Translations under genes and position numbers: made by a program
Shown here: positions 1-64,000 of the stretch, one piece after another
How positions within the stretch are numbered: the first letter of the stretch is position 1
Layout of the letters: every line of letters starts with the position of its first letter
DNA from: a phage
DNA: 64,000 bases
Sequence record: PX880100.1
Reading direction: 5' to 3' (one strand)
Notes under the pieces: model-generated
What the model was told of the DNA's origin: nothing
What the model saw: only the letters and a program-made list of their open reading frames with translations
The model's database searches: none

Positions 1-438
1 ATGGCAAGCAATATAAAATATAAACGCGATGCTATATCCCTTATGAGAGACGGAATAAAAAGTCAATATAAAAAAGACTCTCAATGCGCTATCTGCGGTT
101 GTGCTGAAGAATTAGAGCTTCATCATTACCATACGGTGTCTCTACTAGTTAAAAAATTTGCTAAAGAACTCCAGTTGGATTTCACTGACGAAGAAACAGT
201 CCTTTCAAATAGGACGGCATTCTATGATCGATATAGGCATGAGCTAGTAGAAGACACTGTTACCCTTTGTGTACACCATCACCAACTATTACATAAGGTT
301 TACACGAAAGAACCTCCATTATTTTCTGCTAATAAACAGAAAGCATGGGTTCAAAAGCAGAAAGACAAATTACAGAATCCTCAAGAAAAGACACAAGTCA
401 AGACTGAAATAAAATCAGGATTCGCAAGGTTCTTATAA
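1..438 (+). CDS. HNH endonuclease (145 aa), immediately upstream of portal
   Basis: Cys/His-rich HNH-type motifs (CAICGC, ELHHYH, CVHHHQLLHK). ATG sits exactly at window position 1, so the 5' end may be truncated by the window. Stop overlaps the portal start (TAATG). Confidence 0.55.
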   Translation: MASNIKYKRDAISLMRDGIKSQYKKDSQCAICGCAEELELHHYHTVSLLVKKFAKELQLDFTDEETVLSNRTAFYDRYRHELVEDTVTLCVHHHQLLHKVYTKEPPLFSANKQKAWVQKQKDKLQNPQEKTQVKTEIKSGFARFL

Positions 439-1655
439 TGGGTTTAAAAAGCTGGATTACTGAAAAGTTAAATCCGGGTCAACGTATTATAAGAGACATG
501 GAACCAGTTAGTCATCGCACTAACCGTAAGCCTTTTACCACTGGACAAGCCTATAGCAAGATTGAGATTCTCAATCGAACTGCCAATATGGTTATAGATA
601 GTGCGGCTGAGTGTTCTTATACTGTCGGAGATAAATATAATATTGTTACATACGCTAATGGCGTCAAAACAAAGACTCTAGACACTCTCTTAAATGTACG
701 ACCTAATCCATTCATGGATATAAGCACATTCCGTAGACTTGTAGTCACTGACCTACTTTTTGAAGGTTGTGCATACATCTATTGGGATGGCACATCGCTT
801 TACCATGTCCCGGCTGCTCTTATGCAGGTCGAGGCAGATGCCAATAAGTTTATCAAAAAATTTATATTTAATAATCAGATAAACTATCGCGTAGATGAGA
901 TTATCTTTATAAAGGATAATAGTTACGTGTGCGGCACAAATTCTCAAATTTCTGGACAATCTCGTGTTGCTACTGTTATTGATTCTCTTGAGAAGCGTTC
1001 TAAGATGCTTAACTTTAAAGAGAAATTCCTCGATAACGGAACCGTGATTGGTCTTATTCTTGAGACGGATGAAATCCTGAACAAGAAATTGCGTGAGCGT
1101 AAACAAGAAGAATTACAACTCGATTATAATCCTAGTACGGGTCAGTCTTCTGTCCTGATTCTAGATGGTGGTATGAAAGCTAAACCGTACTCCCAAATAT
1201 CCTCTTTTAAAGATCTAGACTTTAAGGAAGACATCGAAGGATTTAATAAATCTATTTGTCTAGCCTTTGGAGTTCCGCAAGTACTGCTTGATGGTGGTAA
1301 TAATGCGAATATTCGACCAAACATCGAATTGTTCTATTATATGACTATCATTCCTATGCTGAACAAACTGACTAGTTCTCTTACTTTCTTTTTTGGTTAT
1401 AAGATTACTCCTAATACTAAGGAAGTAGCTGCATTAACACCAGATAAAGAAGCTGAGGCTAAACATTTAACCTCATTGGTTAATAATGGTATTATGACTG
1501 GTAACGAGGCTCGTTTAGAGCTGAACCTTGAACCTTTAGATGATGAGCAGATGGATAAGATTCGTATTCCTGCTAACGTTGCTGGTTCTGCAACAGGTGT
1601 ATCTGGTCAAGAAGGTGGTAGACCTCAAGGTTCCACCGAGGGAGATAAAGAATGA
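438..1655 (+). CDS. portal protein (T5 pb7-like, 405 aa)
   Basis: Length and position match the T5 portal (about 403 aa) at the head of a capsid module (portal, decoration protein, protease, major capsid protein); ATG at 438. Confidence 0.8.
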   Translation: MGLKSWITEKLNPGQRIIRDMEPVSHRTNRKPFTTGQAYSKIEILNRTANMVIDSAAECSYTVGDKYNIVTYANGVKTKTLDTLLNVRPNPFMDISTFRRLVVTDLLFEGCAYIYWDGTSLYHVPAALMQVEADANKFIKKFIFNNQINYRVDEIIFIKDNSYVCGTNSQISGQSRVATVIDSLEKRSKMLNFKEKFLDNGTVIGLILETDEILNKKLRERKQEELQLDYNPSTGQSSVLILDGGMKAKPYSQISSFKDLDFKEDIEGFNKSICLAFGVPQVLLDGGNNANIRPNIELFYYMTIIPMLNKLTSSLTFFFGYKITPNTKEVAALTPDKEAEAKHLTSLVNNGIMTGNEARLELNLEPLDDEQMDKIRIPANVAGSATGVSGQEGGRPQGSTEGDKE

Positions 1656-2146
1656 TTGATTATAATGGTCTAAAGACCATTTTTGGTGAAAACCTGCCAG
1701 AATCTCATATCTTCTTTGCTACGGTTGCTGCGCATAAATATGTTCCTAGCTATGCTTTTCTGCGTAGAGAACTAGGGCTTTCATCTGCGCATACTAACCG
1801 TAAAGTATGGAAGAAATTTGTAGAGGCTTATGGTAAAGCAGTTCCTCCTGCTCCACCGGCTCCACCATTAACTCTTTCTAAAGATTTAACTGCGAGCATG
1901 TCAGTTGAAGAGGGAGCAGCATTAACACTTTCTGTTACTGCAACTGGTGGTACTGGTCCATATACTTATGCATGGACTAAAGATGGTTCTCCTATTCCGG
2001 AAGCTTCAGGAGCTACCTATACTAAGCCTGCAGCAGCTACGGAGGATTCTGGAGCCTATAAAGTAACTGTAACAGATAGTAAGCAAGTAAGCAAGGACTC
2101 TACTACATGTGCTGTGACAGTTAATCCTACTGTTCCTGGAGGCTAA
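1652..2146 (+). CDS. capsid decoration protein with Ig-like domain (T5 pb10-like, 164 aa)
   Basis: PPAPPAPP linker followed by an Ig-like segment (TATGGTGPYTYAWTKDGSPI...YKVTVTD); same length as T5 pb10 and same position between portal and protease. Confidence 0.7.
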   Translation: MIDYNGLKTIFGENLPESHIFFATVAAHKYVPSYAFLRRELGLSSAHTNRKVWKKFVEAYGKAVPPAPPAPPLTLSKDLTASMSVEEGAALTLSVTATGGTGPYTYAWTKDGSPIPEASGATYTKPAAATEDSGAYKVTVTDSKQVSKDSTTCAVTVNPTVPGG

Positions 2147-2149
2147 TAA

Positions 2150-2782
2150 ATGACACAAGCTGCTATTGACTATAACAAGTTAAAATCAGCACCCGTTCAT
2201 TTAGATGCTTATATTAAATCTATTGATAGCGAATCCAAAGAGGGCGTTGTAAAAATCCGTGGATTCGCTAATACAATTAGTAAAGATCGCGCTGGTGATG
2301 TAATTCCGGCTTCTGCATGGAAAACATCTAATGCACTTACTAACTATATGAAAAACCCGATTATTCTTTTCGGACACGATCATCGTCGTCCAATCGGTAA
2401 GTGTATTGATCTTAACCCTACTGAAATGGGTCTTGAAATTGAATGTGAGATCTATGAAAGTTCTGACCCAGCTATCTTTTCACTAATTAAAAACGGTGTA
2501 CTGAAAACTTTTAGTATCGGATTCCGCTGCCTAGACGCAGAATGGGATGAAGCTACTGATATATTTATTATTAAAGATTTAGAACTATACGAAGTTTCGG
2601 TAGTTTCTGTACCTTGTAATCAGGACTCAACGTTCAATCTCGCTAAGAGCATGAATGGTCATGATTATACTGAATGGCGTAAATCTTTTACTGCAATAAG
2701 TTCTAAAGCTGTCCCAGCTCAAGAACGTAATCTTTCTGAACTAGAAAAACTTGCGATAGCTTTAGGCTACGTTAAAGAATAA
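2150..2782 (+). CDS. prohead maturation protease (T5 pb11-like, 210 aa)
   Basis: Directly upstream of the major capsid gene; same length as the T5 head protease; HK97-family-like GHDHRRPIGK segment. Confidence 0.75.
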   Translation: MTQAAIDYNKLKSAPVHLDAYIKSIDSESKEGVVKIRGFANTISKDRAGDVIPASAWKTSNALTNYMKNPIILFGHDHRRPIGKCIDLNPTEMGLEIECEIYESSDPAIFSLIKNGVLKTFSIGFRCLDAEWDEATDIFIIKDLELYEVSVVSVPCNQDSTFNLAKSMNGHDYTEWRKSFTAISSKAVPAQERNLSELEKLAIALGYVKE

Positions 2783-2799
2783 CGGAGAATTATTTAAAA

Positions 2800-4176
2800 A
2801 TGACTATTGATATTAATAAGCTGAAAGAAGAACTTGGTCTGGGTGATCTGGCTAAATCTCTGGAAGGTCTGACCGCTGCTCAGAAAGCTCAGGAAGCTGA
2901 ACGTATGCGTAAAGAGCAGGAAGAAAAAGAACTGGCTCGTATGAATGACCTGGTTTCTAAAGCTGTTGGTGAAGACCGTAAGCGTCTGGAAGAGGCTCTG
3001 GATCTGGTTAAGTCCCTGGATGAGAAATCTAAGAAGAGCGCAGAACTGTTTGCACAAACTGTAGAAAAACAACAGGAAACTATTGTTGGTCTTCAAGACG
3101 AAATCAAATCTCTGTTAACAGCTCGTGAAGGTCGTTCCTTCGTTGGTGATAGTGTTGCTAAAGCACTGTACGGTACTCAGGAAAACTTTGAAGACGAAGT
3201 AGAAAAACTGGTTCTGTTGTCTTACGTAATGGAAAAAGGTGTATTCGAAACCGAACACGGTCAAAAACACCTGAAAGCAGTGAATCAGTCTTCTTCTGTA
3301 GAAGTTTCTAGTGAAAGCTATGAAACTATTTTCTCTCAGCGTATTATCCGTGACCTGCAGAAAGAGCTGGTAGTTGGCGCACTGTTCGAAGAACTGCCGA
3401 TGTCCAGTAAGATTCTTACTATGCTGGTTGAACCGGATGCTGGTAAAGCTACTTGGGTTGCTGCTTCTACTTATGGTACTGATGCAACTACTGGTGATGA
3501 AGTTAAAGGTGCTCTTAAAGAAATCCACTTCAGTACTTACAAACTGGCTGCTAAGTCCTTCATTACTGATGAAACTGAAGAAGATGCAATCTTCTCCCTG
3601 CTGCCACTGCTTCGTAAGCGTCTAATTGAAGCACACGCTGTTTCTATCGAAGAAGCCTTCATGACTGGTGATGGTTCCGGTAAGCCGAAAGGTCTGCTGA
3701 CTCTTGCTAGTGAAGATAGTGCTAAAGTTATTACTGAAGCTAAAGCTGATGGTTCCGTACTGGTAACTGCTAAAACTATCTCTAAACTGCGTCGTAAACT
3801 GGGCCGTCATGGTCTGAAACTGTCCAAACTGGTACTGATCGTATCTATGGATGCTTACTACGATCTGCTGGAAGATGAAGAATGGCAGGATGTTGCCCAA
3901 GTTGGTAATGATGCTGTTAAACTGCAGGGTCAGGTTGGTCGTATTTATGGTCTGCCGGTTGTAGTTTCTGAATACTTCCCAGCTAAAGCTACTTCTGCAG
4001 AGTTCGCAGTTATTGTTTATAAAGATAACTTCGTAATGCCACGTCAGCGCGCTGTTACTGTTGAACGTGAGCGCCAAGCTGGTAAACAGCGTGACGCATA
4101 CTACGTTACTCAGCGTGTTAACCTGCAACGTTACTTTGCAAATGGCGTTGTATCTGGTGCTTACGCTGCATCTTAA
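2800..4176 (+). CDS. major capsid protein precursor (T5 pb8-like, 458 aa) with N-terminal coiled-coil scaffold-like domain
   Basis: 458 aa as in T5 pb8; charged coiled-coil N-terminal region (EELGLGDLAKSLEGLTAAQKAQEAERMRKEQEEKELAR) typical of a fused scaffolding domain; strongly host-optimised codons (ctg, cgt, ggt); followed by a strong terminator. Confidence 0.9.
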   Translation: MTIDINKLKEELGLGDLAKSLEGLTAAQKAQEAERMRKEQEEKELARMNDLVSKAVGEDRKRLEEALDLVKSLDEKSKKSAELFAQTVEKQQETIVGLQDEIKSLLTAREGRSFVGDSVAKALYGTQENFEDEVEKLVLLSYVMEKGVFETEHGQKHLKAVNQSSSVEVSSESYETIFSQRIIRDLQKELVVGALFEELPMSSKILTMLVEPDAGKATWVAASTYGTDATTGDEVKGALKEIHFSTYKLAAKSFITDETEEDAIFSLLPLLRKRLIEAHAVSIEEAFMTGDGSGKPKGLLTLASEDSAKVITEAKADGSVLVTAKTISKLRRKLGRHGLKLSKLVLIVSMDAYYDLLEDEEWQDVAQVGNDAVKLQGQVGRIYGLPVVVSEYFPAKATSAEFAVIVYKDNFVMPRQRAVTVERERQAGKQRDAYYVTQRVNLQRYFANGVVSGAYAAS

Positions 4177-4195
4177 TACAGGCTTTTCAGCCGAT

Positions 4196-4222
4196 AAGGA
4201 GAGCTTCGGCTCTCCTTTTTTA
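4196..4222 (+). terminator. rho-independent terminator after the major capsid gene
   Basis: 9-bp GC-rich stem AAGGAGAGC/GCTCTCCTT with TTCG loop followed by TTTTTTATT. Confidence 0.75.
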
Positions 4223-4235
4223 TTGGGAAAAATAA

Positions 4236-4748
4236 ATGCAAATAATCACAGCTGAAGACTATAGATTATACGGCGGGTTAAAACGACCTGAACTAGAATC
4301 TGGAGTAGAAATGATGATTACTGCTGCCAATGCGCTGATTACTAGCCTTTTAGGTATGGATGATGCTGATGCGGTAGACCAGTTAATCAATACAAAACCT
4401 ACTCGTAAAAAATACTTCTTAAGTTCTCCCTCGGCTACTTCAGTAACCAAAATGACTATTAATGATAAGGAGATAGATCCCGAACAGTATAAGTTATACT
4501 CTGATGGGGTTATACTTCTTAAATTTAGTCCTCCAGAAGGTTATATGGATGTAGAGTACACACAAGGTGGATTTAACCCAATTCCTGAAGATCTCAAACT
4601 TGCAGCATGTATGCTAGTAGATCATTGGCATAAACAGGATTACCGTCAAGCTAAAACAATTGGCGGAGAAACAGTTACTTTTAATAATACTAAGTCTGGT
4701 ATTCCAGAGCATATTCGTACTATTATTGAAGTTTACAGGAGAGTATAA
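4236..4748 (+). CDS. head completion / head-tail connector protein (170 aa, putative)
   Basis: Position between major capsid and tail tube genes; co-oriented and tightly packed (ATGA overlap with next ORF). No motif evidence. Confidence 0.4.
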   Translation: MQIITAEDYRLYGGLKRPELESGVEMMITAANALITSLLGMDDADAVDQLINTKPTRKKYFLSSPSATSVTKMTINDKEIDPEQYKLYSDGVILLKFSPPEGYMDVEYTQGGFNPIPEDLKLAACMLVDHWHKQDYRQAKTIGGETVTFNNTKSGIPEHIRTIIEVYRRV

Positions 4749-5515
4749 TGTCTCTTTCTGATTTAGCTACACAAATTATTAAGGAGCAACTAGATAATGT
4801 TGGGCGTTCCGAGAACAATAAGAATACTGTTGTATATTCTGTTGAAACAGGACTAAAAGATCCTACTAGGGATGGTACTGTTGCTCAAGTATCTTTCAAG
4901 TTCTCAAAACCTGTATCCCAAGATCTCCTTAATGTTAGGACCGCTTCTATTCTAAAAGCTGTATCTTCTAGCTTAGATCTAACAGGAGATTTAGGTGCTC
5001 TAGAGAATTTAATACAAGCAACCGCTGGTAAAAAATCTGCTGTAGGTAAAAAACGTTCCTCTGGTAGAGTTCAAGTAAACTTCGGGGATCCTAGAGACGT
5101 AGAGGATGGATACTCGGGTGCAATAACAGGTGCTTCCGGACGTTTTGTATCAAATAGCAACATGAAGGTTATATTAGAGATAGTTGCTAAAGAGTACTTA
5201 ATAAAGGATATGAAAAAGACAGGAGCGCCATTAAAATTTAGAACTGGCAGATTTGCAAATTCTCTGAAAATTAAGGATGTTATGCTTAGAGATGCAGAGA
5301 CTAGTAAAGGCGCTCCTGAACTAAACGTGACGTATAATTATATGGTACGTCCATATTCTGTATTTAATCCAGCAGTATCTACATATCGAAGATTATCTCT
5401 ACGACCTTACCCAGGCGCTAGAAACCCCCAAAAACTTATTGGTGAGGCTATAGCAAAAGCTGCAAGAGACCTGATTCACTCTAGATATAAAATCAAGGTT
5501 AATCAAGGAACCTAA
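4748..5515 (+). CDS. tail completion / head-tail joining protein (255 aa, putative, T5 p143-like)
   Basis: Gene order (capsid, joining proteins, tail tube); no diagnostic motif. Confidence 0.35.
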   Translation: MSLSDLATQIIKEQLDNVGRSENNKNTVVYSVETGLKDPTRDGTVAQVSFKFSKPVSQDLLNVRTASILKAVSSSLDLTGDLGALENLIQATAGKKSAVGKKRSSGRVQVNFGDPRDVEDGYSGAITGASGRFVSNSNMKVILEIVAKEYLIKDMKKTGAPLKFRTGRFANSLKIKDVMLRDAETSKGAPELNVTYNYMVRPYSVFNPAVSTYRRLSLRPYPGARNPQKLIGEAIAKAARDLIHSRYKIKVNQGT

Positions 5516-5518
5516 TAA

Positions 5519-6004
5519 ATGGATCATAGAACAAGTATTGCACAAGCTCTGGTTGACCGTATATCTAAACAGTTGGATGGTTCTCAACCTGACGAATATT
5601 TTAATAACCTATATGGAAACGTTTCTCGTCAAACTTATAAATTTGAGGAAATACGAGAGTTTCCTTATGTGGCAGTTCATATCGGAACTGAAACTGGGCA
5701 GTATCTTCCTTCGGGCCAACAGTGGATGTTTTTAGAACTTCCAATCCTGGTGTACGATAAAGAGAAAACAGACATTCAAGAGCAACTTGAAAAACTCGTA
5801 GCGGATATAAAAACCGTTATTGACACAGGTGGAAATTTAGAATATACTGTTAGTAAACCTAATGGATCGACCTTCCCATGTGAGGCAACTGATATGATCA
5901 TTACATCAGTTAGTACAGATGAGGGTCTACTGGCCCCATATGGTTTAGCAGAAATAAATGTAACAGTGAGGTATCAGCCTCCACGTAGGTCACTTCGCAG
6001 ATAA
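5519..6004 (+). CDS. tail terminator protein (161 aa, putative, T5 p142-like)
   Basis: Immediately upstream of the tail tube gene; length consistent with the T5 tail terminator as I recall it. Confidence 0.4.
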   Translation: MDHRTSIAQALVDRISKQLDGSQPDEYFNNLYGNVSRQTYKFEEIREFPYVAVHIGTETGQYLPSGQQWMFLELPILVYDKEKTDIQEQLEKLVADIKTVIDTGGNLEYTVSKPNGSTFPCEATDMIITSVSTDEGLLAPYGLAEINVTVRYQPPRRSLRR

Positions 6005-6030
6005 GTTACAGATTAGGAGAAAATAACTAA

Positions 6031-7437
6031 ATGTCTTTACAACTATTACGTAATACTCGAATCTTCGTGTCTACGGTTAAGACTGGTCATAATAAGACCA
6101 ACACGCAAGAGATTCTAGTTCAGGATGATATTTCTTGGGGTCAGGACAGTAACTCAACAGATATTACTGTTAATGAAGCTGGTCCGCGTCCAACTCGTGG
6201 CTCTAAACGTTTTAACGACTCTTTAAACGCGGCTGAGTGGAGTTTCTCTACTTATATCCTGCCATATAAAGATAAAACTACTAACAAACAGATTGTCCCT
6301 GACTATATGTTATGGCATGCTCTTTCTAGTGGTAAAGCTCTTAACCTAGAAGGCGATACAGGAGCACATAATAACGAAACCAATTTTATGGTTAACTTTA
6401 AAGATAACGCGTACCACGAACTAGCAATGCTGCATATCTACATCCTGACTGACAAAGCATGGAGTTACATCGACTCTTGCCAGATCAACCAGGCAGAAGT
6501 TAACGTTGATATTGAGGATATTGGTCGTGTAACTTGGTCAGGTAATGGTAACCAGCTTATTCCTTTGGATGAGCAACCATTTGACCCGGATACTGTAGGT
6601 ATTGATGATGAAACTTATATGACTATTCAGAGTTCTTATATCAAGAACAAATTGACTATCCTGAAAATTAAGGATATGGATTCTGATAAGGCATATGATA
6701 TCCCTATTACTGGGGGTACTTTCACCATTAATAACAATATTACGTACCTAACCCCCAATATTATGTCCCGTGTAAATATTCCGATCGGTTCATTTACTGG
6801 TGCGTTTGAACTAACTGGTTCACTAACTGCCTATCTAAATGATAAATCTCTTGGTTCTATGGAACTGTACAAAGATCTTATCAAAACCTTGAAGGTAGTT
6901 AACAAGTTTGAAATCGCACTTATCCTTGGTGGTGAGTATGATGATGAACGCCCAGCAGCTGTATTAGTTGCTAAACAGGCGCATGTTAACATTCCTACTA
7001 TTGAGACTGATGATGTACTTGGTACTTCAGTAGAGTTTAAAGCTATTCCTACAGATCTGGATACTGGTGATGAAGGTTATCTTGGTTTCTCTAACAAGTA
7101 TACTAAAACCACTGTGGCTAATCTGATTACTACAGGAGATGGCGCTAAAGCTCCACCAAAACTAGTTGAATCAATCACAGTTAAATCTGCTGGTAATGCT
7201 ACTTCAGTACAGAACAGTAATACTCTACAGATGTCTGTTGAAGTAACTCCGCCAGATGCTACTAATAGTGCTGTAACTTGGTCTATTTCTAGTGGTGATG
7301 CAGCTACAATTGATCCAGAATCTGGTTTATTAACTGCGGACACTACTAAGACAGGTTCTATTACTGTCAAAGCTGTAGCTAAAGACGGTTCTGGTGTAGA
7401 AGGTACTAAGAGCATTACAGTTACTGCTGGTGGCTAA
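6031..7437 (+). CDS. major tail tube protein with C-terminal Ig-like (Big_2-type) domain (T5 pb6-like, 468 aa)
   Basis: Length close to T5 pb6 (about 464 aa); C-terminal segment SITVKSAGNATSVQNSNTLQMSVEVTPPDATNSAVTWSISSGDAATIDPESGLLTA resembles a bacterial Ig-like domain; RBS AGGAGA upstream. Confidence 0.8.
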   Translation: MSLQLLRNTRIFVSTVKTGHNKTNTQEILVQDDISWGQDSNSTDITVNEAGPRPTRGSKRFNDSLNAAEWSFSTYILPYKDKTTNKQIVPDYMLWHALSSGKALNLEGDTGAHNNETNFMVNFKDNAYHELAMLHIYILTDKAWSYIDSCQINQAEVNVDIEDIGRVTWSGNGNQLIPLDEQPFDPDTVGIDDETYMTIQSSYIKNKLTILKIKDMDSDKAYDIPITGGTFTINNNITYLTPNIMSRVNIPIGSFTGAFELTGSLTAYLNDKSLGSMELYKDLIKTLKVVNKFEIALILGGEYDDERPAAVLVAKQAHVNIPTIETDDVLGTSVEFKAIPTDLDTGDEGYLGFSNKYTKTTVANLITTGDGAKAPPKLVESITVKSAGNATSVQNSNTLQMSVEVTPPDATNSAVTWSISSGDAATIDPESGLLTADTTKTGSITVKAVAKDGSGVEGTKSITVTAGG

Positions 7438-7441
7438 TTAA

Positions 7442-8341
7442 ATGTACTACTCTCTAATGAGAGAGTCAAAAGTTATAGTTGAGTATGATGGTAGGGCATT
7501 TCATTTTGATGCCCTATCAAACTATGATATACAGACTTCCTACGAGGAATTCAAGACTCTTCGTAGGACTGTTCATCGTAGAACTAACTATGCAGACTCT
7601 ATTATAAATGCTCAAACCCCCTCTTCTATCTCTCTAGCAGTAAATTTCAGTAATACTCTTACTGAGGCTAACTTCTTTGAATGGTTAGGTTTTGATAGAA
7701 AAGGTAATACTTTCTTACTCCCACTATATAGTAGTAATATTGAACCTATTATGTTCAATATCTATATAGTAAATAAAGATAATAACTGTGTATATTTTGA
7801 AAACTGTTATGTATCTACAGTAGATTTTTCTTTAGATAAGAACATACCAATTCTTAATGTTGGTATTGAATCGGGGAAATTTTCCGAAGTATCTACATAT
7901 AGAGAAGCAGGTTCTATTATACAGGGTGAAGTAATGTCTTATAGCCCAGTAATAGCTTCTACTAATGGTAGCGTCTTACCAGGTCTTATCTCTGCCTCTT
8001 TATCTTTCCAGCAGCAGTGCTCTTGGAGAGAAGATAAGAGTGTTTTTGATATAAATAAAATCTATAATAATAAAAGAGCTTATGTAAATGAAATGAATGC
8101 TTCGGCAACCATTTCTCTATATTACTTAAAACGTTTTGCAGGAGATATGGTTTACAATATCGAACCAGAGGTAGATGTACCTTTAAATATAAGAAATAAT
8201 AATATTTCTATAGATTTTCCTTCAGCACGTATTACAAAACGCCTAGATTTCTCAGATGTGTATAGAGTTGAGTGGGATATTATACCTACTGCTTCTTCAG
8301 ACCCAGTGAGAATAGATTTCTTTGGAGAAATTAAAAAATGA
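7442..8341 (+). CDS. hypothetical tail-module protein (299 aa)
   Basis: Co-oriented ORF between tail tube and chaperone genes; AT-rich, Asn/Ile/Tyr-rich; function unknown. Confidence 0.3.
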   Translation: MYYSLMRESKVIVEYDGRAFHFDALSNYDIQTSYEEFKTLRRTVHRRTNYADSIINAQTPSSISLAVNFSNTLTEANFFEWLGFDRKGNTFLLPLYSSNIEPIMFNIYIVNKDNNCVYFENCYVSTVDFSLDKNIPILNVGIESGKFSEVSTYREAGSIIQGEVMSYSPVIASTNGSVLPGLISASLSFQQQCSWREDKSVFDINKIYNNKRAYVNEMNASATISLYYLKRFAGDMVYNIEPEVDVPLNIRNNNISIDFPSARITKRLDFSDVYRVEWDIIPTASSDPVRIDFFGEIKK

Positions 8342-8742
8342 TTAATTTAAAAGATATTACTCTTGATACTCGTACTATTACTCTTTCCTACCCAGGTATG
8401 CCGAACTTTAAACTAGAACTTAACTATATGTCTCGCGCTACCTCTAAACGTGTTATTTCTTCTGCTAAACGTGACGAATGGGTTAATGGTACACTGATAC
8501 AAGTGCAGGATGATGATAAGTTTATTGAAGCCTTTGTTGACGCAGCTATTAAAGGCTGGACTGGCTTAACTGTTGGTGACGTTGAAAAACTGATGCTGAT
8601 TGAAACTGATGCTGATCCTACTACTGAAGTTCCTTTTAGTCGCGATAATGCTGTAATGCTTATGCAGAACTCTGCTGCATTTGATTCTTGGATCAACCAG
8701 ACAGTGTTCCACTTAGACACTTTTCGTAGCTCAAAAGCGTAA
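8338..8742 (+). CDS. tail assembly chaperone (134 aa, putative)
   Basis: Acidic small protein immediately upstream of the tape measure gene, the usual chaperone position. Confidence 0.4.
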   Translation: MINLKDITLDTRTITLSYPGMPNFKLELNYMSRATSKRVISSAKRDEWVNGTLIQVQDDDKFIEAFVDAAIKGWTGLTVGDVEKLMLIETDADPTTEVPFSRDNAVMLMQNSAAFDSWINQTVFHLDTFRSSKA

Positions 8743-8803
8743 AGAACTTCTAGATGCTGTTGCTGATTTTGCAGATAAATGTATTAAAAGCTCAGCATCT
8801 AAA

Positions 8804-9172
8804 ATGACCAAACAACAATATTTAATACTTTGCGAGTCAATGGGTATAGAACCTGATCCAAAGGCTATGCCCGTTGAACTCGAAGATTTTCCACCTATTG
8901 TATCTATTAGTATGAATATTTATAACAGTCTGATTGACTGTTTCATACCGGGTGACTTTCCTATTTTTATAGGTAAGGATAAGGCTGCACTAGGTGTTTT
9001 ATTTGATATTTATGGGATTACTGATCCTATAGAAAAAGAATTTGTTCTACACATTATCAATATATTTGATGCTAAAGCTGTAGACGCTGCACGTAAACGT
9101 GCTGAGAAGCATAAACCACAAAACGGAAGGATTCCTAACGTTAAGCCACATGCTAGATCTCGTGCACGATAA
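8804..9172 (+). CDS. tail assembly chaperone, second ORF (122 aa, putative)
   Basis: Second small ORF before the tape measure gene; its reading frame is open upstream back to 8717 and overlaps the end of the preceding ORF in the +1 frame. Confidence 0.35.
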   Translation: MTKQQYLILCESMGIEPDPKAMPVELEDFPPIVSISMNIYNSLIDCFIPGDFPIFIGKDKAALGVLFDIYGITDPIEKEFVLHIINIFDAKAVDAARKRAEKHKPQNGRIPNVKPHARSRAR

Positions 9173-9207
9173 AAGTTTCCTCCAATGGGCGTTCCACGAT
9201 GAGGCTT

Positions 9208-9238
9208 GGCTCTGGGTGATTTGCCCAGAGCCTTTTTT
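9208..9238 (+). terminator. rho-independent terminator-like hairpin upstream of the tape measure gene
   Basis: Stem GGCTCTGGG/CCCAGAGCC with 7-nt loop followed by TTTTTT. Confidence 0.6.
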
Positions 9239-9255
9239 ATTGGGAAAAATAAAAC

Positions 9256-12200
9256 ATGACTGATAAGCTAATACGAGAATTACTAATAGACGTTAAACAG
9301 AAGGGGGCAACTCGTACTGCAAAGTCTATTGAAAACGTATCTGATGCGTTGGAAAATGCTGCTGCTGCTTCCGAACTGACAAATGAGCAGTTAGGTAAAA
9401 TGCCCAAAACTCTTTATTCCATTGAGAGGGCAGCAGACAGAGCAGCGAAAAGTCTTACTAAAATGCAAGCTAGCAGAGGTATGCTTAGTGTTACTAAATC
9501 TATTAATGATATAGGGGCTAAGTTAGACGACCTCGCTATTACAATGATTGAAGTAGCAGATAAATTAGAAGTCGGATTTGATGGAGTTTCTAGATCTGTT
9601 AAAACAATGGGTAATGATGTTGCAGCTGCAACAGAAAAAGTCCAGGATAGATTATATGATACTAATAGAGCATTAGGGGGCACAGCTAGGGGTTTTAATG
9701 ACACTGCTGGTGCCGCTGGCAGAGCATCTAGAGCTATTGGTAATACTTCTGGTTCAGCACGTGGTGCAACTCGTGATTTTGCGGCAATGGCTAAGATCGG
9801 TGGTAGTCTACCTATTATGTACGCAGCTCTTGCTTCTAACATCTTCGTTTTGCAATCTGCATTTGAACAACTTAAACTAGGTGATCAGCTAAATCGTCTA
9901 GAAAAATTTGGTGTTATAGTAGGTACTCAGACAGGTACTCCTGTTCAGACCCTTGCTAGATCACTACAAGAAGCTGCTGGATATGCTATTTCTTTTGAGG
10001 AAGCAATGAGACAGGCATCTTCAGCATCTGCTTATGGATTTGATGCTGAACAACTTAATAAGTTTGGTTTAGTAGCTCGTCGTGCGGCTGCTGTTCTTGG
10101 CGTTGATATGACTGATGCACTTAACCGTGTAATTAAGGGCGTATCTAAACAAGAAATCGAACTTCTGGATGAACTTGGTGTCACCATCCGTCTTAATGAC
10201 GCATACGCTGATTATGTTAAACAGTTAAATGCTGCAAACACAGGTATAACATATAATGTTAATAGTCTTACCACTTTCCAGAAACAACAAGCATACGCTA
10301 ACGCGGTAATTGCTGAATCTACTAAGCGTTTTGGCTACCTAGATGAAGTACTACGTGCAACTCCATGGGAGCAGTTTGCTGCTAATGCAGATGCTGCACT
10401 AAGAAAAATACAACAAGCTGCTGCTAAGTACTTAGGACCAGTAATTGATGCTATCAACACAGTATTTTATACATCTCAGGCTTCTATATCTGCTGAGGCA
10501 GCTAGGGCCCAAGAAAAAACTAATAGACAGATAGACCCTACCAACGTTGGTGCTGTTGCTTTAAGTTTAGCTGCTTCTGAAGAAGGCTATAATAAAGCTC
10601 TAGATATGTATAAGGAATCTCTTGATAAGCGTAATAAGCTAAAATCTGAGTTCGATAAACGAATGGAACAAGCAGATTTCTATACAAAACTAGCTATACG
10701 TCAAGTTGGTGAAGGTATTCCTGTTGGTATTGCAGCCGCGGGCGCTTCCGAAGCTAATAAAAAGTTTGTAGAAGAAACCGCAGCTATGGGTCTACAAGTA
10801 ACTAGACTCGGTAAGGAAGTAGAGGATTCTACAGAGAACCTCAATGCTTGGAAATCAGCTTATCAGGCTGCTGGAGCTGCTGCTGCAAAAGCTAATCCAG
10901 AGTTTCAGAAACAGATTAATCTACAGAGAGATACTACTGATCCTGATGCTGTATACGATTTTAACTCTACTGTATTAAAAGGACTAACTGAACAACAAAA
11001 AGCATATAATCAGACTAAGAAAACTGCTAGTGACTTAGCTAATGATATACAGAACGTTGCTCAGAATACAGATACTGCTGCTAAGACTAGTGCTACTTTA
11101 GCAGATGCTATAAAAAATATAGAATCACTATCTCAAGGTACTGGTAAAAGTGCAGACGAGTATGTTAAAAATCTCAACCTAGGCTACAACACTCTGTCTG
11201 AAATGAAAACTGCGTCTCAGGCCTTATCTGAGTACGTTAAACTAACTGGTAATGAGACTAAGAACCAGCTAGCAGTTCAACAGAAGATAGCTGATGTATA
11301 TAACCAAACTAAGGATAAAGAAAAAGCACAGGAAGCCGGTAGACGTTTAGAACTCCAACAGTTAGAAGAACAAGAAGCTGCTTTACGCCGTGTTCTTCAA
11401 ACAAACCAGGGAAATAAAGCTGTTGAGAAAGAAATTGAAAAAATTCAGCTAGAGAAACTTAAACTTACCAACCAGGGTATGGAAGCTCAGAAGAAGGTTA
11501 AGGATTACACAGATAAAATTCTGGGTGTAGATCGTGAGATAGCCCTTCTAAACGACCGTACTATGACTGCTACTCAGTATAGGTTAGCTCAGTTAAAACT
11601 AGAACTAACTATAGAGAAGGAGAAATACGAGTGGTATTCAAGACAAACTGACAAACAGAAAGAGGCTGAACAGTCTAGACGTGCCCAAGCACAAATAAGT
11701 AGAGAACTGTGGGAAGCAGAGAAACAAGCTACTGCCTCACATGTATCAGCTCTCATGGATGCCTTAGAGGTTAGCCAAACGCAGAGAAATGTCACTGGTC
11801 AGTCCCAGATTCTCACTGAAAGGTTATCCATTCTGCAACAACAGCTGGAGCTGTCTAAGGGCAATACTGAGGAAGAAATTAAATATCGTAATGAGATTTA
11901 TAAAACTTCAGCAGCCTTAGAACAGCTTAGGAAACAGAGAGATAGCCAGATGCAGCAACAGGTAGGGTCTTCTGTAGGTGCTGTATATACTCCTACAACT
12001 GGACTATCTGGAGAAGATAAAGATTTTGCTGATATGCAAAATAGAATGGCTTCTTATGACCAGGCAATCTCTAAATTATCTGAGCTAAACTCTGAAGCAA
12101 CCGCTGTGGCTCAAAGTATGGGTAATCTAACTAATGCCATGATCCAGTTCTCCCAGGGATCTTTAGATACTACTTCCCTGATTGCTTCTGGTATGCAGAC

Positions 12201-12936
12201 TGTGGCCTCTATGATTCAATATAGTACTAGTCAACAGGTTAGTGCAATTGATCAGGCTATTGCAGCAGAGCAGAAACGTGATGGTAAATCAGAAGCATCT
12301 AAAGCTAAGTTGAAGAAGTTGGAAGCTGAAAAGCTGAAAATTCAACAGGACGCAGCTAAGAAGCAGATTATCATCCAAACTGCAGTAGCAGTAATGCAAG
12401 CGGCAACAGCTGTTCCATACCCATTCTCTATTCCACTAATGGTGGCAGCAGGTTTGGCTGGTGCCTTAGCTCTTGCTCAAGCATCCTCTGCATCGAGTAT
12501 GTCGAGTATTGCTGATTCTGGAGCGGATACAACTAGTTACCTAACCTTAGGAGAGCGTCAGAAGAATATAGATGTGTCTATGTCTGCTAATGCTGGTGAA
12601 TTATCTTATATCCGTGGAGATAAAGGCATAGGCGGTGCTAACTCTTTCGTTCCTCGTGCTGAGGGTGGTAATATGTATCCAGGAGTTAGCTATCAGATGG
12701 GTGAGCATGGTACAGAAGTAGTTACCCCTATGGTTCCTATGAGAGCTACGCCTAATGATGAACTTAAAAACTCATCTAACTCAACTTCAGGAAGACCTAT
12801 CATCCTGAATATTAGTGCTATGGATGCTGCAAGTTTTAGAGAGTTTGCTTCTAGTAATAGTAGTGCTCTAAGAGACGCAGTGGAATTAGCTCTGAACGAG
12901 AATGGTGCAAGCCTGAAAACATTAGGAAATTCTTAA
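9256..12936 (+). CDS. tape measure protein (T5 pb2-like, 1226 aa)
   Basis: Largest ORF of the tail module; long alpha-helical, Ala/Gln/Lys-rich sequence; hydrophobic segment (VPYPFSIPLMVAAGLAGALALAQA) near the C-terminus; T5 pb2 is about 1219 aa. Confidence 0.9.
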   Translation: MTDKLIRELLIDVKQKGATRTAKSIENVSDALENAAAASELTNEQLGKMPKTLYSIERAADRAAKSLTKMQASRGMLSVTKSINDIGAKLDDLAITMIEVADKLEVGFDGVSRSVKTMGNDVAAATEKVQDRLYDTNRALGGTARGFNDTAGAAGRASRAIGNTSGSARGATRDFAAMAKIGGSLPIMYAALASNIFVLQSAFEQLKLGDQLNRLEKFGVIVGTQTGTPVQTLARSLQEAAGYAISFEEAMRQASSASAYGFDAEQLNKFGLVARRAAAVLGVDMTDALNRVIKGVSKQEIELLDELGVTIRLNDAYADYVKQLNAANTGITYNVNSLTTFQKQQAYANAVIAESTKRFGYLDEVLRATPWEQFAANADAALRKIQQAAAKYLGPVIDAINTVFYTSQASISAEAARAQEKTNRQIDPTNVGAVALSLAASEEGYNKALDMYKESLDKRNKLKSEFDKRMEQADFYTKLAIRQVGEGIPVGIAAAGASEANKKFVEETAAMGLQVTRLGKEVEDSTENLNAWKSAYQAAGAAAAKANPEFQKQINLQRDTTDPDAVYDFNSTVLKGLTEQQKAYNQTKKTASDLANDIQNVAQNTDTAAKTSATLADAIKNIESLSQGTGKSADEYVKNLNLGYNTLSEMKTASQALSEYVKLTGNETKNQLAVQQKIADVYNQTKDKEKAQEAGRRLELQQLEEQEAALRRVLQTNQGNKAVEKEIEKIQLEKLKLTNQGMEAQKKVKDYTDKILGVDREIALLNDRTMTATQYRLAQLKLELTIEKEKYEWYSRQTDKQKEAEQSRRAQAQISRELWEAEKQATASHVSALMDALEVSQTQRNVTGQSQILTERLSILQQQLELSKGNTEEEIKYRNEIYKTSAALEQLRKQRDSQMQQQVGSSVGAVYTPTTGLSGEDKDFADMQNRMASYDQAISKLSELNSEATAVAQSMGNLTNAMIQFSQGSLDTTSLIASGMQTVASMIQYSTSQQVSAIDQAIAAEQKRDGKSEASKAKLKKLEAEKLKIQQDAAKKQIIIQTAVAVMQAATAVPYPFSIPLMVAAGLAGALALAQASSASSMSSIADSGADTTSYLTLGERQKNIDVSMSANAGELSYIRGDKGIGGANSFVPRAEGGNMYPGVSYQMGEHGTEVVTPMVPMRATPNDELKNSSNSTSGRPIILNISAMDAASFREFASSNSSALRDAVELALNENGASLKTLGNS

Positions 12937-12943
12937 AACTGGA

Positions 12944-12970
12944 GGAGGACTTTGAGTCCTCCTTTTCTTT
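12944..12970 (+). terminator. rho-independent terminator after the tape measure gene
   Basis: 8-bp stem GGAGGACT/AGTCCTCC with 3-nt loop followed by TTTTCTTT. Confidence 0.7.
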
Positions 12971-12989
12971 ATGGAAAAATAAAAATTTC

Positions 12990-13018
12990 TTGATAAAATT
13001 TTCTAATACTATTATAAT
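12990..13018 (+). promoter_or_regulatory. sigma70-type promoter upstream of the distal tail protein gene
   Basis: TTGATA (12990-12995), 17-bp spacer, TATAAT (13013-13018); downstream RBS AAAGAGGAGAAATTAACT then ATG at 13046. Confidence 0.6.
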
Positions 13019-13045
13019 ATTGTTATTAAAGAGGAGAAATTAACT

Positions 13046-13660
13046 ATGAGATTACCAGACCCATACACGAATCCAGAACTTTCAGGCTTAGGATTCGAAA
13101 GTGTTAACCTGATTGATAATGACCCAGTAATTCGTGATGAGTTACCAAATGGTAAAGTTAACGAAGTTAAAGTATCTGCTCAATACTGGGGTATAAATAT
13201 TTCTTACCCAGAACTGTTTCCAGATGAGTATAGTGTTCTAGATTCTTTTATTTTAGAGTACAAAAGAACTGGGGGCTACATAGATGTCATATTACCACAA
13301 TATGAGGCTTTTAGGGTTAGAGGTAACACTGGCTTAGTAAATATACCTGCTGGACAGAAGGGTTCTAATATAACTATGGATACAAAAGGGCTTCTTACAG
13401 GTACCCCAAAACCGGGGGATCTATTTAAGCTGTCTAACCACCCAAAAGTATATAAAATAACATCATTTAACAAATCAGGTAATACATGGTCTATAAACTT
13501 ATACCCTGATTTATTTATAACTACTACTGGAGCGGAGAAGCCAGTATTTAATGGAATACTATTTAGAACAAAACTCATGAATGGTGATGCTTTTGGATCT
13601 ACACTAAATAATAACGGAACATACTCCAACATCTCATTAAATTTACGGGAAAGTCTATGA
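13046..13660 (+). CDS. distal tail protein (T5 pb9-like, 204 aa)
   Basis: Same length as T5 pb9 and same position directly after the tape measure and before the baseplate hub. Confidence 0.8.
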   Translation: MRLPDPYTNPELSGLGFESVNLIDNDPVIRDELPNGKVNEVKVSAQYWGINISYPELFPDEYSVLDSFILEYKRTGGYIDVILPQYEAFRVRGNTGLVNIPAGQKGSNITMDTKGLLTGTPKPGDLFKLSNHPKVYKITSFNKSGNTWSINLYPDLFITTTGAEKPVFNGILFRTKLMNGDAFGSTLNNNGTYSNISLNLRESL

Positions 13661-16506
13661 AAAAAATATTAGATAGTGCTAGAAACTACTTAAAAAATAA
13701 TAGCAGAATAAAAACTGCTAGTCTAATTTCTCTAGAATTACCCGGCTCTACTGGTACTAGTACTGCTTTTATTTACTTAACTGACTATTTTAGAGATGTA
13801 CTATATAATGGTATTTTGTACCAGGCCGGTAAAGTTAAGTCTATTAGCACACATAAACAAAATAGAGATTTATCTATTGGCAGCCTATCTTTTACTATTA
13901 CAGGTACAGCACAGGATGAAGTACTGAAATTAGTGCAGAATGGTGTATCCTTTTTAGATAGACTAGTATCAATCCACCAAGCAATTATTACAGAGAATGG
14001 TTCTATTTTACCTGTAGACCCAGACACAAATGGCCCTTTATTATACTTTAGAGGGAGAATTACTGGTGGAGGTATTAAGGACAATATCAATACTTCTGGG
14101 GTTGGAACCTCCACAATTACTTGGAATTGTTCTAACCAATTCTATGATTTTGATAGGGTTAATGGTAGATTTACTGATGATGCTTCTCATAGAGGGCTTG
14201 AGGTTGTAGCAGGACAATTAGTTCCCTCTAATGGGGCTAAAAGACTTGAGTACCAGGAAGATTATGGGTTCTTTCATGCCAATAAAAGTATCTCTATTTT
14301 AGCAAAATATCAGGTACAGGAAGAAAGATATAAGCTAAAGTCTAAGAAAAAACTATTTGGTCTATCTAGAAGCTATAGTCTTAAAAAGTACTATGAGACT
14401 GTTACTAAAGAAGTAGATATAGATTTTAACCTTGCTGCTAAGTATATACCAGTAGTTTATGGTGTACAGAAAATACCGGGAATACCTATTTTTGCGGATA
14501 CGGAATTACACAATCCTAATATAGTTTATGTAGTATATGCTTTTGCTGAAGGAGAGATAGACGGTTTTCTTGACTTTTCCTTTGGGGATAATCCCATGAT
14601 TTGTATGGACTCTAATGATAGTTCTGCTAGAACCTGTTTCGGTGTTAAAAAAGTAGCCGGAGACACCATGCAAAGAATAGCATCAGGAATATCTTCTAGT
14701 AGTCCTTCTGTGCACGGTCAGGAATATAAATATAATGATGGTAATGGTGATATAAGGATTTGGACTTATCATGGAAAAGCTGATCAAACGGCTTCTGAAG
14801 TATTAGTAAATATAGCGAAGGAACGTGGGTTCTATCTCCAAAATATGAACGGTAATGGGCCTGAGTACTGGGATGCTAGATATAAACTATTAGATACTGC
14901 ATACGCGGTAGTACGCTTTACTATTAATGAAAATAGAACTGAGATCCCAGAAGTTAGTGCTGAGATTCAGGGTAAGAAGATAAAAATCTATCATTCTGAT
15001 GGTAGAGTAACTGCTAATAGCACTAGTTTAAATGGTATCTGGCAAACACTTGACTACTTAACTTCAGATAGGTATGGCGCAAATATTACTATTGATCAGT
15101 TTCCTCTCCAACAATTAGTACAAGAAGCTGCTATCTTAGATATTATAGATGAATCTTACCAAGTATCCTGGCAGCCATACTGGAGATATGTTGGGTGGAC
15201 TGATCCATTAGCAGAAAATAGACAAATAGTACAAATGAATACTATTCTAGATACATCTGAATCAGTATTTAAAAACGTGCAGGGTTTGCTAGAGTCCTAC
15301 GGTGGGGCTATTAACAACTTATCTGGTCAATATAGGATTACTGTAGAAAAATATTCTAATACTCCATTAGAGATTAATTTTCTGGATACTTATGGTGATT
15401 TAGAGCTATCAGATACTACTGGTAGAAATAAATTCAACTCAGTTCAAGCATCCATAGTAGACCCAGCTCTTAGCTGGAAAACTAACTCTATTACCTTTTA
15501 TAACTCTAAATATAAAGAGCAAGATAAAAATTTAGATAAAAAATTACAATTATCTTTTGCAAATATAACTAACTACTATACTGCTAGAAGTTTTGCAGAC
15601 AGAGAACTTAAGAAATCTAGGTATTCTAGAACCCTCTCATTTTCTTTACCATATCAATTCATTGGTATTGAGCCTAACGATGCTATTGCATTTACATACG
15701 ACCGTTACGGATGGGATAAGAAGTACTTTTTAGTAGATGAAGTCGAAAACTCTAGGGAAGGAAAGATAAATGTTACTCTACAGGAGTATGGGGAAGATGT
15801 ATTTATCAACTCTGATCAAGTAGATAATAGTGGTAATGATATACCAGATATTAGTAACAACGTTCTTCCTCCTAGAGATTTTAAATATACTCCTACACCC
15901 GGTGGTTTAGTTGGTTCTATAGGAAAAAATGGTGAGCTATCTTGGCTTCCAAGCTTAACTAATAACGTAGTTTATTATTCTATCGTGCATTCCGGTCATG
16001 CTGAGCCTTATATTGTGCAGCAACTAGAAACAAATCCCAATGAACGCATGATCCAAGAGATAATTGGAGAGCCAGCAGGTTTAGCAATATTTGAAATAAG
16101 GGCTGTGGATATAAACGGTAGAAGAAGTTCTCCAGTAACATTATCTATAGAACTTAATTCTGCTAAAAACCTAAGCGTAGTATCTAATTTTAGGGTAACT
16201 AATACGGCTTCTGGGGATGTAACTGAGTTTGTAGGCCCAGATGTAAAACTAGCTTGGGATAGGATACCAGAAGAAGATATAATAGAAAGTATATTCTATA
16301 CTCTGGAAATCTATGATTCTCAGAATAGAATGCTAAGAAGTGTACGTATTGAAAATCAGTATACTTATGACTATTTATTAATATATAATAAGGCAGATTT
16401 TGCTCTCCATAACAGCGGTGCTCTAGGGATCAATAGAAAACTATATTTTCGTATTAGAGCAGAAGGAGATGATGGAGAACAGTCTGTGGAGTGGGCATCC
16501 ATTTAA
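13657..16506 (+). CDS. baseplate hub / tail tip protein (T5 pb3-like, 949 aa)
   Basis: Same length as T5 pb3 and conserved gene order (distal tail protein, hub, pb4). Confidence 0.8.
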   Translation: MKKILDSARNYLKNNSRIKTASLISLELPGSTGTSTAFIYLTDYFRDVLYNGILYQAGKVKSISTHKQNRDLSIGSLSFTITGTAQDEVLKLVQNGVSFLDRLVSIHQAIITENGSILPVDPDTNGPLLYFRGRITGGGIKDNINTSGVGTSTITWNCSNQFYDFDRVNGRFTDDASHRGLEVVAGQLVPSNGAKRLEYQEDYGFFHANKSISILAKYQVQEERYKLKSKKKLFGLSRSYSLKKYYETVTKEVDIDFNLAAKYIPVVYGVQKIPGIPIFADTELHNPNIVYVVYAFAEGEIDGFLDFSFGDNPMICMDSNDSSARTCFGVKKVAGDTMQRIASGISSSSPSVHGQEYKYNDGNGDIRIWTYHGKADQTASEVLVNIAKERGFYLQNMNGNGPEYWDARYKLLDTAYAVVRFTINENRTEIPEVSAEIQGKKIKIYHSDGRVTANSTSLNGIWQTLDYLTSDRYGANITIDQFPLQQLVQEAAILDIIDESYQVSWQPYWRYVGWTDPLAENRQIVQMNTILDTSESVFKNVQGLLESYGGAINNLSGQYRITVEKYSNTPLEINFLDTYGDLELSDTTGRNKFNSVQASIVDPALSWKTNSITFYNSKYKEQDKNLDKKLQLSFANITNYYTARSFADRELKKSRYSRTLSFSLPYQFIGIEPNDAIAFTYDRYGWDKKYFLVDEVENSREGKINVTLQEYGEDVFINSDQVDNSGNDIPDISNNVLPPRDFKYTPTPGGLVGSIGKNGELSWLPSLTNNVVYYSIVHSGHAEPYIVQQLETNPNERMIQEIIGEPAGLAIFEIRAVDINGRRSSPVTLSIELNSAKNLSVVSNFRVTNTASGDVTEFVGPDVKLAWDRIPEEDIIESIFYTLEIYDSQNRMLRSVRIENQYTYDYLLIYNKADFALHNSGALGINRKLYFRIRAEGDDGEQSVEWASI

Positions 16507-18563
16507 TGATTTCGAATAATGCACCAGCCAAAATGGTCTTAAATAGTATAATGACTGGATATACAATGGCATATGTCCAGCACTCTATATATACTGACTA
16601 TGACGTTATTGGTAGATCTTTTTGGTTAAAGATAGGAGAAAGTATAGATAGACGTGATTATACCGGTATAGATACTTTCTTCGTAATGATTAATAACCTG
16701 ACCCCTTCAACCTCTTACGAGATTCAGGGGGCTTTCTACGATTCTATTATAGACTCTGAACTATTAGAGGCTAAAATTGGTATCAATCTATCTAATGAAA
16801 CCAACTTTAAGACAAAAGAGAAGCCCACAATTGTTGCAGCAAGATCTGAATCAGAACCTGTGGATGTTGGGGTAGGTGCACCGATAGTTGTCGTAGAAAC
16901 AACTGGTGAAGCAAGCTATTGTACTATTGAATTAAAAAGTACAGCTACTGAAGACAGTCCTTGGACTAAGTATTACATTGGGGCTTTAGGTTCTACTATT
17001 AAATTTGGTGGAGTTCCTATCGGAGATTATAAGATCAGAATATCCGGTCAAGTAACTATGCCCGATGGTGTTACAGTCGATTCTTCTGGGTATTATGAAT
17101 TCCCTAATATTTTAACTGTAGCGTATAATTTTATTCCTCCTACCGCACCTATCAATATTGTTTTTAAAGCTGCACGAATTGCTGATGGTAAAGAACGCTA
17201 TGATGTTAGAATTGAGTGGGATTGGGAACGCGGTGGTGGTGCTAATGTTCGTGAGTTCTTGGTTACATATATAAATTCTGAAGAATACGCTAAGACTGGC
17301 TGGGCTAAAGCTCAAAAGATAAACGTTGGTGCTGCCAGAGCTGCAACAATTATATCGTTCCCCTGGAAAGTTGAACATACCTTTAAGGTTTCGTCAATTG
17401 CCTGGGGACCAAATAAACAAGATATAACAGAATCAGCTCCTGTAACATTTATATTGAATGAAGATACCCCTCTAGACAACAGCTTTGTCAATGAGACTGG
17501 TATTGATGTTAACTATGCCTTTATTAAGGGCAGCATGAAAGATGGAGAAATCTGGAGACAGACATTCTTAATCGATGCAGCTACTGGTGCTATTAACATT
17601 GGTCTGCTAGATGAAGAGGGAAAAGCACCTATTTCTTTTGATCCTATAAACCGTGTTGTTAACGTTGATGGTAAAGTAATTACTAGAGATATTAATGCTG
17701 CGAACTTTATCATGACTAACTTATCCGGTAAGGATAATCCAGCAATTTACACTCAAGGTAAATCTTGGGGTGATAATAACTCAGGTATTTGGATGGGGAT
17801 GGATAATACCTCTGCTAAAGCTAAATTAGACATTGGTAACGCTACACAATGGATTCGTTATGATGGTGATACTCTTCGTATATCTAGTGGAGTTGTTATT
17901 GGAACTCCTAATGGTGACGTAGATATTGGTACTGGGATGCAGGGTAAACAAACAGTATTTGTTTATAAGTTAGCAACATCTCTACCCGCTAAACCACTAG
18001 AACAAGATTATCCGCCTCCTGGTTGGTCAAAAACTCCACCTAATCGTACAGATATGACACAAAATATCTATGCGACTACTGGTACACTTGATCCAGTTAC
18101 TAATAGGTTATTAGAGGGTACTAGCTGGTCTGATGTAGTTCAGTGGAGTGGTACTGAAGGTACTATAGGACATGATGGACAACGTGGTCCTGGGATGTAC
18201 TCCTTAGGTATTCCTGGTCTTGGAGGCTGGGATGATGGACAAGCTAATGCCTTCTTCCAGAATAACTTTGGTAGTCCTCCTGTTAGATATGATGTATTAA
18301 CCGAATTTAATAGTAATGCTCCACAATCAGCATTTACCAGACAATGGAATGGATCTGGGTGGGTTAACCCTGCAATGGTTCTTCACGGGAACATGATTGT
18401 TAATGGAACAGTGACGGCAGATAAAATTGTAGCAGGAAATGCTTTCTTGTCTCAAATTGGTGTTAATATCATTTATGATAGAAATGCTGCGTTATCCGGG
18501 AATCCTGAGGCATACTACAAGATGAAGATAGACCTAAATAGTGGGTATATCCATATAAGGTAA
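16491..18563 (+). CDS. tail tip central fibre protein (T5 pb4-like, 690 aa)
   Basis: Length close to T5 pb4 (about 688 aa) and position after the hub gene. Confidence 0.75.
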   Translation: MGIHLMISNNAPAKMVLNSIMTGYTMAYVQHSIYTDYDVIGRSFWLKIGESIDRRDYTGIDTFFVMINNLTPSTSYEIQGAFYDSIIDSELLEAKIGINLSNETNFKTKEKPTIVAARSESEPVDVGVGAPIVVVETTGEASYCTIELKSTATEDSPWTKYYIGALGSTIKFGGVPIGDYKIRISGQVTMPDGVTVDSSGYYEFPNILTVAYNFIPPTAPINIVFKAARIADGKERYDVRIEWDWERGGGANVREFLVTYINSEEYAKTGWAKAQKINVGAARAATIISFPWKVEHTFKVSSIAWGPNKQDITESAPVTFILNEDTPLDNSFVNETGIDVNYAFIKGSMKDGEIWRQTFLIDAATGAINIGLLDEEGKAPISFDPINRVVNVDGKVITRDINAANFIMTNLSGKDNPAIYTQGKSWGDNNSGIWMGMDNTSAKAKLDIGNATQWIRYDGDTLRISSGVVIGTPNGDVDIGTGMQGKQTVFVYKLATSLPAKPLEQDYPPPGWSKTPPNRTDMTQNIYATTGTLDPVTNRLLEGTSWSDVVQWSGTEGTIGHDGQRGPGMYSLGIPGLGGWDDGQANAFFQNNFGSPPVRYDVLTEFNSNAPQSAFTRQWNGSGWVNPAMVLHGNMIVNGTVTADKIVAGNAFLSQIGVNIIYDRNAALSGNPEAYYKMKIDLNSGYIHIR

Positions 18564-18569
18564 TAAATA

Positions 18570-18992
18570 ATGAGTACAGAAAATAGAGTAATTGATATTG
18601 TTGTTGATGAGAAAGTGCCTTATGGTCTTATCATGCAGTTTATGGATGTTGATGATAGTGTATACCCTCCTTCTGAAATACCTGTTAATCTAACAGGTTA
18701 TTCACTTCGTGGAACAATTAAAGCAAGTCTTGACGAGGATGCGGAAACTTTAGCTACTTTTAAAACTCGTATAATCGATGCGGCTCAAGGAGCTGCTGCT
18801 ATTAGCCTTAGTGTTGGAGATGTTAATAATATCGGTATTAAGGCATCCAAAGAGCGTGATAAATATAATCCAAGACAACGTTTCGCAGGTTATTACGATA
18901 TTCTAATGACTCGCGATGTTATTGGTTCAGAAGTCAGTTCTTTCCGTATTATGGAAGGAAAGGTTTATGTGAGTGACGGGGTAACTCAATAA
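18570..18992 (+). CDS. collar protein (T5 p132-like, 140 aa)
   Basis: 140 aa ORF between pb4 and the L-shaped tail fibre gene, matching the T5 p132 position and size as I recall them. Confidence 0.5.
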
Positions 18993-21900
18993 TGGCACTT
19001 AAAACTAAAATTATTGTACAGCAGATCCTGAACATAGATGACACTACAACTACTGCTAGTAAGTATCCTAAATATACAGTAGTTTTAGGAAGTTCTATTA
19101 GCTCTATTACTGCTGGTGAATTAACTGCTGCTGTAGAAGCCACCGCTGCTTCTGCGGCAGCAGCAAAAGATTCTGAAATTGCTGCTAAAGATTCTGAGAA
19201 TAAAGCAAAAGATTCAGAAAACATGGCTGGTATCTATGCTACTTCCTCTGAAACATCTGCAACCCAATCAGCGGCATCTGCGGCCGAGGCTAAAAAACAA
19301 GCTAGTTTATCTCAGAAGAGTGCTGAAGCATCTGCTACATCGGCGGAAGAGTCTAAAGGATTTAGAGATTCTGCTGAATTAGCTGCTCAAAATGCTGAAA
19401 CTAGTCGTAGGCTTGCAGAACAAGCTAAAACAGCTGCGCAACAAGCTCAAACAGCTGCAGAAGCTGCTAAGACTGGTGCTGAAACAGCTAAAGATGGAGC
19501 TGATGCTGCTGCTACCACTGCTGGCGAACATGCTGCTGCTGCAAAGCAATCAGAACTAAACGCTAAGATTTCTGAAACTAATGCTGCTGGTTCTGCTACT
19601 GAAGCCGGTGATAAAGCTAATGATGCTACTACTGAGGCAGATCGTGCTAAAGCTGAGGCAGATCGTGCAACTCAGATTGTTGATAGTAAACTTGATAAAG
19701 TAGATATTTCTGGTTTTATCAAAGTTTATAAGACTAAAGCAGAAGCTGATGCTGATGTTGGAAGTCGTGTACTAGGGGAGAAGATCCTAGTATGGAATCA
19801 AACTGATTCAAAATATGGGTGGTATAAGGTCGCTGGTACTGCCGAGGCTCCTGTTCTAGAATTAGCAGAAATAGAGCAAAAGCTAGTTTCTATTAATAAC
19901 GTTCGTGCAGACGATGCAGGTAACGTACAGATCACGCTTCCCGGTGGTAACCCTTCTTTATGGCTGGGTGAAGTTACTTGGTTCCCCTATGATAAAGATT
20001 CAGGTGTTGGTTACCCTGGTGTTCTACCTGCTGATGGCCGTGAAGTTCTTCGTGTAGACTATCCAGATACTTGGGAGGCTATTGAGGCTGGCTTAATCCC
20101 CTCTGTTACGGAAGAACAATGGCAGGCTGGTGCAACACTCTACTTCTCCACTGGTGATGGTTCCACAACCTTTCGTTTACCAGATATGATGCAAGGACAG
20201 GCATTCCGTGCACCAACTAAAGGTGAAGAAGATGCTGGTGCTATCAAAGAACAAATCCCTTATATCACTACTGTGAATGGGATTGGTCCTGCTGACGATA
20301 CTGGAGCTATTAAGCTACCTTACGTGGCTATGGTTAACGGAGCTATTATACCAGATGAGAATGGTAACCTAACACTAGGTAACGTTGTTACTAAGAATGT
20401 TTGGAATGGTACTGATGGAGAAGTTCTACTTCGCGGTGCTTTTGGTTTAGGTGGTGCTGGTATTGCGTTAAATGAGCCAGATCTAGTATCCTTTTTTAAA
20501 GCTATGAGAGCTTTTGGTTCTGGGTATTATCGCAATGATACTGGATTTGATGGCTTGCCTGCATACGCTGCAGGTTTCTACTCCAGGGTAGCAGATACTA
20601 ACTCATTTATATGCCCAGCGTATGGTAGTGCTTCAGTATTTGTAGCTGCAATCAATGATGCTGGTTTAGATAGTGAAAACCCTATTGTTCATACTAATAT
20701 TCTTTATGGTACTGTTAATAAGCCAGATCTAAATGGTGATACTAATGGAGTTCTTAGTGTTGGTAAAGGAGGTACTGGAGCTACCACAGTTAATGCTGCT
20801 AAGAAAGCTTTAGAAGTTGGTGGAGTTTTCTGTAATGATAGCCCAGCTGATGCTGCTTTCAACTCTCTCCAGAGCCCTGCTGGTATTCATGAGTTTAGAC
20901 TAACTAATGATGGGTTATGGGGTGTATGGAAGAAGGAGGAAGAAACGGTAGCTGCGTTGCCTATAGGCTCTGGAGGTACAGGAGCTACTGATAAAGTTGC
21001 TGCACGTGACAACTTTGGATTGGGGTATCATAATACTCCTAGATTTACTGGGGTAGATCTATCTAACCCCGAAAGTATACCCAATAGTGGTATCCTTAAC
21101 CTAAACAGGCTAAAGGAATCTGATCAAAATGTTATTACTCAGGGTAGAATCTATCATGAGATGCAATCAGGCTTGGCTAAAATTACCCTTCATATTAACA
21201 ATACTTTAAATAGTGCAAACCGTTACATACAGTTTGTAGAAAATGGTGATTTAACTGGGCTACAGGATGTACATGCTGCTAACTACCTTGCAAGTGCTGG
21301 TGTTATATCCCAGGGGTGGATTAAAGGCGGAGAAAAAATCTTCATACAGCAAACAGGCGGGGGCAACAGGGAAATTAGTATGGTTGTACCTACTCCTAAT
21401 AATGACCCTGGTGCTGGTTCTTGGGTTAACTTACTACAGGGTAACTGGTATAACGGTTACTGGCAAGTAGGTGGTATCCGTGGTAGTGGACCGGACTTAG
21501 ACTGCTTACGTATTGGAGTTAACAACGCTGGTACAGATTGGAAAGAGTTTAACTTCTATAACTCTTCCGGTGGGCACATAACTGCTCAAAGAGGTTTTCG
21601 TGGTCAGTGTATCCAAGGATTTTGGGGCTTAGAGTGGAATTACATGGGTGCCCCGTTTCATGCAGAGTCTGTAATAAATAATGATGGTGGTTGGTCTCCA
21701 TTTGTTTCTGGTGGTACTGTATCTACAGGAGGCTACTCACTACGTGTTGGGCTTGGATGTATTTCTAATGGTAACGCTGCATGGCCTGATGCTGCTCTTA
21801 AGTTAAATGGGGATGGCCAGTTCCACCGTTCATTCACCTTTAGAACAAATGGTAGCATATATACTTGGGGTAATGATCCTTGGGGAGGTAATTATGACAT

Positions 21901-22342
21901 TGCTATGAACCCTTCTTCAGATAGAGATATCAAAAGAGATATTAATTATGATGATGGGTTAGCCTCCTATGAGAATATAAAGCAATTTAAACCTACCACA
22001 TTTATCTATAAACTAGATAAGTATAATCGTGTACGCCGTGGTGTTATTGCTCAAGATCTTTATAAAATTGACCCTGAGTACGTAAAACTGGTTCCTGGTT
22101 CTCCTATCATAGAAACTCCAGAACATCATTGCTGTGACGAAGAAACTGAAAACGTAGAAGGTAAGATCATTGATTACAATGATGATACTCTAGCCTTAGA
22201 TATCAACCCAATTGCTATTGATACAGCTTTAGCAGTTCGTTACTTATCTCTAAAGTTCGAAGAGTCCCAGGAAGAACTGAAATCCGTTAAGGCAGAGCTG
22301 GCAGAGTTAAAAGCTCTAGTGGCTACTCTGGTAAATAAGTAA
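18992..22342 (+). CDS. L-shaped tail fibre protein A with C-terminal intramolecular chaperone (autoproteolytic) domain (1116 aa)
   Basis: N-terminal Ala/Glu/Lys-rich coiled coil with AAKDSE repeats; C-terminal segment NPSSDRDIKRDINYDDGLASYENIKQFKPTTFIYKLDKYNRVRRGVIAQDLYKIDPEYVK matches the S-D-x-x-x-K self-cleaving chaperone domain of phage fibres/tailspikes. Confidence 0.85.
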   Translation: MALKTKIIVQQILNIDDTTTTASKYPKYTVVLGSSISSITAGELTAAVEATAASAAAAKDSEIAAKDSENKAKDSENMAGIYATSSETSATQSAASAAEAKKQASLSQKSAEASATSAEESKGFRDSAELAAQNAETSRRLAEQAKTAAQQAQTAAEAAKTGAETAKDGADAAATTAGEHAAAAKQSELNAKISETNAAGSATEAGDKANDATTEADRAKAEADRATQIVDSKLDKVDISGFIKVYKTKAEADADVGSRVLGEKILVWNQTDSKYGWYKVAGTAEAPVLELAEIEQKLVSINNVRADDAGNVQITLPGGNPSLWLGEVTWFPYDKDSGVGYPGVLPADGREVLRVDYPDTWEAIEAGLIPSVTEEQWQAGATLYFSTGDGSTTFRLPDMMQGQAFRAPTKGEEDAGAIKEQIPYITTVNGIGPADDTGAIKLPYVAMVNGAIIPDENGNLTLGNVVTKNVWNGTDGEVLLRGAFGLGGAGIALNEPDLVSFFKAMRAFGSGYYRNDTGFDGLPAYAAGFYSRVADTNSFICPAYGSASVFVAAINDAGLDSENPIVHTNILYGTVNKPDLNGDTNGVLSVGKGGTGATTVNAAKKALEVGGVFCNDSPADAAFNSLQSPAGIHEFRLTNDGLWGVWKKEEETVAALPIGSGGTGATDKVAARDNFGLGYHNTPRFTGVDLSNPESIPNSGILNLNRLKESDQNVITQGRIYHEMQSGLAKITLHINNTLNSANRYIQFVENGDLTGLQDVHAANYLASAGVISQGWIKGGEKIFIQQTGGGNREISMVVPTPNNDPGAGSWVNLLQGNWYNGYWQVGGIRGSGPDLDCLRIGVNNAGTDWKEFNFYNSSGGHITAQRGFRGQCIQGFWGLEWNYMGAPFHAESVINNDGGWSPFVSGGTVSTGGYSLRVGLGCISNGNAAWPDAALKLNGDGQFHRSFTFRTNGSIYTWGNDPWGGNYDIAMNPSSDRDIKRDINYDDGLASYENIKQFKPTTFIYKLDKYNRVRRGVIAQDLYKIDPEYVKLVPGSPIIETPEHHCCDEETENVEGKIIDYNDDTLALDINPIAIDTALAVRYLSLKFEESQEELKSVKAELAELKALVATLVNK

Positions 22343-22347
22343 GAGTA

Positions 22348-22372
22348 TAGGGGAGTAATTCTCCCCTATTTA
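22348..22372 (+). terminator. hairpin between the two tail-fibre genes (weak terminator or attenuator)
   Basis: 8-bp stem TAGGGGAG/CTCCCCTA with 5-nt loop followed by TTTACT; a short, interrupted T-run. Confidence 0.35.
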
Positions 22373-22385
22373 CTAAGGAAATACT

Positions 22386-24473
22386 ATGTCACGTAATTTA
22401 ATGCCTAAATCTGGCGCAATGGCGCCTTACGTAGTAGTTAACAGAGACGCTGCAGTTGCTGGTGTTTTCTCTGTCGATGGAGAGGCTGGTGCTGTTGTAC
22501 TAACTTCCAAATATCTACAAATTTCTAAATATACTACTGATAAAGCTGCTACTGATGCATCTATTAATAGTATTAATGAATCAATTGGTAATATTAATAC
22601 TGCATTAGGTGGTATTAATACTACTTTAGGTACTAAAGCTGCTAAAGGTGCTAATAACGATATTACAGAATTAAATGCACTGACTAAAGCTATTACACTT
22701 ACCCAGGGTGGTACTGGTGCCACTACGTTAGAGGGTGCTAGGAAAGCATTACAAGTTGAACGCCTACAACAGCGAGATAATGGAACTTTTGTTACCTCTA
22801 CAAATGGTAAGTATTCTTTATTTATATATGATAGTGGGGATTTTGGTCTAATTGACAGTTCTACGACAGCGGTACAAGCATTAAAAGTTGCATTTGGTGG
22901 TACTGGAGGAACTACTCCAAAAGTAGCAAGAAAAAATCTTAATGTTCCGGTTGGTGCCTTAGCTGAAAAAATAGCTGATGGAGAAAATGTTCTAAACCAT
23001 GTTGCAGTTGCAGGTCAAAGCGGGTATTATTCATCTGGTGAATTAGTAGTTAACGGGCCTCCTAAGCAAGAAGGTTGGTGGACATATAACTTCCACTGTC
23101 ATGGTGTGGATATTAACGGAGCTGCTCAATACGGGGTACTACATGCGGTTGGCTCATCTGGTAGTTCCTGGGTTAACGTTCTAGATGGTACTGGGAACTG
23201 GAGAGGATGGCAAGAGCAATTTAACGCCCAGTCTACCATACAGTTTTCGAATGGGGGTACTGGTGCAAATTCCAAAGATGGTGCCAGAACTAACCTAGAT
23301 ATTGACAGATTCAAACAAAGTGCTACTGAGACTATGATGTATGCTCCAGGGTCTGGATTCAGAATCACTGCTAGGCCTAATGGGGAATGGGGTAGCTGGA
23401 AAGAGGATACTGATACTTGGGTTCCTTTGGCTATTGCAGCTGGGGGTACGGGGGCTAATTCTGCCGACCAAGCTAGAAAAAATCTAGAATTAACAGAGTG
23501 GAACCTCTTGTCTTCTATGGATGGTAAATACCCAAATGGGTTTAATTTTGACACTCTTGCTGTAAATAGTAAGTTTACTGTTCCACCTACTGGAGGAAAT
23601 ATTGTTGGTACCCGACCACACCAACAAATAAACGGGTTGGAAGACGCTTGGTTTTTCCTAGAGACTCTAGTACACCCAGATCCTAACTATAGAATGCAAA
23701 GAGCCACCATGTTTACAGGAACTTGGAAAGGTTCAGTAAGCGTACGTATTATGGAGAATGGTACTTGGGGTGTATGGCAACAAGCTCATGGGGCTTTGGG
23801 GCAATTAGTTAACGCAATTTCTAATCGAGGGGCCATTAGAGTACAGGGGGCTGCAAGTGGGGAATCTGGATCACTAATAAGCGGTGCTATTAGTGGTGGT
23901 TCATTTACTGATTGGAGATCAAGACCTACAGGAATGCTAGTAGAACATACTGGATTGGATGCTGCATCTTCTGTATTTAAAAGCGTAATGTGGGGTGTAG
24001 ACTGGTTAGCCGGTATGGATGTAGTAGGCTGGAGTGCCGGCAGTGCACAGTTAAACATGTATTGCAGGGGGGCTGAGTTTCGTTTTGATAGCGCTGGTAA
24101 TGCTGTTGGTGGTAACTGGGTAAGCAGTTCTGATATTCGCATGAAAGCTAACCTCAAGGAGATTGAGAATGCCCGTGATAAGGTTAAGTCTCTAGTAGGC
24201 TATACATACTACAAGAGAAATACTCTAGCAGAAGAAAGAGATACCGTGTACAGTACTGAGGCTGGTGTTATCGCTCAAGATGTGCAATCTGTTCTCCCAG
24301 AAGCAGTGTACAAGATTGAGCCACAAAAAGAAGACAGTATGCTTGGTGTCTCCCATGCAGGTGTCAATGCTCTTCTAGTTAATGCTTTTAATGAACTTAA
24401 CGAAGTTGTTGAAAAGCAGCAACAAGAGATTGATGAGCTTAAGAAACTGGTAAAACAGTTACTTGATAAATAA
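22386..24473 (+). CDS. second tail fibre protein (LtfB-like, 695 aa) with C-terminal intramolecular chaperone domain
   Basis: C-terminal segment SSSDIRMKANLKEIENARDKVKSLVGYTYYKRNTLAEERDTVYSTEAGVIAQDVQSVLPEAVYKIEP is a second copy of the autoproteolytic chaperone module; repeated GGTGATT/GGTGAN motifs shared with fibre A. Confidence 0.8.
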   Translation: MSRNLMPKSGAMAPYVVVNRDAAVAGVFSVDGEAGAVVLTSKYLQISKYTTDKAATDASINSINESIGNINTALGGINTTLGTKAAKGANNDITELNALTKAITLTQGGTGATTLEGARKALQVERLQQRDNGTFVTSTNGKYSLFIYDSGDFGLIDSSTTAVQALKVAFGGTGGTTPKVARKNLNVPVGALAEKIADGENVLNHVAVAGQSGYYSSGELVVNGPPKQEGWWTYNFHCHGVDINGAAQYGVLHAVGSSGSSWVNVLDGTGNWRGWQEQFNAQSTIQFSNGGTGANSKDGARTNLDIDRFKQSATETMMYAPGSGFRITARPNGEWGSWKEDTDTWVPLAIAAGGTGANSADQARKNLELTEWNLLSSMDGKYPNGFNFDTLAVNSKFTVPPTGGNIVGTRPHQQINGLEDAWFFLETLVHPDPNYRMQRATMFTGTWKGSVSVRIMENGTWGVWQQAHGALGQLVNAISNRGAIRVQGAASGESGSLISGAISGGSFTDWRSRPTGMLVEHTGLDAASSVFKSVMWGVDWLAGMDVVGWSAGSAQLNMYCRGAEFRFDSAGNAVGGNWVSSSDIRMKANLKEIENARDKVKSLVGYTYYKRNTLAEERDTVYSTEAGVIAQDVQSVLPEAVYKIEPQKEDSMLGVSHAGVNALLVNAFNELNEVVEKQQQEIDELKKLVKQLLDK

Positions 24474-24477
24474 AAGA

Positions 24478-24510
24478 AAACCCCAGTGGATTGCCCACTG
24501 GGGTTTATTA
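24478..24510. terminator. bidirectional rho-independent terminator at the late/early module boundary
   Basis: 12-bp stem AAACCCCAGTGG/CCACTGGGGTTT flanked by A-run upstream and T-run downstream, placed between convergent genes ending at 24473 (+) and 24511 (-). Confidence 0.75.
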
Positions 24511-24780
24511 TTATCTGTTTCCAGCAATAATACCTAAGTTAAATACTGCTAACATAGCTCTAAGCGTAGGATCTTGAGACTTGCTACATAGCTCAACAAA
24601 AGCTTCTTCATTCCAATGGATTACATTGCCTTCATTATCTACTTTCAGAACTATATTATTTAGGTTAGGTTCAGCAACCGCAACGTGATAGTTCTTTGAG
24701 TGCTCAAAGTTAGCTACCATCTTAGGGTCTGAATATTCGTACTTATTTATTTCCTGAACTTCCAAATCCGCCTTCTCCAC
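24511..24780 (-). CDS. hypothetical protein (89 aa)
   Basis: Minus-strand ORF downstream of dUTPase; track start is a GTG codon and overlaps the dUTPase 3' end, so the start is uncertain. Confidence 0.3.
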   Translation of the reverse strand: MEKADLEVQEINKYEYSDPKMVANFEHSKNYHVAVAEPNLNNIVLKVDNEGNVIHWNEEAFVELCSKSQDPTLRAMLAVFNLGIIAGNR

Positions 24781-25189
24781 GATTAGTCTCTCCTAGTTCG
24801 TCAACGATTTCAAAATTATGAGTTGAGTAGTGTGGTACTACTACTAGCTGACAAAGTCTTTCAAAATTCTCCAGAGTTTGAATTTCAGAACCGTAGTTGA
24901 ACAGGTTCATCTTAATAGTCCCACGATAGTCTGAGTCGATCACCCCTGCGGTATTTGCAATCATCAGATGGCGTTTACCTAAAGAACTACGTGGAACTAC
25001 CAAACCGAACCAGCCTCGCGGAATTTCCACCGCGACACCTGTGTCAATCATTAAGGATTTGCCTGGTGCAATAGCACGTAAATCTGCAGCAGGGTTAGTA
25101 CCAAAGAATGCTCGCAGATCCATACCTGCGGCATCTTCGGAACCGATCTTAGGCATACAATCTGGATGAGTTAATTTAATTTTAATCAT
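24743..25189 (-). CDS. dut: dUTP diphosphatase (148 aa)
   Basis: dUTPase motifs: AGMDLRA, VPRSSLGKRHLMIANTAGVIDSDYRGTIK, C-terminal RGEGGFGSSG. Confidence 0.8.
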   Translation of the reverse strand: MIKIKLTHPDCMPKIGSEDAAGMDLRAFFGTNPAADLRAIAPGKSLMIDTGVAVEIPRGWFGLVVPRSSLGKRHLMIANTAGVIDSDYRGTIKMNLFNYGSEIQTLENFERLCQLVVVPHYSTHNFEIVDELGETNRGEGGFGSSGNK

Positions 25190-26061
25190 TGTTCTGCAAT
25201 CTCCAAAATATCTTTTGTAAACTTATCTAATACGTCTTGACCTACAGCAGCAATAGCATCCACACAGTAGGTAGGTAAATCAACCAGAATTAGGTTTCGA
25301 TAAAGCAATTCTTCCGAAGCATTTAAATTCTGTATATATTTCTGTTTTCCAGGCAGTGGAAGCTGATCAATAATATCTAGAACGTTACCAAATTCACGAA
25401 TAATATTATATCCGCGTTTTGCCCCAATACCTTCAACACCACGGATATTATCCCCTAAATCACCCATAATTGCTTTCAGAGAGATAAACTGCTCTACATC
25501 GTCAACATTATGATGCTCGTACATATCACGAAGATGATATTCACGACGTGTTGTGAAAGAGAAGCGTGAAACTTTATCAGTTAATAAGGTATCCCAGTCA
25601 CCGTCAGTAGAAATCAACCAAACGTGATCATATAGATGCCCAATGAGCTTAACAATATAAGCTGCCATATCATCTGCTTCTACGCCACGAATAGTGAAAG
25701 TTGGGAATGTAGTTTCACATAATTCGAAAGCATCTTTCAAATACTCGAAGAACTGCTCATCTAACGCTTTCTCCTCTTCCGTACGCTGCGAGTATTTCTC
25801 ATCTCGGTTCCCTTTATACTCGGGGAGATGTTCTAAGCGGAATGCAGACTTCCCTTTATCTCCTAAAACTATTGTAGTTCTAGCAGAATAAGATTTTGCT
25901 AGAGACTGAATAGTGGAAACATAACTTGAGGCAAATGGTTTTTTACTATTGTTGTGTTTGAAGCGAAAGCCTAAGTTAGTTCCATCGACAATCATTAGGT
26001 TACGACGGGAAGCCATTTCAGCTTCCTCTTCTTCAATAAATTTTCCCCAGGATTTACTCAT
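25186..26061 (-). CDS. 5'-3' exonuclease / flap endonuclease (T5 D15-like, 291 aa)
   Basis: Same length as the T5 flap endonuclease; N-terminus MSKSWGKFIEEEEAEMASRRNLMIVDGTNLGFRF with acidic catalytic clusters typical of the FEN family. Confidence 0.85.
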   Translation of the reverse strand: MSKSWGKFIEEEEAEMASRRNLMIVDGTNLGFRFKHNNSKKPFASSYVSTIQSLAKSYSARTTIVLGDKGKSAFRLEHLPEYKGNRDEKYSQRTEEEKALDEQFFEYLKDAFELCETTFPTFTIRGVEADDMAAYIVKLIGHLYDHVWLISTDGDWDTLLTDKVSRFSFTTRREYHLRDMYEHHNVDDVEQFISLKAIMGDLGDNIRGVEGIGAKRGYNIIREFGNVLDIIDQLPLPGKQKYIQNLNASEELLYRNLILVDLPTYCVDAIAAVGQDVLDKFTKDILEIAEQ

Positions 26062-26543
26062 TATTTAATTAAGTCCTCAACAGATGCATGATGTAGCCAC
26101 GGCTCAAATAAACCAATTACGATTTCCATATCTTTCTTATTTAACACCATATGGGTACGACTCATTAAGTTGTCAACCATCGGGTCTGAGCTATCCAAAG
26201 CTATTAACCACTGTCCTCTGTCTTTTTTGAATATTAATGCAGGCTTGGAGTTCATCTGCTCACCTTCACGTGAGCACTGCTGCCACCACTTCTCTAGAGT
26301 GGATTCACCAACATTAAATAAATTACTTGATATATTATCATCTTTATACCACTTAACCTCGAAGCAGTATTTACTAATGTGTCCGCTTTGTGGTGGAAGG
26401 TAGATGTCACCCTTCAGTCCATGGCTCTGACCAAAAGCACCAGAGCCAGGAACACGTTCCCACTCAAGACCTGTACGTTCACGTAAAATATCTCTTACTT
26501 GATACTCACCACGTTTACCTTTCTCTCTACTATCTACGGCCAT
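26061..26543 (-). CDS. putative PD-(D/E)XK-type nuclease (160 aa, T5 D14 position)
   Basis: Candidate D...E-x-K arrangement (GDIYLP ... CFEVKW) after a basic N-terminus; positioned between the flap endonuclease and SbcCD-like genes. Weak motif evidence. Confidence 0.35.
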   Translation of the reverse strand: MAVDSREKGKRGEYQVRDILRERTGLEWERVPGSGAFGQSHGLKGDIYLPPQSGHISKYCFEVKWYKDDNISSNLFNVGESTLEKWWQQCSREGEQMNSKPALIFKKDRGQWLIALDSSDPMVDNLMSRTHMVLNKKDMEIVIGLFEPWLHHASVEDLIK

Positions 26544-26546
26544 GTT

Positions 26547-28385
26547 TTATTCTAAGTAGGAAAATCCTTCTGCATCTTTTTTGACAGTAATCTTATGGGC
26601 TAATGGATGCGTATGCCCATGAGAAACAATGATAGAGTTTAGACTTTCTTCCTCATTTAATAGTTCAACAAGGGTGTCAAGTCCTTTAGTATCAATAAAG
26701 CTAATTACTTCATCAAGGAATAGAAGATTAATATTAACTTTACTAATAGATGTTAGTAGCATTCGAATAGCTAACAGGGTTGCTAGGTTGATTCGACTTT
26801 GCTGACCAGTAGAGCAGTTCTCCATACTGGTACGGTTTCCATCATTGAAGATTACTACCTGTAATTTCGTTTCATCAAGCTCAAATCCAAGTGCGAACTT
26901 ACCACCAGTCATAATAGAAAGGTATTTATTAATTAGCTCTTCAAATACTTTCACACTATGCTCTAGTTTATATCCTACTAGATTCTTTAATGCAGCAATC
27001 AGAATATCGAGATCAGCAACAGCTTCGGATACTCCATCCAGTTTGGAAGTAATCTCGGACATTTCTGCTTCAGCTTTCTCAATCTGCTCTAGTTTCGCTT
27101 TATATTTTGCATTGGCTAACTCAACATTTGCATTATGTTCTTTAGCAATTGCAACCTTAGAACGTCCATCAGCGATTTCCTGTTCTAATTGTCGGATTTG
27201 CACCTGTAGGATTTGCACATTGAGTTCTTCAAAAGAAGCATCACTCATTGAATTTTTGAACTCGTCTCTAGCTACCACTGCTTTATCCAAAGCATCCTTT
27301 GCTCTAGTATACGCAACATACTCAAGTTGTTCTTTCTTCAACTGTTCTAGCTTAGCTTCAAGAGATTGCTTCTCTTTGAACAGAGGATCATATTCTGTTC
27401 TAGCCATATCCATTGCTTTTTGAGCAGCAGTTGTATCTAGATGAGTACCACAGGTAGGGCATTCAGTATTTGAAGCCTCTTGCTTGAACTTCTGATAACG
27501 TTTCTTAACTTCGCCCGCACGTGAGGTCACAATCGTTAGGTCACGCGTAACACTCGAGATCTCTTCATTTTGGTCAGTGGGCGCGGGTAAATTTTTGAAA
27601 GGCTCGAAAGATTGTTCGGCAACTTGTACAGCTTTGTCCAAATTACGCAACTTAGTAATATTAGCCTCTTGAGACTTGGCTAATGCCGCCTTAATTTTCG
27701 ATTCAGTAAGTTCTTGAGCTAATGGTTCTTCATCAAATTCTGGTACTTCTACAGGTTCCTGCAAAGTCCCCAGATTATTCTTTCCATTAAGGATTTTCGT
27801 AATTACAGCCATTTGGCCCTGCAAATTATTTAAGGTATTTGCTATTTCTTTACGGTCAGCCTTAATAGTTTCCGACATTTCTTTATACTGTTCTTGATTG
27901 AACAAGTTAACAAGAAAAGCCTTACGTGTCGCATCTGTTGCTTTTAGAAAGTCTAGATTTGAACCCACTGATTGATAGATTAGTTTAGTGAATGTTTGGA
28001 AGTCACCGCCCATAATCTCTTCAATCATCTTGTATGTTTGGGTTGCCGTATGCCCACTAATATCTTCTCCATTCTTAATAAGAGTTACTTTAGCAGTTGA
28101 TTTAACTACTTTATGCAGTTCGTACTCATCTTCATCTTTCGAGAAGTAAGCGTGCATATCGTATTCTTTTTTCGGAGAAGACCAGGAGAACAGAGCATCC
28201 TTCTTAATACCGCGTGAGTTCTTATTATAAAACAATTCCTCGATAACCGTGGCGATGGTGGATTTCCCTAGTCCATTGCCACCAATTAATTGAGTAACTG
28301 GGTTCTTATCGAAATGAATTACGATGTCCTTACCGTAAGACATAACGTTACTAAATTTTAGTGTCTTAATTGTAATCTTTGACAT
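26547..28385 (-). CDS. SbcC/Rad50-like recombination ATPase (T5 D13-like)
   Basis: Walker A GGNGLGKST near the N-terminus, long coiled-coil middle with a CPTCG zinc hook, C-terminal signature and Walker B (LLFLDEVISFID). Start moved to ATG 28385 (MSKITIKTLKF). Confidence 0.8.
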   Translation of the reverse strand: MSKITIKTLKFSNVMSYGKDIVIHFDKNPVTQLIGGNGLGKSTIATVIEELFYNKNSRGIKKDALFSWSSPKKEYDMHAYFSKDEDEYELHKVVKSTAKVTLIKNGEDISGHTATQTYKMIEEIMGGDFQTFTKLIYQSVGSNLDFLKATDATRKAFLVNLFNQEQYKEMSETIKADRKEIANTLNNLQGQMAVITKILNGKNNLGTLQEPVEVPEFDEEPLAQELTESKIKAALAKSQEANITKLRNLDKAVQVAEQSFEPFKNLPAPTDQNEEISSVTRDLTIVTSRAGEVKKRYQKFKQEASNTECPTCGTHLDTTAAQKAMDMARTEYDPLFKEKQSLEAKLEQLKKEQLEYVAYTRAKDALDKAVVARDEFKNSMSDASFEELNVQILQVQIRQLEQEIADGRSKVAIAKEHNANVELANAKYKAKLEQIEKAEAEMSEITSKLDGVSEAVADLDILIAALKNLVGYKLEHSVKVFEELINKYLSIMTGGKFALGFELDETKLQVVIFNDGNRTSMENCSTGQQSRINLATLLAIRMLLTSISKVNINLLFLDEVISFIDTKGLDTLVELLNEEESLNSIIVSHGHTHPLAHKITVKKDAEGFSYLE

Positions 28386-29343
28386 ATTTCGCAGCTCTAG
28401 CCAAGATTCTATCAATGTCGCCTTGAGATAGCTTCTCGACTTCACGGAAGTAAAGTTCAAGTTCGCCCAGCATATCAAGATCAACAAGATTTAACTTAGC
28501 ATCTTTAGTAACTCGATGGTTAATCTTCTTATCTAATAAATCAGAGTCTTTGATAGACTTTAGTTGAACAACGTCACCAGTAACTTCATAGACTACACGA
28601 TCATAATCACTAGGTTCCATCTCTTCACCAGCTCCGATTGTTTTACGAATCAGTTGTGGTAAATCCCCTAGTTCAATCCATTCTACTTTTAATGTGTCGG
28701 TATCAATGATAAAGCAACCATTTGTACCTTTTGTGCGTTCTCTATGGAACGATGTAGTTAATGGAGAGCCTGGATAGAGGAGTCTAGTAGATCCGATAGT
28801 CTGGCTATTAGTATAAGAATGTAAATCGCCAGCAATTACAGTATTATAACAGTTGTACTTAGTTAGATCAATTTCTGGTTTTACATGTGGAGGGATTTCA
28901 CCACGAACATGCGTGAAACATAGTTTTGATTCAGATGGTTTCCACTTAGACTTATGGATCTCATCATACGGAACAATATCAAATTCAGGGGAACGATATG
29001 GTTTGGTAATTACTTCCCACTTCCCACTAGTTACTTTATTAATAACTCCTGCATAGTGATATAGACATGAAATGGTTTTAGTTAGCATTTCATGATTTCC
29101 AGTAAAGATTTTGCCTGGATGGTCAAGTCTTGACATGAACTGTTCAAGAAGTTCTATTTCTTCTGACGACGGGTCGGCAACATCAAGTATATCACCACCA
29201 GCAATATGAAGATCACAGTTATGATTATGGAATATATCATTTAACCGTTCTCCTAGCATCAGGAAGCGACGCTTCTGCCATTCTTTGGGTATCTTATCTT
29301 GGCCCAGCTTAATATGATGATCAGCACTAAATAGTATTTTCAC
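28366..29343 (-). CDS. SbcD/Mre11-like nuclease (T5 D12-like, 325 aa)
   Basis: Calcineurin-like phosphoesterase motifs (SADHH, GDILD, GNHE, GDLH); upstream of and overlapping the SbcC-like gene. Track start is GTG. Confidence 0.8.
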   Translation of the reverse strand: MKILFSADHHIKLGQDKIPKEWQKRRFLMLGERLNDIFHNHNCDLHIAGGDILDVADPSSEEIELLEQFMSRLDHPGKIFTGNHEMLTKTISCLYHYAGVINKVTSGKWEVITKPYRSPEFDIVPYDEIHKSKWKPSESKLCFTHVRGEIPPHVKPEIDLTKYNCYNTVIAGDLHSYTNSQTIGSTRLLYPGSPLTTSFHRERTKGTNGCFIIDTDTLKVEWIELGDLPQLIRKTIGAGEEMEPSDYDRVVYEVTGDVVQLKSIKDSDLLDKKINHRVTKDAKLNLVDLDMLGELELYFREVEKLSQGDIDRILARAAKYVKDYN

Positions 29344-29803
29344 TTAATAGACTATCATATACTGCATTTGCTACAGTCTCTGCTTCATGTATGGAATCTG
29401 TATATCCATAATGCTTACCTTTAATTTGAACAAAATATCTACCAGTTGAATGTTTTAAGAAAACACCTTTTGGTAATTCTTTATTACCATTCTTGTTTCT
29501 ATTCAACTGATTGCGTGACTTAGAAGAGTCTAGTAAATTATCTATGGCATTATTTAATGGATTCCTATCCTTATGGTCAATTTCTTCTGGAGTATATCCA
29601 TACACATATAAGAAAGCTAGCTGATGTGCTTTATACCTTTTACCATCAATTCGGATTTCCAATCTGATATAGTTATCAGATACCCATACTTCCGTCCCTG
29701 CTATGGAGCCTTTTGATACTCTTCCCCTTGAGACTTTCCATCTAAATATACCCGTTAGAGGATCATAGTCCAATAGCTCTTTAAGTCTATCTTGTGTAAT
29801 CAT
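29327..29803 (-). CDS. HNH homing endonuclease (158 aa)
   Basis: HNH motif YKAHQLAFLYVYGYTPEEIDHKDRNPLNNAIDNL; paralogue of the ORF at 55767-56249; inserted between the SSB-like and SbcD-like genes. Confidence 0.7.
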   Translation of the reverse strand: MITQDRLKELLDYDPLTGIFRWKVSRGRVSKGSIAGTEVWVSDNYIRLEIRIDGKRYKAHQLAFLYVYGYTPEEIDHKDRNPLNNAIDNLLDSSKSRNQLNRNKNGNKELPKGVFLKHSTGRYFVQIKGKHYGYTDSIHEAETVANAVYDSLLSENTI

Positions 29804-29810
29804 AAAGATA

Positions 29811-29834
29811 TAAGAAAAGGGGCCGAAGCCCCTC
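29811..29834 (-). terminator. rho-independent terminator after the SSB-like gene
   Basis: On the minus strand, stem AGGGGC/GCCCCT with TTCG loop followed by TTTTCTT. Confidence 0.55.
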
Positions 29835-29840
29835 TATTTA

Positions 29841-30614
29841 TTAGTCGTCCAGATCGCTTGCAGCTTCTGTGTCAATACCTTTCTGGGAGCCTGCATTGCT
29901 ATTACCAGATTTGGCATCATCATCTTTATTCTCACGACCCTCCATGAAGGCTTGAATTGCTTCTTTCTGCTCTTCATAGGTAGGAACCGGATAGGTTTGT
30001 TCCAGAGAAGGAACTTTTTCGAACTTAATGATGTCGCCATCTTCATCACACATAGCTTCACCGATCAGATCTACGTCTGCAGCATATTGCTTAGATTCTG
30101 CACTGTTAGGATCTTGCAGCTTAATCTGGAACTGCATAGCAGCAATCTGCTGTACATCATACTCAGTATCGAAACCTTTACCTTTTTTCTCGATAGAAAT
30201 ATCAATATCAAACGGAGTTGCCAGATTCAACTGCTTCATGATAGACTGGATGCCTTTCAGAATCGTAGCCTTGACTTCCATTACTTTCAGTTTGTTATCA
30301 GAACGGTCGATAACAAAAGCGATATAGTTTTTCTTCGGTTTCAGCGGAACACGATTACCATCTTTATCCAGCTCTTTCTCGAAGAAGCCCATCTCATGAA
30401 CCGGATCAGCTTTACCACGAACAAAGCTCTCTTTGTCACGGTTAAAACGGAGACATTCGAAAGGAGCTACATTACCTTCTTTATTAGTCAGCCAATAGAC
30501 ATAACGTGGAAGAACACCAGAAACGATACGAACACGGGTGATACCGTTGTTGAACTTCAGGAATTCGATTTTATCGTTAGAACCGCCAGTAGTTTCGCCC
30601 CAAGACTTAGCCAT
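29841..30614 (-). CDS. putative single-stranded DNA-binding protein (257 aa)
   Basis: Sits in the replication gene cluster; acidic C-terminal tail (DTEAASDLDD) as in phage and bacterial SSBs. No fold-level confirmation. Confidence 0.4.
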   Translation of the reverse strand: MAKSWGETTGGSNDKIEFLKFNNGITRVRIVSGVLPRYVYWLTNKEGNVAPFECLRFNRDKESFVRGKADPVHEMGFFEKELDKDGNRVPLKPKKNYIAFVIDRSDNKLKVMEVKATILKGIQSIMKQLNLATPFDIDISIEKKGKGFDTEYDVQQIAAMQFQIKLQDPNSAESKQYAADVDLIGEAMCDEDGDIIKFEKVPSLEQTYPVPTYEEQKEAIQAFMEGRENKDDDAKSGNSNAGSQKGIDTEAASDLDD

Positions 30615-30891
30615 ATTTTATTTCCTCTTTAAAGATTAATTTCGATTTGTTAATTGCGATTAGTGGGTTAGTGTCGATTACTAAACGTGGTATCCATACT
30701 GGAACATATTGTATGTCCAAACTAGGATCGTTTGTAAACTTGTATTCGGCATAATTTCGTAGACTTAAAATTCCTAGATATTCTGCCAGTTGTCTATTAG
30801 ACAATTTATTTGGATTATCAACTATTGTTGATTCATTCAAAATGAATGAAGAACCGACCAATAATTGGTGAGCATCAGGCTCTGTAAGCAT
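30607..30891 (-). CDS. hypothetical protein (94 aa)
   Basis: First ORF downstream of the tandem promoters at 30999-31128; ATG at 30891. Confidence 0.3.
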   Translation of the reverse strand: MLTEPDAHQLLVGSSFILNESTIVDNPNKLSNRQLAEYLGILSLRNYAEYKFTNDPSLDIQYVPVWIPRLVIDTNPLIAINKSKLIFKEEIKYG

Positions 30892-30998
30892 TCTTTTGAA
30901 TAGCTTAATAATTAGGTCGGAATTTCCTCTAGCTAGTAAGTATAGCTTTTCATAATCGAAGAATTTAATTTTTGTTTTCTCCTCGAATTTATGTATAT

Positions 30999-31028
30999 AT
31001 TATACTAGATTTCGAGAGAATTTAGCAA
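30999..31028 (-). promoter_or_regulatory. sigma70-type promoter (copy 2 of a tandem pair)
   Basis: Minus strand: TTGCTA, 18-bp spacer, TATAAT, then leader ATATACATAAATTCGAGGAG. Confidence 0.55.
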
Positions 31029-31099
31029 CTAAAATTTTTATTTTTCTGCTTCGGACTTTCTTATCAATCCGAAACTTTCTCTCTCAAATTTATGTATAT

Positions 31100-31128
31100 A
31101 TTATACATCATTTATGAGCTGTTGCCAA
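31100..31128 (-). promoter_or_regulatory. sigma70-type promoter (copy 1 of a tandem pair)
   Basis: Minus strand: TTGGCA, 17-bp spacer, TATAAT, then leader ATATACATAAATTTGAGAGAG; the -35 lies in the last codons of the helicase gene. Confidence 0.5.
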
Positions 31129-32464
31129 ATGCAATTTTAGCTAATTGAACTGCTTTCTCCGGAGTCATAGTAATAGTTTTCCACCCGTTATTACGATATA
31201 CTGCCATACGTCCAGAAGCCTGTCTTAGTCCAGTGCCACCTTTCATAATTAGATCTACAACAATAGGGTCGAGTTTACCATCGACAATACGTTGAACACG
31301 TCCTGCAAGCTGTTCAATGAGAGATTCATTATTAATGAGACTTCCCATTATTAAACAAGACAGCTCATTAAGGGAAATACCTTCAGAGAAGATACTTTGA
31401 GCTGCTGCAAGTACACAAGGGCCACCTTTTGCTATATCTTCCTGAATTTTTAATCGGTCATCCAAGTGGGTTGCCCCTATAATTTCATATGTTGTAACAC
31501 CACGCTGTGCAAGAGCTTCTAGTACTGTTTGGATTAACTCTGTTCTATCACTTACAATGAGTACTTTATGCCCCATATTCACGTATAAATGTGCTAGATT
31601 TATAATAGTCTCTCGATATTCAGGATGGTTGTACACATCATTAGCACGTAATGCCCATGGTACGTTTTGGTTTCCTGATAGCTCAACAGGTACTGAGTAC
31701 CTATGGATTGTAGGTGCAATAGTATTATTAACAGGTGGGCTAAAGATCTTATATCCAAAGAAATCTTTGAACATGACTTGTAGACCATCTTTCCGTTTTA
31801 ATGTTCCAGATAGTCCAATCTTATAGCGAGCACATGATATTTCTAGGAAGTTAGTGAAAGTTGTAGCCACACAATGGTGAACTTCATCAACTATAACAGT
31901 ACCGAATACTTTAGAAAGATTATTCGCATGTTTATTTACTGTTTGAATATTACTGACCACAATTGGTGGATCAATATTATATTTCCCAGAACCTATGATA
32001 CCTGGCTCAAACCCAAACCATTTACGAACTTCTGCAGCCCACATTTCACGAATAGATGTATTCGTACAGATTACCAAAGTTTTCTGGCCAAATTTATACG
32101 CAAGCGCAAGGGCTAGGATAGTTTTACCAAATCCAGGCTTACCATTAATAATACAGGTATCATCGCATTCTTCGTATATTGGAAGCTGATCTTCTTCACG
32201 CAGCTTGAACTTAGGTTCTGGTATATCTACCGGAGCTAATGTGCGTTTATCAACTAATTCGTATTTTACTCCTTTAGCATCTAATAAATCCAGACGCGTG
32301 ATAGGAATCCACTTAATCTCTTTAGCAACAACACCACTATTCTTATACATAATAGGGTATTTACTAGTCATTGTCTCTATGTGATAAGTGGTTTGCTTAC
32401 TACAATAATCCCAAAGTTCATCATCGGGCTTGAAATAGGCTTTATTAGATATAACAACCTTCAT
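31112..32464 (-). CDS. SF2 DNA helicase (T5 D10-like, 450 aa)
   Basis: Walker A GKPGFGKT, DEVH box (VIVDEVHH), C-terminal helicase motifs (QLAGRVQR). Confidence 0.8.
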   Translation of the reverse strand: MKVVISNKAYFKPDDELWDYCSKQTTYHIETMTSKYPIMYKNSGVVAKEIKWIPITRLDLLDAKGVKYELVDKRTLAPVDIPEPKFKLREEDQLPIYEECDDTCIINGKPGFGKTILALALAYKFGQKTLVICTNTSIREMWAAEVRKWFGFEPGIIGSGKYNIDPPIVVSNIQTVNKHANNLSKVFGTVIVDEVHHCVATTFTNFLEISCARYKIGLSGTLKRKDGLQVMFKDFFGYKIFSPPVNNTIAPTIHRYSVPVELSGNQNVPWALRANDVYNHPEYRETIINLAHLYVNMGHKVLIVSDRTELIQTVLEALAQRGVTTYEIIGATHLDDRLKIQEDIAKGGPCVLAAAQSIFSEGISLNELSCLIMGSLINNESLIEQLAGRVQRIVDGKLDPIVVDLIMKGGTGLRQASGRMAVYRNNGWKTITMTPEKAVQLAKIAFGNSS

Positions 32465-32958
32465 AATTTTATTCTAAGTCTAGGAATTTCAGGCTCCTCT
32501 TGATGGACTTGATAAATAACAGGGCTATTATTTACCAGAATATAGCTTATATAAGCTGGAACATAGGATAATACAAATGGATATGGAACTTTAGCTACAT
32601 AGCATTGGTATTTTCCGTTATAAATTCTAGCTGAATGCAAAACTTTAGAGGTGACAACATCATAGAACGTAGTTTTCTTCCAGTTAATAAGATTTCCATC
32701 AGAATCTATAAATTGGCTACGCTTTGACCCAACTAATTGAGACAACATTGATATTCTACCTCTAATAGGATAGAGCTTGTATGGTAATTCTTTCCGTTTC
32801 TCAAATAGAATAAGCCTACGTTGAGAAAAAGTGCCAGGCAACTTCCTGTTATCTAGCACATATTTATTATACCTTGTTGTAATTACGGAATAATCACCTT
32901 CTTGTTCAATTGATACAAATGCCCGTAAAGCATATACGGGCAATTTGAAATCAAGCAC
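32461..32958 (-). CDS. hypothetical protein (165 aa)
   Basis: ORF between the polymerase and helicase genes on the same strand; track start is GTG and overlaps the polymerase stop. Confidence 0.3.
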   Translation of the reverse strand: MLDFKLPVYALRAFVSIEQEGDYSVITTRYNKYVLDNRKLPGTFSQRRLILFEKRKELPYKLYPIRGRISMLSQLVGSKRSQFIDSDGNLINWKKTTFYDVVTSKVLHSARIYNGKYQCYVAKVPYPFVLSYVPAYISYILVNNSPVIYQVHQEEPEIPRLRIKL

Positions 32959-35518
32959 CGAGAATCCTTCTCACGTTATCCAAATCTTTACATACAGCAA
33001 TAAACTTATCATCCTTGTATTTGCTATGATCTGGATGCTCTTTATCCATTGCAGCTAGTTTCTTATACTCGAACTCTGCATCAAGTAATACACCCTTGAC
33101 ATAACGAGTATATTCATCATCATCAATACAAGCGATTGATGGGTGCTGTTTCTTCATCTTACCACAAGAATAGTCACGAGAACCTCCAGCTTCAGAATCT
33201 GAGTCAATACCAATCGGACAACCAGGAATACTGATACCACGGTCTTTCTGAATATTACGAATCAGGATTTCATTGTATTGGTCGATCAAATCCTCACGAA
33301 CAATAGCAACTACGGAGTCGTGAACCAGCATAACAATCTTCATCTCTTGTTCTAGGCCAAGAGAAATGATCTCATTATCTGCATCTACAGCACCTAAAAG
33401 GAGACTATCAGAAGAAGCAGACTGAATGATTGCGTTAAATCCAGAACGGATTTCTTCACCCTGAACACCACGGTCTTCGGAATGGATATTATGCAGACGA
33501 CGTTTACGCCCAAAGTGACTATAGATAAATCCATGATTCTTGATCTGGTCGTGACATTTATCAATCCAACGCTTAAGCTGCGGGAACTGACCGAAGTAAG
33601 TTTCGATATAGTCCTTCGCATCCGCAACAGTACACTCTACAAACGGTTCTCCTGTCTTAGCAGCCTGTTCCAAAAGAGCTTCGTTAACAGAATGAGCTAC
33701 CTTAGCCGGGCCAGAACCATACAAAATACCAAAGGTGATTGCTTTAGCTGCTTGACGCAGAGCTGGGAATAACTTTTTAACATCACGAGGCTCGCATTGG
33801 AGCTTAAATACCATGTGTGCGATGTTAGAGTGGAAGTCAGGGTATTTATCTGGTTCATTTCTCATGTTGATAAATACTTGTTGCATATTTCTATCACCAG
33901 ATAGAACAGCAGCATAATAAACTTCCGCAGTTGTTAAGTCCCATGCAATTACACGATACCCGGGAGGGGCTACTACACAACCCTTGATAATAGATTCATC
34001 ACGAGGTAACTGTTGCAGATTCAGTTTACCAGAAGAACTCAGACGACCAGAAGTAGTCATATGTTCATGGAAGCCAGTACGAATGCAACCATCAGCATCA
34101 ATGCTCAGAAGAATCTTCTCAACGTAAGTAGAGATCAGCTTAGTCAGCTTACGAATCTCTAGTAGGGTCTTAGCAATTGGATGCTGCGTAGACAATTCGT
34201 TCAGAGCTTCTGCATCTGTAGAGTCTGCTCCAGTATCCGTCAATTTACCTGTTGGAGTTAAGCCAACATAATCAAACAGAAGAACACGGAGTTGTTTAAC
34301 AGAGTTTGGGTTAAACGCTTCGTTCTGATCTTTCTCTAGCTGAACGACTTCTGGATAAGTATACAGCTTTTCACGAGCTTTATTCAGATTATGAGTTAAC
34401 TGGTACTGTGCTTCTTTCAAGCGATCAATAGAAATTGGTACACCACGATCTTCAACACGCTGGAGAAATACGCAACCAGGCATTAGAACATCATAATACA
34501 GACTGCAAAGTTTTTCATTCTTCTCAATTTTTGGTAAGAAGAAATTGTGCAAACGTAGGGTGGCATCGGTATCTTTTGCAGCGTAAGGCCACATAATATC
34601 AAACGGAATTAAATCATAGGTGAAATCTTCTTTCTTGATCTTATGTGCTTTGCAGTAATCATCCTTGAACTTATCTAGTTCAAAGTCATAGTCACCCATA
34701 TCGGTATACTTCATTGCTAGAGATTTCAAGCCATGAGTACCACGACGTTCATCTAGAACATAATGCTGCAACATAGTATCATGGAGCCTGCGTTCTTTAT
34801 GCGCTTTATCAAAAGTAAGTCCCAGATGGTACTTATAAAAGTGCATATCAAACTTCAAGTTGTGAAAAACAATAGTGTGGTTTTCACTATCCAGAATTTT
34901 CTGGAGATAATATACTGCAACCTCTGTGAGACAATCAGAATCGATATATACACCCTGATATTCTTGGTGAGACATAGAAACACCAAGCAGATAACCATCT
35001 CGACAGTATAGTGCTGAGGTTTCGGAGTCGAATGCGACAGGTCCGATAACCATATTATACACCATCTTGATATATTCTTCCGCCTCGTCAGGGTCAGTAA
35101 TAGGACGGTAATCACCAGCTTTTGCAATCTTCTCACGACCATTGATAATATCGTGGATATTTTCTACTGTTGCATCGAAAACTGGTTTCATTTCAGGCTT
35201 AAAGTGTAACTGGGCTGGGCTGATACTCGCAATCCAGTTAGCATATCCATTATACTCTACACGTTTACCAGTATAGTCACCAATGCCTTTCTTACCTGCG
35301 AAATACAGGAAAGGTTCAGCACCTACCAGTATAACAAAATCATAATCATTCGGGTCAAATGGGTTTTCCGGAGTCCCAATAGTAATATGCTTTTTGAGCA
35401 AACGACCGGATAACTTCTCGTTACACATATGGAATACATCAACTTCCTCGCCGTATAGCTGGAAATGTTTATCGTAACGAGTGTTATTTAGAGCTTTATC
35501 AACTACTGCGATTTTCAA
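32951..35518 (-). CDS. family A DNA polymerase with 3'-5' exonuclease domain (T5 DNA polymerase-like, 855 aa)
   Basis: Same length as T5 DNA polymerase; Pol I-type motifs (RRLHDTML..., KxxxFGxxYG-like AKAITFGILYGSG, VHDS); TTG start preceded by RBS AGAGGAG. Confidence 0.9.
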   Translation of the reverse strand: MKIAVVDKALNNTRYDKHFQLYGEEVDVFHMCNEKLSGRLLKKHITIGTPENPFDPNDYDFVILVGAEPFLYFAGKKGIGDYTGKRVEYNGYANWIASISPAQLHFKPEMKPVFDATVENIHDIINGREKIAKAGDYRPITDPDEAEEYIKMVYNMVIGPVAFDSETSALYCRDGYLLGVSMSHQEYQGVYIDSDCLTEVAVYYLQKILDSENHTIVFHNLKFDMHFYKYHLGLTFDKAHKERRLHDTMLQHYVLDERRGTHGLKSLAMKYTDMGDYDFELDKFKDDYCKAHKIKKEDFTYDLIPFDIMWPYAAKDTDATLRLHNFFLPKIEKNEKLCSLYYDVLMPGCVFLQRVEDRGVPISIDRLKEAQYQLTHNLNKAREKLYTYPEVVQLEKDQNEAFNPNSVKQLRVLLFDYVGLTPTGKLTDTGADSTDAEALNELSTQHPIAKTLLEIRKLTKLISTYVEKILLSIDADGCIRTGFHEHMTTSGRLSSSGKLNLQQLPRDESIIKGCVVAPPGYRVIAWDLTTAEVYYAAVLSGDRNMQQVFINMRNEPDKYPDFHSNIAHMVFKLQCEPRDVKKLFPALRQAAKAITFGILYGSGPAKVAHSVNEALLEQAAKTGEPFVECTVADAKDYIETYFGQFPQLKRWIDKCHDQIKNHGFIYSHFGRKRRLHNIHSEDRGVQGEEIRSGFNAIIQSASSDSLLLGAVDADNEIISLGLEQEMKIVMLVHDSVVAIVREDLIDQYNEILIRNIQKDRGISIPGCPIGIDSDSEAGGSRDYSCGKMKKQHPSIACIDDDEYTRYVKGVLLDAEFEYKKLAAMDKEHPDHSKYKDDKFIAVCKDLDNVRRILGA

Positions 35519-35579
35519 ATTTAATCTCCTCTTGGTAAGTAAGTATAACTTCAGTGTTTCTTCTCTAACTTACCAATAT

Positions 35580-35609
35580 ATTATACCAAATCTTTAAGCG
35601 ATTCAGCAA
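35580..35609 (-). promoter_or_regulatory. sigma70-type promoter for the DNA polymerase gene
   Basis: Minus strand: TTGCTG, 18-bp spacer, TATAAT; the -10 overlaps the primase stop codon. Confidence 0.5.
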
Positions 35610-36471
35610 CTAAAATTTCAATACGTTTTGCTAACATATCAATTTCATCTTTGTTTAAGTCACCTGGATCTTTGCCTTCTGGTAGAAGAAAGTTAGCAAC
35701 TACAGGTGTTAAACGCGTTTTTGTACGAATTAGCTTAGCCAATGCTTGTGCAGCCTTATTACCAGAAGCATCATTATCTAATAAGATAACAACAACTTTA
35801 ACACCAGCAATAATATAAGGACTGAACTTATCTGCAATGTTATCCGAGGTAAACTGATGTGTACCAAAGCAGCAAGAAGCATAGTCTATACCATTATCCT
35901 CTAGGTTCAGCATATCAAAGATACCTTCAACTAGAATAAGAACTGGAGTATTATATCGTACAGGGAAAATCGGTGGTGAAACTTGTTTTGGTTTTACTAA
36001 GTATTTAGGAGGGGCAGAACTGTTTATAGAACGACCCAAAAATAGGATATTGCGTCCAACAGCATCTGTGATTGGGAATACAATTCTGCCTTCCCAGTCT
36101 GCTTGGTGTTGGAAAGCAAAATATTTCTTCAAGGTCTTAGAACTTATACCTCGGAAATCACCTTCGAAAAGGTAAGCAGATTCAGGAATTGCAAGATTTG
36201 TAGATCCATTCCTAATCTCTGAAATCTTTTTACGTACCTGCGATAGTCTTGGGGACTGTCGGTACTGAGTCTCATTAAAATAATGGTAAATGCTCGGTAT
36301 ACCTTTACCGAAGCCACAACTCAAGCAGTGCATAATACCTGTTTCAGGATCAATACGCAAACTTGGGTGTTTATCGTCATGATCTGGATTGAGACAACAG
36401 ATGAGGATGTCCCCACCTGTGTCTTTATATTCAATGCCTTTCAGATCAAGTAGTTCTGTTATTCTACTCAT
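35581..36471 (-). CDS. DnaG-like DNA primase (296 aa)
   Basis: N-terminal zinc ribbon (CCLNPDHDDKHPSLRID...HCLSCG) and Toprim motifs (LVEGIFDML, LLDNDASG). Confidence 0.75.
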   Translation of the reverse strand: MSRITELLDLKGIEYKDTGGDILICCLNPDHDDKHPSLRIDPETGIMHCLSCGFGKGIPSIYHYFNETQYRQSPRLSQVRKKISEIRNGSTNLAIPESAYLFEGDFRGISSKTLKKYFAFQHQADWEGRIVFPITDAVGRNILFLGRSINSSAPPKYLVKPKQVSPPIFPVRYNTPVLILVEGIFDMLNLEDNGIDYASCCFGTHQFTSDNIADKFSPYIIAGVKVVVILLDNDASGNKAAQALAKLIRTKTRLTPVVANFLLPEGKDPGDLNKDEIDMLAKRIEILVAESLKDLV

Positions 36472-37991
36472 ATATCGCTGGCCTGTTCACCTGTTGAATT
36501 TTCAGTTTTGTCTTTCTTAGCACGTTTAGGTTGAGCCGGCTTATCCTTCTCAATAGGGATAACGAACTCAGCTTCCATTTGAGATATATCTTCCATTGCT
36601 AGGTTGGTAGTGTTATCCATTCGCAGAGTTTCCCAGTTCATTTTAGGCATAAACTTCACGCTATCAGAAGAACGAGTCTTAACGAAGTCAAACATAATAG
36701 CACCTTGACCATTATCAGCTTTTGCAGCGTTAAGATTAGCAGCCATGTCGGCGGAATCAAGAATCCCCTTTGACATACGTGTTCTACCATCTTGATCAAT
36801 CTGGTAAGGAGCTACACCAGCCACGTTATGTTTCTGGCAGATAGATTTGAAAGACGAGCTAACAACCATCTGTTCTTTCCAGTCATACATATCAATGGTT
36901 TTAGAGTCTGGAAGTCGGGTTTGGTTAATATAGTCCAGTAAAGCTACTGTAACTTTATCTCCATATCTAGCAACTAATTTATTTAATTCTACGTCAACTG
37001 TTGTAATAGATAGCTCAGGGTCATAAACAATAATCATAGGAGTATGTAGCTCATACCCTTCTATTAGCTTACTTTCCATATCGTAGAAATCACTCATCTT
37101 AGCCATTGTGTACTGTTTAACGAAGTTATCGAAAAGCTCTTCACCCCCATTAAACATTCTAGCTCTAGTTCTGGCTAATCTCAATAGAGCTGCACCTTCT
37201 AGAGTATTATTACGCATTGCTAATGCTGATACACCAGCTAACATGGCTAGATTACGTCTAAATACTTCATGTTCTTTCATCTCAATTGAGAAGTATGGAG
37301 CAATATCTCCATTCAAATATTGCTGAACCTGTATGTTTGAACAGATAATGGATTTACCAGTACCACGCCAACCACCAAGCAGTAACGTTTCTGTGCGAGC
37401 TAAACCAATTTGAGCGTCGAACTCATTACAAATACCAAGAGCGATTAAGTTCAGTTTGGTATCTTCTTCTCTCTGGAAAATACGCATGTTATCTGCGTTG
37501 AATACTTTTCCAGTATTCGTTACTTTCTCTTCTAATTTTAAGTGAAGGGAGGCAACTCGGTTGAGAATTTCTCCCTGATCCAGCATTGTTAAATCTTGAA
37601 GCACGTCTGTTTCTAGAAGCTTCAGGAATAAATCTTGTGTATATTCGGCTTCTAGGACTTCAAGTGCCTGTTCCATGCTCACTTCTGGAATTTGAGTGTT
37701 AGCTAAGACGACTAGAGCTTGAGAAAGGCGGGCGTTCCTATTAGCTTCAAGCATAAGTGCGTCAATGGACGGCATTGTGTTATATTTTTTATAATAATTC
37801 TGGACGGCTTGGTAAATTGAGGAGAAAGCGTCATTAAAATGATCTTTATGCAGTTTTGAGAATGTTTCCAATGCTATTTGCTTCTGTTCGGAAGCTAGAA
37901 GCATCTTCAACACTACAGCTTGCACGTTAAACAAGGTCATTCTCCTTTGCACGCTTTCGTGCCTTCTAAATGCAAAAAGGGGAAGGAGCAT
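36468..37991 (-). CDS. DnaB-like replicative helicase (507 aa)
   Basis: RecA-fold P-loop GGWRGTGKS in the C-terminal half with an N-terminal helical domain; overlaps the primase gene start. N-terminus uncertain (alternative ATG at 37940). Confidence 0.6.
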   Translation of the reverse strand: MLLPLFAFRRHESVQRRMTLFNVQAVVLKMLLASEQKQIALETFSKLHKDHFNDAFSSIYQAVQNYYKKYNTMPSIDALMLEANRNARLSQALVVLANTQIPEVSMEQALEVLEAEYTQDLFLKLLETDVLQDLTMLDQGEILNRVASLHLKLEEKVTNTGKVFNADNMRIFQREEDTKLNLIALGICNEFDAQIGLARTETLLLGGWRGTGKSIICSNIQVQQYLNGDIAPYFSIEMKEHEVFRRNLAMLAGVSALAMRNNTLEGAALLRLARTRARMFNGGEELFDNFVKQYTMAKMSDFYDMESKLIEGYELHTPMIIVYDPELSITTVDVELNKLVARYGDKVTVALLDYINQTRLPDSKTIDMYDWKEQMVVSSSFKSICQKHNVAGVAPYQIDQDGRTRMSKGILDSADMAANLNAAKADNGQGAIMFDFVKTRSSDSVKFMPKMNWETLRMDNTTNLAMEDISQMEAEFVIPIEKDKPAQPKRAKKDKTENSTGEQASDI

Positions 37992-38022
37992 AGCCCCCTC
38001 CCCTTAGGTTTAATTTACCAGA

Positions 38023-38790
38023 TTATTCAGCAGCCGCAGCTTTTGCATCCAGTTTAGCACGCTTAGCGGCACCATCATAGTCCTTAGCAACCAGACCGCG
38101 ACGAGACAGCATAGATTTAACACCGCGCTCAGACTTACCAGTTTTCTCAGCGATCTCAGCAACAGTCATGTTAACCAGATCCAGACCTTCTAACAGATCT
38201 TCACGAGTTTTAGCACTTGAAGTTTCCTGTACCGGCATAGCAGCGATACGACCTTCACGAAGTAGGCTCAGAGCTTTACCACGGATCTGCTTGATATTAC
38301 GACCGAAGTGAGCAGCGATAGCTTCAATAGTAGCACCAGCAACAACCTGATTAACAAAATCAGTTTCTTCATCCGGAGTGAAGGAACGAACAGCAGCAGC
38401 TTTTTCAGTTGGCTTAACAGAAGCGGTCATTTCCAGACTCAGGATCTTACCCTGTACCTGTTTAGCACCGAACTGACCACCAGCTACAGCAGCAGCGATT
38501 TCAGCATAGGTATACTGACCAGCATGAGCGTTCAGGAAATCAACCAGTTCAGCTTCCTGCTCAGGAGTCCACGGGGATTTCTGCACTTCGTTAGCTTTTT
38601 GTACTTCAAAACCTTCTTTACGCAGTTTAGAGCCAACAGAGCGAGCAGTAACATCTTTGCCAGTTTCAGCAGCCAGTTCAGCAGCAATAGCAGCTACTTG
38701 TTCTTGAGAGATTACAGAAACACCCAGAGCAGTGGCTTTTGCTTTCAGAGACTCGGTTACACCTTCTACGTTCCAGTTCAGTTTAGACAT
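38023..38790 (-). CDS. putative DNA-binding protein with repeated helix-rich modules (255 aa, T5 D5 position)
   Basis: Three to four repeats of a ~30 aa Ala/Lys-rich module (e.g. MTVAEIAEKTGKSERGVKSMLSRRGL); host-optimised codon usage; a related module occurs in ORF 41699-42109. Confidence 0.4.
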   Translation of the reverse strand: MSKLNWNVEGVTESLKAKATALGVSVISQEQVAAIAAELAAETGKDVTARSVGSKLRKEGFEVQKANEVQKSPWTPEQEAELVDFLNAHAGQYTYAEIAAAVAGGQFGAKQVQGKILSLEMTASVKPTEKAAAVRSFTPDEETDFVNQVVAGATIEAIAAHFGRNIKQIRGKALSLLREGRIAAMPVQETSSAKTREDLLEGLDLVNMTVAEIAEKTGKSERGVKSMLSRRGLVAKDYDGAAKRAKLDAKAAAAE

Positions 38791-39553
38791 TATTATTTTT
38801 CTCCAATAGTTCTTTAATCGACAGGATTTCTATCCCATTCGTTTCGGCTTTCTTATAAGATGAGGAAGAACGTTTTGATTCATCCTCACAGATTAGGTAT
38901 TTGACGTCTTTGGTAACGGATTTCTTAACCGTATATCCTAGACCTTCTAAATAGTTTGTTGCATCCGTTCGATTTGCAAAATCTTGCAAAGATCCGGTAA
39001 TACATACCGCGATTCCATTTGGCTGGGCAACTAAATCATCAGTAACGACGGTTTTAGCTTTAGCACCAGTTGAGAATTTCCACGGTAGTTCGATAACATC
39101 CTTGCCTTGTGGGGAATTTAGCCAGGCTTTATAATTTTCTCCAGCCTTGCCGTCAGCCTTCACATCGTGGAAGCTAGTGCAATTTTGGGATAATTTCTTT
39201 GCTGCAACCTCTCCAATTAGAGGGATTCCTAAAGAACCGAGAACTGAACCAAAGTCAATGTCTCCGCGAACTTTAGTATTTAATTCGCTAATTAACTTAG
39301 CGGCAACCTTGCTACCCACGGCTCTAACCAAATCTTCTTCGGTTAGGTAAAATAGTTCTGAAATCTTCGTCAGCTCCAGCTTCTCAATAGTTTTCGGGCC
39401 AAAGCCCTTTAACTTCATTTTTGTACAGAAGTTCTCAATTAACTTACTTGATTGCGCTGAACAGTTGGACTTATTACGACAGAATAATTGTCCGTTGACA
39501 AGATCTAGCTTAGAACCACAAGAGGGACATTGTGTTGGAATTTCGATTTTCAT
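38783..39553 (-). CDS. ligB: NAD-dependent DNA ligase, C-terminal subunit (Zn finger, HhH, BRCT-like)
   Basis: CPSCGSKLDLVNGQLFCRN zinc-finger motif followed by helix-hairpin-helix-like region; start moved to ATG 39553 with RBS AAGGAAG. Confidence 0.75.
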   Translation of the reverse strand: MKIEIPTQCPSCGSKLDLVNGQLFCRNKSNCSAQSSKLIENFCTKMKLKGFGPKTIEKLELTKISELFYLTEEDLVRAVGSKVAAKLISELNTKVRGDIDFGSVLGSLGIPLIGEVAAKKLSQNCTSFHDVKADGKAGENYKAWLNSPQGKDVIELPWKFSTGAKAKTVVTDDLVAQPNGIAVCITGSLQDFANRTDATNYLEGLGYTVKKSVTKDVKYLICEDESKRSSSSYKKAETNGIEILSIKELLEKNNNV

Positions 39554-39583
39554 CAAATTTCTTCCTTATCAATTTATATAGAT

Positions 39584-39612
39584 ATTATAGCAAGTATTTA
39601 AGCATTTAGCAA
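39584..39612 (-). promoter_or_regulatory. sigma70-type promoter between the two ligase genes
   Basis: Minus strand: TTGCTA, 17-bp spacer, TATAAT. Confidence 0.55.
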
Positions 39613-39676
39613 CTACAATTTTAACTAACTTTGCTTACCCTCGCCATAACTTTCTATCCCTCAACTGAATGATAAT

Positions 39677-39705
39677 AGTATATACCTAAGCGGCGAAAAT
39701 GTCAA
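39677..39705 (-). promoter_or_regulatory. second promoter between the two ligase genes
   Basis: Minus strand: TTGACA, 17-bp spacer, TATACT. Confidence 0.45.
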
Positions 39706-39755
39706 TAACCACTTTATAATTCCGATATGGTAGATGGGTAGCAAAGGGTTATGTA

Positions 39756-40730
39756 TTAATCGTATACTCGTTCTACTATGCATGGGATTACACCACCAGC
39801 ACGAATCACTCGAATCTGGCAACCGATCTCTAGATCAAGAGAGTTAATATAATCAACGTTATTAAGAGTCGCTTTAACAATTGTAGCATCATCAATAATT
39901 ACTGGTTCAAAATAACCTACTGGAGTTACTTTACCAGAAGCCCCTACCTGCCATTCAACTTTAGTAAGAGTTGTAATCTCGCCTTCTTCATCCTCTTTAA
40001 TGGCGAATGCTCCACGAGGGAATTTATTAGTCCAGCCTTCACGGAAGAATTTGTTGTTGTCATTAATACGAACAACTTTACCGTCCGTCGGAATCCATTT
40101 AAAAAAGGAACGCACATTAACAACTGTTAAGAAGTTCTCATTCTCTAGCCAAAGCATATCTTTTAAATATGCTTCTGTAATACCTACAGATTCAGCAGAA
40201 CACTGGATACCGTATGCAACGAAGATTAAGCCACCTTCCCCGATACGTTGTACGAAATCATCGCTATCTTTGAGGTTAATAGCACCAGAGGCAAAGTTAC
40301 GTTTATTTTCTACTTCTTTTGTAATTAGAACTTCACCAGTGATTTGAGTAGGTACTTTTTGGGAAATCTTTTTAGGGATGTTCAGCAATCTTACGTTGCT
40401 TGTGACATCATTTCCCAGAATACCGTTACCACGAGTTAATGCTTGAACAAATTCACCGTTAATATATAATAGAGAAATTGCACAACCATCTAACTTATCT
40501 GTTTCTACCTGACCTAAAGGATTAAATGGTGGTTTATCCCCACGATTATAATAAACTTTCTGTAAAGAATACATACGGTACAGATGTGGAATATCACCCT
40601 TAGGCCCGATCTCTTCTTCTAATGGGAAGCGTTTTACCAGGCAATCATACTCCTCATCAGAGATTAAAGACATGCCTTGATAATATGCTTCTTGACAACG
40701 CTTAATAAAGCCTTTTACATTATTCATCAT
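39756..40730 (-). CDS. ligA: NAD-dependent DNA ligase, N-terminal adenylation subunit (324 aa)
   Basis: KxDG adenylation motif (ETDKLDGCAISLLY) and OB-fold region; separate ORF from the C-terminal subunit, with about 200 bp of promoter-containing spacer between them. Confidence 0.8.
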   Translation of the reverse strand: MMNNVKGFIKRCQEAYYQGMSLISDEEYDCLVKRFPLEEEIGPKGDIPHLYRMYSLQKVYYNRGDKPPFNPLGQVETDKLDGCAISLLYINGEFVQALTRGNGILGNDVTSNVRLLNIPKKISQKVPTQITGEVLITKEVENKRNFASGAINLKDSDDFVQRIGEGGLIFVAYGIQCSAESVGITEAYLKDMLWLENENFLTVVNVRSFFKWIPTDGKVVRINDNNKFFREGWTNKFPRGAFAIKEDEEGEITTLTKVEWQVGASGKVTPVGYFEPVIIDDATIVKATLNNVDYINSLDLEIGCQIRVIRAGGVIPCIVERVYD

Positions 40731-40920
40731 CGGCGATTTCCATCTTGAGTTCTTTATTATATTGTGTAACCATATCCATCAAATCAGCAGATTCTTTCAG
40801 AAACGAATCTTTGTACGCCTTTTGATTTACTGTGCCTATGCTATCTTGATAATTAATACGTGCTGTGGAAAGTAGATTAAGTTTTGCTTGAATCTTGGGA
40901 AGTGTTACTGTCATAGCCAT
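40720..40920 (-). CDS. hypothetical protein (66 aa)
   Basis: ATG at 40920 preceded by RBS GAGAGGA and the promoter at 40950-40978; overlaps the ligA start. Confidence 0.35.
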   Translation of the reverse strand: MAMTVTLPKIQAKLNLLSTARINYQDSIGTVNQKAYKDSFLKESADLMDMVTQYNKELKMEIADDE

Positions 40921-40949
40921 GATTGATCCTCTCATTAATTTATATAAAT

Positions 40950-40978
40950 ATTATATAACAAAACTGAGTTGAAAGCAA
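40950..40978 (-). promoter_or_regulatory. sigma70-type promoter
   Basis: Minus strand: TTGCTT, 17-bp spacer, TATAAT, then leader ATTTATATAAATTAATGAGAGGA. Confidence 0.6.
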
Positions 40979-40987
40979 ATACATTTA

Positions 40988-41021
40988 TAAAGAAAAAGCC
41001 AAGAACTAGGCATTCTTGGCT
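40988..41021 (-). terminator. rho-independent terminator at the 3' end of the PC4-like gene
   Basis: 9-bp stem AGCCAAGAA/TTCTTGGCT overlapping the stop codon, followed on the minus strand by TTTTTCTTT. Confidence 0.6.
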
Positions 41022-41314
41022 TTTAGTTCTTCAGCTCGTTTCTGTACTTCATGTAAAACCTCAGATTCACTAAGAATCTGTGTAAACGCATAGAAAAGCT
41101 GTGATGTTGTTTCTAGGGTGTAAGGAAAAGAGAAGCCAGATTTCGTTGGAAACCATTCATCATTAATATCAAGAAGCCAGTAACGAATACCCATGTATAG
41201 ATTCCCACGAAATTCAGATACTGTTAATCTTACTTGTTCCCCCTCCTTCTCCCAAAGTATGATGGACTGGTCATCAACGTGTCCTTCATAGTTTTGATTT
41301 ACCTGTTCGCTCAT
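41006..41314 (-). CDS. PC4/Sub1-like ssDNA-binding protein (102 aa)
   Basis: Central segment ILWEKEGEQVRLTVSEFRGNLYMGIRYWLLDINDEWFPTKSGFSFP resembles the PC4 coactivator ssDNA-binding fold; a PC4-like protein has been described in phage T5. Confidence 0.5.
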   Translation of the reverse strand: MSEQVNQNYEGHVDDQSIILWEKEGEQVRLTVSEFRGNLYMGIRYWLLDINDEWFPTKSGFSFPYTLETTSQLFYAFTQILSESEVLHEVQKRAEELKAKNA

Positions 41315-41364
41315 TTACATATCCCAAATACACAAAAAGCCCCATATAGGGGCTAATTGTTTTC

Positions 41365-41661
41365 TTATCGGCCTACTGGAGAAGCACGATCTAACTCTGA
41401 TTGGAGGCTAGTCACACGACGGACTTTCTCGACAGGAATAAAACGGAAGCTATCATTAGTACGAGAGAAGACAAGGATTTCATCATCTTTCGCTTTACGG
41501 ATACGTTCGCGTTTAATACGCTCAGCCAGATATTTATCTTGGGCCGGATCAAATTCCATTGTACCCTGAAGGTACGTGGTTCCTTTCTGACGAAGTTTCT
41601 CGTAATGAAGATAAAACTCACCAAATTTTTCGCACTGTGCAATAATTTCAGCTTTAGTCAT
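41365..41661 (-). CDS. hypothetical protein (98 aa)
   Basis: ATG at 41661; followed by a hairpin (AGCCCC/GGGGCT) plus T-run terminator at about 41322-41345. Confidence 0.35.
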   Translation of the reverse strand: MTKAEIIAQCEKFGEFYLHYEKLRQKGTTYLQGTMEFDPAQDKYLAERIKRERIRKAKDDEILVFSRTNDSFRFIPVEKVRRVTSLQSELDRASPVGR

Positions 41662-41698
41662 AGCTATAGTTCCTTTTGTTGGTGGATTTATCTAAATA

Positions 41699-42109
41699 TT
41701 ACTTAGTGATAGCTCGGATTGCTTCTGCCAGATGAGCAGCCGCTTTACCGGTCAGTTTGTCGATAATTGCATCATCCAGAAAATCTGGTGCTAGGCCAGC
41801 ATCAGAGAATGCTGAACGAAGGTCGGCATGAGCTTGGGCTTTGGAAGTACGAGAACCGCCAGAAGCTTTTTCTCCAGTAGATGCGCTAGATTTAGAAGCA
41901 GAGCCAGCAGCTTTCTTGATATACAAACCTGCTTTAGTCAGCTTCATACGAAAACCGTTCGGAGTTACACCATTTTCCTGGGCAATTTCGCTAACAATTT
42001 CCATGCTAACACCCGGACGTTCATCCTCTGGGAATTGCTCCATACGAGCAACGTATTCGGAAGACATTTTTTCGAACAGTTCATCAGTCCACTGAGTTGG
42101 AGTAGTCAT
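41699..42109 (-). CDS. putative DNA-binding protein (136 aa) sharing a module with ORF 38023-38790
   Basis: Segments VSMEIVSEIAQENGVTPNGFRMKLTKAGL and DAIIDKLTGKAAAHLAEAIRAI resemble the repeated module of the 255 aa protein; first gene after the promoter at 42167-42195. Confidence 0.35.
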   Translation of the reverse strand: MTTPTQWTDELFEKMSSEYVARMEQFPEDERPGVSMEIVSEIAQENGVTPNGFRMKLTKAGLYIKKAAGSASKSSASTGEKASGGSRTSKAQAHADLRSAFSDAGLAPDFLDDAIIDKLTGKAAAHLAEAIRAITK

Positions 42110-42166
42110 ATTTTATATTTCCTTAATTAAGAATTAAACAGAATAGTTCTTTCAAACTATGAGAAT

Positions 42167-42195
42167 ATTATATCAAGAATTATAGGATTAAGCAA
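42167..42195 (-). promoter_or_regulatory. sigma70-type promoter
   Basis: Minus strand: TTGCTT, 17-bp spacer, TATAAT. Confidence 0.6.
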
Positions 42196-42212
42196 CTGAA
42201 ATTTTTCAGTAG

Positions 42213-42488
42213 TTACTCCACCAGGCCAACAGCGAGCATATCATCAATGCTGGCAATCTCCCAATCGTCGGCAATAGCTTCGCATACTGTTAATGTAACA
42301 ATCTCACTATAGGGATAATTACCAGCTACCCAGGTATGTTGGGTAACTACATCCGAATCAGTATCCAAAGTTAATAATACTAAACCGTTATTATCGTTAT
42401 TCCAACTTTTACGATACACGGTTTTTGTTTCACCATCTTTGAGCAAATCTGTTAGTTTACTCACGGCGTTTTCCTTTTTCTTTATCAA
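42213..42488 (-). CDS. hypothetical protein (83-91 aa)
   Basis: Track start is TTG; an in-frame GTG at 42464 with RBS AAGGAAA looks more plausible. Confidence 0.3.
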   Translation of the reverse strand: MIKKKENAVSKLTDLLKDGETKTVYRKSWNNDNNGLVLLTLDTDSDVVTQHTWVAGNYPYSEIVTLTVCEAIADDWEIASIDDMLAVGLVE

Positions 42489-43161
42489 GTTTCAGGGCAG
42501 CCTTAACAGCTTCGTTAATCAACGTAATAATTTCTTCACGAGTCCATTTATACCCCAGAGACTTTACATCAACCCCTAGCTTTTCCAGATGTTTAACAGA
42601 GGCCAACTCGTAATTCATATAATGAACGTTCTGTTGTTTGCCTTCTGATAAAAGCCATACACGGTAGCAACCAACAGGATTATCCATTGCTTTTTTGATT
42701 TCACCGATACACTGGTATCCAGGAACCCAAACAAGCTCACCAACTGCAAATTCTTCTGCTACAGCATCATCAGGAATAATCGGAGGATTCAATGGATCTA
42801 CAATATCATTCAAACGAAGTAGAGCACCGTAGCGTTCCAGAACAGATTTAACCATTGCTACAGAGCGATAATTACGATCGGCAATTTCTTCAAAAGAATC
42901 ACCAGATAAATACTGCTCAATAACGTTGGCTAACTCGATGCCTTCAATAAGTGTGCCACGTTTCTTTTTCTTCATTTCGGCAACTTGAATCTGGCGGTCT
43001 TGCCATTCTTCAATCATCCTTTCCATAGTTGGATTGGATGATACGCCGAGCATTTCACATGCTGCTTTCTTAGTACCACCGTTCTCCAGATGCTCTATAA
43101 CCTTTTTAAAGACTTCATCCGGAATTTCATGGATATGTTTCTTTCTACGAGAACCAGCCAT
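42457..43161 (-). CDS. putative HTH transcriptional regulator (234 aa)
   Basis: Two helix-turn-helix-like segments (TKKAACEMLGVSSNPTMERM; SFEEIADRNYRSVAMVKSVLERYG); ATG at 43161 preceded by RBS GAGAGGAG and the PN25-like promoter. Confidence 0.4.
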   Translation of the reverse strand: MAGSRRKKHIHEIPDEVFKKVIEHLENGGTKKAACEMLGVSSNPTMERMIEEWQDRQIQVAEMKKKKRGTLIEGIELANVIEQYLSGDSFEEIADRNYRSVAMVKSVLERYGALLRLNDIVDPLNPPIIPDDAVAEEFAVGELVWVPGYQCIGEIKKAMDNPVGCYRVWLLSEGKQQNVHYMNYELASVKHLEKLGVDVKSLGYKWTREEIITLINEAVKAALKLDKEKGKRRE

Positions 43162-43192
43162 ATTTAAACTCCTCTCTCAAATTTATGAATCT

Positions 43193-43221
43193 ATTATACA
43201 GAAATTTTTTGCACTATGCAA
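43193..43221 (-). promoter_or_regulatory. strong sigma70 promoter closely resembling the phage T5 PN25 promoter
   Basis: Minus strand reads AAAAATTTATTTGCATAGTGCAAAAAATTTCTGTATAATAGATTCATAAATTTGAGAGAGGAG: TTGCAT, 17-bp spacer, TATAAT, with the PN25-type AT-rich upstream block and CATAAATTTGAGAGAGGAG leader. Confidence 0.7.
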
Positions 43222-43229
43222 ATAAATTT

Positions 43230-43496
43230 TTACGATTCCTTGAGTAAAGAAGCAAGTTCAGCATAGACTTTATCTAACTCAAAGCCGATGCGAAGAGACA
43301 CGTTTGTTTTCCGTTGTTTAAGTAACCACTCGGATATGTTAGGGATGCCAGCTAATCTATGCGGTACCACCCTACATAGCTTTTCCGAAGTGTCGTAAAC
43401 AGGAACTTTACGTTCCTTTACTGGGAACTTCCTTGTTTCCCATTTTTTATTCTTCACTGTCATTTCTAGCACCCAGCTCTGCCATTGCTTCATCAT
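43230..43496 (-). CDS. hypothetical protein (88 aa)
   Basis: Start moved to ATG 43496 (MMKQWQ...) with GGAGA upstream; overlaps the 3' end of the large helicase gene. Confidence 0.3.
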   Translation of the reverse strand: MMKQWQSWVLEMTVKNKKWETRKFPVKERKVPVYDTSEKLCRVVPHRLAGIPNISEWLLKQRKTNVSLRIGFELDKVYAELASLLKES

Positions 43497-46236
43497 GCAT
43501 ATGTTTCTCCTCATCAGTCATAAACTTATACGGGATTGGCATACACTCGATTTTACAATAGGTTCTGTACCAGTCTACAATATTCTCCGTGTTCATATCC
43601 TTACCAATACCCATCATACCAAGATACATTCTTGCATATTTTGGGTTAGCACTCTGACCTGTTTTAAGGAAGAAATCTTTCTTCTTACCTTTCAGAGCTT
43701 CTATGAATGGTTTGATAGTGACATTTGAACACTTCTTAATATCTTCCCAGAACATCTCGTGCATCTTATGGAAGAATGCAGCTCGATCATTCGGTTTATC
43801 CTTGATATATTGTTCAACATGCTCAACTGTTACATCTTTAATAGACTCAAGATGATAGTAGCGAACAAGAAGTAGTTTAGCTTCATACGCATCTGCATGG
43901 CGTGGAGCACAATAATCAGGAGTTGAATACAAAATAGCTTTGATTCGCTCTTCCGTATATTCCTTCCCAGCACCTTCGATAGTTCCCCAGCTTTCACTGA
44001 AAATATCAATAGTTGCACCCTGATCAAGCAAGTAATAACGTAAAGTACTAGTATAATTCCTAGACTCCAGCTCCCTGCGACGTGCGTATAATTGCTGTGC
44101 TAACTCCAGCCAACCTTCATCAATGTTATATTGCTCAGAACCTGCGGAGAATCCACTCGTAGATTTATCAATAAAATAATAAATGTTCTGAGCGCCACGG
44201 TCGCGCCTGATTGCTTGGAAACGCATGTTTGGCGCTTGGTTGCTGGTTCTAGTAATAACGAATACGTTATCAAAATAGTTGAAATCAACACCACTAGTTA
44301 CGGATGGGCTACATAATAAGCAATCAATTTGTTGGTCAATTAGCTCATTAGTTGTGTAATCCAGAATACGTCGAATATCCACATCAGATGTGGAGTTTGA
44401 GTGGATTTCCTTAACTAACGCACCCGTATTACGACGCAGCGCCATGCCCTTCTCATTCAGTTCATCAGGACCACAATCAGATACCAGAATAGATTTCTCA
44501 CCCATTTCTAGAGAAGTCTGAAGTGCAACCCAAATACTGGATTCATCCGGGAACTCATAAGCATGAGCTTTTGACAGCATCTTACGGTGATGATTATAAA
44601 ATGCTACTGGTTTATCAAACTCAATCAAAGAGCCATATGCTTCAATTGTTTCTGCACTAATATCCCCATCAGATAATATAATAATTTTTGCAGTTGCAAG
44701 AATGTCCCGAAGAACCTGAATACATTCACGACGTTGTTTAACAACCGGGGCGAATAATAGGTCATTCATTACAGCATCACATTCATCGATAAAGATTGCA
44801 TCAATTTGACCAATAAAACTCTTGAACTTATGCAAAGAGTGAATAGTTGTGGACATACGGTCAATAGCACCACGCTTAAAATTAAGCATATCTACAGACT
44901 TATCATATTGTCCTGCACTGAATTTCTTAGCATTTGAAGACACCAGCGCTCTAGTATTGGTAATTGCTAAGAAATTACCTTTAATAACTCCCGAATCTAA
45001 CCAACGCACAACCGCCGTAGTTTTACCTGTACCTAGACTTGCTTTTACAAAAGTCATATAACCTTCTGGTGGCACAGTATTTAATTTCAAGAAGTTATCA
45101 GTTTCTAGAGAATTAGTTTCTAGCTTTTTAAGTGGAATACCTTTTAAAACATCTGGTATATCACGTTTAGAATTATTAACAAATGCTTTCAGAGCCTGTT
45201 TACGACCATTATTAAAGTAATCTTGAATATTGCGACTATTATCTTTAGTTGCAATATATTCTGATAAGGCTGGACGAATTTCTTTTTCTAGCCATGCAAA
45301 ATCAACACCATCCTCCAAAGCTCTATGATAGAGTTTAGGGATAATACGTAGATACACCCCATCCTCAGCTTCTTCTAGTTCGCTGATAGTTTCCTCTACT
45401 TTATCAGAGGCAGCTTTTTTACCTTTAATTTGATCGAGTAAAGAGTAAAACTCCTCCTTAAACTCACCTCTAGTTGTTTCATAGTCAACCAGATTATTGG
45501 GTAAATTTACTTTAGAACCCTTAACAAATACCAGACGTGAAGCACCCTCCGCTTTAAACGGATCTACTATACCATCAATAAATAACGGATCTGCAAAATA
45601 ATGGAGCTGTACGGAAGAGTAATAAGCTAAGTCGGCAATATCAAAGCCATACTTTTGTCTACTACTTTCGTTGATAGATGTAAATAAGAATTTGATTTGA
45701 CCCTGAGTTACTTTAACATTAGATTCTAGTATTAAGTGCATTCGGATACCTGGTTTTAGCCCAGCCGAAGACGATGCATGAGCAATAAACCCTGCATCAA
45801 GAGGAAACATATCCTCACTAATACTATTTAACATTCTAATAATATGTCGAGCCATGCCAACAAGATCAAACTTGTTACAACCACCTGTATCTACAATACC
45901 ATCCACGTCCATTGCAATTATATGACTTGGGTTAGATACATTAAAGTTGCCCTTCTTACGTCGCACATTATTTTTAGGTGCAAGACATCGACCTCGTACC
46001 GCAACGATATGAGGGTCAGACGTTAAACGTCTCATAAGAGGAAGCATTTCTACTAGGGTTTGAGGATCAACTTCATCAATTACATCAAACTTGAAGGGCA
46101 TTGAAGCTGGTTTACCTTCAGGATGCTTTGAGGAAAATCTTTTAGCAAAAAGATAGTCTTCTGCTTTAACTTCTCGCCAATTGCCTGTGGCTAAATCGCG
46201 ATGAAATCCTGCATGACCTTGTAGGATTGAGAACAC
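43447..46236 (-). CDS. large P-loop NTPase / putative replication-initiation helicase (929 aa from GTG 46236; track ORF 955 aa from TTG 46314)
   Basis: Walker A FVKASLGTGKTT and Walker B/DExx AIFIDECD in the middle of the protein; N-terminal ~400 aa carries acidic clusters (IIAMDVDGIVDTGG) that could be a primase-polymerase-type domain. GTG 46236 is preceded by AGGAG at a 7-nt spacing. Confidence 0.55.
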   Translation of the reverse strand: MFSILQGHAGFHRDLATGNWREVKAEDYLFAKRFSSKHPEGKPASMPFKFDVIDEVDPQTLVEMLPLMRRLTSDPHIVAVRGRCLAPKNNVRRKKGNFNVSNPSHIIAMDVDGIVDTGGCNKFDLVGMARHIIRMLNSISEDMFPLDAGFIAHASSSAGLKPGIRMHLILESNVKVTQGQIKFLFTSINESSRQKYGFDIADLAYYSSVQLHYFADPLFIDGIVDPFKAEGASRLVFVKGSKVNLPNNLVDYETTRGEFKEEFYSLLDQIKGKKAASDKVEETISELEEAEDGVYLRIIPKLYHRALEDGVDFAWLEKEIRPALSEYIATKDNSRNIQDYFNNGRKQALKAFVNNSKRDIPDVLKGIPLKKLETNSLETDNFLKLNTVPPEGYMTFVKASLGTGKTTAVVRWLDSGVIKGNFLAITNTRALVSSNAKKFSAGQYDKSVDMLNFKRGAIDRMSTTIHSLHKFKSFIGQIDAIFIDECDAVMNDLLFAPVVKQRRECIQVLRDILATAKIIILSDGDISAETIEAYGSLIEFDKPVAFYNHHRKMLSKAHAYEFPDESSIWVALQTSLEMGEKSILVSDCGPDELNEKGMALRRNTGALVKEIHSNSTSDVDIRRILDYTTNELIDQQIDCLLCSPSVTSGVDFNYFDNVFVITRTSNQAPNMRFQAIRRDRGAQNIYYFIDKSTSGFSAGSEQYNIDEGWLELAQQLYARRRELESRNYTSTLRYYLLDQGATIDIFSESWGTIEGAGKEYTEERIKAILYSTPDYCAPRHADAYEAKLLLVRYYHLESIKDVTVEHVEQYIKDKPNDRAAFFHKMHEMFWEDIKKCSNVTIKPFIEALKGKKKDFFLKTGQSANPKYARMYLGMMGIGKDMNTENIVDWYRTYCKIECMPIPYKFMTDEEKHMHDEAMAELGARNDSEE

Positions 46237-46735
46237 AACAATACTCCTGTGTTGGAAATGAAATAAGTTTTCTTTAGGACTATTCAGAAAGAATAGAACA
46301 ACTGTTACTGTCAATTTCTCAACAAATTAATTGCAAATACTGAAGTGGGGTGGCAACTTCCACTTTCACGCTACACTGCCGCTTCACTATACCGCACAAA
46401 TCCTTGAGGATGGCCGCTAAGCCAGATTTGCTCACCTAATGCTTCATGTACTAGCTCATACTAGATGTAGTATACCTTACGTCATCACTTCTCAGAGTTT
46501 TTCACTCTTCCCGTCTCACTTCACAACCACCTCACACTAGGTTGCTTCGAGGCCTTACCAGGGTTCCTACGGGATGTAGATCGCTAAGTATTCTATTAAT
46601 TATTTGTTTAAAAACCAACACGTAACAGTTAAAACAACCCTTAATGGGGCAGCCTAACTGTTCCGTATCGCGGATTGTAAACAAGAAAAATTAGCAAAAT
46701 CAATTTTTACTAATGTCTCTCGATTCAATATAAAT
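46237..46735 (-). other. long ORF-free 5' leader / intergenic region upstream of the large helicase gene
   Basis: About 500 nt between the promoter at 46736-46764 and the helicase start contain only 2-3 codon ORFs and are GC-richer than flanking DNA, with purine-rich GTGA/AGTGA repeats on the transcribed strand. Confidence 0.5.
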
Positions 46736-46764
46736 ATTATATCAAGATTTTGGGCATCCTGCAA
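46736..46764 (-). promoter_or_regulatory. sigma70-type promoter
   Basis: Minus strand: TTGCAG, 17-bp spacer, TATAAT, with AAAATTTT upstream. Confidence 0.5.
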
Positions 46765-46803
46765 GTAAAATTTTCCGGATGGTGCTATCATTGGTCTTGA
46801 GTA

Positions 46804-46831
46804 CGAGTAAAACCGAGCCAAAATGACTCGG
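46804..46831 (-). terminator. terminator-like hairpin after the Sir2/HAD operon
   Basis: Minus strand: stem CCGAG/CTCGG with 9-nt loop followed by TTTTACTCG; short stem, weak. Confidence 0.35.
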
Positions 46832-46840
46832 TTATGTAGA

Positions 46841-47038
46841 TTAGACACTTAAAATACTTCTAATCTCTTCTATATACTTATCTACTTTTTTAGCATCTAC
46901 TTTACTTAGTTTTCCTATGTCAAAATCAGGATCAGTAAACATTCTAGCTATCTCTATCTCTAGAGACTTACTAATTTTCCCTGTAGTATTCCACTTAGAA
47001 ATCTTACCTTTTATCTTCCAAAATTCCTTATTCATCAT
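46841..47038 (-). CDS. hypothetical protein (65 aa)
   Basis: Last ORF of the operon; Lys-rich; ATGATG start at 47038 overlaps the end of the frameshifted paralogue. Confidence 0.35.
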   Translation of the reverse strand: MMNKEFWKIKGKISKWNTTGKISKSLEIEIARMFTDPDFDIGKLSKVDAKKVDKYIEEIRSILSV

Positions 47039-47421
47039 TTAACCCCGGAACATATATCCCAACACGGTTTAATTGTTCTTTAGCTTCTTTGAGAATATCT
47101 GGAGTGTACTCCCAAATATCATCTTCCACCTGTAAAAAAATGGGGCGAACAACCATCATCCGGCACACGACATATGGCCAAACAACGTGGATGGAACAAA
47201 GAGAAATTTAGGGCAACAATTAAACCCATAGCAGACAATTCATTCCAATCCAATTCCCATTCCCCGGCGTATCCAGACAGGAAAACGCCAATGCATGGAT
47301 CATCTATTTGCTGCTCAGGAAAAGTGAAAGAGACTTGTCTTACCCCCAACCAACGTTGTAGCAGCTTCTCCGCACGTTTCACCAAACTAGGATCAATCTG
47401 ACGCCAATATACTTGTTCCAT
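47028..47421 (-). pseudogene. frameshifted paralogue of ORF 47431-47859 (frame change at an A7/T7 run at 47134-47140)
   Basis: Track ORF 47119-47421 aligns with the neighbouring paralogue only up to SPHFF, then stops; the homologous C-terminus (LQVEDDIWEYTPDILKEAKEQLNRVGIYVPGLNDE vs FQVNERYGWSYSPEEVNDGIQKLRRFGYMIPGLTA) continues in another frame from the homopolymer run to 47028. Confidence 0.55.
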
Positions 47422-47430
47422 TCTGCCTCC

Positions 47431-47859
47431 TTAAGCAGTTAAACCTGGGATCATATACCCGAAACGGCGAAGTTTTTGGATACCATCATTCACTTCTTCT
47501 GGTGAGTAAGACCAACCATAACGTTCATTAACCTGAAAACCAGGAGATTCACTAGTTTTATAGTTAACAACGAGGCGATGCTTAGCAGACATAAACAGCT
47601 TATAGTTTAACGCAAAAACTAAGCCCATTTCATCTAACTCTTTCCAGCCGACAATCTCTTCAAGGCCCTCTTCTACCTGAACAATTAAACCAATACAGGG
47701 GGCCTCATCAATATCATCTTTAAAAGCAAAGGAGATTTCGTTATTCTCACACCATATTTTCAAGGAGTTAATAGCCTCATTATACAGGCTAGCCGGGAGA
47801 GTACGCCAAAAGTTAACCAAAATTGGGTTAGCTTCTTTAGAGAAGACATTATTAAACAT
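47431..47859 (-). CDS. hypothetical protein (142 aa), intact paralogue
   Basis: Shares the central motif PCIG(L/V).....(V/S)GWKELDEMGL(V/I)(F/V)ALN with the frameshifted neighbour. Confidence 0.45.
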   Translation of the reverse strand: MFNNVFSKEANPILVNFWRTLPASLYNEAINSLKIWCENNEISFAFKDDIDEAPCIGLIVQVEEGLEEIVGWKELDEMGLVFALNYKLFMSAKHRLVVNYKTSESPGFQVNERYGWSYSPEEVNDGIQKLRRFGYMIPGLTA

Positions 47860-47861
47860 AT

Positions 47862-48374
47862 TTACACCTTAAATTGTTGTAGGGCTTTACACATTTCAAG
47901 ATCTGGACTAAATTCTAACATATAGCTAACAGCTTTTAAATCCTGAAGATTTATCCCGGTCCTACCGTTGACTATAACCGTTGGATACTGATACATCATA
48001 GCACCCCCATCATCAAGCACACACCAATGTTTGAGCTTATGCTTTTCAACGAAGCGAAGAACAGAATTACCCCTAGATAATCCACCCCCAGTAAAATCCG
48101 TTGTACCAAGAAAACGATCGATAAGACCTAATCCGGTCATAATCTGAACGTTCTCCATCTCATTTCTGACAGAGAACCAAGATGATACTCCAACAATCAT
48201 TATCGGAGAAGGACGAATAAAGTCCTGAAAAGCCTTGAGAAGCGGTTTGAAAACCCAGTCACTTCCAAAGAAAATCTTTTCATCATCAGGTGCATGATGG
48301 TGGGAGATGCTTGAATTGAGCACCCCATCAATGTCCAGAAAAATAATTGGAGTATTACTTATTTCCTGACACAT
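47862..48374 (-). CDS. HAD-superfamily phosphatase-like protein (170 aa)
   Basis: HAD motif I FLDIDGVLN near the N-terminus and motif IV-like CVLDDGG; substrate not inferable. Confidence 0.5.
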   Translation of the reverse strand: MCQEISNTPIIFLDIDGVLNSSISHHHAPDDEKIFFGSDWVFKPLLKAFQDFIRPSPIMIVGVSSWFSVRNEMENVQIMTGLGLIDRFLGTTDFTGGGLSRGNSVLRFVEKHKLKHWCVLDDGGAMMYQYPTVIVNGRTGINLQDLKAVSYMLEFSPDLEMCKALQQFKV

Positions 48375-49170
48375 GAGGTCTACCCCCTAAATGAGCTTCT
48401 ACACGAGCAATAAAATCAGGATCACTGAAAGCATCTACCGCACCTTTACTCCAGTAAGGGATACCGCGTTCTTCCAGCTGGTACATCTCACTACGAGTCA
48501 TACCTTGATAGCCAGGTTCCGCCGCTAGGGCACTATCATAGTAGTTAACAACCATTAGCTTGGCAGCAGTCAAATTAAGAACAGGAAATAGTTCCCAGTA
48601 GAAGTTAATTACTTGGTTAGAGCAACCAACCACAATGATCATATCTTGACTGGTAATACCATCAAAAACATTGTACATTTCCGCATATGCTGGAGCATGC
48701 TCTCCAAAGAAGATTACATTAGGTTTAACCCATTTATAATCATCTGGATCAATAGAATTGTATCCTACATCAATAATCCGTTTATTGCTACTATTGTAGC
48801 TATCAGCTACAACAACCTCTTTTAAATATCCGTGAATGTGCAGAATGTCACTATGTGGAACGCCAGCACGCTCAATAAGGTCATCAACGTTGGTAGTCAA
48901 GTTTACTACTTGACCTGGATATTGTTTATACCATTCACCAATACGCAAATGCGCAAGATTGGGTTCAACAGTTTTTAGCTCTTCACGACGCCTGTTGTAA
49001 AACATATGGGTTTTATGATAAAAATTACCACGAAAGGCATGAATATTGCATACCTCTTCTAAGTCATAATCATCCCACAATGCTTTACCACTAGCAGTAT
49101 CAGTACGGAAGGCTCGTACACCGCTTTCAACACTCAAACCTGCACCGCTAATAACAATTAATCTACGCAT
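48355..49170 (-). CDS. Sir2 (sirtuin)-family NAD-dependent protein, Zn-ribbon-less (271 aa)
   Basis: Sirtuin signature blocks: GAGLSVESGVRAFR (GAGIS-ESGIP-FR), TTNVDDLIERAG (TQNID-LH-RAG), catalytic HIHG, VKPNVIFFGE, IVVGCS; no CxxC...CxxC zinc module. Confidence 0.65.
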   Translation of the reverse strand: MRRLIVISGAGLSVESGVRAFRTDTASGKALWDDYDLEEVCNIHAFRGNFYHKTHMFYNRRREELKTVEPNLAHLRIGEWYKQYPGQVVNLTTNVDDLIERAGVPHSDILHIHGYLKEVVVADSYNSSNKRIIDVGYNSIDPDDYKWVKPNVIFFGEHAPAYAEMYNVFDGITSQDMIIVVGCSNQVINFYWELFPVLNLTAAKLMVVNYYDSALAAEPGYQGMTRSEMYQLEERGIPYWSKGAVDAFSDPDFIARVEAHLGGRPHVSGNK

Positions 49171-49384
49171 TTTTCACCTGTTCTCTGAAGTTTTGCCCAA
49201 TACTGTCTAATAGCTCAGCTAATTCTTTATTGCCTTTCTCCATTAAGGTATTAGCAATAACTTCTAGCATAGTAGCGCAGGATTCAATACCATCCTTATA
49301 GCCAGTTTCCCAGTGCTGCATTAATGCGTTTTCCAAAGCGGCGTTTAAACCCTTATCTGGTAGCATCGGCTTCGAGAATGCCAT
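49163..49384 (-). CDS. hypothetical protein (73 aa)
   Basis: Co-oriented small ORF in the operon, ATG at 49384. Confidence 0.3.
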   Translation of the reverse strand: MAFSKPMLPDKGLNAALENALMQHWETGYKDGIESCATMLEVIANTLMEKGNKELAELLDSIGQNFREQVKNA

Positions 49385-49559
49385 AAAGTTTCTCCTCTAG
49401 TTCCATAACACGATTTTCATAAGAGGCACGCAACTTTTCAATTGCCAGCGCACGCACTGTAACCTCATTAGAATTAATAGCTAACTGGGCCAGATCTTCT
49501 GTTTCCATACGTCCGTTGTAAATTAAGCGATATTTAAGGTGCTTCACATTCTTAGTCAT
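49353..49559 (-). CDS. hypothetical protein (68 aa)
   Basis: Start moved to ATG 49559 (MTKNVKHLKY) with GGAG 7 nt upstream; track start is TTG. Confidence 0.3.
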   Translation of the reverse strand: MTKNVKHLKYRLIYNGRMETEDLAQLAINSNEVTVRALAIEKLRASYENRVMELEEKLYGILEADATR

Positions 49560-49932
49560 TATTAAACTCCACTGCAACTGTTTCTAGGTCTTCATCAGAA
49601 AAACTAGAGTATATATCTTTAAGATACTGTTTAATACTCCAAGTAATATCTTCATACCCATTGGGGCTACGTTGGTATACTTTTAACACTCTATTATACA
49701 CAAATTCAAGATTACATTTTACTTCATCTCTGTCTTCATCAAACAAGCAATATGGGTTATAAGGCGATACATCTAGATTTGTTCCTACCCAATCGCCAAT
49801 AATGGTAGGGTATGCAACACCCTCTATACGCGAGTAATCACCTGTGGCAGCAAAGACAGCCTCCGCAATATCATCCACACCCAGATGGAAACTACCACAT
49901 GTAGATTCAACTATATAAGGCTTTAATTTCAT
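49552..49932 (-). CDS. hypothetical protein (126 aa), first gene of the Sir2/HAD operon
   Basis: ATG at 49932 preceded by RBS GAGAGGAG and the PN25-type promoter at 49961-49989. Confidence 0.4.
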   Translation of the reverse strand: MKLKPYIVESTCGSFHLGVDDIAEAVFAATGDYSRIEGVAYPTIIGDWVGTNLDVSPYNPYCLFDEDRDEVKCNLEFVYNRVLKVYQRSPNGYEDITWSIKQYLKDIYSSFSDEDLETVAVEFNND

Positions 49933-49960
49933 ATTTTTCTCCTCTCAAATTTATAAATCT

Positions 49961-49989
49961 ATTATATATAAATTTTTGGCTGAAAGCAA
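49961..49989 (-). promoter_or_regulatory. strong sigma70 promoter (PN25-type)
   Basis: Minus strand: TTGCTT, 17-bp spacer, TATAAT, then AGATTTATAAATTTGAGAGGAG leader. Confidence 0.65.
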
Positions 49990-50024
49990 ATAAAATAAAA
50001 GCCAGGTCGACTAGCAACCCGGCT
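49990..50024 (-). terminator. terminator-like hairpin after nrdD
   Basis: Minus strand: imperfect 7-bp stem AGCCGGG/CCTGGCT followed by TTTTATTTTATTT. Confidence 0.45.
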
Positions 50025-50031
50025 GATTAGC

Positions 50032-51906
50032 TTATTTAGCTCGAATATCCTGATGTTTCACCCTGCCCATAACCTCGTGCTGTTTGCCGGGGTTAAATGG
50101 ACGAGCACCCGGATTTCCAAGATACCCACAAACTCGACGAGTTACTTCAAGAGTTTCGGGGTCATGATTACCACAGATAGGGCACTTAAATCCATCTTCG
50201 GATGCTATTGTTTCACCTAAGAATCCACATTTACCACAAGAATCCACTGGAGTATTAATACCGAAGTAATGAACCTTACTAGCCGCATAATTAATAACCC
50301 ATTCCAGTGCATCTGGGAATCGTTTCATATCCGGTAGTTCTACATAGGAAATGCACCCACCAGAAGCAATCGGAGTAAAGTTAGACTCATAATCAAATTT
50401 CACGTTAGGAGCAACTTTACGTTCCACATCAAGGTGGTGAGAGTTAGTGTAGTATCCTTTGGACAGAATATCTTCATGCTCCGGGAAATATTCACGGTCT
50501 AGACGACAAAAACGGTCGCATAGGGATTCTGATGGTGTAGCATACAGACTATAACCTAGTTTAGTTTCTTCCTTCTTCTGATCGACTCTATCCCGCATGT
50601 ACTGCAATACACGCTGAACAAACTTGATGCAGGTCTCGGACATTGTGTCTACATCTTTGCCAAACATGAACTGTAGCATTTCATGGCAGCCAATATACCC
50701 TAGAGATACAGAAGCACGGTTATAGAAATGATCGAATACATATTCCTCAGGCCCCAAGCGTAACCCAAAGGCTCCTGACATATAGAGGATGGGTGCAGCT
50801 TTAGCTTGAATGTATTTTAAGCGATCAACTCTCCACTCCAACGCTTTTAATGCTGTATCCACACGTAGCTCAAGCAAATCAAAGAATAGGTCAATATTTC
50901 CCTCAGCTTCGATAGCAATTCTAGGCAAGTTTACAGAAACAACACCTAAGTTATTACGACCGGCAGTTTCACCATCTTCTGTAGCAGCTAGGAATGAACG
51001 ACAGCCCATAGAAACTTTGTAGTCCCCAGTAACTTCCACAACCTTATCATAGCTGATATAATCTGGATACATACGTTCAGCAGTACATTTCATAGCTAAC
51101 TTCTTGATGTCATAATTAACATCTCCTGGTTTCATGTTAACACCATCACGAAGTACAAATACCAGTTTCGGGAAGATAGCTGTACGTTTATTGATACCTA
51201 AACCATCCATGCGTACTTTCAGTATTGCTTTCTGTACTAGACGTGCTTCCCAAGAAGTTCCTAGACCAAAACCAAAGGTAATAAATGGACTCTGACCGTT
51301 AGAGTTGAACATTGTATTGATTTCATACTCTAGACCCTGACAGGCATCATAGACTTCCTTTTCAGTCATCTCCGTAGCCATTACTGATGCTTTGGCTTCA
51401 TCCTTAGTCCAACGTTTTGCAAACGCATGATTTTTGTCATAGGATTTACGAACATAAGGGGCTAATACTTCATCAAGGCGATCTACAGAAGTACCACCAT
51501 ACTGATGGGAGCTAACCTGAGTGATAATCTGAGCAGTAATAGCCGCCGCAGTAGTAATAGAGTTTGGAGTGCTAATTTCAGCATTACCAACCTTCATACC
51601 ATTCTTCAACATATCTTCCAGAGCTACCAGACAACAGTTAGTCATGCCTAATGCAGCATAATCAGCATCATGGAAATGAATATCCCCAATCATATGAGCA
51701 TTTCGAATCTGAATTGGCATTTCTTCTAGAATCAGATACTTACTCAATTCACCTGCAAGCATATCCCTTTGTGTAGGGAAACGTTCTGAGGGTTTATTAG
51801 CATTATTAAACAGCAGCTCTTCATCTGCTGACCCTTCGATAATCTCTTTGCAGTTTCTAATTAACGCCTGCATTTCTTTATACTTTAGTTCTTCATTGCG
51901 ATTCAT
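50032..51906 (-). CDS. nrdD: anaerobic ribonucleoside-triphosphate reductase (624 aa)
   Basis: C-terminal glycyl-radical motif RVCGYLG and Zn-binding CxxC pairs (CGKCGF...CPICG). Confidence 0.85.
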   Translation of the reverse strand: MNRNEELKYKEMQALIRNCKEIIEGSADEELLFNNANKPSERFPTQRDMLAGELSKYLILEEMPIQIRNAHMIGDIHFHDADYAALGMTNCCLVALEDMLKNGMKVGNAEISTPNSITTAAAITAQIITQVSSHQYGGTSVDRLDEVLAPYVRKSYDKNHAFAKRWTKDEAKASVMATEMTEKEVYDACQGLEYEINTMFNSNGQSPFITFGFGLGTSWEARLVQKAILKVRMDGLGINKRTAIFPKLVFVLRDGVNMKPGDVNYDIKKLAMKCTAERMYPDYISYDKVVEVTGDYKVSMGCRSFLAATEDGETAGRNNLGVVSVNLPRIAIEAEGNIDLFFDLLELRVDTALKALEWRVDRLKYIQAKAAPILYMSGAFGLRLGPEEYVFDHFYNRASVSLGYIGCHEMLQFMFGKDVDTMSETCIKFVQRVLQYMRDRVDQKKEETKLGYSLYATPSESLCDRFCRLDREYFPEHEDILSKGYYTNSHHLDVERKVAPNVKFDYESNFTPIASGGCISYVELPDMKRFPDALEWVINYAASKVHYFGINTPVDSCGKCGFLGETIASEDGFKCPICGNHDPETLEVTRRVCGYLGNPGARPFNPGKQHEVMGRVKHQDIRAK

Positions 51907-51935
51907 TATACTCTCCTTCTCTAACTAAGACTACT

Positions 51936-51964
51936 ATTATAACTCATTCGAGGGCGGATGTCAA
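51936..51964 (-). promoter_or_regulatory. perfect-consensus sigma70 promoter for nrdD
   Basis: Minus strand: TTGACA, 17-bp spacer, TATAAT, then RBS GAGAAGGAGAG and ATG at 51906. Confidence 0.65.
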
Positions 51965-52015
51965 CAATATTTTACTATAAAGTTCTGTAACATGATCTGA
52001 GTCAAAAAATTTTAT

Positions 52016-52044
52016 TTGCCAATCTCTATTAAAAATTGTATAAT
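52016..52044 (+). promoter_or_regulatory. sigma70-type promoter (upstream copy of a tandem pair before phoH)
   Basis: TTGCCA, 17-bp spacer, extended -10 TGTATAAT. Confidence 0.45.
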
Positions 52045-52156
52045 CACGCACTCGTGCACGCGATATAAAATGATTATCTAGTATCACACATCTCACGTTA
52101 AAAGCAAGCAAATTTTTTATTTAAATGCAATATCATAGGCTTATTTAAAATTGTAG

Positions 52157-52185
52157 TTGCTTTTTACTGTATATATTGGTATAAT
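52157..52185 (+). promoter_or_regulatory. sigma70-type promoter for phoH
   Basis: TTGCTT, 17-bp spacer, TATAAT; RBS TAGGAG 8 nt before ATG 52259. Confidence 0.6.
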
Positions 52186-52258
52186 ATATTTGTAAGTTGA
52201 TAAACAAGATCTTTTTGTTGATCCTCTGTTAGCGAAGTACACTATAGGAGTGTTATTT

Positions 52259-53011
52259 ATGGGAAAAGCACGTCAAAAAAGAGAGAACCGCAATGGTTCA
52301 AGAAAGCGTGGCAACAAGTATGAGAATAACGTAATTCAGGCTGATTTTTCTAATGATTACGCTAACCCAGTTGCTAAATCCCTAGTAGGTAAAAACCGCG
52401 AGCAAAAATCATATATCAATATGATCAAGAACAACACAGTGACTGTGGGTATTGGTGAGCCAGGTACAGGTAAAACCTTTATTCCGTCTGTTCTTGCAGC
52501 TCAGGAACTTGTAGACATTCACTCAGATATTGAGCAAGTGATCCTCGTACGTCCTAATGAACCTCTAGGTAAGTCTCTTGGTATGCTTCCTGGTGATCTA
52601 GCGGAAAAGCTAGAGCCTTGGTTGGAGCCAATAGCTGATGGTATGAAATGGGCCATCGGCGATCATGCATATAAAGGATATGTCGAACGTCAGAAAATTA
52701 AATTTTTGGCTATCGAACATGCTCGTGGCAGAACTTTCAACAACTCCTATGTAATTGTCGACGAAGCTCAGAATATTTCCGTTGAGGCAATGATTTGTCT
52801 CCTAACTCGTGTAGGGCAAGACTGCCGTTTAATTATCTGCGGAGATATAGCTCAGAAAGACATTAAAGGTGACTCAGGTCTAGCACTCCTTATGGAAGTC
52901 TATGAGAAATACGAAAATGCCCCCTTCTCAATGATCGAATTGATTGATAACGTTCGTTCTGTTGAGTCTAAAGCATTCTATGATATTTTTAAAGACATGG
53001 GGAAGGTGTAA
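52259..53011 (+). CDS. phoH: PhoH-like ATPase (250 aa)
   Basis: Walker A GEPGTGKTF and Walker B YVIVDEAQN; start moved from track GTG 52250 to ATG 52259. Confidence 0.8.
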   Translation: MGKARQKRENRNGSRKRGNKYENNVIQADFSNDYANPVAKSLVGKNREQKSYINMIKNNTVTVGIGEPGTGKTFIPSVLAAQELVDIHSDIEQVILVRPNEPLGKSLGMLPGDLAEKLEPWLEPIADGMKWAIGDHAYKGYVERQKIKFLAIEHARGRTFNNSYVIVDEAQNISVEAMICLLTRVGQDCRLIICGDIAQKDIKGDSGLALLMEVYEKYENAPFSMIELIDNVRSVESKAFYDIFKDMGKV

Positions 53012-53012
53012 T

Positions 53013-53255
53013 ATGGGAAACGTCGTTCATCTGAGCCGTAAAACTAAAATACATCGTACTTCACTGAGTGCTGCTAATATGATTACACGTAAGGAAGGGG
53101 AAGAAAGTCCTAAGACAACCCTAGCGTGGAAAATTGTAACCTCAAATCCAAATAAACCATTCAATTATAACGAGCTAAGCACCTCTATAGATATTCTATT
53201 AAAAGAAGTAGCTAGAGCTAAAGTAATTGAACAAGCTAAAAAGCTAGACTGGTAA
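53013..53255 (+). CDS. hypothetical protein (80 aa)
   Basis: ATG at 53013 directly after the phoH stop with GGGGAAGG upstream; the longer track ORF (from 52944) overlaps phoH in another frame. Confidence 0.3.
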   Translation: MGNVVHLSRKTKIHRTSLSAANMITRKEGEESPKTTLAWKIVTSNPNKPFNYNELSTSIDILLKEVARAKVIEQAKKLDW

Positions 53256-53376
53256 TATACAGGGCCTGGGTATGAAAATACTCGGGCCTTTTCTATCAGA
53301 AAATTTTATTTGCCTAATGACCGATAATAAAGTAGAATATTCCTTAAATCCTGATAACTATAAAAAGGAAAGCCAA

Positions 53377-55707
53377 ATGAGCCATCGCATTGAAAAAGTA
53401 ATTAAACGTGACGGTACTGTAGAAGACTTTGCTCCTGAAAAACTCAATGGTTGGGCAGAGTATGGTTGCAAAACAGTTGATGTAAGTTGGTCAGCCATTA
53501 CTATGGCTGCTCAAAAAACTCTACCTAAAGGGGTTGTAGATTCCGATACTCTGATGGACGCATTAATTAAGGCTGCCGAAAGTCTTATCAAAGATAACCC
53601 AGCATATGATGTGCCCGCAAAGGAATTACGTCTTGCGCAAATGCGTAAACGTCTTTATGACTCTTTCGAACCGCCTTCTCTGCGCTTCTTCCACGACCAT
53701 ATGGTTAGCGTAGGTGCATGGGAAGACATGAGTGCATGGATTACCGATGAGCAATTTGAAGCTCTGAATCAGGTTATCGACCATGATCGTGACCGTCTTT
53801 TTACTAGTGGTGGACTGAAGCAGTTCTTTGATAAGTATTCCCGGCGTAACATAGCCACTGGTGAAATTTATGAAACTCCGCAGTTTGCCTACATGGGTAT
53901 GGCAATGGCGATGCTATCTCAACCTAACTGGACAATTCTAGATGCAATCGACCTCTACAACGCAATGTCACTCCACAAAATCAACGTTCCTACGCCGCCA
54001 CTGGTTGGTCTGCGCTCTAGTGACCGTGGATTTGCTAGTTGCTGCCTCGTGGATTCCACTGACACGTTGGATTCAATCGACACCGCCGAGCACATCGTCT
54101 TCAAAATGGTCGCAGCCAGAGCGGGAATCGGGTATCATCTTGAAAGCCGATCAATTGCTGATCCGGTGCGAAATGGGGCATTCCCGCATTCCGGAAAACT
54201 GCCATATTATCGACACATTGACCGCTCAGTAAAGGCTAATACTCAGCAAACTCGTGGTGGTTCTGCTACAGTGTCTTATCCATACTTCGATCCTGAAATC
54301 ATTCAATTGATGCAGGTTAAGCAACAACGTGCTACAGATGAGAATAAAATCGATAAGATGGATTATTCTCTGAGCTTCAACAATCTTTTGTTAAAACGTT
54401 ATCTGAAAAATGAAGATATTACGCTAATGTCATACTTCTATGCTCCAGAAGTTCATGAAGCGTTTTATAGTGATGACGAGGCTAAATTTGAAGAAATCTA
54501 CGTGGCAGCGGAGAAACGTGTGGCATCTCTTACAAAGATCGACCACGAAGGAAAAACAGTTCCAGCAGCTCCTAAAGTCTGTGCAAAAGAAATCCTAGAT
54601 ACTTGGCTACGTATCCGAATGGAAACAGGACGTATGTATGCTCATCACATCGGGGAATCTAATCGTCACGGTAACTTCCTTGATCCGATCCGTATGACAA
54701 ACCTTTGTGTTGAAATTACTCAGCCTACACGCCCGTTCCATCATATCACAGAGCTGTATAAGACAAAAGAGCAGCTTGATCAAATGAAGCCGGAGGATAT
54801 TGGTGAAGTATCTCTGTGTAACTTAGGTGGTGTTGTACTTGGACGCATGGAATCTCTGGCTGAGTGGGAAAAAACTTGCTACATCCTTCTGAAATTCGTT
54901 GATACAATTATTGAAATTCAGGATTATCCATTCCCAACTATGGAATATACGGCTAAGAAACGTCGTAATGTTGGTATTGGCCTGATGAACGCAGCAGGTG
55001 CAATGGCAGCAGAAGGTCTGGCTTATGAAGGTATTGAAGCCCGTAACTGGATTCACCGTGAGGCTGAAAAACTGTCTTACTTTCTGCATAAAGCCTCTGT
55101 ACGCCTAGCTAAAGAACAGGGTGCATGTGAGTGGTTTGATCGTACTAAACCATCTAAAGGAATTCTGGTAATCGACACTTACAAGAAAACTGTTGATGAA
55201 CTGGTATCCGTAGGTCTAGAAATGGATTGGGAGTCTCTGCGTGCAGATATTCTGAAATATGGTATGCGTAACTCTGTTCTGACTGCTCAGATGCCGGGAG
55301 AAAGTTCTTCTGTTCTGTTAGGTGTTACTAACTCTATTGAACCGCCTCGTAAGATTGTATCTATCAAAGGTAGTGCAGTGAATAAAGTAATTGCAATTGC
55401 TCCGGGTGCAACCGATTGGGAAACGTTAATGAGCTATAAACTGGCTTATGATGTAGATCGTATTGAGTGGATCAAATGGGTAGCAACTATGCAGAAATTC
55501 TTCAGTCAGTCTATCAGTACGAATATGTACTATGACTACACCAAGTTTGAGAATGAAATCATTCCTGGCCCAGTAGTAGTTCGTGATTTCATGACTGCTG
55601 TTAAGTATGGTTGGAAGACTTTCTATTACGCAAACTTCAACACCGCTAATGGTGGTGGTGCAGGAGAAGAATCCGCAGGCTGCGCTTCTGGTGGTTGTAC
55701 CATCTAA
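53377..55707 (+). CDS. nrdA: ribonucleoside-diphosphate reductase large subunit (776 aa)
   Basis: N-terminal ATP-cone (MSHRIEKVIKRDGTVEDF), class I active-site blocks (CNLGGV-like SLCNLGGVVL) and C-terminal redox Cys pair (CASGGC); start moved to ATG 53377 with RBS AAAAAGGAAAG. Confidence 0.9.
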   Translation: MSHRIEKVIKRDGTVEDFAPEKLNGWAEYGCKTVDVSWSAITMAAQKTLPKGVVDSDTLMDALIKAAESLIKDNPAYDVPAKELRLAQMRKRLYDSFEPPSLRFFHDHMVSVGAWEDMSAWITDEQFEALNQVIDHDRDRLFTSGGLKQFFDKYSRRNIATGEIYETPQFAYMGMAMAMLSQPNWTILDAIDLYNAMSLHKINVPTPPLVGLRSSDRGFASCCLVDSTDTLDSIDTAEHIVFKMVAARAGIGYHLESRSIADPVRNGAFPHSGKLPYYRHIDRSVKANTQQTRGGSATVSYPYFDPEIIQLMQVKQQRATDENKIDKMDYSLSFNNLLLKRYLKNEDITLMSYFYAPEVHEAFYSDDEAKFEEIYVAAEKRVASLTKIDHEGKTVPAAPKVCAKEILDTWLRIRMETGRMYAHHIGESNRHGNFLDPIRMTNLCVEITQPTRPFHHITELYKTKEQLDQMKPEDIGEVSLCNLGGVVLGRMESLAEWEKTCYILLKFVDTIIEIQDYPFPTMEYTAKKRRNVGIGLMNAAGAMAAEGLAYEGIEARNWIHREAEKLSYFLHKASVRLAKEQGACEWFDRTKPSKGILVIDTYKKTVDELVSVGLEMDWESLRADILKYGMRNSVLTAQMPGESSSVLLGVTNSIEPPRKIVSIKGSAVNKVIAIAPGATDWETLMSYKLAYDVDRIEWIKWVATMQKFFSQSISTNMYYDYTKFENEIIPGPVVVRDFMTAVKYGWKTFYYANFNTANGGGAGEESAGCASGGCTI

Positions 55708-55715
55708 TATTAACA

Positions 55716-55738
55716 AGGGGACGTATGTCCCCTTTATT
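55716..55738 (+). terminator. rho-independent terminator after nrdA
   Basis: 7-bp stem AGGGGAC/GTCCCCT with GTAT loop followed by TTATT. Confidence 0.6.
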
Positions 55739-55766
55739 AGGCCTTTTATGGCTGTAATTTTAAATT

Positions 55767-56249
55767 ATGGAAGAAAAATACAAAGAAATAGCGGGGTTAT
55801 TTGATTATAATCCAGAAACAGGGATATTTACCCATAAAGCTAGAGAAGATAAATCCTTCAATACTAGATTTGCTGGCAAAGAGGCTGGTTCTCTAGAAAA
55901 ATGCTCTGGATATATTGTAATGCAAGTAAAAGGCACTAAGTATTACGCGCATATCCTAGCATTCCTTATCGTTAATGGGTATATTCCAAAAGAAGTAGAT
56001 CACGATAATAGAATACGGCATGATAACCGAGCTATTAATTTAAAGGCCTCTGACAGACACAGTAATGGTAAAAATGTCGGGGCGCACAAAGATAATAAAT
56101 TAGGTATTAAAAATATTCACCAAAAAGCTAGTGGATCTTACCAGGTACAGATAGCCCGTAAAGGTGTAAAATATACTAAAACATTCAAAGAACTTGAGGA
56201 TGCTATAGAGTGGCGCGATATGAAACTATTGGAGCTTGATAGTTTATAA
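55767..56249 (+). CDS. HNH homing endonuclease (160 aa), free-standing between nrdA and nrdB
   Basis: HNH motif YAHILAFLIVNGYIPKEVDHDNRIRHDNRAINL; N-terminus (DYNPETGIFTHK) parallels the paralogue at 29327-29803 (DYDPLTGIFRWK). Confidence 0.7.
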   Translation: MEEKYKEIAGLFDYNPETGIFTHKAREDKSFNTRFAGKEAGSLEKCSGYIVMQVKGTKYYAHILAFLIVNGYIPKEVDHDNRIRHDNRAINLKASDRHSNGKNVGAHKDNKLGIKNIHQKASGSYQVQIARKGVKYTKTFKELEDAIEWRDMKLLELDSL

Positions 56250-56255
56250 TTTTAC

Positions 56256-56284
56256 TTGCTAATCGCTACCTGATTTGCTATAAT
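56256..56284 (+). promoter_or_regulatory. sigma70-type promoter for nrdB
   Basis: TTGCTA, 17-bp spacer, TATAAT; RBS GAGAAAGAGGAAAA before ATG 56316; the -35 lies just downstream of the HNH stop. Confidence 0.6.
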
Positions 56285-56315
56285 ATTCCTGAAATAGTGA
56301 GAAAGAGGAAAATCA

Positions 56316-57461
56316 ATGACTACTTTACTAAACCTGAATTGGGATCATACTAACGCTGATCTTTTCCTGGGCGATTCTCTAGGTATCGCAGATTATGTAC
56401 GTGTAGCACATCCAGAACTAGAACGTCTGGCACTTCTGCAACGCTCTCAATTTTGGACTGAAACTGAAATCAGTCTGGAAGCAGATAAGAAACAATGGCC
56501 CAATCTCCCACGTGAAATCCAGGAAATCACACTCCTGAACTTAGCATGGCAGACTCAAACAGATTCCTTTATCAGTCGTGCTCCTGAAGCAGCTATTATG
56601 CCGCTTGTAAGCCGTCCAGAATTGGAAGGTATGCTCAAGCAGTGGAGCTATTTTGAAGACCTGCATAGTCGTGCTTATAGTAATATTATTCGTAATGTGC
56701 TGACTGATCCAGCAGAATTTATTGATTCTGTAACCAAAAACCAAGAAGCATTCGCACGTATCGCTGATTCTGTTGAGCTGTTCGATGAACTGTACCAGTT
56801 AGGTCAGTATTTCATCGCGGTACGTGATCATCGTGGTGACAATACATATCCAGAAACTGAGTTCCCTGAAGTTAAGCGTGAAACTCAGGCTAAACTGTTA
56901 GATGCTTATTTTGCAATCTACGGTCTGGAAGCAATGCAGTTCTACGCATCCTTTGCATGTACTTTTGCTCTAGCAGAGAACGATATTCTGCAAGGTATTG
57001 CTAAAAATCTGCAATTAATCGCTAAAGATGAGGCTCTGCACACCCAGATGTCTAAAACAATCATCCAGATTATGTTCCAGCAGTTTGACAAAGATCTGGT
57101 AGATGAAGCAGTGGCTAAAGCACCAGCACAGCTCCTGAAAACTCTAAAAACTGAGATTGAATGGGGTCATTTCATTTTCAAAGGTCGTAGTCTGATTGGT
57201 TTGAATGCAGAACTTCTAGAAGAATACTTGTACTTTGTGGGGCGTAATGCATTTATGCACATTGGTGTAGAATGGCCTAGTCACTTACCAGTAATCACTA
57301 AAAACCCTATTCCGTGGATCATGAACTGGTTGGATACTACTTCTCTACAGCCTGCTCCACAAGAAATCCAGATTGGTGCAGCCTACCGTGTAGGTCAGGT
57401 AACTGAGACCTCTACTGATACTCTGGAAGATCTGGGCAATGAATTTGGAGATTTCCTATGA
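56316..57461 (+). CDS. nrdB: ribonucleoside-diphosphate reductase small subunit (381 aa)
   Basis: Di-iron/tyrosyl radical subunit blocks (FEDLHSRAYSNII; EALHTQM) and correct position after nrdA. Confidence 0.85.
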   Translation: MTTLLNLNWDHTNADLFLGDSLGIADYVRVAHPELERLALLQRSQFWTETEISLEADKKQWPNLPREIQEITLLNLAWQTQTDSFISRAPEAAIMPLVSRPELEGMLKQWSYFEDLHSRAYSNIIRNVLTDPAEFIDSVTKNQEAFARIADSVELFDELYQLGQYFIAVRDHRGDNTYPETEFPEVKRETQAKLLDAYFAIYGLEAMQFYASFACTFALAENDILQGIAKNLQLIAKDEALHTQMSKTIIQIMFQQFDKDLVDEAVAKAPAQLLKTLKTEIEWGHFIFKGRSLIGLNAELLEEYLYFVGRNAFMHIGVEWPSHLPVITKNPIPWIMNWLDTTSLQPAPQEIQIGAAYRVGQVTETSTDTLEDLGNEFGDFL

Positions 57462-57991
57462 TTACAGCAATGTATGCAGTTGGGCCGAATGGGGAGTTCG
57501 GCCTCCGAGGTAAGCTTCCCTGGGGTTCTTTTAAAGAAGAACTAGATGCTTTTTATTCACAATTAGATGTACTAAATCCTGATAATATTATTATTGGGGC
57601 AGGTACTTATTTAGCTCTTCCATATGCCGTTAGGGAACGTATGATTGGAGCTTCTGACCTATTTATTCGTGCTGATCGTCCACTGCCAGATGATATTACA
57701 CATGATATTTACACTCCCATATCAATGATAGGTGATACATTACCTACTTTTCTAAAAGATCAGCAAACAGTAGTTCTAGGTGGAGCTAATCTTCTTCTAG
57801 AAATGTATCAACATGGGCATATTGAAAGTGCTTTTGTATCTACAATCTTTAGTGAACAGAAGCTAGAGGCAGATACACACCTAGATAGTATGATACTGGA
57901 TTATAACTATGAATCCACTCGATTAGTCTATGCAGTTGGCGCAAACAGTGATAACAGCCTGCGATTTGTACAGGAATTGGTTACTTATTAA
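57458..57991 (+). CDS. dihydrofolate reductase (177 aa)
   Basis: DHFR-like blocks: N-terminal ...GKLPW, IIIGAGTY, VVLGGANLL, DTHL; sits between nrdB and thyA. Confidence 0.6.
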   Translation: MITAMYAVGPNGEFGLRGKLPWGSFKEELDAFYSQLDVLNPDNIIIGAGTYLALPYAVRERMIGASDLFIRADRPLPDDITHDIYTPISMIGDTLPTFLKDQQTVVLGGANLLLEMYQHGHIESAFVSTIFSEQKLEADTHLDSMILDYNYESTRLVYAVGANSDNSLRFVQELVTY

Positions 57992-58830
57992 TGCAACAAT
58001 ACTTAAAAATTTTGACAGATGTAATTTTACTAGGTGAACCCCGTAATGACCGTACAGGAACAGGCACAGTTTCAATTTTTGATTCCTATGCTAAGTTTGA
58101 CCTACGTGAAGGGTTCCCGGCTGTAACTACTAAACGCCTGGCCTGGAAATCAGTAGTAGGAGAACTCTTATGGTTCCTATCTGGGTCTACAAATCTCCAT
58201 GATCTGCGTGTATTCACATTTGGTCGTGACGAAGGACAGTGGACTATCTGGACCCCAAATTATGAAGACCAAGCTATAAGTATGGGGTATGATAAGGGTA
58301 ACCTAGGACCAGTATATGGTAAACAGTGGCGTAACTTTGGTGGGCGAGATCAGATTCTAGAACTTATTGAAGGACTCAAGAATAATCCTCATGGCCGCAG
58401 ACATCTAGTTTCTGCATGGAACGTAGCTGAACTAGACAAAATGGCGTTACCACCATGTCACTACGGCTTCCAGTGTTATGTAAGTAACGATGGATACCTA
58501 GATCTTAAATGGACACAACGTTCTGTAGATTGTTTCCTCGGTTTACCTTTCAATATTGCTAGTTATGCTTTATTAACGCATATATTAGCAAAACTGACAG
58601 GATTAAAACCTCGTTATCTTATCTTTAGTGGCGGTGATACTCATATCTATAATGACCACATGGAACAGGTAGAAGAACAGGTAAAACGTAAACCTCGTGC
58701 TTTACCTACTCTAGTAATGCCAGAGTTTGTAGATCTTTACGATTTATTAGAAAATAATACGGCAGCTTGGTCATTCCATTTAGAGGGGTATGATCCTCAC
58801 CCAGCTCTTAAAGCTAAGATGTCTTCTTAA
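57991..58830 (+). CDS. thyA: thymidylate synthase (279 aa)
   Basis: Active-site region MALPPCHYGFQCYV with catalytic Cys, plus other ThyA blocks (GDTHIYNDH). Confidence 0.9.
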   Translation: MQQYLKILTDVILLGEPRNDRTGTGTVSIFDSYAKFDLREGFPAVTTKRLAWKSVVGELLWFLSGSTNLHDLRVFTFGRDEGQWTIWTPNYEDQAISMGYDKGNLGPVYGKQWRNFGGRDQILELIEGLKNNPHGRRHLVSAWNVAELDKMALPPCHYGFQCYVSNDGYLDLKWTQRSVDCFLGLPFNIASYALLTHILAKLTGLKPRYLIFSGGDTHIYNDHMEQVEEQVKRKPRALPTLVMPEFVDLYDLLENNTAAWSFHLEGYDPHPALKAKMSS

Positions 58831-58835
58831 CTCAA

Positions 58836-58860
58836 ATAGCCCTTCGGGGCTATTATATTT
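58836..58860 (+). terminator. rho-independent terminator after thyA
   Basis: 7-bp stem ATAGCCC/GGGCTAT with TTCG loop followed by TATATTT. Confidence 0.6.
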
Positions 58861-58868
58861 AAATTTCA

Positions 58869-58898
58869 TTTGCTTACTGAGTGAAATTTAGATATAAT
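58869..58898 (+). promoter_or_regulatory. sigma70-type promoter
   Basis: TTGCTT, 18-bp spacer, TATAAT. Confidence 0.55.
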
Positions 58899-58922
58899 AT
58901 ATTTTATAAATCGGAGACAACT

Positions 58923-59177
58923 ATGGGACTCTTTAAAAAGAAAGTTTATTTAACACAAAGTCAAGAACGTAGGTTCTTAGCTCTGTCTCAATATTATCAC
59001 TTACCTTTCGATCATTTTGTAGAACGGGCGTTAGAACAATTCCTAGAAAAGGAATTAAAGGCAATTAGACCTGAACCGCCAAGAGTACCAAATGATGCAC
59101 AGAGAGGTCATCCATGTATTCCTCCTATGCCGCCAATTCCTCCAGCGACTAGGGTAATTATAGAAGGCGAAAACTAA
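58923..59177 (+). CDS. hypothetical protein, possible ribbon-helix-helix DNA-binding fold (84 aa)
   Basis: ATG at 58923 with RBS GGAG; beta-strand-like KKVYLTQSQ followed by two predicted helices; Pro-rich C-terminus. The track ORF starts at a GTG inside the promoter. Confidence 0.3.
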   Translation: MGLFKKKVYLTQSQERRFLALSQYYHLPFDHFVERALEQFLEKELKAIRPEPPRVPNDAQRGHPCIPPMPPIPPATRVIIEGEN

Positions 59178-59446
59178 TGTCTATTCTTTTATCTGCTTTA
59201 GAAGCAAAACAAAATACTATTGCTGTTATTAAACAGGAAGTACTTAATCTAGAGTCACTTATTGCCGTAGAGATTGATAAAGCAATCAAAGAAAAAGAAT
59301 TTAACTGCCATATTCAGGGATTAACTGAATATTCAGAAAACGCCAGAAACAGCGTTATGCAACGACTCACTAAACTAGGCTATGTCGTAGAAGCTAAGTA
59401 TGAGCAGCGTGAAGGTTTTTGGCTTGAAATTGACTGGAGCAAATAA
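59177..59446 (+). CDS. hypothetical protein (89 aa)
   Basis: TAATG-coupled to the flanking genes. Confidence 0.3.
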   Translation: MSILLSALEAKQNTIAVIKQEVLNLESLIAVEIDKAIKEKEFNCHIQGLTEYSENARNSVMQRLTKLGYVVEAKYEQREGFWLEIDWSK

Positions 59447-59922
59447 TGTCGGTTTTCCACATTTACACAGATGGTGCTTGTAAGTCTAACCCAGGTCCAG
59501 GTGCTTGGGGTTTTATTGTCTATGATGATAACGACGATCGTTTAGGTTCTAAATCTGGTTATAATCCTAAAACTACAAATAATGAGATGGAACTCACAGC
59601 TATTGTAGAAGCTCTACGTTGGTCTGTTAAAAAAGATAATAGACCAATTGCTATCTATACTGACTCTGCTTATTGCAAAAATGGCATGGAAAGTTGGATG
59701 TTTTCTTGGCAAAAGAAAGGCTGGAAGAAAGCAGATGGTGAAGTTCCTCTTAATCTAGAACTTTGGCAGGAAGCATTTAAATTAACACAGCAGTATATCA
59801 ACTTTCATAATACTAATCCTACCTTTATTAAGGTTAAAGGGCATTCTGGTATTAGTGGTAATGAAGCTGTAGATGCATTGTGTAATACAGTTATTACCGA
59901 GCAAGAACTTGCCGATATGTAA
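59446..59922 (+). CDS. rnhA: ribonuclease H (158 aa)
   Basis: RNase HI blocks: IYTDGACKSNPGPGAWGF, TNNEMELTAIVEAL, IYTDSAY, VKGHSGISGNEAVDAL. Confidence 0.85.
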   Translation: MSVFHIYTDGACKSNPGPGAWGFIVYDDNDDRLGSKSGYNPKTTNNEMELTAIVEALRWSVKKDNRPIAIYTDSAYCKNGMESWMFSWQKKGWKKADGEVPLNLELWQEAFKLTQQYINFHNTNPTFIKVKGHSGISGNEAVDALCNTVITEQELADM

Positions 59923-59943
59923 TAAATAAATTAAAAATTTTCT

Positions 59944-59971
59944 TGCTTAAAGCCCTCTAATTTAGTATAAT
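59944..59971 (+). promoter_or_regulatory. sigma70-type promoter
   Basis: TTGCTT, 16-bp spacer, TATAAT; RBS GTGAGGAGGG before ATG 59999. Confidence 0.5.
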
Positions 59972-59998
59972 ATTCGTATTGAAAGTGAGGAGGGCTTT

Positions 59999-60277
59999 AT
60001 GCGAATTTATAACTCAAATTCACTAGGATTTAAACCATTGAGAAAACGTGCACAATCACCTCGTCAAATAAGAAAGGCTAATATTGGTGAGCCAGAAACA
60101 CGTCTTCCACCCCCTCCAGAACAACGTTTAGTTTATCTGGACGAAGAATTAGCTAAACGCGAAAGAAAAGCTCAAGAAGAGATTGAGCGTAAGAAAATGT
60201 GTACTGCTCCGGCGTATAATAAAGGAGCGTATCAATATGTCTCAGATGCTGAACAAGCTAAGATGGTTGGTAGATAA
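59999..60277 (+). CDS. hypothetical protein (92 aa)
   Basis: Monocistronic unit with its own promoter and RBS. Confidence 0.35.
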   Translation: MRIYNSNSLGFKPLRKRAQSPRQIRKANIGEPETRLPPPPEQRLVYLDEELAKRERKAQEEIERKKMCTAPAYNKGAYQYVSDAEQAKMVGR

Positions 60278-60293
60278 TTTTTAAAAAATTCAT

Positions 60294-60322
60294 TTGCTAA
60301 ACGCTTCAAATTCTCGTATAAT
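60294..60322 (+). promoter_or_regulatory. sigma70-type promoter with conserved leader
   Basis: TTGCTA, 17-bp spacer, TATAAT, leader TTCATAAATTGATAAACAAAAAGGAAAACAAATA before ATG 60361. Confidence 0.6.
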
Positions 60323-60360
60323 ATACTTCATAAATTGATAAACAAAAAGGAAAACAAATA

Positions 60361-60876
60361 ATGGCTAAGCAGAAAAACGCAAAAACTCAAGCAGCTCCGG
60401 CAGTTAAAACTTTCCCGCAGACTGAGGCTAATCGCAAAGCTCGTCTGGAACGTCACCTGCGTAAGCATCCTACCGATGCTCAGGCTGCTCAAGCACTGAA
60501 TAATCCGGCTCCGATTCGTCAGAAGCCTAAAGCTAAAAATGCCACCCGTAAATCCTACAAAATGGTTATGTATGTAGAAAATTACGGACACAAATCTGTC
60601 CCAGTTTCCCTGAGCTTCAACGCTGGGGCTGAATTGTTCTCTCGTAATGGTATGTCTATGAAAGACTATGAGAAGGCAGTTAACCAGAAACGTAAACCAA
60701 CAGCAGATGTATTGCGTGATACTCGTGGACAGTTTGGTTCTGTTAAGCCAAATATCTTTGGCGTAGAGTATAGTAAAGATAATGTTCGTGCTCTGTGTTA
60801 CGGTGTAGGCATTAAGTTCACGGGTGATTCTGCTCGTAAATCTGCTAAACCAGCTCGCAAGCGTAAAGCGAAGTAA
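60361..60876 (+). CDS. highly basic protein (171 aa) with host-optimised codon usage
   Basis: Lys/Arg-rich termini (AKQKNAKTQAAPAVK...; ...SARKSAKPARKRKAK); codon usage dominated by cgt/ctg/aaa. Confidence 0.45.
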   Translation: MAKQKNAKTQAAPAVKTFPQTEANRKARLERHLRKHPTDAQAAQALNNPAPIRQKPKAKNATRKSYKMVMYVENYGHKSVPVSLSFNAGAELFSRNGMSMKDYEKAVNQKRKPTADVLRDTRGQFGSVKPNIFGVEYSKDNVRALCYGVGIKFTGDSARKSAKPARKRKAK

Positions 60877-60939
60877 TAGATAAATAGGGGCAGAAGCCCC
60901 TACAATCTACTAATTCTCTAACTAATCAAGGATATTTTT

Positions 60940-61155
60940 ATGTTCTCTAAGAAACCACGCTCCGTTACTGAAATCGTTGCTTCCTTTACCACTATCACTG
61001 ATGAGCTTCAAGCTCGTATTGAGGCTGATCAAAAAATTGCTGCGGATATTCAGAAACAGCAGGAAGAACTCGCTTTAAAGTTGGCTGAAACCAACAAGAG
61101 TGAAAAATCTGCCCAAACTATTATGGAAAATATCCTTAAACTGCTGGGCAAGTGA
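60940..61155 (+). CDS. hypothetical protein (71 aa)
   Basis: Small helical ORF; followed by the hairpin at 61164-61187. Confidence 0.3.
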   Translation: MFSKKPRSVTEIVASFTTITDELQARIEADQKIAADIQKQQEELALKLAETNKSEKSAQTIMENILKLLGK

Positions 61156-61163
61156 TTTAAATC

Positions 61164-61187
61164 AGGGGGCGAAAGCCCCTCTTATTT
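61164..61187 (+). terminator. terminator-like hairpin
   Basis: Stem GGGGC/GCCCC with GAAA loop followed by CTTATTT. Confidence 0.45.
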
Positions 61188-61196
61188 GGAGAAACT

Positions 61197-61433
61197 ATGC
61201 GTAATTTTGTAGCAAAGAATGATTTTAACCGTGCTAGCACTCATAAGTCCGCTAGAGATTATACACGACTTTCTAGTCATGAGGTAATGGATACCTGTTA
61301 TGAAGAGCTGGAAGGTAGCTGGAATGAGTGGCCCGACTTCTCTATGGAAGAGAACTGGGATGTCAGTGAGGATATGCTTCCTGGTTTTAAAGACCCCAAG
61401 AAGTGGGAGTCTATTAAAGAGACAGCTCTTTAA
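61197..61433 (+). CDS. hypothetical protein (78 aa)
   Basis: ATG 61197 with GGAGAAA upstream. Confidence 0.3.
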   Translation: MRNFVAKNDFNRASTHKSARDYTRLSSHEVMDTCYEELEGSWNEWPDFSMEENWDVSEDMLPGFKDPKKWESIKETAL

Positions 61434-61461
61434 TAGTTTTCTACACAATAAAGGATAAGTT

Positions 61462-62163
61462 ATGAAAGTAAAACCATTTGGTATGCTAGATATTGAATCT
61501 CTGGGAACTCCAGGAGATTGTGGTACTACTCATATCGCAATGCCTTCTTTCGCTTTTGTGGCTATGCATGGAATTGATAAAGACCCTGATCTAATATTTG
61601 TTACTTTGGATGTACAAGATCAGCTTAATTCTGGTGCCAAAGTTACAGCATCTACTCTAGCATTCTGGATGGATCAAGCTAAAAATAGCCCGTCTGCTAT
61701 CCACATTATGGAAGCTATGAAGGAACGTAATCCAAAACTGATTGCCTTCCAAAATGGTAAACATCATTGCACTAATAAACTCGGCTCTAACTATGCTGCC
61801 TACTCTATGGCTAAAAATATTATGGAGTTGGCTTTAGGCGAAAATGCTTTGTATTATGGCAACGGTCCAGAGTTTGATATGACTATCTACTCTGCAAACA
61901 CGTTCCATGCTGGAACCAATGAAGAGGTAGTTCCGTGGAAATTCTGGAATTTGGGTAATGTTCGATCTCTTCGTAACCTCTGGATGCAAGCTGGATACAG
62001 TTATAAAGCTCTAGAGACCGAAGGTATTAGCTGGGCAATAGCTAAAATGGAGAAGATGGACACCATTCGTTATGGGATCTATCCGGTTAAGCACGACCCA
62101 GCATTTGATGCCTTAGTTGAAAGCTATTGTGTTGCAGCTATGATCGAAAAAATGAAAATTTGA
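61462..62163 (+). CDS. putative DEDDh-type 3'-5' exonuclease (233 aa)
   Basis: N-terminal Exo I-like MLDIESLGT and C-terminal Exo III-like H-x4-D (VKHDPAFDALVESY); the middle motif was not identified. Confidence 0.4.
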   Translation: MKVKPFGMLDIESLGTPGDCGTTHIAMPSFAFVAMHGIDKDPDLIFVTLDVQDQLNSGAKVTASTLAFWMDQAKNSPSAIHIMEAMKERNPKLIAFQNGKHHCTNKLGSNYAAYSMAKNIMELALGENALYYGNGPEFDMTIYSANTFHAGTNEEVVPWKFWNLGNVRSLRNLWMQAGYSYKALETEGISWAIAKMEKMDTIRYGIYPVKHDPAFDALVESYCVAAMIEKMKI

Positions 62164-62164
62164 T

Positions 62165-62193
62165 TTGCTTCCGGCCCCAAAATTCTGTATAAT
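62165..62193 (+). promoter_or_regulatory. sigma70-type promoter with conserved leader
   Basis: TTGCTT, 17-bp spacer, extended -10 TGTATAAT, leader TTCATAAATTTGAGAAAACAACAAAAGGAAAACAAAT before ATG 62234. Confidence 0.6.
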
Positions 62194-62233
62194 ATATTCA
62201 TAAATTTGAGAAAACAACAAAAGGAAAACAAAT

Positions 62234-62416
62234 ATGCCAGTATCTAAAAATGTTCGTAAAAATGGTAAGAAAGCTACTCGTAATCTGGGTATCCGTCGTA
62301 TGGCTGAACGTCAATCAGGTGTCCAGAAAATCTTTGATCTGCTAAATCGTGCTAATCCTAAAATTGATAACAGTAAAGATACTGTTCTGCGTACCTTACT
62401 GGCAATGGGTCTGTAA
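62234..62416 (+). CDS. small basic protein (60 aa)
   Basis: Lys/Arg-rich N-terminus; host-optimised codons; own promoter. Confidence 0.35.
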   Translation: MPVSKNVRKNGKKATRNLGIRRMAERQSGVQKIFDLLNRANPKIDNSKDTVLRTLLAMGL

Positions 62417-62468
62417 TAGACCAACTTTAAACAAATTCAAATCTTAAACTTCATATAAGGAAGAAACA

Positions 62469-63107
62469 ATGACCACTCGTATTTCTAAAACTCGTGCTCT
62501 GGCAACCATCAAATCTCTGGAAGCTAAAATCCGTAAAGCTACTGAACAACAGCTTCTGATCGCTGTTGGTGAAGGTAAGGATAAAAACCAGGTTGTAGTT
62601 GGCGCTGCAATCGAAGTAGCTGATCTGTCTACTCGTATTAAGACTGATTTCCAGTCTCTGCTGGATATGATGTCCCAGCGCGATCGTATCAAAGCTGCTC
62701 TGATTAAAAGCAATGCGGAAACAATCGTTGAGATTGGCTCTCGTAAGATGACTGTTGCGGAAGCAATTGAAGCTAAGCGTTCTATGGAACTTAAAGCTCA
62801 ACTGCTGGCTAACATGCGTAAGCAGTTCCATGCCGCTACAGTTAAGTTTAATGCGCAGAAAGCACAGTTTGATGCTAAATATGAGCGTTTGCAGGATAGC
62901 ATGGCTACCCGCGATAAGAAAACTTCCGAAGATGAAGTTAAAATGCAGCTCAACCTGCTGGAACTCAAGAATACTCCATTCTTGATTGATCCGCTGGAAC
63001 TGGAGAAGCTGATTAAGCAGCATGACGAGGAATACCAGGACTTTGCAACAAATGTTGACTTTGTTCTGTCCGAGTCTAACGCCTCTACCTTCATTGAAGT
63101 AGAGTAA
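62469..63107 (+). CDS. hypothetical alpha-helical protein (212 aa) with host-optimised codon usage
   Basis: RBS AAGGAAGAAAC before ATG 62469; helix-rich sequence; cgt/ctg-dominated codons. Confidence 0.45.
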   Translation: MTTRISKTRALATIKSLEAKIRKATEQQLLIAVGEGKDKNQVVVGAAIEVADLSTRIKTDFQSLLDMMSQRDRIKAALIKSNAETIVEIGSRKMTVAEAIEAKRSMELKAQLLANMRKQFHAATVKFNAQKAQFDAKYERLQDSMATRDKKTSEDEVKMQLNLLELKNTPFLIDPLELEKLIKQHDEEYQDFATNVDFVLSESNASTFIEVE

Positions 63108-63490
63108 TAATTTAAAAGCTAGTAAATCGGTAGACGAAAGCCCAAGCATCTTACCTCGCAGCAGCGGTTGAAATACGAGGTTAAATAAGACCGCTGACCA
63201 TACTATAAAGTATAATCTATTGGAGATTATGTTTATTACACCAGCCTTTTAAGCTGACACGTAAGAACAAAGCGTCGTTGATATTACCGACACAACTTCA
63301 AAGATCAACATTTAAGTATGAAAGCTGAAAAGTTTAAAGAACTCAAACTTCTAAACTTCTAAAGCTAAAAGATGCAAAGTATTCGTTGATGATTCAAACC
63401 CTAGATCAAAGGTACATGGCTCATAAGATATGGCCTGTGGCGCCTCTAGGCTGTTTATCGGTTTACTAGTTTCACAATTTAAAAATGTAT

Positions 63491-63519
63491 TTGCTAATTT
63501 ATTAAGTTATCTGTATAAT
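63491..63519 (+). promoter_or_regulatory. sigma70-type promoter
   Basis: TTGCTA, 17-bp spacer, extended -10 TGTATAAT; RBS-like GAGG before ATG 63550. Confidence 0.6.
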
Positions 63520-63549
63520 ATATTTTTAAATTGATGAAACGAGGCTATT

Positions 63550-63867
63550 ATGACTTTTCATATTTTGATTGATGATGTGCGTAATCTTCACGGAATGGAC
63601 ATTATCATTCGAACCCCAGAAGCCGCTGTAGAGTTTCTGAATAAAACTGATACCACCGGCCATTTCGTTTATATGGATAATGACTTGGCTGTAGATGGTA
63701 TGGAAGGTTATCAAATTCTTCGTTTACTCTTAGAATTTGGGCAGAGACCAAAGAAAGTGGTACTAGTAACCTCGAACCCAGTAGCTAAGCAAAATATGCG
63801 TAATGATTTGCTTGACTTAGGGTATAAAGAAAATCCCAATCGTGTTGAATATGATTGGCAGGAGTAA
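63550..63867 (+). CDS. hypothetical protein (105 aa), possible receiver (CheY-like) fold
   Basis: Spacing of ILIDDV (acidic pair), FVYMDNDLAVDGMEGYQIL (candidate phospho-acceptor Asp) and KVVLVTSNP (Thr/Ser) mimics a response-regulator receiver domain; no output domain. Confidence 0.3.
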   Translation: MTFHILIDDVRNLHGMDIIIRTPEAAVEFLNKTDTTGHFVYMDNDLAVDGMEGYQILRLLLEFGQRPKKVVLVTSNPVAKQNMRNDLLDLGYKENPNRVEYDWQE

Positions 63868-63872
63868 AAAGA

Positions 63873-64000
63873 ATGAAGGCAGCTTTGCTTTTAGTAGCTG
63901 CCCTTACCTTCAGCTTTAGTAGTCAGGCATCGCACGATGCAAAAGAAATAGATTGCATTGCTAAAAATATCTATTTCGAAAGTCGTGGTGAGGGCATAAA
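63873..64000 (+). CDS. secreted cell-wall hydrolase-like protein, 3'-truncated by the window
   Basis: Signal-peptide-like N-terminus (MKAALLLVAALTFSFSSQAS) followed by CIAKNIYFESRGEG, which resembles the start of SleB-type hydrolase domains; only 42 codons are visible. Confidence 0.35.
   Translation, partial: MKAALLLVAALTFSFSSQASHDAKEIDCIAKNIYFESRGEGI

Follow-up and report, generated by a model that had tools for sequence, protein, structure and literature searches.

Three short open reading frames in a 64,000-nucleotide stretch of phage DNA (PX880100.1, hereafter the window) raise the question of whether they form one class of abundant basic proteins, as the initial annotation had proposed, or belong to transcription units of different kinds. 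The window comes from a T5-like phage, with a DNA identity of 97.8-98% to AKFV33 and PK7, and the three frames are present where they had been placed, all on the + strand. According to the annotation of the relatives, they correspond to T5.089 (171 aa), T5.086 (60 aa) and T5.085 (212 aa), which are known early genes, uncharacterised and very highly expressed:

60361-60876, + strand: T5.089 homologue, 171 aa, DUF7022 / phrog_4516 (Pfam, PHROG)
62234-62416, + strand: T5.086 homologue, 60 aa, pI 11.65, phrog_5252 (PHROG, homologue search)
62469-63107, + strand: T5.085 homologue, 212 aa, helical with a predicted DIP1984-like fold, second cistron without a promoter of its own

The locus belongs to the T5-type early region and comprises two strongly expressed transcription units, read by the host sigma-70 RNA polymerase. 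The first consists of the PH207 promoter, an unstructured A-rich leader, T5.089 and a 3' hairpin, and the second of another T5 promoter, nearly the same leader, T5.086, T5.085 and then, probably on the same transcript, a structured RNA of about 355 nt. Two early units, with an abundant T5.089 and with T5.085 coupled to a predicted structured RNA, are with moderate confidence the best explanation of the locus as a whole. A single class of three genes did not survive the analysis, since the 212-aa protein is neutral, helical, DIP1984-like by prediction and coupled to the downstream structured RNA. This RNA, 3' of T5.085, is the new element of the locus: it is unannotated, conserved in phages and Bacillota, and without an Rfam family.

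Promoters and leaders

The window contains 18 copies of the pattern TTGCTN-17-TATAAT with at most one mismatch, where chance would give 3.7. The promoters, leader and neighbouring genes that bear on the locus are the following:

59943-59971, + strand: promoter of the T5.090-like gene (context)
59999-60277, + strand: T5.090-like gene, 92 aa (context)
60294-60322, + strand: sigma-70 early promoter TTGCTA-17-TATAAT of T5.089 (exact pattern match; equals T5 PH207)
60323-60360, + strand: A-rich unstructured leader and ribosome-binding region of the 171-aa gene, CATAAATTGATAAACAAAAAGGAAAACAAATA (folding)
62165-62193, + strand: sigma-70 early promoter TTGCTT-17-TATAAT of the T5.086-T5.085(-RNA) unit (exact match; alignment)
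63491-63519, + strand: promoter of T5.084 (pattern match; T5 annotation; context)
63550-63867, + strand: T5.084, with a cREC_REC domain (Pfam)

The promoters upstream of the two units are strong T5 promoters. The closest known promoters are PH207, PN25 and PD/E20, the T5 early promoters of Gentz and Bujard and of Deuschle et al. The T5 RefSeq record places 'promoter P-H 207' directly upstream of T5.089, and the window matches T5 in 83/83 nt (100% identity) over the intergenic region 60278-60360, an interval that ends at the ATG and includes both promoter and leader. Judged by this identity, the promoter before T5.089 is PH207 itself, and the site at 60294 shows no difference from it. The promoter at 62165 is built like the PH207 type, with TTGCTW, a 17 bp spacer, TATAAT, A-rich sequence near -43 and 'ATAAATT' at +1, and the T5 and AKFV33 records both list a promoter at the homologous site. 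Both exact window sites fit the promoter consensus published for AKFV33 (-35 TTGCTW, a 17-18 bp spacer, -10 TATAAT(A)).

Each gene had been credited with its own promoter, which holds for the 171-aa and 60-aa genes and fails for the 212-aa gene. Within the 52 nt that separate the 60-aa gene from the 212-aa gene (62417-62468), no promoter was found by sequence inspection, pattern scan or alignment, and the 212-aa gene is therefore the second cistron of that operon. The conserved leader described earlier is real but not novel, as it equals the known downstream region of T5 promoters, both in the description of AKFV33 and in our alignment of 16 window promoters, which shows the +1 'ATAAATT' region as conserved, together with an A-rich block around -43. 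Beyond this downstream region, the leaders of T5.089 and T5.086 have a near-identical ribosome-binding region, ACAA(C)AAAAGGAAAACAAATA(A)TG. The translation-initiation regions are completely unstructured by prediction; the leader 60323-60360 has a minimum free energy of 0 kcal/mol and 200/200 shuffles fold at least as well.

Codon adaptation and expression

The E. coli codon adaptation index (CAI), computed with Sharp-Li weights, is 0.494 for T5.089, 0.444 for T5.086 and 0.566 for T5.085, compared to a window median of about 0.26, in agreement with the host-preferred codons noted before. Among about 67 window ORFs, the three genes rank approximately 6th, 8th and 3rd, respectively; comparable values are those of the major capsid protein (0.67) and of a 255-aa gene at 38023-38790 (0.70). 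CGT makes up 12/14, 7/7 and 9/11 of the Arg codons of the 171-aa, 60-aa and 212-aa genes, and CTG 5/7, 5/7 and 15/21 of their Leu codons. The T5.090-like 92-aa gene, with a CAI of 0.20, is without codon adaptation.

The very high expression predicted from these features was borne out at the RNA level in Bas33, a relative at 96% protein identity, for which per-gene counts from published RNA-seq at 20 min post infection were used. The 171-aa gene averages 7168 TPM, the 60-aa gene 3202 TPM and the 212-aa gene 7711 TPM, which places them 6th, 12th and 4th of the 75 tabulated genes. Over 41 mapped genes, CAI correlates with Bas33 TPM (Spearman 0.55, p = 2e-4). We also observed that bas33_0069 reaches about 60 TPM despite an early-type promoter; its homology to the 92-aa gene is likely and was assigned by position and length only.

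Directly behind T5.089 lies a further element:

60884-60903, + strand: GC-rich hairpin just 3' of the 171-aa gene (-17.5 kcal/mol, z = -4.3)

In Bas33, the gene that follows the 171-aa gene has about 97 TPM, down from about 7170 TPM, and the hairpin is likely the 3' end or terminator of a monocistronic T5.089 transcript. The strong promoter, the high codon adaptation and the top-tier RNA in a close relative indicate that T5.089 is made in large amounts.

The T5.089 protein

T5.089 matches Pfam PF22887 over its full length (E = 1.8e-76, 256 bits for a cut-off of 27) and phrog_4516 with E = 2e-100. It has a mass of 19 kDa and a pI of 10.6, with 38 K+R and 12 D+E residues, and both termini are strongly basic, as the Lys/Arg-rich tails of the initial annotation had implied. 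The description of all three products as small basic proteins suits this protein and the 60-aa protein (pI 11.65), and not the 212-aa protein (pI 6.8). T5.089 is mostly disordered by prediction, with a poor AF2 model (pLDDT 66), and the alignment delimits two conserved modules, an N-terminal one at about residues 18-60 and a C-terminal one at about 120-155. The N-terminal module was found again in 132 cluster representatives of small basic proteins. The place of the gene in the early replication region, with RNase H and exonuclease genes as neighbours, is conserved. In the published CRISPRi-ART knock-down screen, T5.089 is one of 17 'Fit' T5 genes, with a borderline score (-2.21, p = 0.0496) and guides that the authors describe as inconsistent outside the pre-early region; by this screen, T5.089 is shown to contribute to phage fitness.

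Judged by its charge alone, binding of nucleic acid by T5.089, DNA or RNA, is plausible, and the protein would act stoichiometrically, through the conserved N-terminal helical hairpin and the Lys/Arg-rich tails. That it is more specifically a histone-like or nucleoid DNA-binding protein, coating phage DNA or helping host-DNA shutdown, is possible but doubtful. Like histone-like and nucleoid-associated proteins, T5.089 is small and basic, with top-tier RNA in Bas33, and the pI with the Lys/Arg-rich termini, the predicted high abundance with which the RNA level agrees, the fitness effect in CRISPRi-ART and the RNase H and exonuclease neighbourhood in the early replication region are all consistent with such a role. 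Nevertheless, searches of Pfam, NCBIfam and PDB sequences with the protein and its family profile gave no match to nucleoid proteins (HU/IHF, H-NS, Fis) and no similarity to other DNA-binding families, and the sole weak motif similarity points to an RNA-binding protein. It also counts against this role that an abundant early protein of T5, D5, is already established as binding dsDNA, and that host DNA breakdown is a pre-early A1 function in T5. By size (about 29 kDa) and position, the D5 gene is presumably the 255-aa gene at 38023-38790 (bas33_0040). This gene has the highest Bas33 RNA level, about 19,800 TPM, and like T5.089 it is early and high in CAI (0.70), whereas the two sequences are unrelated. 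D5, like T5.089, is 'Fit' in CRISPRi-ART.

The weak motif similarity concerns the N-terminal module, which could be read as a uS15-like RNA-binding helical hairpin with rRNA, ribosomes or other structured RNA as its target; we consider this distinctly unlikely. A profile of the 111-member family, searched against all PDB sequences, gave 8 hits with 6 uS15 proteins among them (E = 0.6-1.6), from archaea, chloroplasts and eukaryotes and all in the same register, and Pfam Ribosomal_S15 matched two remote family members at E = 0.009-0.016, below the Pfam cut-off. The nearly invariant H32 and D39 of T5.089 align with H41 and D48 of S15, which we take to be rRNA-contacting residues; HxxxHxxD is present in 96/126 family representatives, and the L-x2-H-x3-H-x2-D loop motif, a short motif only, is in register with S15 helices 2-3. 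However, no hit is statistically significant, the match spans only about 25 residues, a T5-only profile gave zero PDB hits, and the hhalign probability is 9% (P = 0.0036 in a single comparison).

The T5.086 and T5.085 proteins

T5.086 occurs only in close T5 relatives (at least 83% identity), the named ones being Escherichia/Salmonella T5-like phages. T5.085, with 33 K+R and 33 D+E residues, is a neutral protein, predicted with an AF2 pLDDT of 88.5 to be a helical bundle with small beta elements. Its structural neighbours are DIP1984 and generic helical hairpins, and in the predicted model T5.085 shares the 3D fold of DIP1984 (PDB 3KDQ, Corynebacterium diphtheriae), at 13-14% identity and with T5.085 about 60 residues longer. 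Against Pfam DUF6847, presumably the family of DIP1984, the T5.085 family stays below the gathering score (best E = 0.19, in 5/44 members); NCBIfam gave nothing relevant, and the family profile reaches E = 0.17 against 3kdq. Considering that DIP1984 is of no known function, the fold match gives T5.085 no mechanism.

In public records, T5.085 is labelled as a tail fibre protein and T5.089 as a virion structural protein, labels that we regard as extremely improbable. They are backed by the PHROG 1491 label, by many GenBank annotations and by the proteomics of phiR2-01, which found many non-structural proteins with the particles. In phiR2-01, however, the non-structural D5 is also 'virion-associated', which points to carry-over of abundant proteins. 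Moreover, both genes lie in the early region behind early sigma-70 promoters, neither protein is among the only 4 that mass spectrometry detected in the AKFV33 virion, and T5.085 is all-helical and DIP1984-like by prediction and also occurs in bacterial chromosomes outside prophages. A late structural gene was rejected for T5.085 on account of its early operon, its RNA level, which is that of abundant early genes, and its absence from the four AKFV33 virion proteins. In the same way, a fibre-type fold (an elongated, beta-rich trimer) was rejected, as the prediction is a helical bundle.

Homologues of T5.085 are patchily distributed over unrelated phages (T5-like, T4-like, Cronobacter, Acinetobacter and Bacillus) and exist as stand-alone chromosomal copies in many Bacillota; at the two Bacillota loci inspected, they lie amid housekeeping or sporulation-type genes and not among prophage genes. 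Neighbours of the homologues include cREC_REC, RNA ligase, a kinase-like AAA_33 protein, a Macro domain and tRNA arrays. In CRISPRi-ART, both T5.085 and T5.086 are 'Not Fit', which means either that a laboratory host does not require the module or that so abundant an mRNA escaped the knock-down. The patchy spread, the 'Not Fit' result on the host of the screen and the neighbouring genes would suit an accessory counter-defence or host-takeover factor. T5.085, with or without the RNA, would then be abundant because it serves as a decoy, sponge or inhibitor, and a laboratory host poor in defences would not require it. This role is rather unlikely: T5.085 gave no match in PADLOC, and the Bacillota chromosomal copies, outside prophage genes at the two inspected loci, argue for a general cellular function.

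A predicted structured RNA 3' of T5.085

Downstream of the 212-aa gene, we identified a conserved element with the following parts:

63116-63472, + strand: predicted structured RNA of about 355 nt, unannotated, immediately behind the 212-aa gene (covariation, folding, conservation)
63116-63134, + strand: closing helix P1, 5' arm, pairs with 63454-63472
63454-63472, + strand: closing helix P1, 3' arm, pairs with 63116-63134
63148-63196, + strand: pseudoknot region (covariation)
63148-63153 with 63424-63429, + strand: pseudoknot AUCUUA : UAAGAU, with an A-U to G-C double change in 5/13 sequences
63154-63158 with 63176-63180, + strand: helix A, CCUCG : CGAGG, 4 covarying versions
63162-63167 with 63191-63196, + strand: helix B, CAGCGG : CCGCUG, 8 covarying versions
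63300-63379, + strand: central A-rich domain with AAAG motifs, spaced mostly by about 7 nt or multiples
63418-63435, + strand: hairpin with the 12-nt loop UCAUAAGAUAUG, 10/12 loop positions invariant, stem covarying

The RNA is probably co-transcribed with the 212-aa gene. The 8 nt from the T5.085 stop to the start of P1 hold no promoter by eye, pattern scan or consensus scan, and no terminator was found between T5.085 and the RNA by consensus scan or folding; the downstream limit of the RNA is set by the T5.084 promoter at 63491-63519. The element is 95-96% identical to its Epseptimavirus counterparts, where the flanking genes show 78-90%. Its fold z-score is -4.73 on the + strand and -2.68 on the - strand. 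In the alignment, 96.0% of the cells are paired, compared to 74.6% in shuffles and 36-48% in slid controls, 24/33 pairs have changed on both sides, and the covariation score is 0.659 against 0.224, with 0/500 shuffles as high. On these alignments, in which the compensatory changes exceed the controls, the element 63116-63472 is assigned as a structured RNA. P1 is a helix of 15-19 bp with 7 distinct sequences, every one of which includes 2-5 G.U pairs on the + strand, and the stem of the 63418-63435 hairpin appears as GGC/GCC, AGU/ACU, AGC/GCU, GAC/GUC and UGG/CCA.

The central domain contains 7 AAAG motifs where 1.1 are expected (p < 0.001), at spacings of 21, 8, 7, 25, 7 and 8 nt in the window, and the periodicity is also found in distant phage and bacterial copies, with up to about nine motifs. 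The AAAG array with its 7-nt spacing is a candidate and likely binding site of T5.085, while the central domain could be a long imperfect hairpin instead of a single-stranded binding array.

The RNA lies 3' of the homologous gene, on the same strand, at 71/80 viral and 73/80 bacterial loci, and its orientation relative to the gene is fixed in 144/144 hits. These counts show that the T5.085-RNA pair is conserved in T5-like phages, in other large phages and in Bacillota chromosomes, where the bacterial RNA copies end in intrinsic terminators. An element that acts as DNA, be it a replication origin, a nick site or an inverted-repeat element of the MITE kind, would explain the imperfect inverted repeat of 17-19 bp at the flanks and the short direct repeats and GGCGCC site inside; we hold it to be very improbable. 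Every non-Watson-Crick position of the closing helix in 7 lineages is a G.U on the + strand; read from the other strand, or as DNA, it would be A.C, which argues against a function at the DNA level. The helices stay paired by compensatory changes while the sequences diverge completely. The fixed orientation in 144/144 hits and the terminators that close the bacterial copies also speak for RNA.

Relation to known RNAs and possible role

Rfam covariance models gave no hit to the element in the window at E <= 10, and none at E <= 1 at 10 viral, 2 bacterial and 1 T4-like loci; ARAGORN found no tRNA or tmRNA in the element. RNase P, tmRNA, GOLLD, ROOL, OLE, a group I intron and other Rfam families were rejected as identities, as none matched by covariance model. 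GOLLD and ROOL are large structured phage RNAs near tRNA genes, and the T5.085 RNA resembles them in being longer than 300 nt, highly structured and pseudoknotted, in occurring in phages and bacteria and in often lying beside tRNA genes. It differs in matching neither covariance model, in its smaller size and in its strict coupling to a protein gene immediately upstream.

With RNase P RNA (E. coli M1), the element has in common a similar length, a P1-like end pairing and tRNA-gene adjacency. A stretch of the element matches M1 nt 261-281 (UCAUAAGG...GGCC) in 17/21 nt, which is not significant, as 11/300 shuffles score as high. In the T5.085 RNA, UCAUAAGAUAUG forms a hairpin loop, unlike the M1 stretch, which we take to be a joining region. 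RNase P covariance models gave no hit even at E <= 10 in a 396-nt search, and no RNase P-type P4 or CR-I to CR-V motif was recognised by eye.

TRAP with the trp leader and CsrA with CsrB are oligomeric proteins on arrays of short RNA repeats. The likeness to these systems lies in an AAAG array, on a putative RNA partner, adjoining the gene of an abundant and probably oligomeric protein, whereas neither the repeat period nor the motif nor the protein fold is related to theirs. By analogy of arrangement, and with co-location as the link, an abundant T5.085 oligomer would bind its own downstream RNA, and the putative T5.085-RNA particle would be dispensable on the laboratory host. At four phage loci, tRNA genes begin directly after the RNA; since the RNA and its gene often neighbour tRNA genes and genes for RNA repair, they may act in translation or in tRNA-linked conflicts.

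Genomic context and promoters of the flagged genes

The three open reading frames (ORFs) flagged by the initial annotation were confirmed as given there, and took their names from relatives that carry annotation and from the RefSeq record of T5.

Flagged genes. CAI, codon adaptation index, ranked among the ORFs of the window; TPM, mean value of the homologue in Bas33, a T5-like relative, ranked among the 75 tabulated genes.
60361-60876, + strand: T5.089, 171 aa; CAI 0.494 (~6th of ~67 ORFs); CGT 12/14 Arg codons; Bas33 0071, TPM 7168 (6th of 75)
62234-62416, + strand: T5.086, 60 aa; CAI 0.444 (~8th of ~67 ORFs); CGT 7/7 Arg codons; Bas33 0074, TPM 3202 (12th of 75)
62469-63107, + strand: T5.085, 212 aa; CAI 0.566 (~3rd of ~67 ORFs); CGT 9/11 Arg codons; Bas33 0075, TPM 7711 (4th of 75)

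[quoted passage not shown] The 3.7 kb around them is matched by 448 phage records, and AKFV33, PK7, oldekolle and other genomes of Tequintavirus have 97-98% identity to it. In the window (59446-62163), the gene order is RNase H, small ORFs, a DUF7022 protein, a DUF7230-like small protein and an Rv2179c-like 3'-5' exonuclease, and in distant metagenomic relatives (loci L007, L010, L017 and L019) the genes for RNase H, DUF7022, DUF7230 and exonuclease follow each other in this succession where the context is visible. The 'metallopeptidase' label of T5.087 (233 aa) is probably wrong, as both Pfam and PHROG give an exonuclease. The flagged observation is largely known biology, its genes, promoters and expression logic being already catalogued, and two details of the initial annotation are wrong.

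Between T5.089 and T5.088, the window contains a 71-aa ORF (60940-61155, CAI 0.45, phrog_2380) that is found in AKFV33 and Epseptimavirus and is not in T5 or the Bas33 gene table. Similar GC hairpins at 60884-60903 and 61165-61180 (GGGGCAGAAGCCCC and GGGGGCGAAAGCCCC) flank this ORF, as if it were an inserted cassette carrying its own terminator. The name 'tail length tape-measure protein', given to it in some records, is hardly plausible at 71 aa.

The motif TTGCTN-17-TATAAT was present at 18 sites in the window compared to 3.7 expected, with exact copies starting at 60294 and 62165. Between the 60-aa and 212-aa genes a ribosome-binding site was found, and no promoter; therefore, two strong sigma-70 promoters serve the three genes, and the proposal of one promoter for each gene stands for the 171-aa and 60-aa genes but not for the 212-aa gene. 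The conserved leader is indeed present, but corresponds to the downstream region already known from T5 promoters, which carry an A-rich block close to position −43 and TAAATT around +1, as has been published for AKFV33. The leaders of the 171-aa and 60-aa genes have almost the same ribosome-binding segment, and the initiation regions of both promoter units exhibited no predicted structure (MFE 0).

The T5 RefSeq record carries a feature "promoter P-H 207" directly upstream of T5.089, and over the 83-bp intergenic region 60278-60360, which begins upstream of the −35 hexamer and extends as far as the ATG, the window has 100% identity with T5. The promoter before the 171-aa gene is PH207, a widely reused strong phage promoter. 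The early promoters of T5 count among the strongest known in E. coli, and PH207 has been in biotechnological use for decades; in 1986, from measurements of the 1980s, Deuschle and colleagues are reported to have ranked it among the strongest in E. coli. The PH207 sequence string gave no match in literature text. Elsewhere in the window, two more promoters have the look of T5 promoters that are classics of cloning: one at 12990-13018 (+ strand) presents TTGATA...TATAAT followed by ATTAAAGAGGAGAAATTAACTATG, which we take to resemble PD/E20 and the 'RBSII' of pQE/pDS vectors, and one at 43221-43193 (− strand) contains …TATAATAGATTCATAAATTTGAGAGAGGAGTTTAAATATG and presumably resembles PN25.

Codon adaptation and RNA levels

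Codon-adapted phage genes are the abundantly expressed ones. Using manually entered Sharp-Li E. coli weights, we determined CAI values of 0.494, 0.444 and 0.566 for the 171-, 60- and 212-aa genes, compared to a window median of ~0.26, so that the host-optimised codon usage noticed initially was verified gene by gene. The CAI of the 212-aa gene was exceeded only by those of the major capsid protein (0.67) and of a 255-aa gene located at 38023-38790 (0.70).

A 2026 study (PMC13250531) provides per-gene TPM values at 20 min after infection for Bas33, a phage in which the 212-aa protein has 96% identity to that of the window. Across the 41 genes of the tabulated part that could be mapped by length and position, window CAI and Bas33 TPM were correlated (Spearman 0.55, p = 2e-4). 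This correlation, together with the ranks of the three homologues (TPM of 7168, 3202 and 7711), therefore supports the prediction of very high expression at the RNA level, within these tabulated Bas33 data. In the same table, RNA was ~70-fold lower in the gene after the 171-aa gene, as would be expected if the hairpin at 60884-60903, which is a strong one (z = −4.3), served as a transcript end. The likely homologue of T5.090 by position and length, bas33_0069, was listed at ~60 TPM, roughly 100-fold under its neighbour; a consensus promoter alone is thus no predictor of RNA level in this dataset. The T5.090-like 92-aa gene of the window (59943-60277 with its promoter) presents a perfect TTGCTT-17-TATAAT, yet a CAI of 0.20.

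Other early genes, strongly codon-adapted and/or very highly transcribed in the tabulated Bas33 data.
38023-38790, − strand: 255-aa gene, probably D5; CAI 0.70; bas33_0040, mean TPM ~19,800 (1st of 75)
41699-42109, − strand: 136-aa gene; CAI 0.55; ~9,300 TPM
41365-41661, − strand: 98-aa gene; CAI 0.38; ~7,300 TPM
29841-30614, − strand: 257-aa gene; CAI 0.55; ~4,460 TPM

Among the rows listed, no other Bas33 phage gene was above ~3150 TPM, most pre-early genes being outside those rows.

T5.089, the product of PH207

The three products had been described as small basic proteins, which is correct for those of 171 aa (pI 10.6) and 60 aa (pI 11.65) but not for that of 212 aa (pI 6.8). Over its full length, T5.089 belongs to Pfam DUF7022 and to PHROG 4516, families that have no assigned function, and its close full-length homologues were found in T5-like phages only. 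Their alignment exhibits two conserved modules, TEANRKARLERHLRKHPxDxQA and FGSVKPNIFGVEYSRxNVRALCYGVGIKFTG, separated by an insertion that is missing from many relatives. The AlphaFold (AF2) model is poor (pLDDT 66, pTM 0.24). In an exhaustive profile search, the N-terminal module alone was detected in 132 cluster representatives; these proteins are small (60-170 aa) and basic, and their C-termini are unrelated. Those tested all fall in DUF7022/PHROG "unknown" families.

Only 17 of the 162 T5 genes were scored "Fit" in the published CRISPRi-ART knock-down screen. T5.089 is among them, with a borderline score (−2.21, p = 0.0496), and the authors of the screen listed it as of entirely unknown function. 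The main texts of the literature searched gave no mention of T5.085, T5.086, T5.089 or DUF7022.

No match was obtained between T5.089 and known nucleoid or DNA-binding families. The only hint is that the N-terminal module presents a weak, non-significant likeness to ribosomal protein uS15, in the loop of helices 2-3: uS15 accounted for 6 of the 8 PDB matches to the module profile (E = 0.6-1.6), and Pfam S15 matched two remote members of the module family at E ~0.01, while hhalign of the module with uS15 gave a probability of 9%. Given these non-significant scores and the lack of a match with a T5-only profile, homology to uS15 was kept as a lead only. T5.089 may have a uS15-like motif and bind RNA instead of DNA. 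We conclude that T5.089 is a basic protein, abundant and relevant for fitness, which most likely binds nucleic acid, either DNA or RNA, and this binding would be stoichiometric. The natural product of PH207 is an uncharacterised basic protein with fitness value for T5 and, having scored as important in a genome-wide knock-down, a well-defined target for a missing step of T5 infection.

T5.086 and T5.085

T5.086 is basic and was found in close T5 relatives only, every homologue having at least 83% identity, and no family or solved structure matched it. Both T5.086 and T5.085 are "Not Fit" in the CRISPRi-ART screen.

The T5.085 family is much wider: 241 homologues were found at E ≤ 1e-3, and its members are encoded both by many phages and by chromosomes of Bacillota. 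Its AlphaFold model is confident (pLDDT 88.5) and predicts the fold of DIP1984, a structural-genomics protein; links at the sequence level are weak, and its structural neighbours in viruses are all uncharacterised. The "tail fiber protein" label of T5.085 is contradicted by its early-operon position, its helical fold, the early-gene context in T4-like phages, the non-prophage bacterial copies and virion mass spectrometry. Both this label and the "virion structural" one were rejected, the grounds being where the genes lie, the fold, the homologues in bacteria and mass spectrometry of virions. A PADLOC search with six proteins of the region gave no defence or anti-defence match.

An ORF on the opposite strand (62451-63149, − strand, 232 aa) spans the whole 212-aa gene. 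With a CAI of 0.25, CGT at 0/12 Arg codons and a + strand ORF that has 241 homologues, it appears to be a codon-bias artefact; length-based gene callers might wrongly select it.

A conserved structured RNA 3' of T5.085

The 383-bp stretch at 63108-63490 is free of ORFs and is more conserved than the surrounding genes. Identity is 99% or more in 151 records, and against Epseptimavirus it is 95-96%, compared to 78-90% for the flanking genes. Distant Demerecviridae, with no more than 40-58% identity in the 212-aa protein, have also retained a spacer, of 381-428 bp. Alignments showed the (nearly) invariant motifs AUCUUACCUC, GAGGUUAAA, UCAUAAGAUAU and CUAGGCUG, with diverged sequence in between.

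Structural elements of the ~355-nt RNA (63116-63472, + strand).
63116-63134 with 63454-63472, + strand: P1 closing helix, 15-19 bp, 7 sequence versions
63154-63158 with 63176-63180: helix A of an H-type pseudoknot
63162-63167 with 63191-63196: helix B of the same pseudoknot, 8 versions

The RNA was analysed by nhmmer and by our own pairing analysis, with pairing statistics on a 13-sequence alignment. Compensatory changes in P1, in the pseudoknot, in a hairpin exposing the loop UCAUAAGAUAUG and in a long-range helix AUCUUA:UAAGAU, with a joint A-U to G-C change in 5/13 sequences, indicate that pairing has been kept. Alignment cells were paired in 96.0% of cases, compared to 74.6% after shuffling and 36-48% in slid controls, and the covariation score was 0.659, compared to 0.224 for shuffled alignments (0/500 as high) and at most 0.171 for slid controls. 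Both sides had changed in 24 of the 33 pairs. As to the strand, every non-Watson-Crick pair of P1 is G.U on the + strand, and the fold z was −4.73 for the + strand and −2.68 for the − strand. The central domain contains 7 AAAG motifs in the window compared to 1.1 expected, spaced mostly by ~7 nt or multiples thereof, a pattern that recurs in Lysinibacillus and other copies.

With a sequence profile, the RNA was found just 3' of a T5.085 homologue, on the same strand, at 71/80 viral loci and 73/80 bacterial genome loci; the profile also matches T4-like contigs. This RNA is covarying, structured and strictly linked to the T5.085 gene family.

No Rfam 15 family matched any of the copies searched, the window element alone being searched to E ≤ 10, and the T5 RefSeq record has no annotation at this position. 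A tmRNA or tRNA-like identity was discarded, as ARAGORN gave no match. For RNase P RNA, the best local match to the E. coli molecule (M1, rnpB) was 17/21 nt, a score equalled by 11/300 shuffles, no RNase P covariance model matched at E ≤ 10 and the shared motif lies in a different structural context, which argues against this identity as well. A literature text search for the RNA motifs returned irrelevant papers only.

Possible role of the T5.085 protein and its RNA

The RNA would be co-transcribed with T5.085 from the promoter at 62165, since P1 begins 8 nt after the stop codon and no promoter or terminator was found there. An intrinsic terminator forms the end of several copies in bacteria. 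The abundant T5.085 protein, as an oligomer, could then bind the RNA through the heptad AAAG array and form a protein-RNA particle.

In four phage loci tRNA genes begin directly after the RNA, and the T4-like copy is within a dense tRNA region. In the window, the RNA is followed by T5.084 (63550-63867), in whose product a cREC_REC domain ('cyclic-phosphate processing receiver') was matched at E = 3.8e-15, so that a domain associated with RNA repair adjoins the new RNA. These neighbours, with a YqeY-like gene and, in T4-like phages, RNA ligase and kinase genes, point to a role of the T5.085 protein and its RNA in translation or in RNA-level conflicts.

The widespread protein-plus-structured-RNA module of the T5.085 operon appears to be undescribed. 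As a joint reading, which we consider possible rather than probable, the T5.085-family protein and the ~355-nt RNA would form an undescribed ancient particle, common to large phages (T5-like, T4-like and others) and Bacillota chromosomes and, in phages, produced early in infection in very large amounts, beside tRNA and RNA-repair genes; separately, T5.089 may be a uS15-like RNA-binder. If confirmed, a structural-genomics "unknown" fold of the DIP1984 type would gain a function-linked partner, a new class would join the few large structured RNAs of phages and bacteria, and a widespread "tail fiber protein" mis-annotation would be replaced. Two follow-ups are of value, namely the fitness-relevant uncharacterised product of PH207 and the protein-plus-RNA module of the adjacent operon.

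Next after T5.084 is a gene called cell-wall hydrolase in relatives, an order kept in three distant relatives. In the distant T5-like contig L019, a PF21825 'Sequestin' gene (4837-5067), absent from the window, lies between the cREC_REC and hydrolase genes.

Follow-up and report, generated by a model that had tools for sequence, protein, structure and literature searches.

A predicted ∼355-nt structured RNA linked to the T5.085 protein gene in T5-like phages and in bacterial chromosomes

What occupies the 442-nt gap between the homologues of genes T5.085 and T5.084 in a T5-like phage? The window that we analysed, a 64-kb stretch of phage DNA, comes from a Tequintavirus ∼99% identical to AKFV33 and OSYSP, and is oriented opposite to the T5 reference. 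Within it, a first-pass annotation had set apart 63108-63490 as one region, with short repeats and a hairpin ending in ACCA, and had proposed a small RNA, an iteron-bearing regulatory site or an origin. The sequence features that it listed are all present where it placed them; the region itself proves to be composite, made up of an RNA gene and part of the early promoter interval of the next gene, which encodes a cREC_REC receiver-like protein (63550-63867). We think it likely that the plus strand of 63115-63473 is the gene for a structured RNA that would be co-transcribed with the T5.085 homologue, trimmed at its closing helix P1, and joined with the encoded protein in a ribonucleoprotein. 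The small-RNA proposal was thus right in kind and too modest in scale: the predicted RNA is ∼355 nt long, multi-domain and doubly pseudoknotted, and fills nearly the whole gap (Table 1). Its existence and architecture are well supported by the comparative sequence evidence.

In T5 itself, the interval equivalent to the gap (∼43063-43504) carries a promoter as its sole annotation (NC_005859, AY587007, and likewise BF23), to which AY692264 adds a doubtful antisense ORF; for the part homologous to the RNA (T5 ∼43142-43504), no feature appears in the three T5 records, BF23 or AKFV33. The eight stable RNAs of T5 (RNAI, RNAIII, RNA1, RNA2, RNA2H, RNAIV, RNA3, and RNAX) are likewise non-coding and lie in or near the tRNA region, but all are annotated at other positions, between T5 30284 and 41566 (NC_005859). 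A literature search of incomplete coverage found no published description of the RNA. The first-pass region had also been described as free of ORFs longer than 17 codons, which holds only roughly: a 27-aa TTG ORF (63386-63469), a 34-aa ATG ORF (63430-63534), and a 20-aa minus-strand ORF (63249-63311) overlap the region. None of the three is gene-like or credible as a gene, and no small conserved ORF emerged from the ORF listing and the comparison of relatives. In phage PMBT22, an HNH homing-endonuclease gene inserted exactly at 63471/63472 splits the 34-aa ORF and cleanly parts the RNA module from the downstream promoter. That promoter, with TTGCTA (63491-63496), a 17-nt spacer and TATAAT (63514-63519), scores 10/12 in a promoter scan, is annotated in AKFV33, T5 and BF23, and resembles other T5 early promoters; it is bracketed by an inverted repeat of 12 bp (CAATTTAAAAAT at 63475-63486 and ATTTTTAAATTG at 63522-63533) that extends to 17 bp at 94%. 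The isolated TATAAT that had been picked out at 63211-63216 has no -35 partner, falls inside an RNA hairpin and is at chance level. The T5 nick site (Pu/GCGC) was considered and set aside, the annotated major nick being at T5 39746 and not here. One GGCGCC occurs in the region and is unremarkable.

Absence from relatives, or poor conservation among them, would have spoken against a functional element. Instead, the gap matches 455 phage records, with at least 80% of it covered in 437, and its identity across ∼440 T5-like phages is 88-100%, in most of them 90-100%. Against Epseptimavirus relatives, the RNA is 94-95% identical as compared to 82-90% for the flanking CDSs, so it outdoes its neighbour genes; the part from P1 to the pseudoknot and the 3′ domain reach 98-99% (98.9% for the 3′ domain), and the central stretch 86-89%. 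Judged from these alignments, the gap region is under strong selection.

Table 1. Positions of the features in the window
Feature	Position	Strand	Remarks
Partner protein gene	62469-63107	+	212 aa; T5.085 homologue; PHROG 1491
Whole structured non-coding RNA, ∼355 nt	63115-63473	+	Fold, conservation, distant homologues
P1 closing helix, 5′ strand	63116-63136	+	Ends in conserved CGA of CGAAA (63135-63139)
T1, 5′ strand (junction hexamer AUCUUA)	63148-63153	+	Just before pseudoknot; complementary to helix-C loop
H-type pseudoknot	63153-63196	+	Topology recurrence and shuffle controls
Variable hairpin region	63200-63291	+	Two to four hairpins across the family; least conserved part (86-89%)
Variable hairpin AUACU/AGUAU	63200-63213	+	
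Variable hairpin AAUCU/AGAUU	63214-63228	+	
Variable hairpin CAGC/GCUG	63242-63256	+	Compensatory C-G to A-U change in T5 group
Variable hairpin GUUGAU/ACCGAC	63277-63291	+	Covaries between lineages
Array of 7-nt-periodic units, consensus N-U-N-A-A-A-G	63296-63379	+	Autocorrelation, PWM, TRF
3′ domain, three helices	63382-63453	+	Conserved lead-in UUCGUUGAUGAUUCAAACC; covariation, CM R1
Helix A, CCUAG with CUAGG	63400-63404 with 63446-63450	+	Recovered by RNAalifold
Helix B, AGGU with GCCU	63410-63413 with 63442-63445	+	Alignments A3, A4
Helix C, GGC with GCC	63418-63420 with 63433-63435	+	Closes 12-nt loop 63421-63432
P1 closing helix, 3′ strand	63452-63472	+	Directly 3′ of near-invariant GGCUG (63449-63453)
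T5-type early promoter and ribosome-binding site of next gene	63474-63549	+	Outside the RNA

The comparisons show a compact predicted fold, in which the closing helix P1 is followed by a junction, a pseudoknot, variable hairpins, a heptamer array, and a 3′ domain that is anchored to the 5′ junction; the plus-strand MFE z-score over the RNA region is -4.9. P1 is a 21-bp duplex of -26 kcal/mol, G-U pairs included. In the adjoining GGCUG, alignment A2 shows no variation at G18, C19 and G21 and at least 90% conservation at U20. Among 28 divergent sequences, all from loci selected for the presence of the helix, pairing holds in 99% of cells, and both sides have changed in 11 of the 12 pairs. As a control, at least 12 anchored pairs were found in 23 of 48 real loci; reverse-complement or shuffled sequence never gave more than 10. 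Within the T5 group, locus L050 shows a compensatory change from A-U to C-G in P1.

The pseudoknot begins ∼15-25 nt 3′ of P1. Its stem 1 pairs ACCUCG (63153-63158) with CGAGGU (63176-63181), and its stem 2 pairs CAGCGGUU (63162-63169) with GACCGCUG (63189-63196). The hairpin CAGCGGT/ACCGCTG noted earlier (63162-63168 and 63190-63196) is therefore real, but it does not stand alone, being stem 2 of this conserved pseudoknot. The ACCA after it (63197-63200), which might suggest a tRNA-like end, is present but T5-specific, and the nucleotides that follow stem 2 vary by lineage (AACAUAAU, AAAUUAAC, UCCUAUUA, CUCAUGCG, and others). MAFFT with RNAalifold gave no structure for the 5′ part, because the fold is conserved there and the sequence is not; we therefore used a pseudoknot finder with shuffle controls. 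The same topology, built from unrelated sequences, recurs in nearly all lineages; real sequences score 26.6 on average as compared to 14.2 ± 8.4 for dinucleotide shuffles, and 17 of 25 exceed the shuffles’ 95th percentile.

The hairpins between the pseudoknot and the array also take up the Epseptimavirus indels. The last of them appears as GUUGGU/ACCAAC in Epseptimavirus, where the changes make the pairing perfect, and as UCGAAU/AUUCGA in the Klebsiella phages. The words CGTTGAT and GATCAA, whose repetition had drawn attention, each occur twice; a pairing between the two words was considered and rejected, since it is the local hairpin that covaries. Their second copies fall in the 3′-domain lead-in and in helix A, and two copies of each word are at chance level, with ∼4 repeated 7-mers estimated per 380 nt. 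Many G-U pairs occur in the helices; if the opposite strand or duplex DNA were the functional form, these would be A-C mismatches.

Between the hairpins and the 3′ domain lies the array of heptamers. Autocorrelation peaks at lags of 7, 14 and 21 (0.43, 0.41, and 0.38, against a background of ∼0.22), and AAAG motifs are mostly spaced by 7 or 14. In a PWM of 706 units from 132 distinct RNAs, in which positions 4-7 were fixed by the search pattern, position 2 is U in 75%; the commonest unit is Y-U-C-A-A-A-G. The arrays are clean in some loci (L032, L042, and L056) and degenerate in the T5-like phages: TRF reports a period of 7 with 5.7 copies in L032, and in the window AAACTTCT with 2.4 copies and a score of 38. 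The AAACTTCT doublet at 63345-63360, described before as a tandem repeat, is thus present, not as a separate repeat but as a degenerate piece of the conserved 7-nt-periodic array.

In the 3′ domain, covariation is seen in four of the five pairs of helix A, which is 96-98% paired; none of 500 shuffles reaches its covariation score. Helices B and C are 67-78% paired over alignments A3 and A4, with both sides changed in most pairs; as predicted helices, they are less well supported than helix A. CM R1, which represents the 3′ domain, finds 63386-63453 at 50 bits as its only match in the 64 kb. The loop of helix C supplies UAAGAU (63424-63429), the partner of the junction hexamer in the tertiary helix T1. 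Across 55 distinct RNAs, 43 have a complementary hexamer (six of six positions) in the same two windows, as compared to 4.8% in a control that swaps junctions and loops, and 26 different hexamer pairs are represented, nearly all in one register. A score-only test against shuffled loops, a weak test, placed 11 of the 55 above the 95th percentile; we take the fixed-register swap comparison as decisive for the predicted T1. The T5 group could alternatively pair GCAUCUU (63146-63152) with AAGAUGC (63369-63375), for which no counterpart was found in the Klebsiella-phage (Vequintavirinae) sequences inspected.

The protein gene that precedes the RNA belongs to PHROG 1491, which databases label “tail fiber protein”. 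This label is probably wrong, because the gene is an early gene in the tRNA region and occurs as a lone gene in bacterial chromosomes. Searches of Pfam, NCBIfam and PADLOC gave no family match for the protein, and no RNA-binding domain is recognisable in it; AlphaFold models it confidently (pLDDT 88) as a bundle of long helices with a small sheet, whose sole strong structural neighbour, 3kdq, is a protein of unknown function.

With nhmmer and blastn, we found a distant homologue of the RNA in the ∼145-kb Vequintavirinae (Klebsiella, Cronobacter, and Salmonella phages), where it lies directly 3′ of the T5.085 homologue and is followed by tRNA genes. Relatives of the protein extend the set much further, to 372 IMG/VR stretches and, among one-per-species genomes, 209 bacterial stretches, mostly from Bacillota (Lysinibacillus, Solibacillus, Brevibacillus, Paenibacillus, Sporosarcina, and clostridia). 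The IMG/VR loci found via the protein, at 29-43% protein identity, all have a non-coding stretch of ∼290-400 nt with the same plan and an unalignable primary sequence. CM R1 matches 147 of 152 loci (68 of 72 phage loci, each of the 68 a single time, and 79 of 80 bacterial ones), in all 147 on the coding strand and 180-750 nt (mostly 200-400) past the stop codon of the partner homologue. Two loci yield an extra match, one a second on the plus strand (L192) and the other on the minus strand, at 18.8 bits, inside the protein gene (L209); every match of at least 20 bits is on the coding strand.

In 13 distant phage loci, the only gene conserved around the RNA is that of the partner protein, and no other conserved neighbour genes were seen in the phage or bacterial loci examined. 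The phage copies sit in tRNA clusters. The bacterial copies have heterogeneous contexts that are not obviously prophage and, in the copies inspected, mostly lack tRNAs nearby; their neighbours in some loci include a two-component system, TnpB and a TOTE conflict-system gene, and one neighbour is an apparent multi-pass membrane protein. Since the bacterial contexts are so varied and mostly without tRNAs, the tRNA-cluster setting in phages may be incidental. Genetically, the RNA is tied to the T5.085/PHROG 1491 protein as its constant partner, in phages and in bacterial chromosomes.

None of the 4227 models of Rfam 15, which include GOLLD, ROOL, RNase P, 6S, SRP, Y RNA/YrlA, OLE, and raiA, overlaps the RNA at the family gathering thresholds in the window, 13 distant phage loci or 30 bacterial loci. 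The only Rfam matches near it are tRNAs and skipping-rope RNA. A relaxed cutoff of E ≤ 10 adds no matching family, the best sub-threshold hits being noise (snoRNA and miRNA models, and Tymo_tRNA-like at 14.5 bits, where the threshold is 40). With ARAGORN, the 64-kb window yielded no tRNA or tmRNA gene, and in 15 related loci no such gene overlapped the RNA; the Rfam tRNA model had no match in 62000-64000 or 63105-63480 even at E ≤ 10, and the Rfam tmRNA families had none at E ≤ 10. With these results, and with ACCA not conserved, we reject a tRNA-like or tmRNA-like reading of the hairpin.

There is nevertheless a superficial likeness in shape to E. coli tmRNA (SsrA), which we take to share the size, the long closing helix and a 5′ H-type pseudoknot after a GCGAAA-like junction; a downstream hairpin with UAA in its loop presumably adds to the resemblance, though only as a lead. 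Unlike tmRNA, the RNA has no tRNA-like domain, conserved CCA end or conserved tag frame, and no conserved ORF that could be a tag frame follows the pseudoknot in the relatives inspected. We also considered an RNase P-like RNA. The 3′ end, GGCUGUUUAUCGG...GUUUCAC, presumably recalls that of E. coli M1 RNA, and a GACGAAAGCCC motif what we take to be the CR-I motif of M1; this reading was rejected, there being no Rfam match and no covariation elsewhere for the putative P4 pairing.

None of the known systems compared takes in this RNA as a member. Its closest analogues are GOLLD and ROOL by context and complexity, and type III antitoxins and Csr/Rsm sponges by logic. GOLLD and ROOL are large multi-pseudoknotted RNAs of unknown function that occur in phages and prophages, often by tRNA genes, and also at non-prophage chromosomal sites (PMC5737381). 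GOLLD (RF01998) and ROOL (RF03087) share with the present RNA its large multi-pseudoknotted character and the phage and tRNA-gene context; they show no sequence or structure match to it, and measure ∼580-800 nt as compared to ∼290-400 nt. The heptamer array and the essentially obligatory partner gene set the RNA apart, no partner of GOLLD or ROOL being described in PMC5737381. CsrB and RsmZ likewise repeat a short motif many times along one RNA, as would suit multivalent binding of a single factor, but theirs is GGA in hairpin loops, as compared to N-U-N-A-A-A-G in strict 7-nt phasing here, and there is no homology; the present array, unlike theirs, is embedded in a large conserved tertiary scaffold, and its presumed ligand is encoded next door. 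Skipping-rope RNA (RF02924) is a phage-associated structured RNA of unknown function that has a reported association with a nearby protein gene (PMC5737381). It lies within a few hundred nt of the module in three loci (L038, L040, and L138) and, in L043, upstream of the protein gene by ∼2.9 kb, and is absent from the window and 20 further loci; it is a separate 80-nt RNA with its own terminator. We propose a new family, the PHROG-1491-associated heptamer-repeat RNA, recognised by P1 with its CGA and GGCUG, the 5′ pseudoknot, the junction-loop hexamer helix, the NUNAAAG array, the 3′ helices A-C, and a site just downstream of a PHROG-1491 gene. The copy in the window has every one of these features.

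How might such an RNA be made and used? Because neither the promoter scan nor the annotation places a promoter or terminator between the protein gene and the RNA, we infer that T5.086, T5.085 and the RNA share one transcript, begun at the early promoter upstream of T5.086. The RNA would then be trimmed to the P1-closed core and, going by gene linkage only, would form a ribonucleoprotein with the partner protein. The pseudoknotted core may serve as a scaffold, and the exposed array of heptamers as a platform for multivalent binding, occupied by multiple molecules of the partner protein or by a different ligand. The phage copies keep company with tRNA clusters, RNA-processing genes and anti-defence genes, a context which suggests that the particle takes part in RNA or tRNA metabolism or in the conflict between host and phage.

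A different ligand for the array is conceivable. The heptamers could act as “super-codons”, each base-pairing with the anticodon loop (7 nt) of a tRNA whose anticodon is UUN or CUN (Gln, Lys, and Glu). Anticodon nucleases classically target these tRNAs; the RNA would gather, shield, sequester or splint them, with the protein as cofactor. UUCAAAG, the unit seen most often, complements exactly the anticodon loop CUUUGAA of T5 tRNA-Gln(UUG); UUCAGAG (in L042) matches Gln(CUG), UUAAAAG Lys(UUU), and UUGAAAG Glu(UUC); the fixed positions of the unit (U2, A6, and G7) correspond to A37, U33 and C32, which are invariant in tRNA loops; and the tRNA-cluster setting of the phage copies would fit. The match to anticodon loops was, however, spotted after the fact. 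By a rough estimate, a repeat has a chance of ∼1% of matching any of 23 loops exactly, whatever the register, and about one random repeat in three would agree in some register with the generic pattern of a loop complement. Moreover, unit position 1 is variable, unlike tRNA position 38, the heptamers of locus L111 fit anticodon loops only with wobble pairs, and most of the bacterial copies inspected have no nearby tRNAs. We hold this reading to be unlikely, though worth stating. Its boldest form, to which we give a still smaller share of belief, is a widespread, hitherto unrecognised ribonucleoprotein module of phages and Bacillota, comprising a ∼300-400-nt RNA and a ∼210-aa helical protein, whose phased array would be a multivalent, codon-like track on which the anticodon loops of tRNA-Gln, tRNA-Lys and tRNA-Glu dock. 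If true, the particle would capture, protect or help repair tRNAs attacked by bacterial anticodon nucleases, or would sequester host tRNAs, and T5 would encode a new mode of RNA-guided tRNA handling.

Alternatively, RNA and protein could form a toxin-antitoxin-like or conflict cassette, a self-contained mobile two-gene module in which the RNA neutralises or regulates the protein by titration on the array. Type III antitoxins (ToxI, CptI, and TenpI), found in phages and bacteria and linked to phage-host conflict (PMC3475682), provide the analogy, being protein-partnered RNAs that combine tandem repeats with pseudoknots. The strict two-gene linkage, the scatter of bacterial copies over unrelated contexts, some by TnpB and the TOTE gene, and the position of the phage copies in a region known as an anti-defence island (preprint 10.1101/2023.03.15.532788) would all suit such a cassette. 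The details suit it poorly. In type III systems, the repeats are 36-45 nt and are the pseudoknots themselves, and the RNA lies upstream of an endoribonuclease toxin; here, units of 7 nt lie in a single large fold downstream of the protein gene, in the order protein then RNA with no terminator between. The protein is predicted to fold as a bundle of helices and not as a nuclease of the ToxN/Kid kind; neither Pfam nor PADLOC gives a match that would point to a ToxN/AbiQ, CptN or TenpN toxin with an upstream RNA. The RNA match also lies at an almost constant offset in about 20 Lysinibacillus species, which may mean one inherited locus. The PhiTE pseudo-ToxI locus, checked as a possible relative, is unrelated. 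We consider a cassette of this kind doubtful, with a low probability.

A purely cis-acting 3′ UTR, which would stabilise or process the mRNA or block 3′ exonucleases and have no function in trans, is distinctly improbable. The RNA does begin 8 nt past the stop codon of the protein gene, has no promoter of its own, and is always downstream on the same strand. Yet ∼355 nt with two pseudoknots, a tertiary helix and a near-invariant junction go far beyond the needs of known stabilisers, conservation is highest in the structural cores and not at the ends, and in two loci (L110 and L116) the RNA is ∼450-570 nt away from the gene. An element acting as DNA (an origin, an iteron array or a protein-binding regulatory site), as had been suggested, would suit the AT-rich sequence with its short direct and inverted repeats, and we know of no mapping of T5 origins at sequence level; it is very unlikely, given helices kept through G-U pairs with strand-specific covariation, CM matches on the coding strand apart from the one marginal minus-strand match, copies in bacterial chromosomes beside the same protein gene, and degenerate 7-nt repeats inside a fold, with just an 8-nt doublet and chance-level words of 7-12 nt in place of the ∼17-22-bp direct repeats of iteron-type origins.

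Read as the gene for a structured RNA with a dedicated protein partner, the locus adds a widespread element, unannotated and apparently undescribed, to T5, a classic model phage. Large ornate bacterial RNAs are rare, and have repeatedly proved unusual in their biochemistry or architecture. With more than 500 detectable loci in phages and bacteria, this one would represent a new class of structured RNA and likely a new ribonucleoprotein. Recognising the pair also corrects what is probably a propagated annotation error, the “tail fiber protein” label. The system should be tractable, given the genetics of T5 and E. coli, a small and confidently modelled protein, and a concrete heptamer-binding hypothesis. 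T5-like phages are used in phage therapy and in defence-system screens, and to the tRNA and anti-defence region of these phages the RNA adds a non-coding component.

The gene directly upstream of the RNA, a homologue of T5.085 (PHROG 1491) and its partner in the module, is widely labelled "tail fiber protein", both in PHROG 1491 and in many GenBank records. We doubt this label because the gene is early and placed in the tRNA region, because its 212-aa product is predicted to be a helical bundle, and because Bacillota chromosomes also carry it as a lone gene; this is probably an error that has spread between records. A second questionable annotation is T5p083 of T5 st0 (AY692264), which is antisense to T5.085, overlaps the RNA in its 5′ portion, and has a counterpart in the window; this ORF is very likely spurious in both. 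The st0 deletion mutant is without many tRNA genes, and retains both the RNA and the partner gene. Coordinates of these and other features are collected in the table.

Features of the module and its surroundings in the window and in related loci
Feature	Locus	Coordinates	Strand	Detail
Rv2179c-like 3′-5′ exoribonuclease domain	Window	61462-62160
Antisense ORF, as T5p083	Window	62451-63149		232 aa
Partner protein gene	Window	62469-63107	+	212 aa
T5-type early promoter of next gene	Window	within 63475-63533		TTGCTA, 17 nt, TATAAT
cREC_REC "cyclic-phosphate processing receiver" domain protein	Window	63550-63867
T5p083, annotated ORF	L002 (AY692264, T5 st0)	844-1641	minus	798 nt
~540-bp insertion with HNH_3 homing endonuclease gene	L004 (Salmonella phage PMBT22)	1366-1903		gene product 170 aa
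Skipping-rope RNA (RF02924)	L038	2645-2732
Skipping-rope RNA (RF02924)	L040	2642-2729
Skipping-rope RNA (RF02924)	L043	35-113
Skipping-rope RNA (RF02924)	L138	2519-2647
Short tRNA-like piece	L034	~1900-1960		by eye only
Short tRNA-like piece	L036	~4040-4085		by eye only
Short tRNA-like piece	L037	~3940-3985		by eye only
Short tRNA-like piece	L040	~4040-4125		by eye only
tRNA, anticodon UUA	L032 (uncultivated phage with module)	1765-1837

The 3′ limit of the module can be placed by comparison with Salmonella phage PMBT22, whose insertion falls at the position equivalent to window 63471/63472, exactly between the RNA 3′ end and the promoter of the next gene, and marks the module boundary. The two arms of an inverted repeat, CAATTTAAAAAT and ATTTTTAAATTG, enclose that promoter. 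The repeat is near-perfect, can be lengthened to 17 nt at 94%, and could be an operator or form an RNA hairpin across the transcription start; the sequence of this region is partly common to other T5 early promoters. The genes flanking the module both bear signatures of RNA metabolism, the upstream one being labelled metallopeptidase or exonuclease in T5 records.

Other RNAs lie near the module in some loci. The skipping-rope RNA, a phage-associated RNA with no function assigned, occurs at most a few hundred nucleotides from the module in three loci and ∼2.9 kb upstream of the partner protein gene in a fourth (L043); it was absent in 20 further loci. Directly 3′ of the RNA, some distant phages have tRNA-like pieces, recognized by eye only, that combine an acceptor-like stem with a T-arm (e.g. 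GGAGTTCGAATCTCC or GTGGTGCGAGTCCAC); ARAGORN called none of the four tabulated, which could be processing signals or else tRNAs that have degenerated. The tRNA of L032 is a potential ochre suppressor, and UAA-type heptamers (AUUAAAG and GUUAAAG) are frequent in the RNA of the same phage.

Some database records call for caution as to source. Short records named for Listeria or Campylobacter phages (among the phage database matches H40, H24, H78, and H88) are 98–99% identical to the T5-like sequence of the window, as is protein P0010 of Enterococcus faecalis. Contamination or mislabelling of the submitted material is the probable cause. Among ∼20 Lysinibacillus species (L148–L175), the RNA match lies at a near-constant offset from the protein gene, and in one of them (L150, 1486-2410) the module adjoins no phage genes but a gene that apparently encodes a multi-pass membrane protein. 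This offset and this neighbour suggest that the Lysinibacillus module may be a vertically inherited cellular copy.
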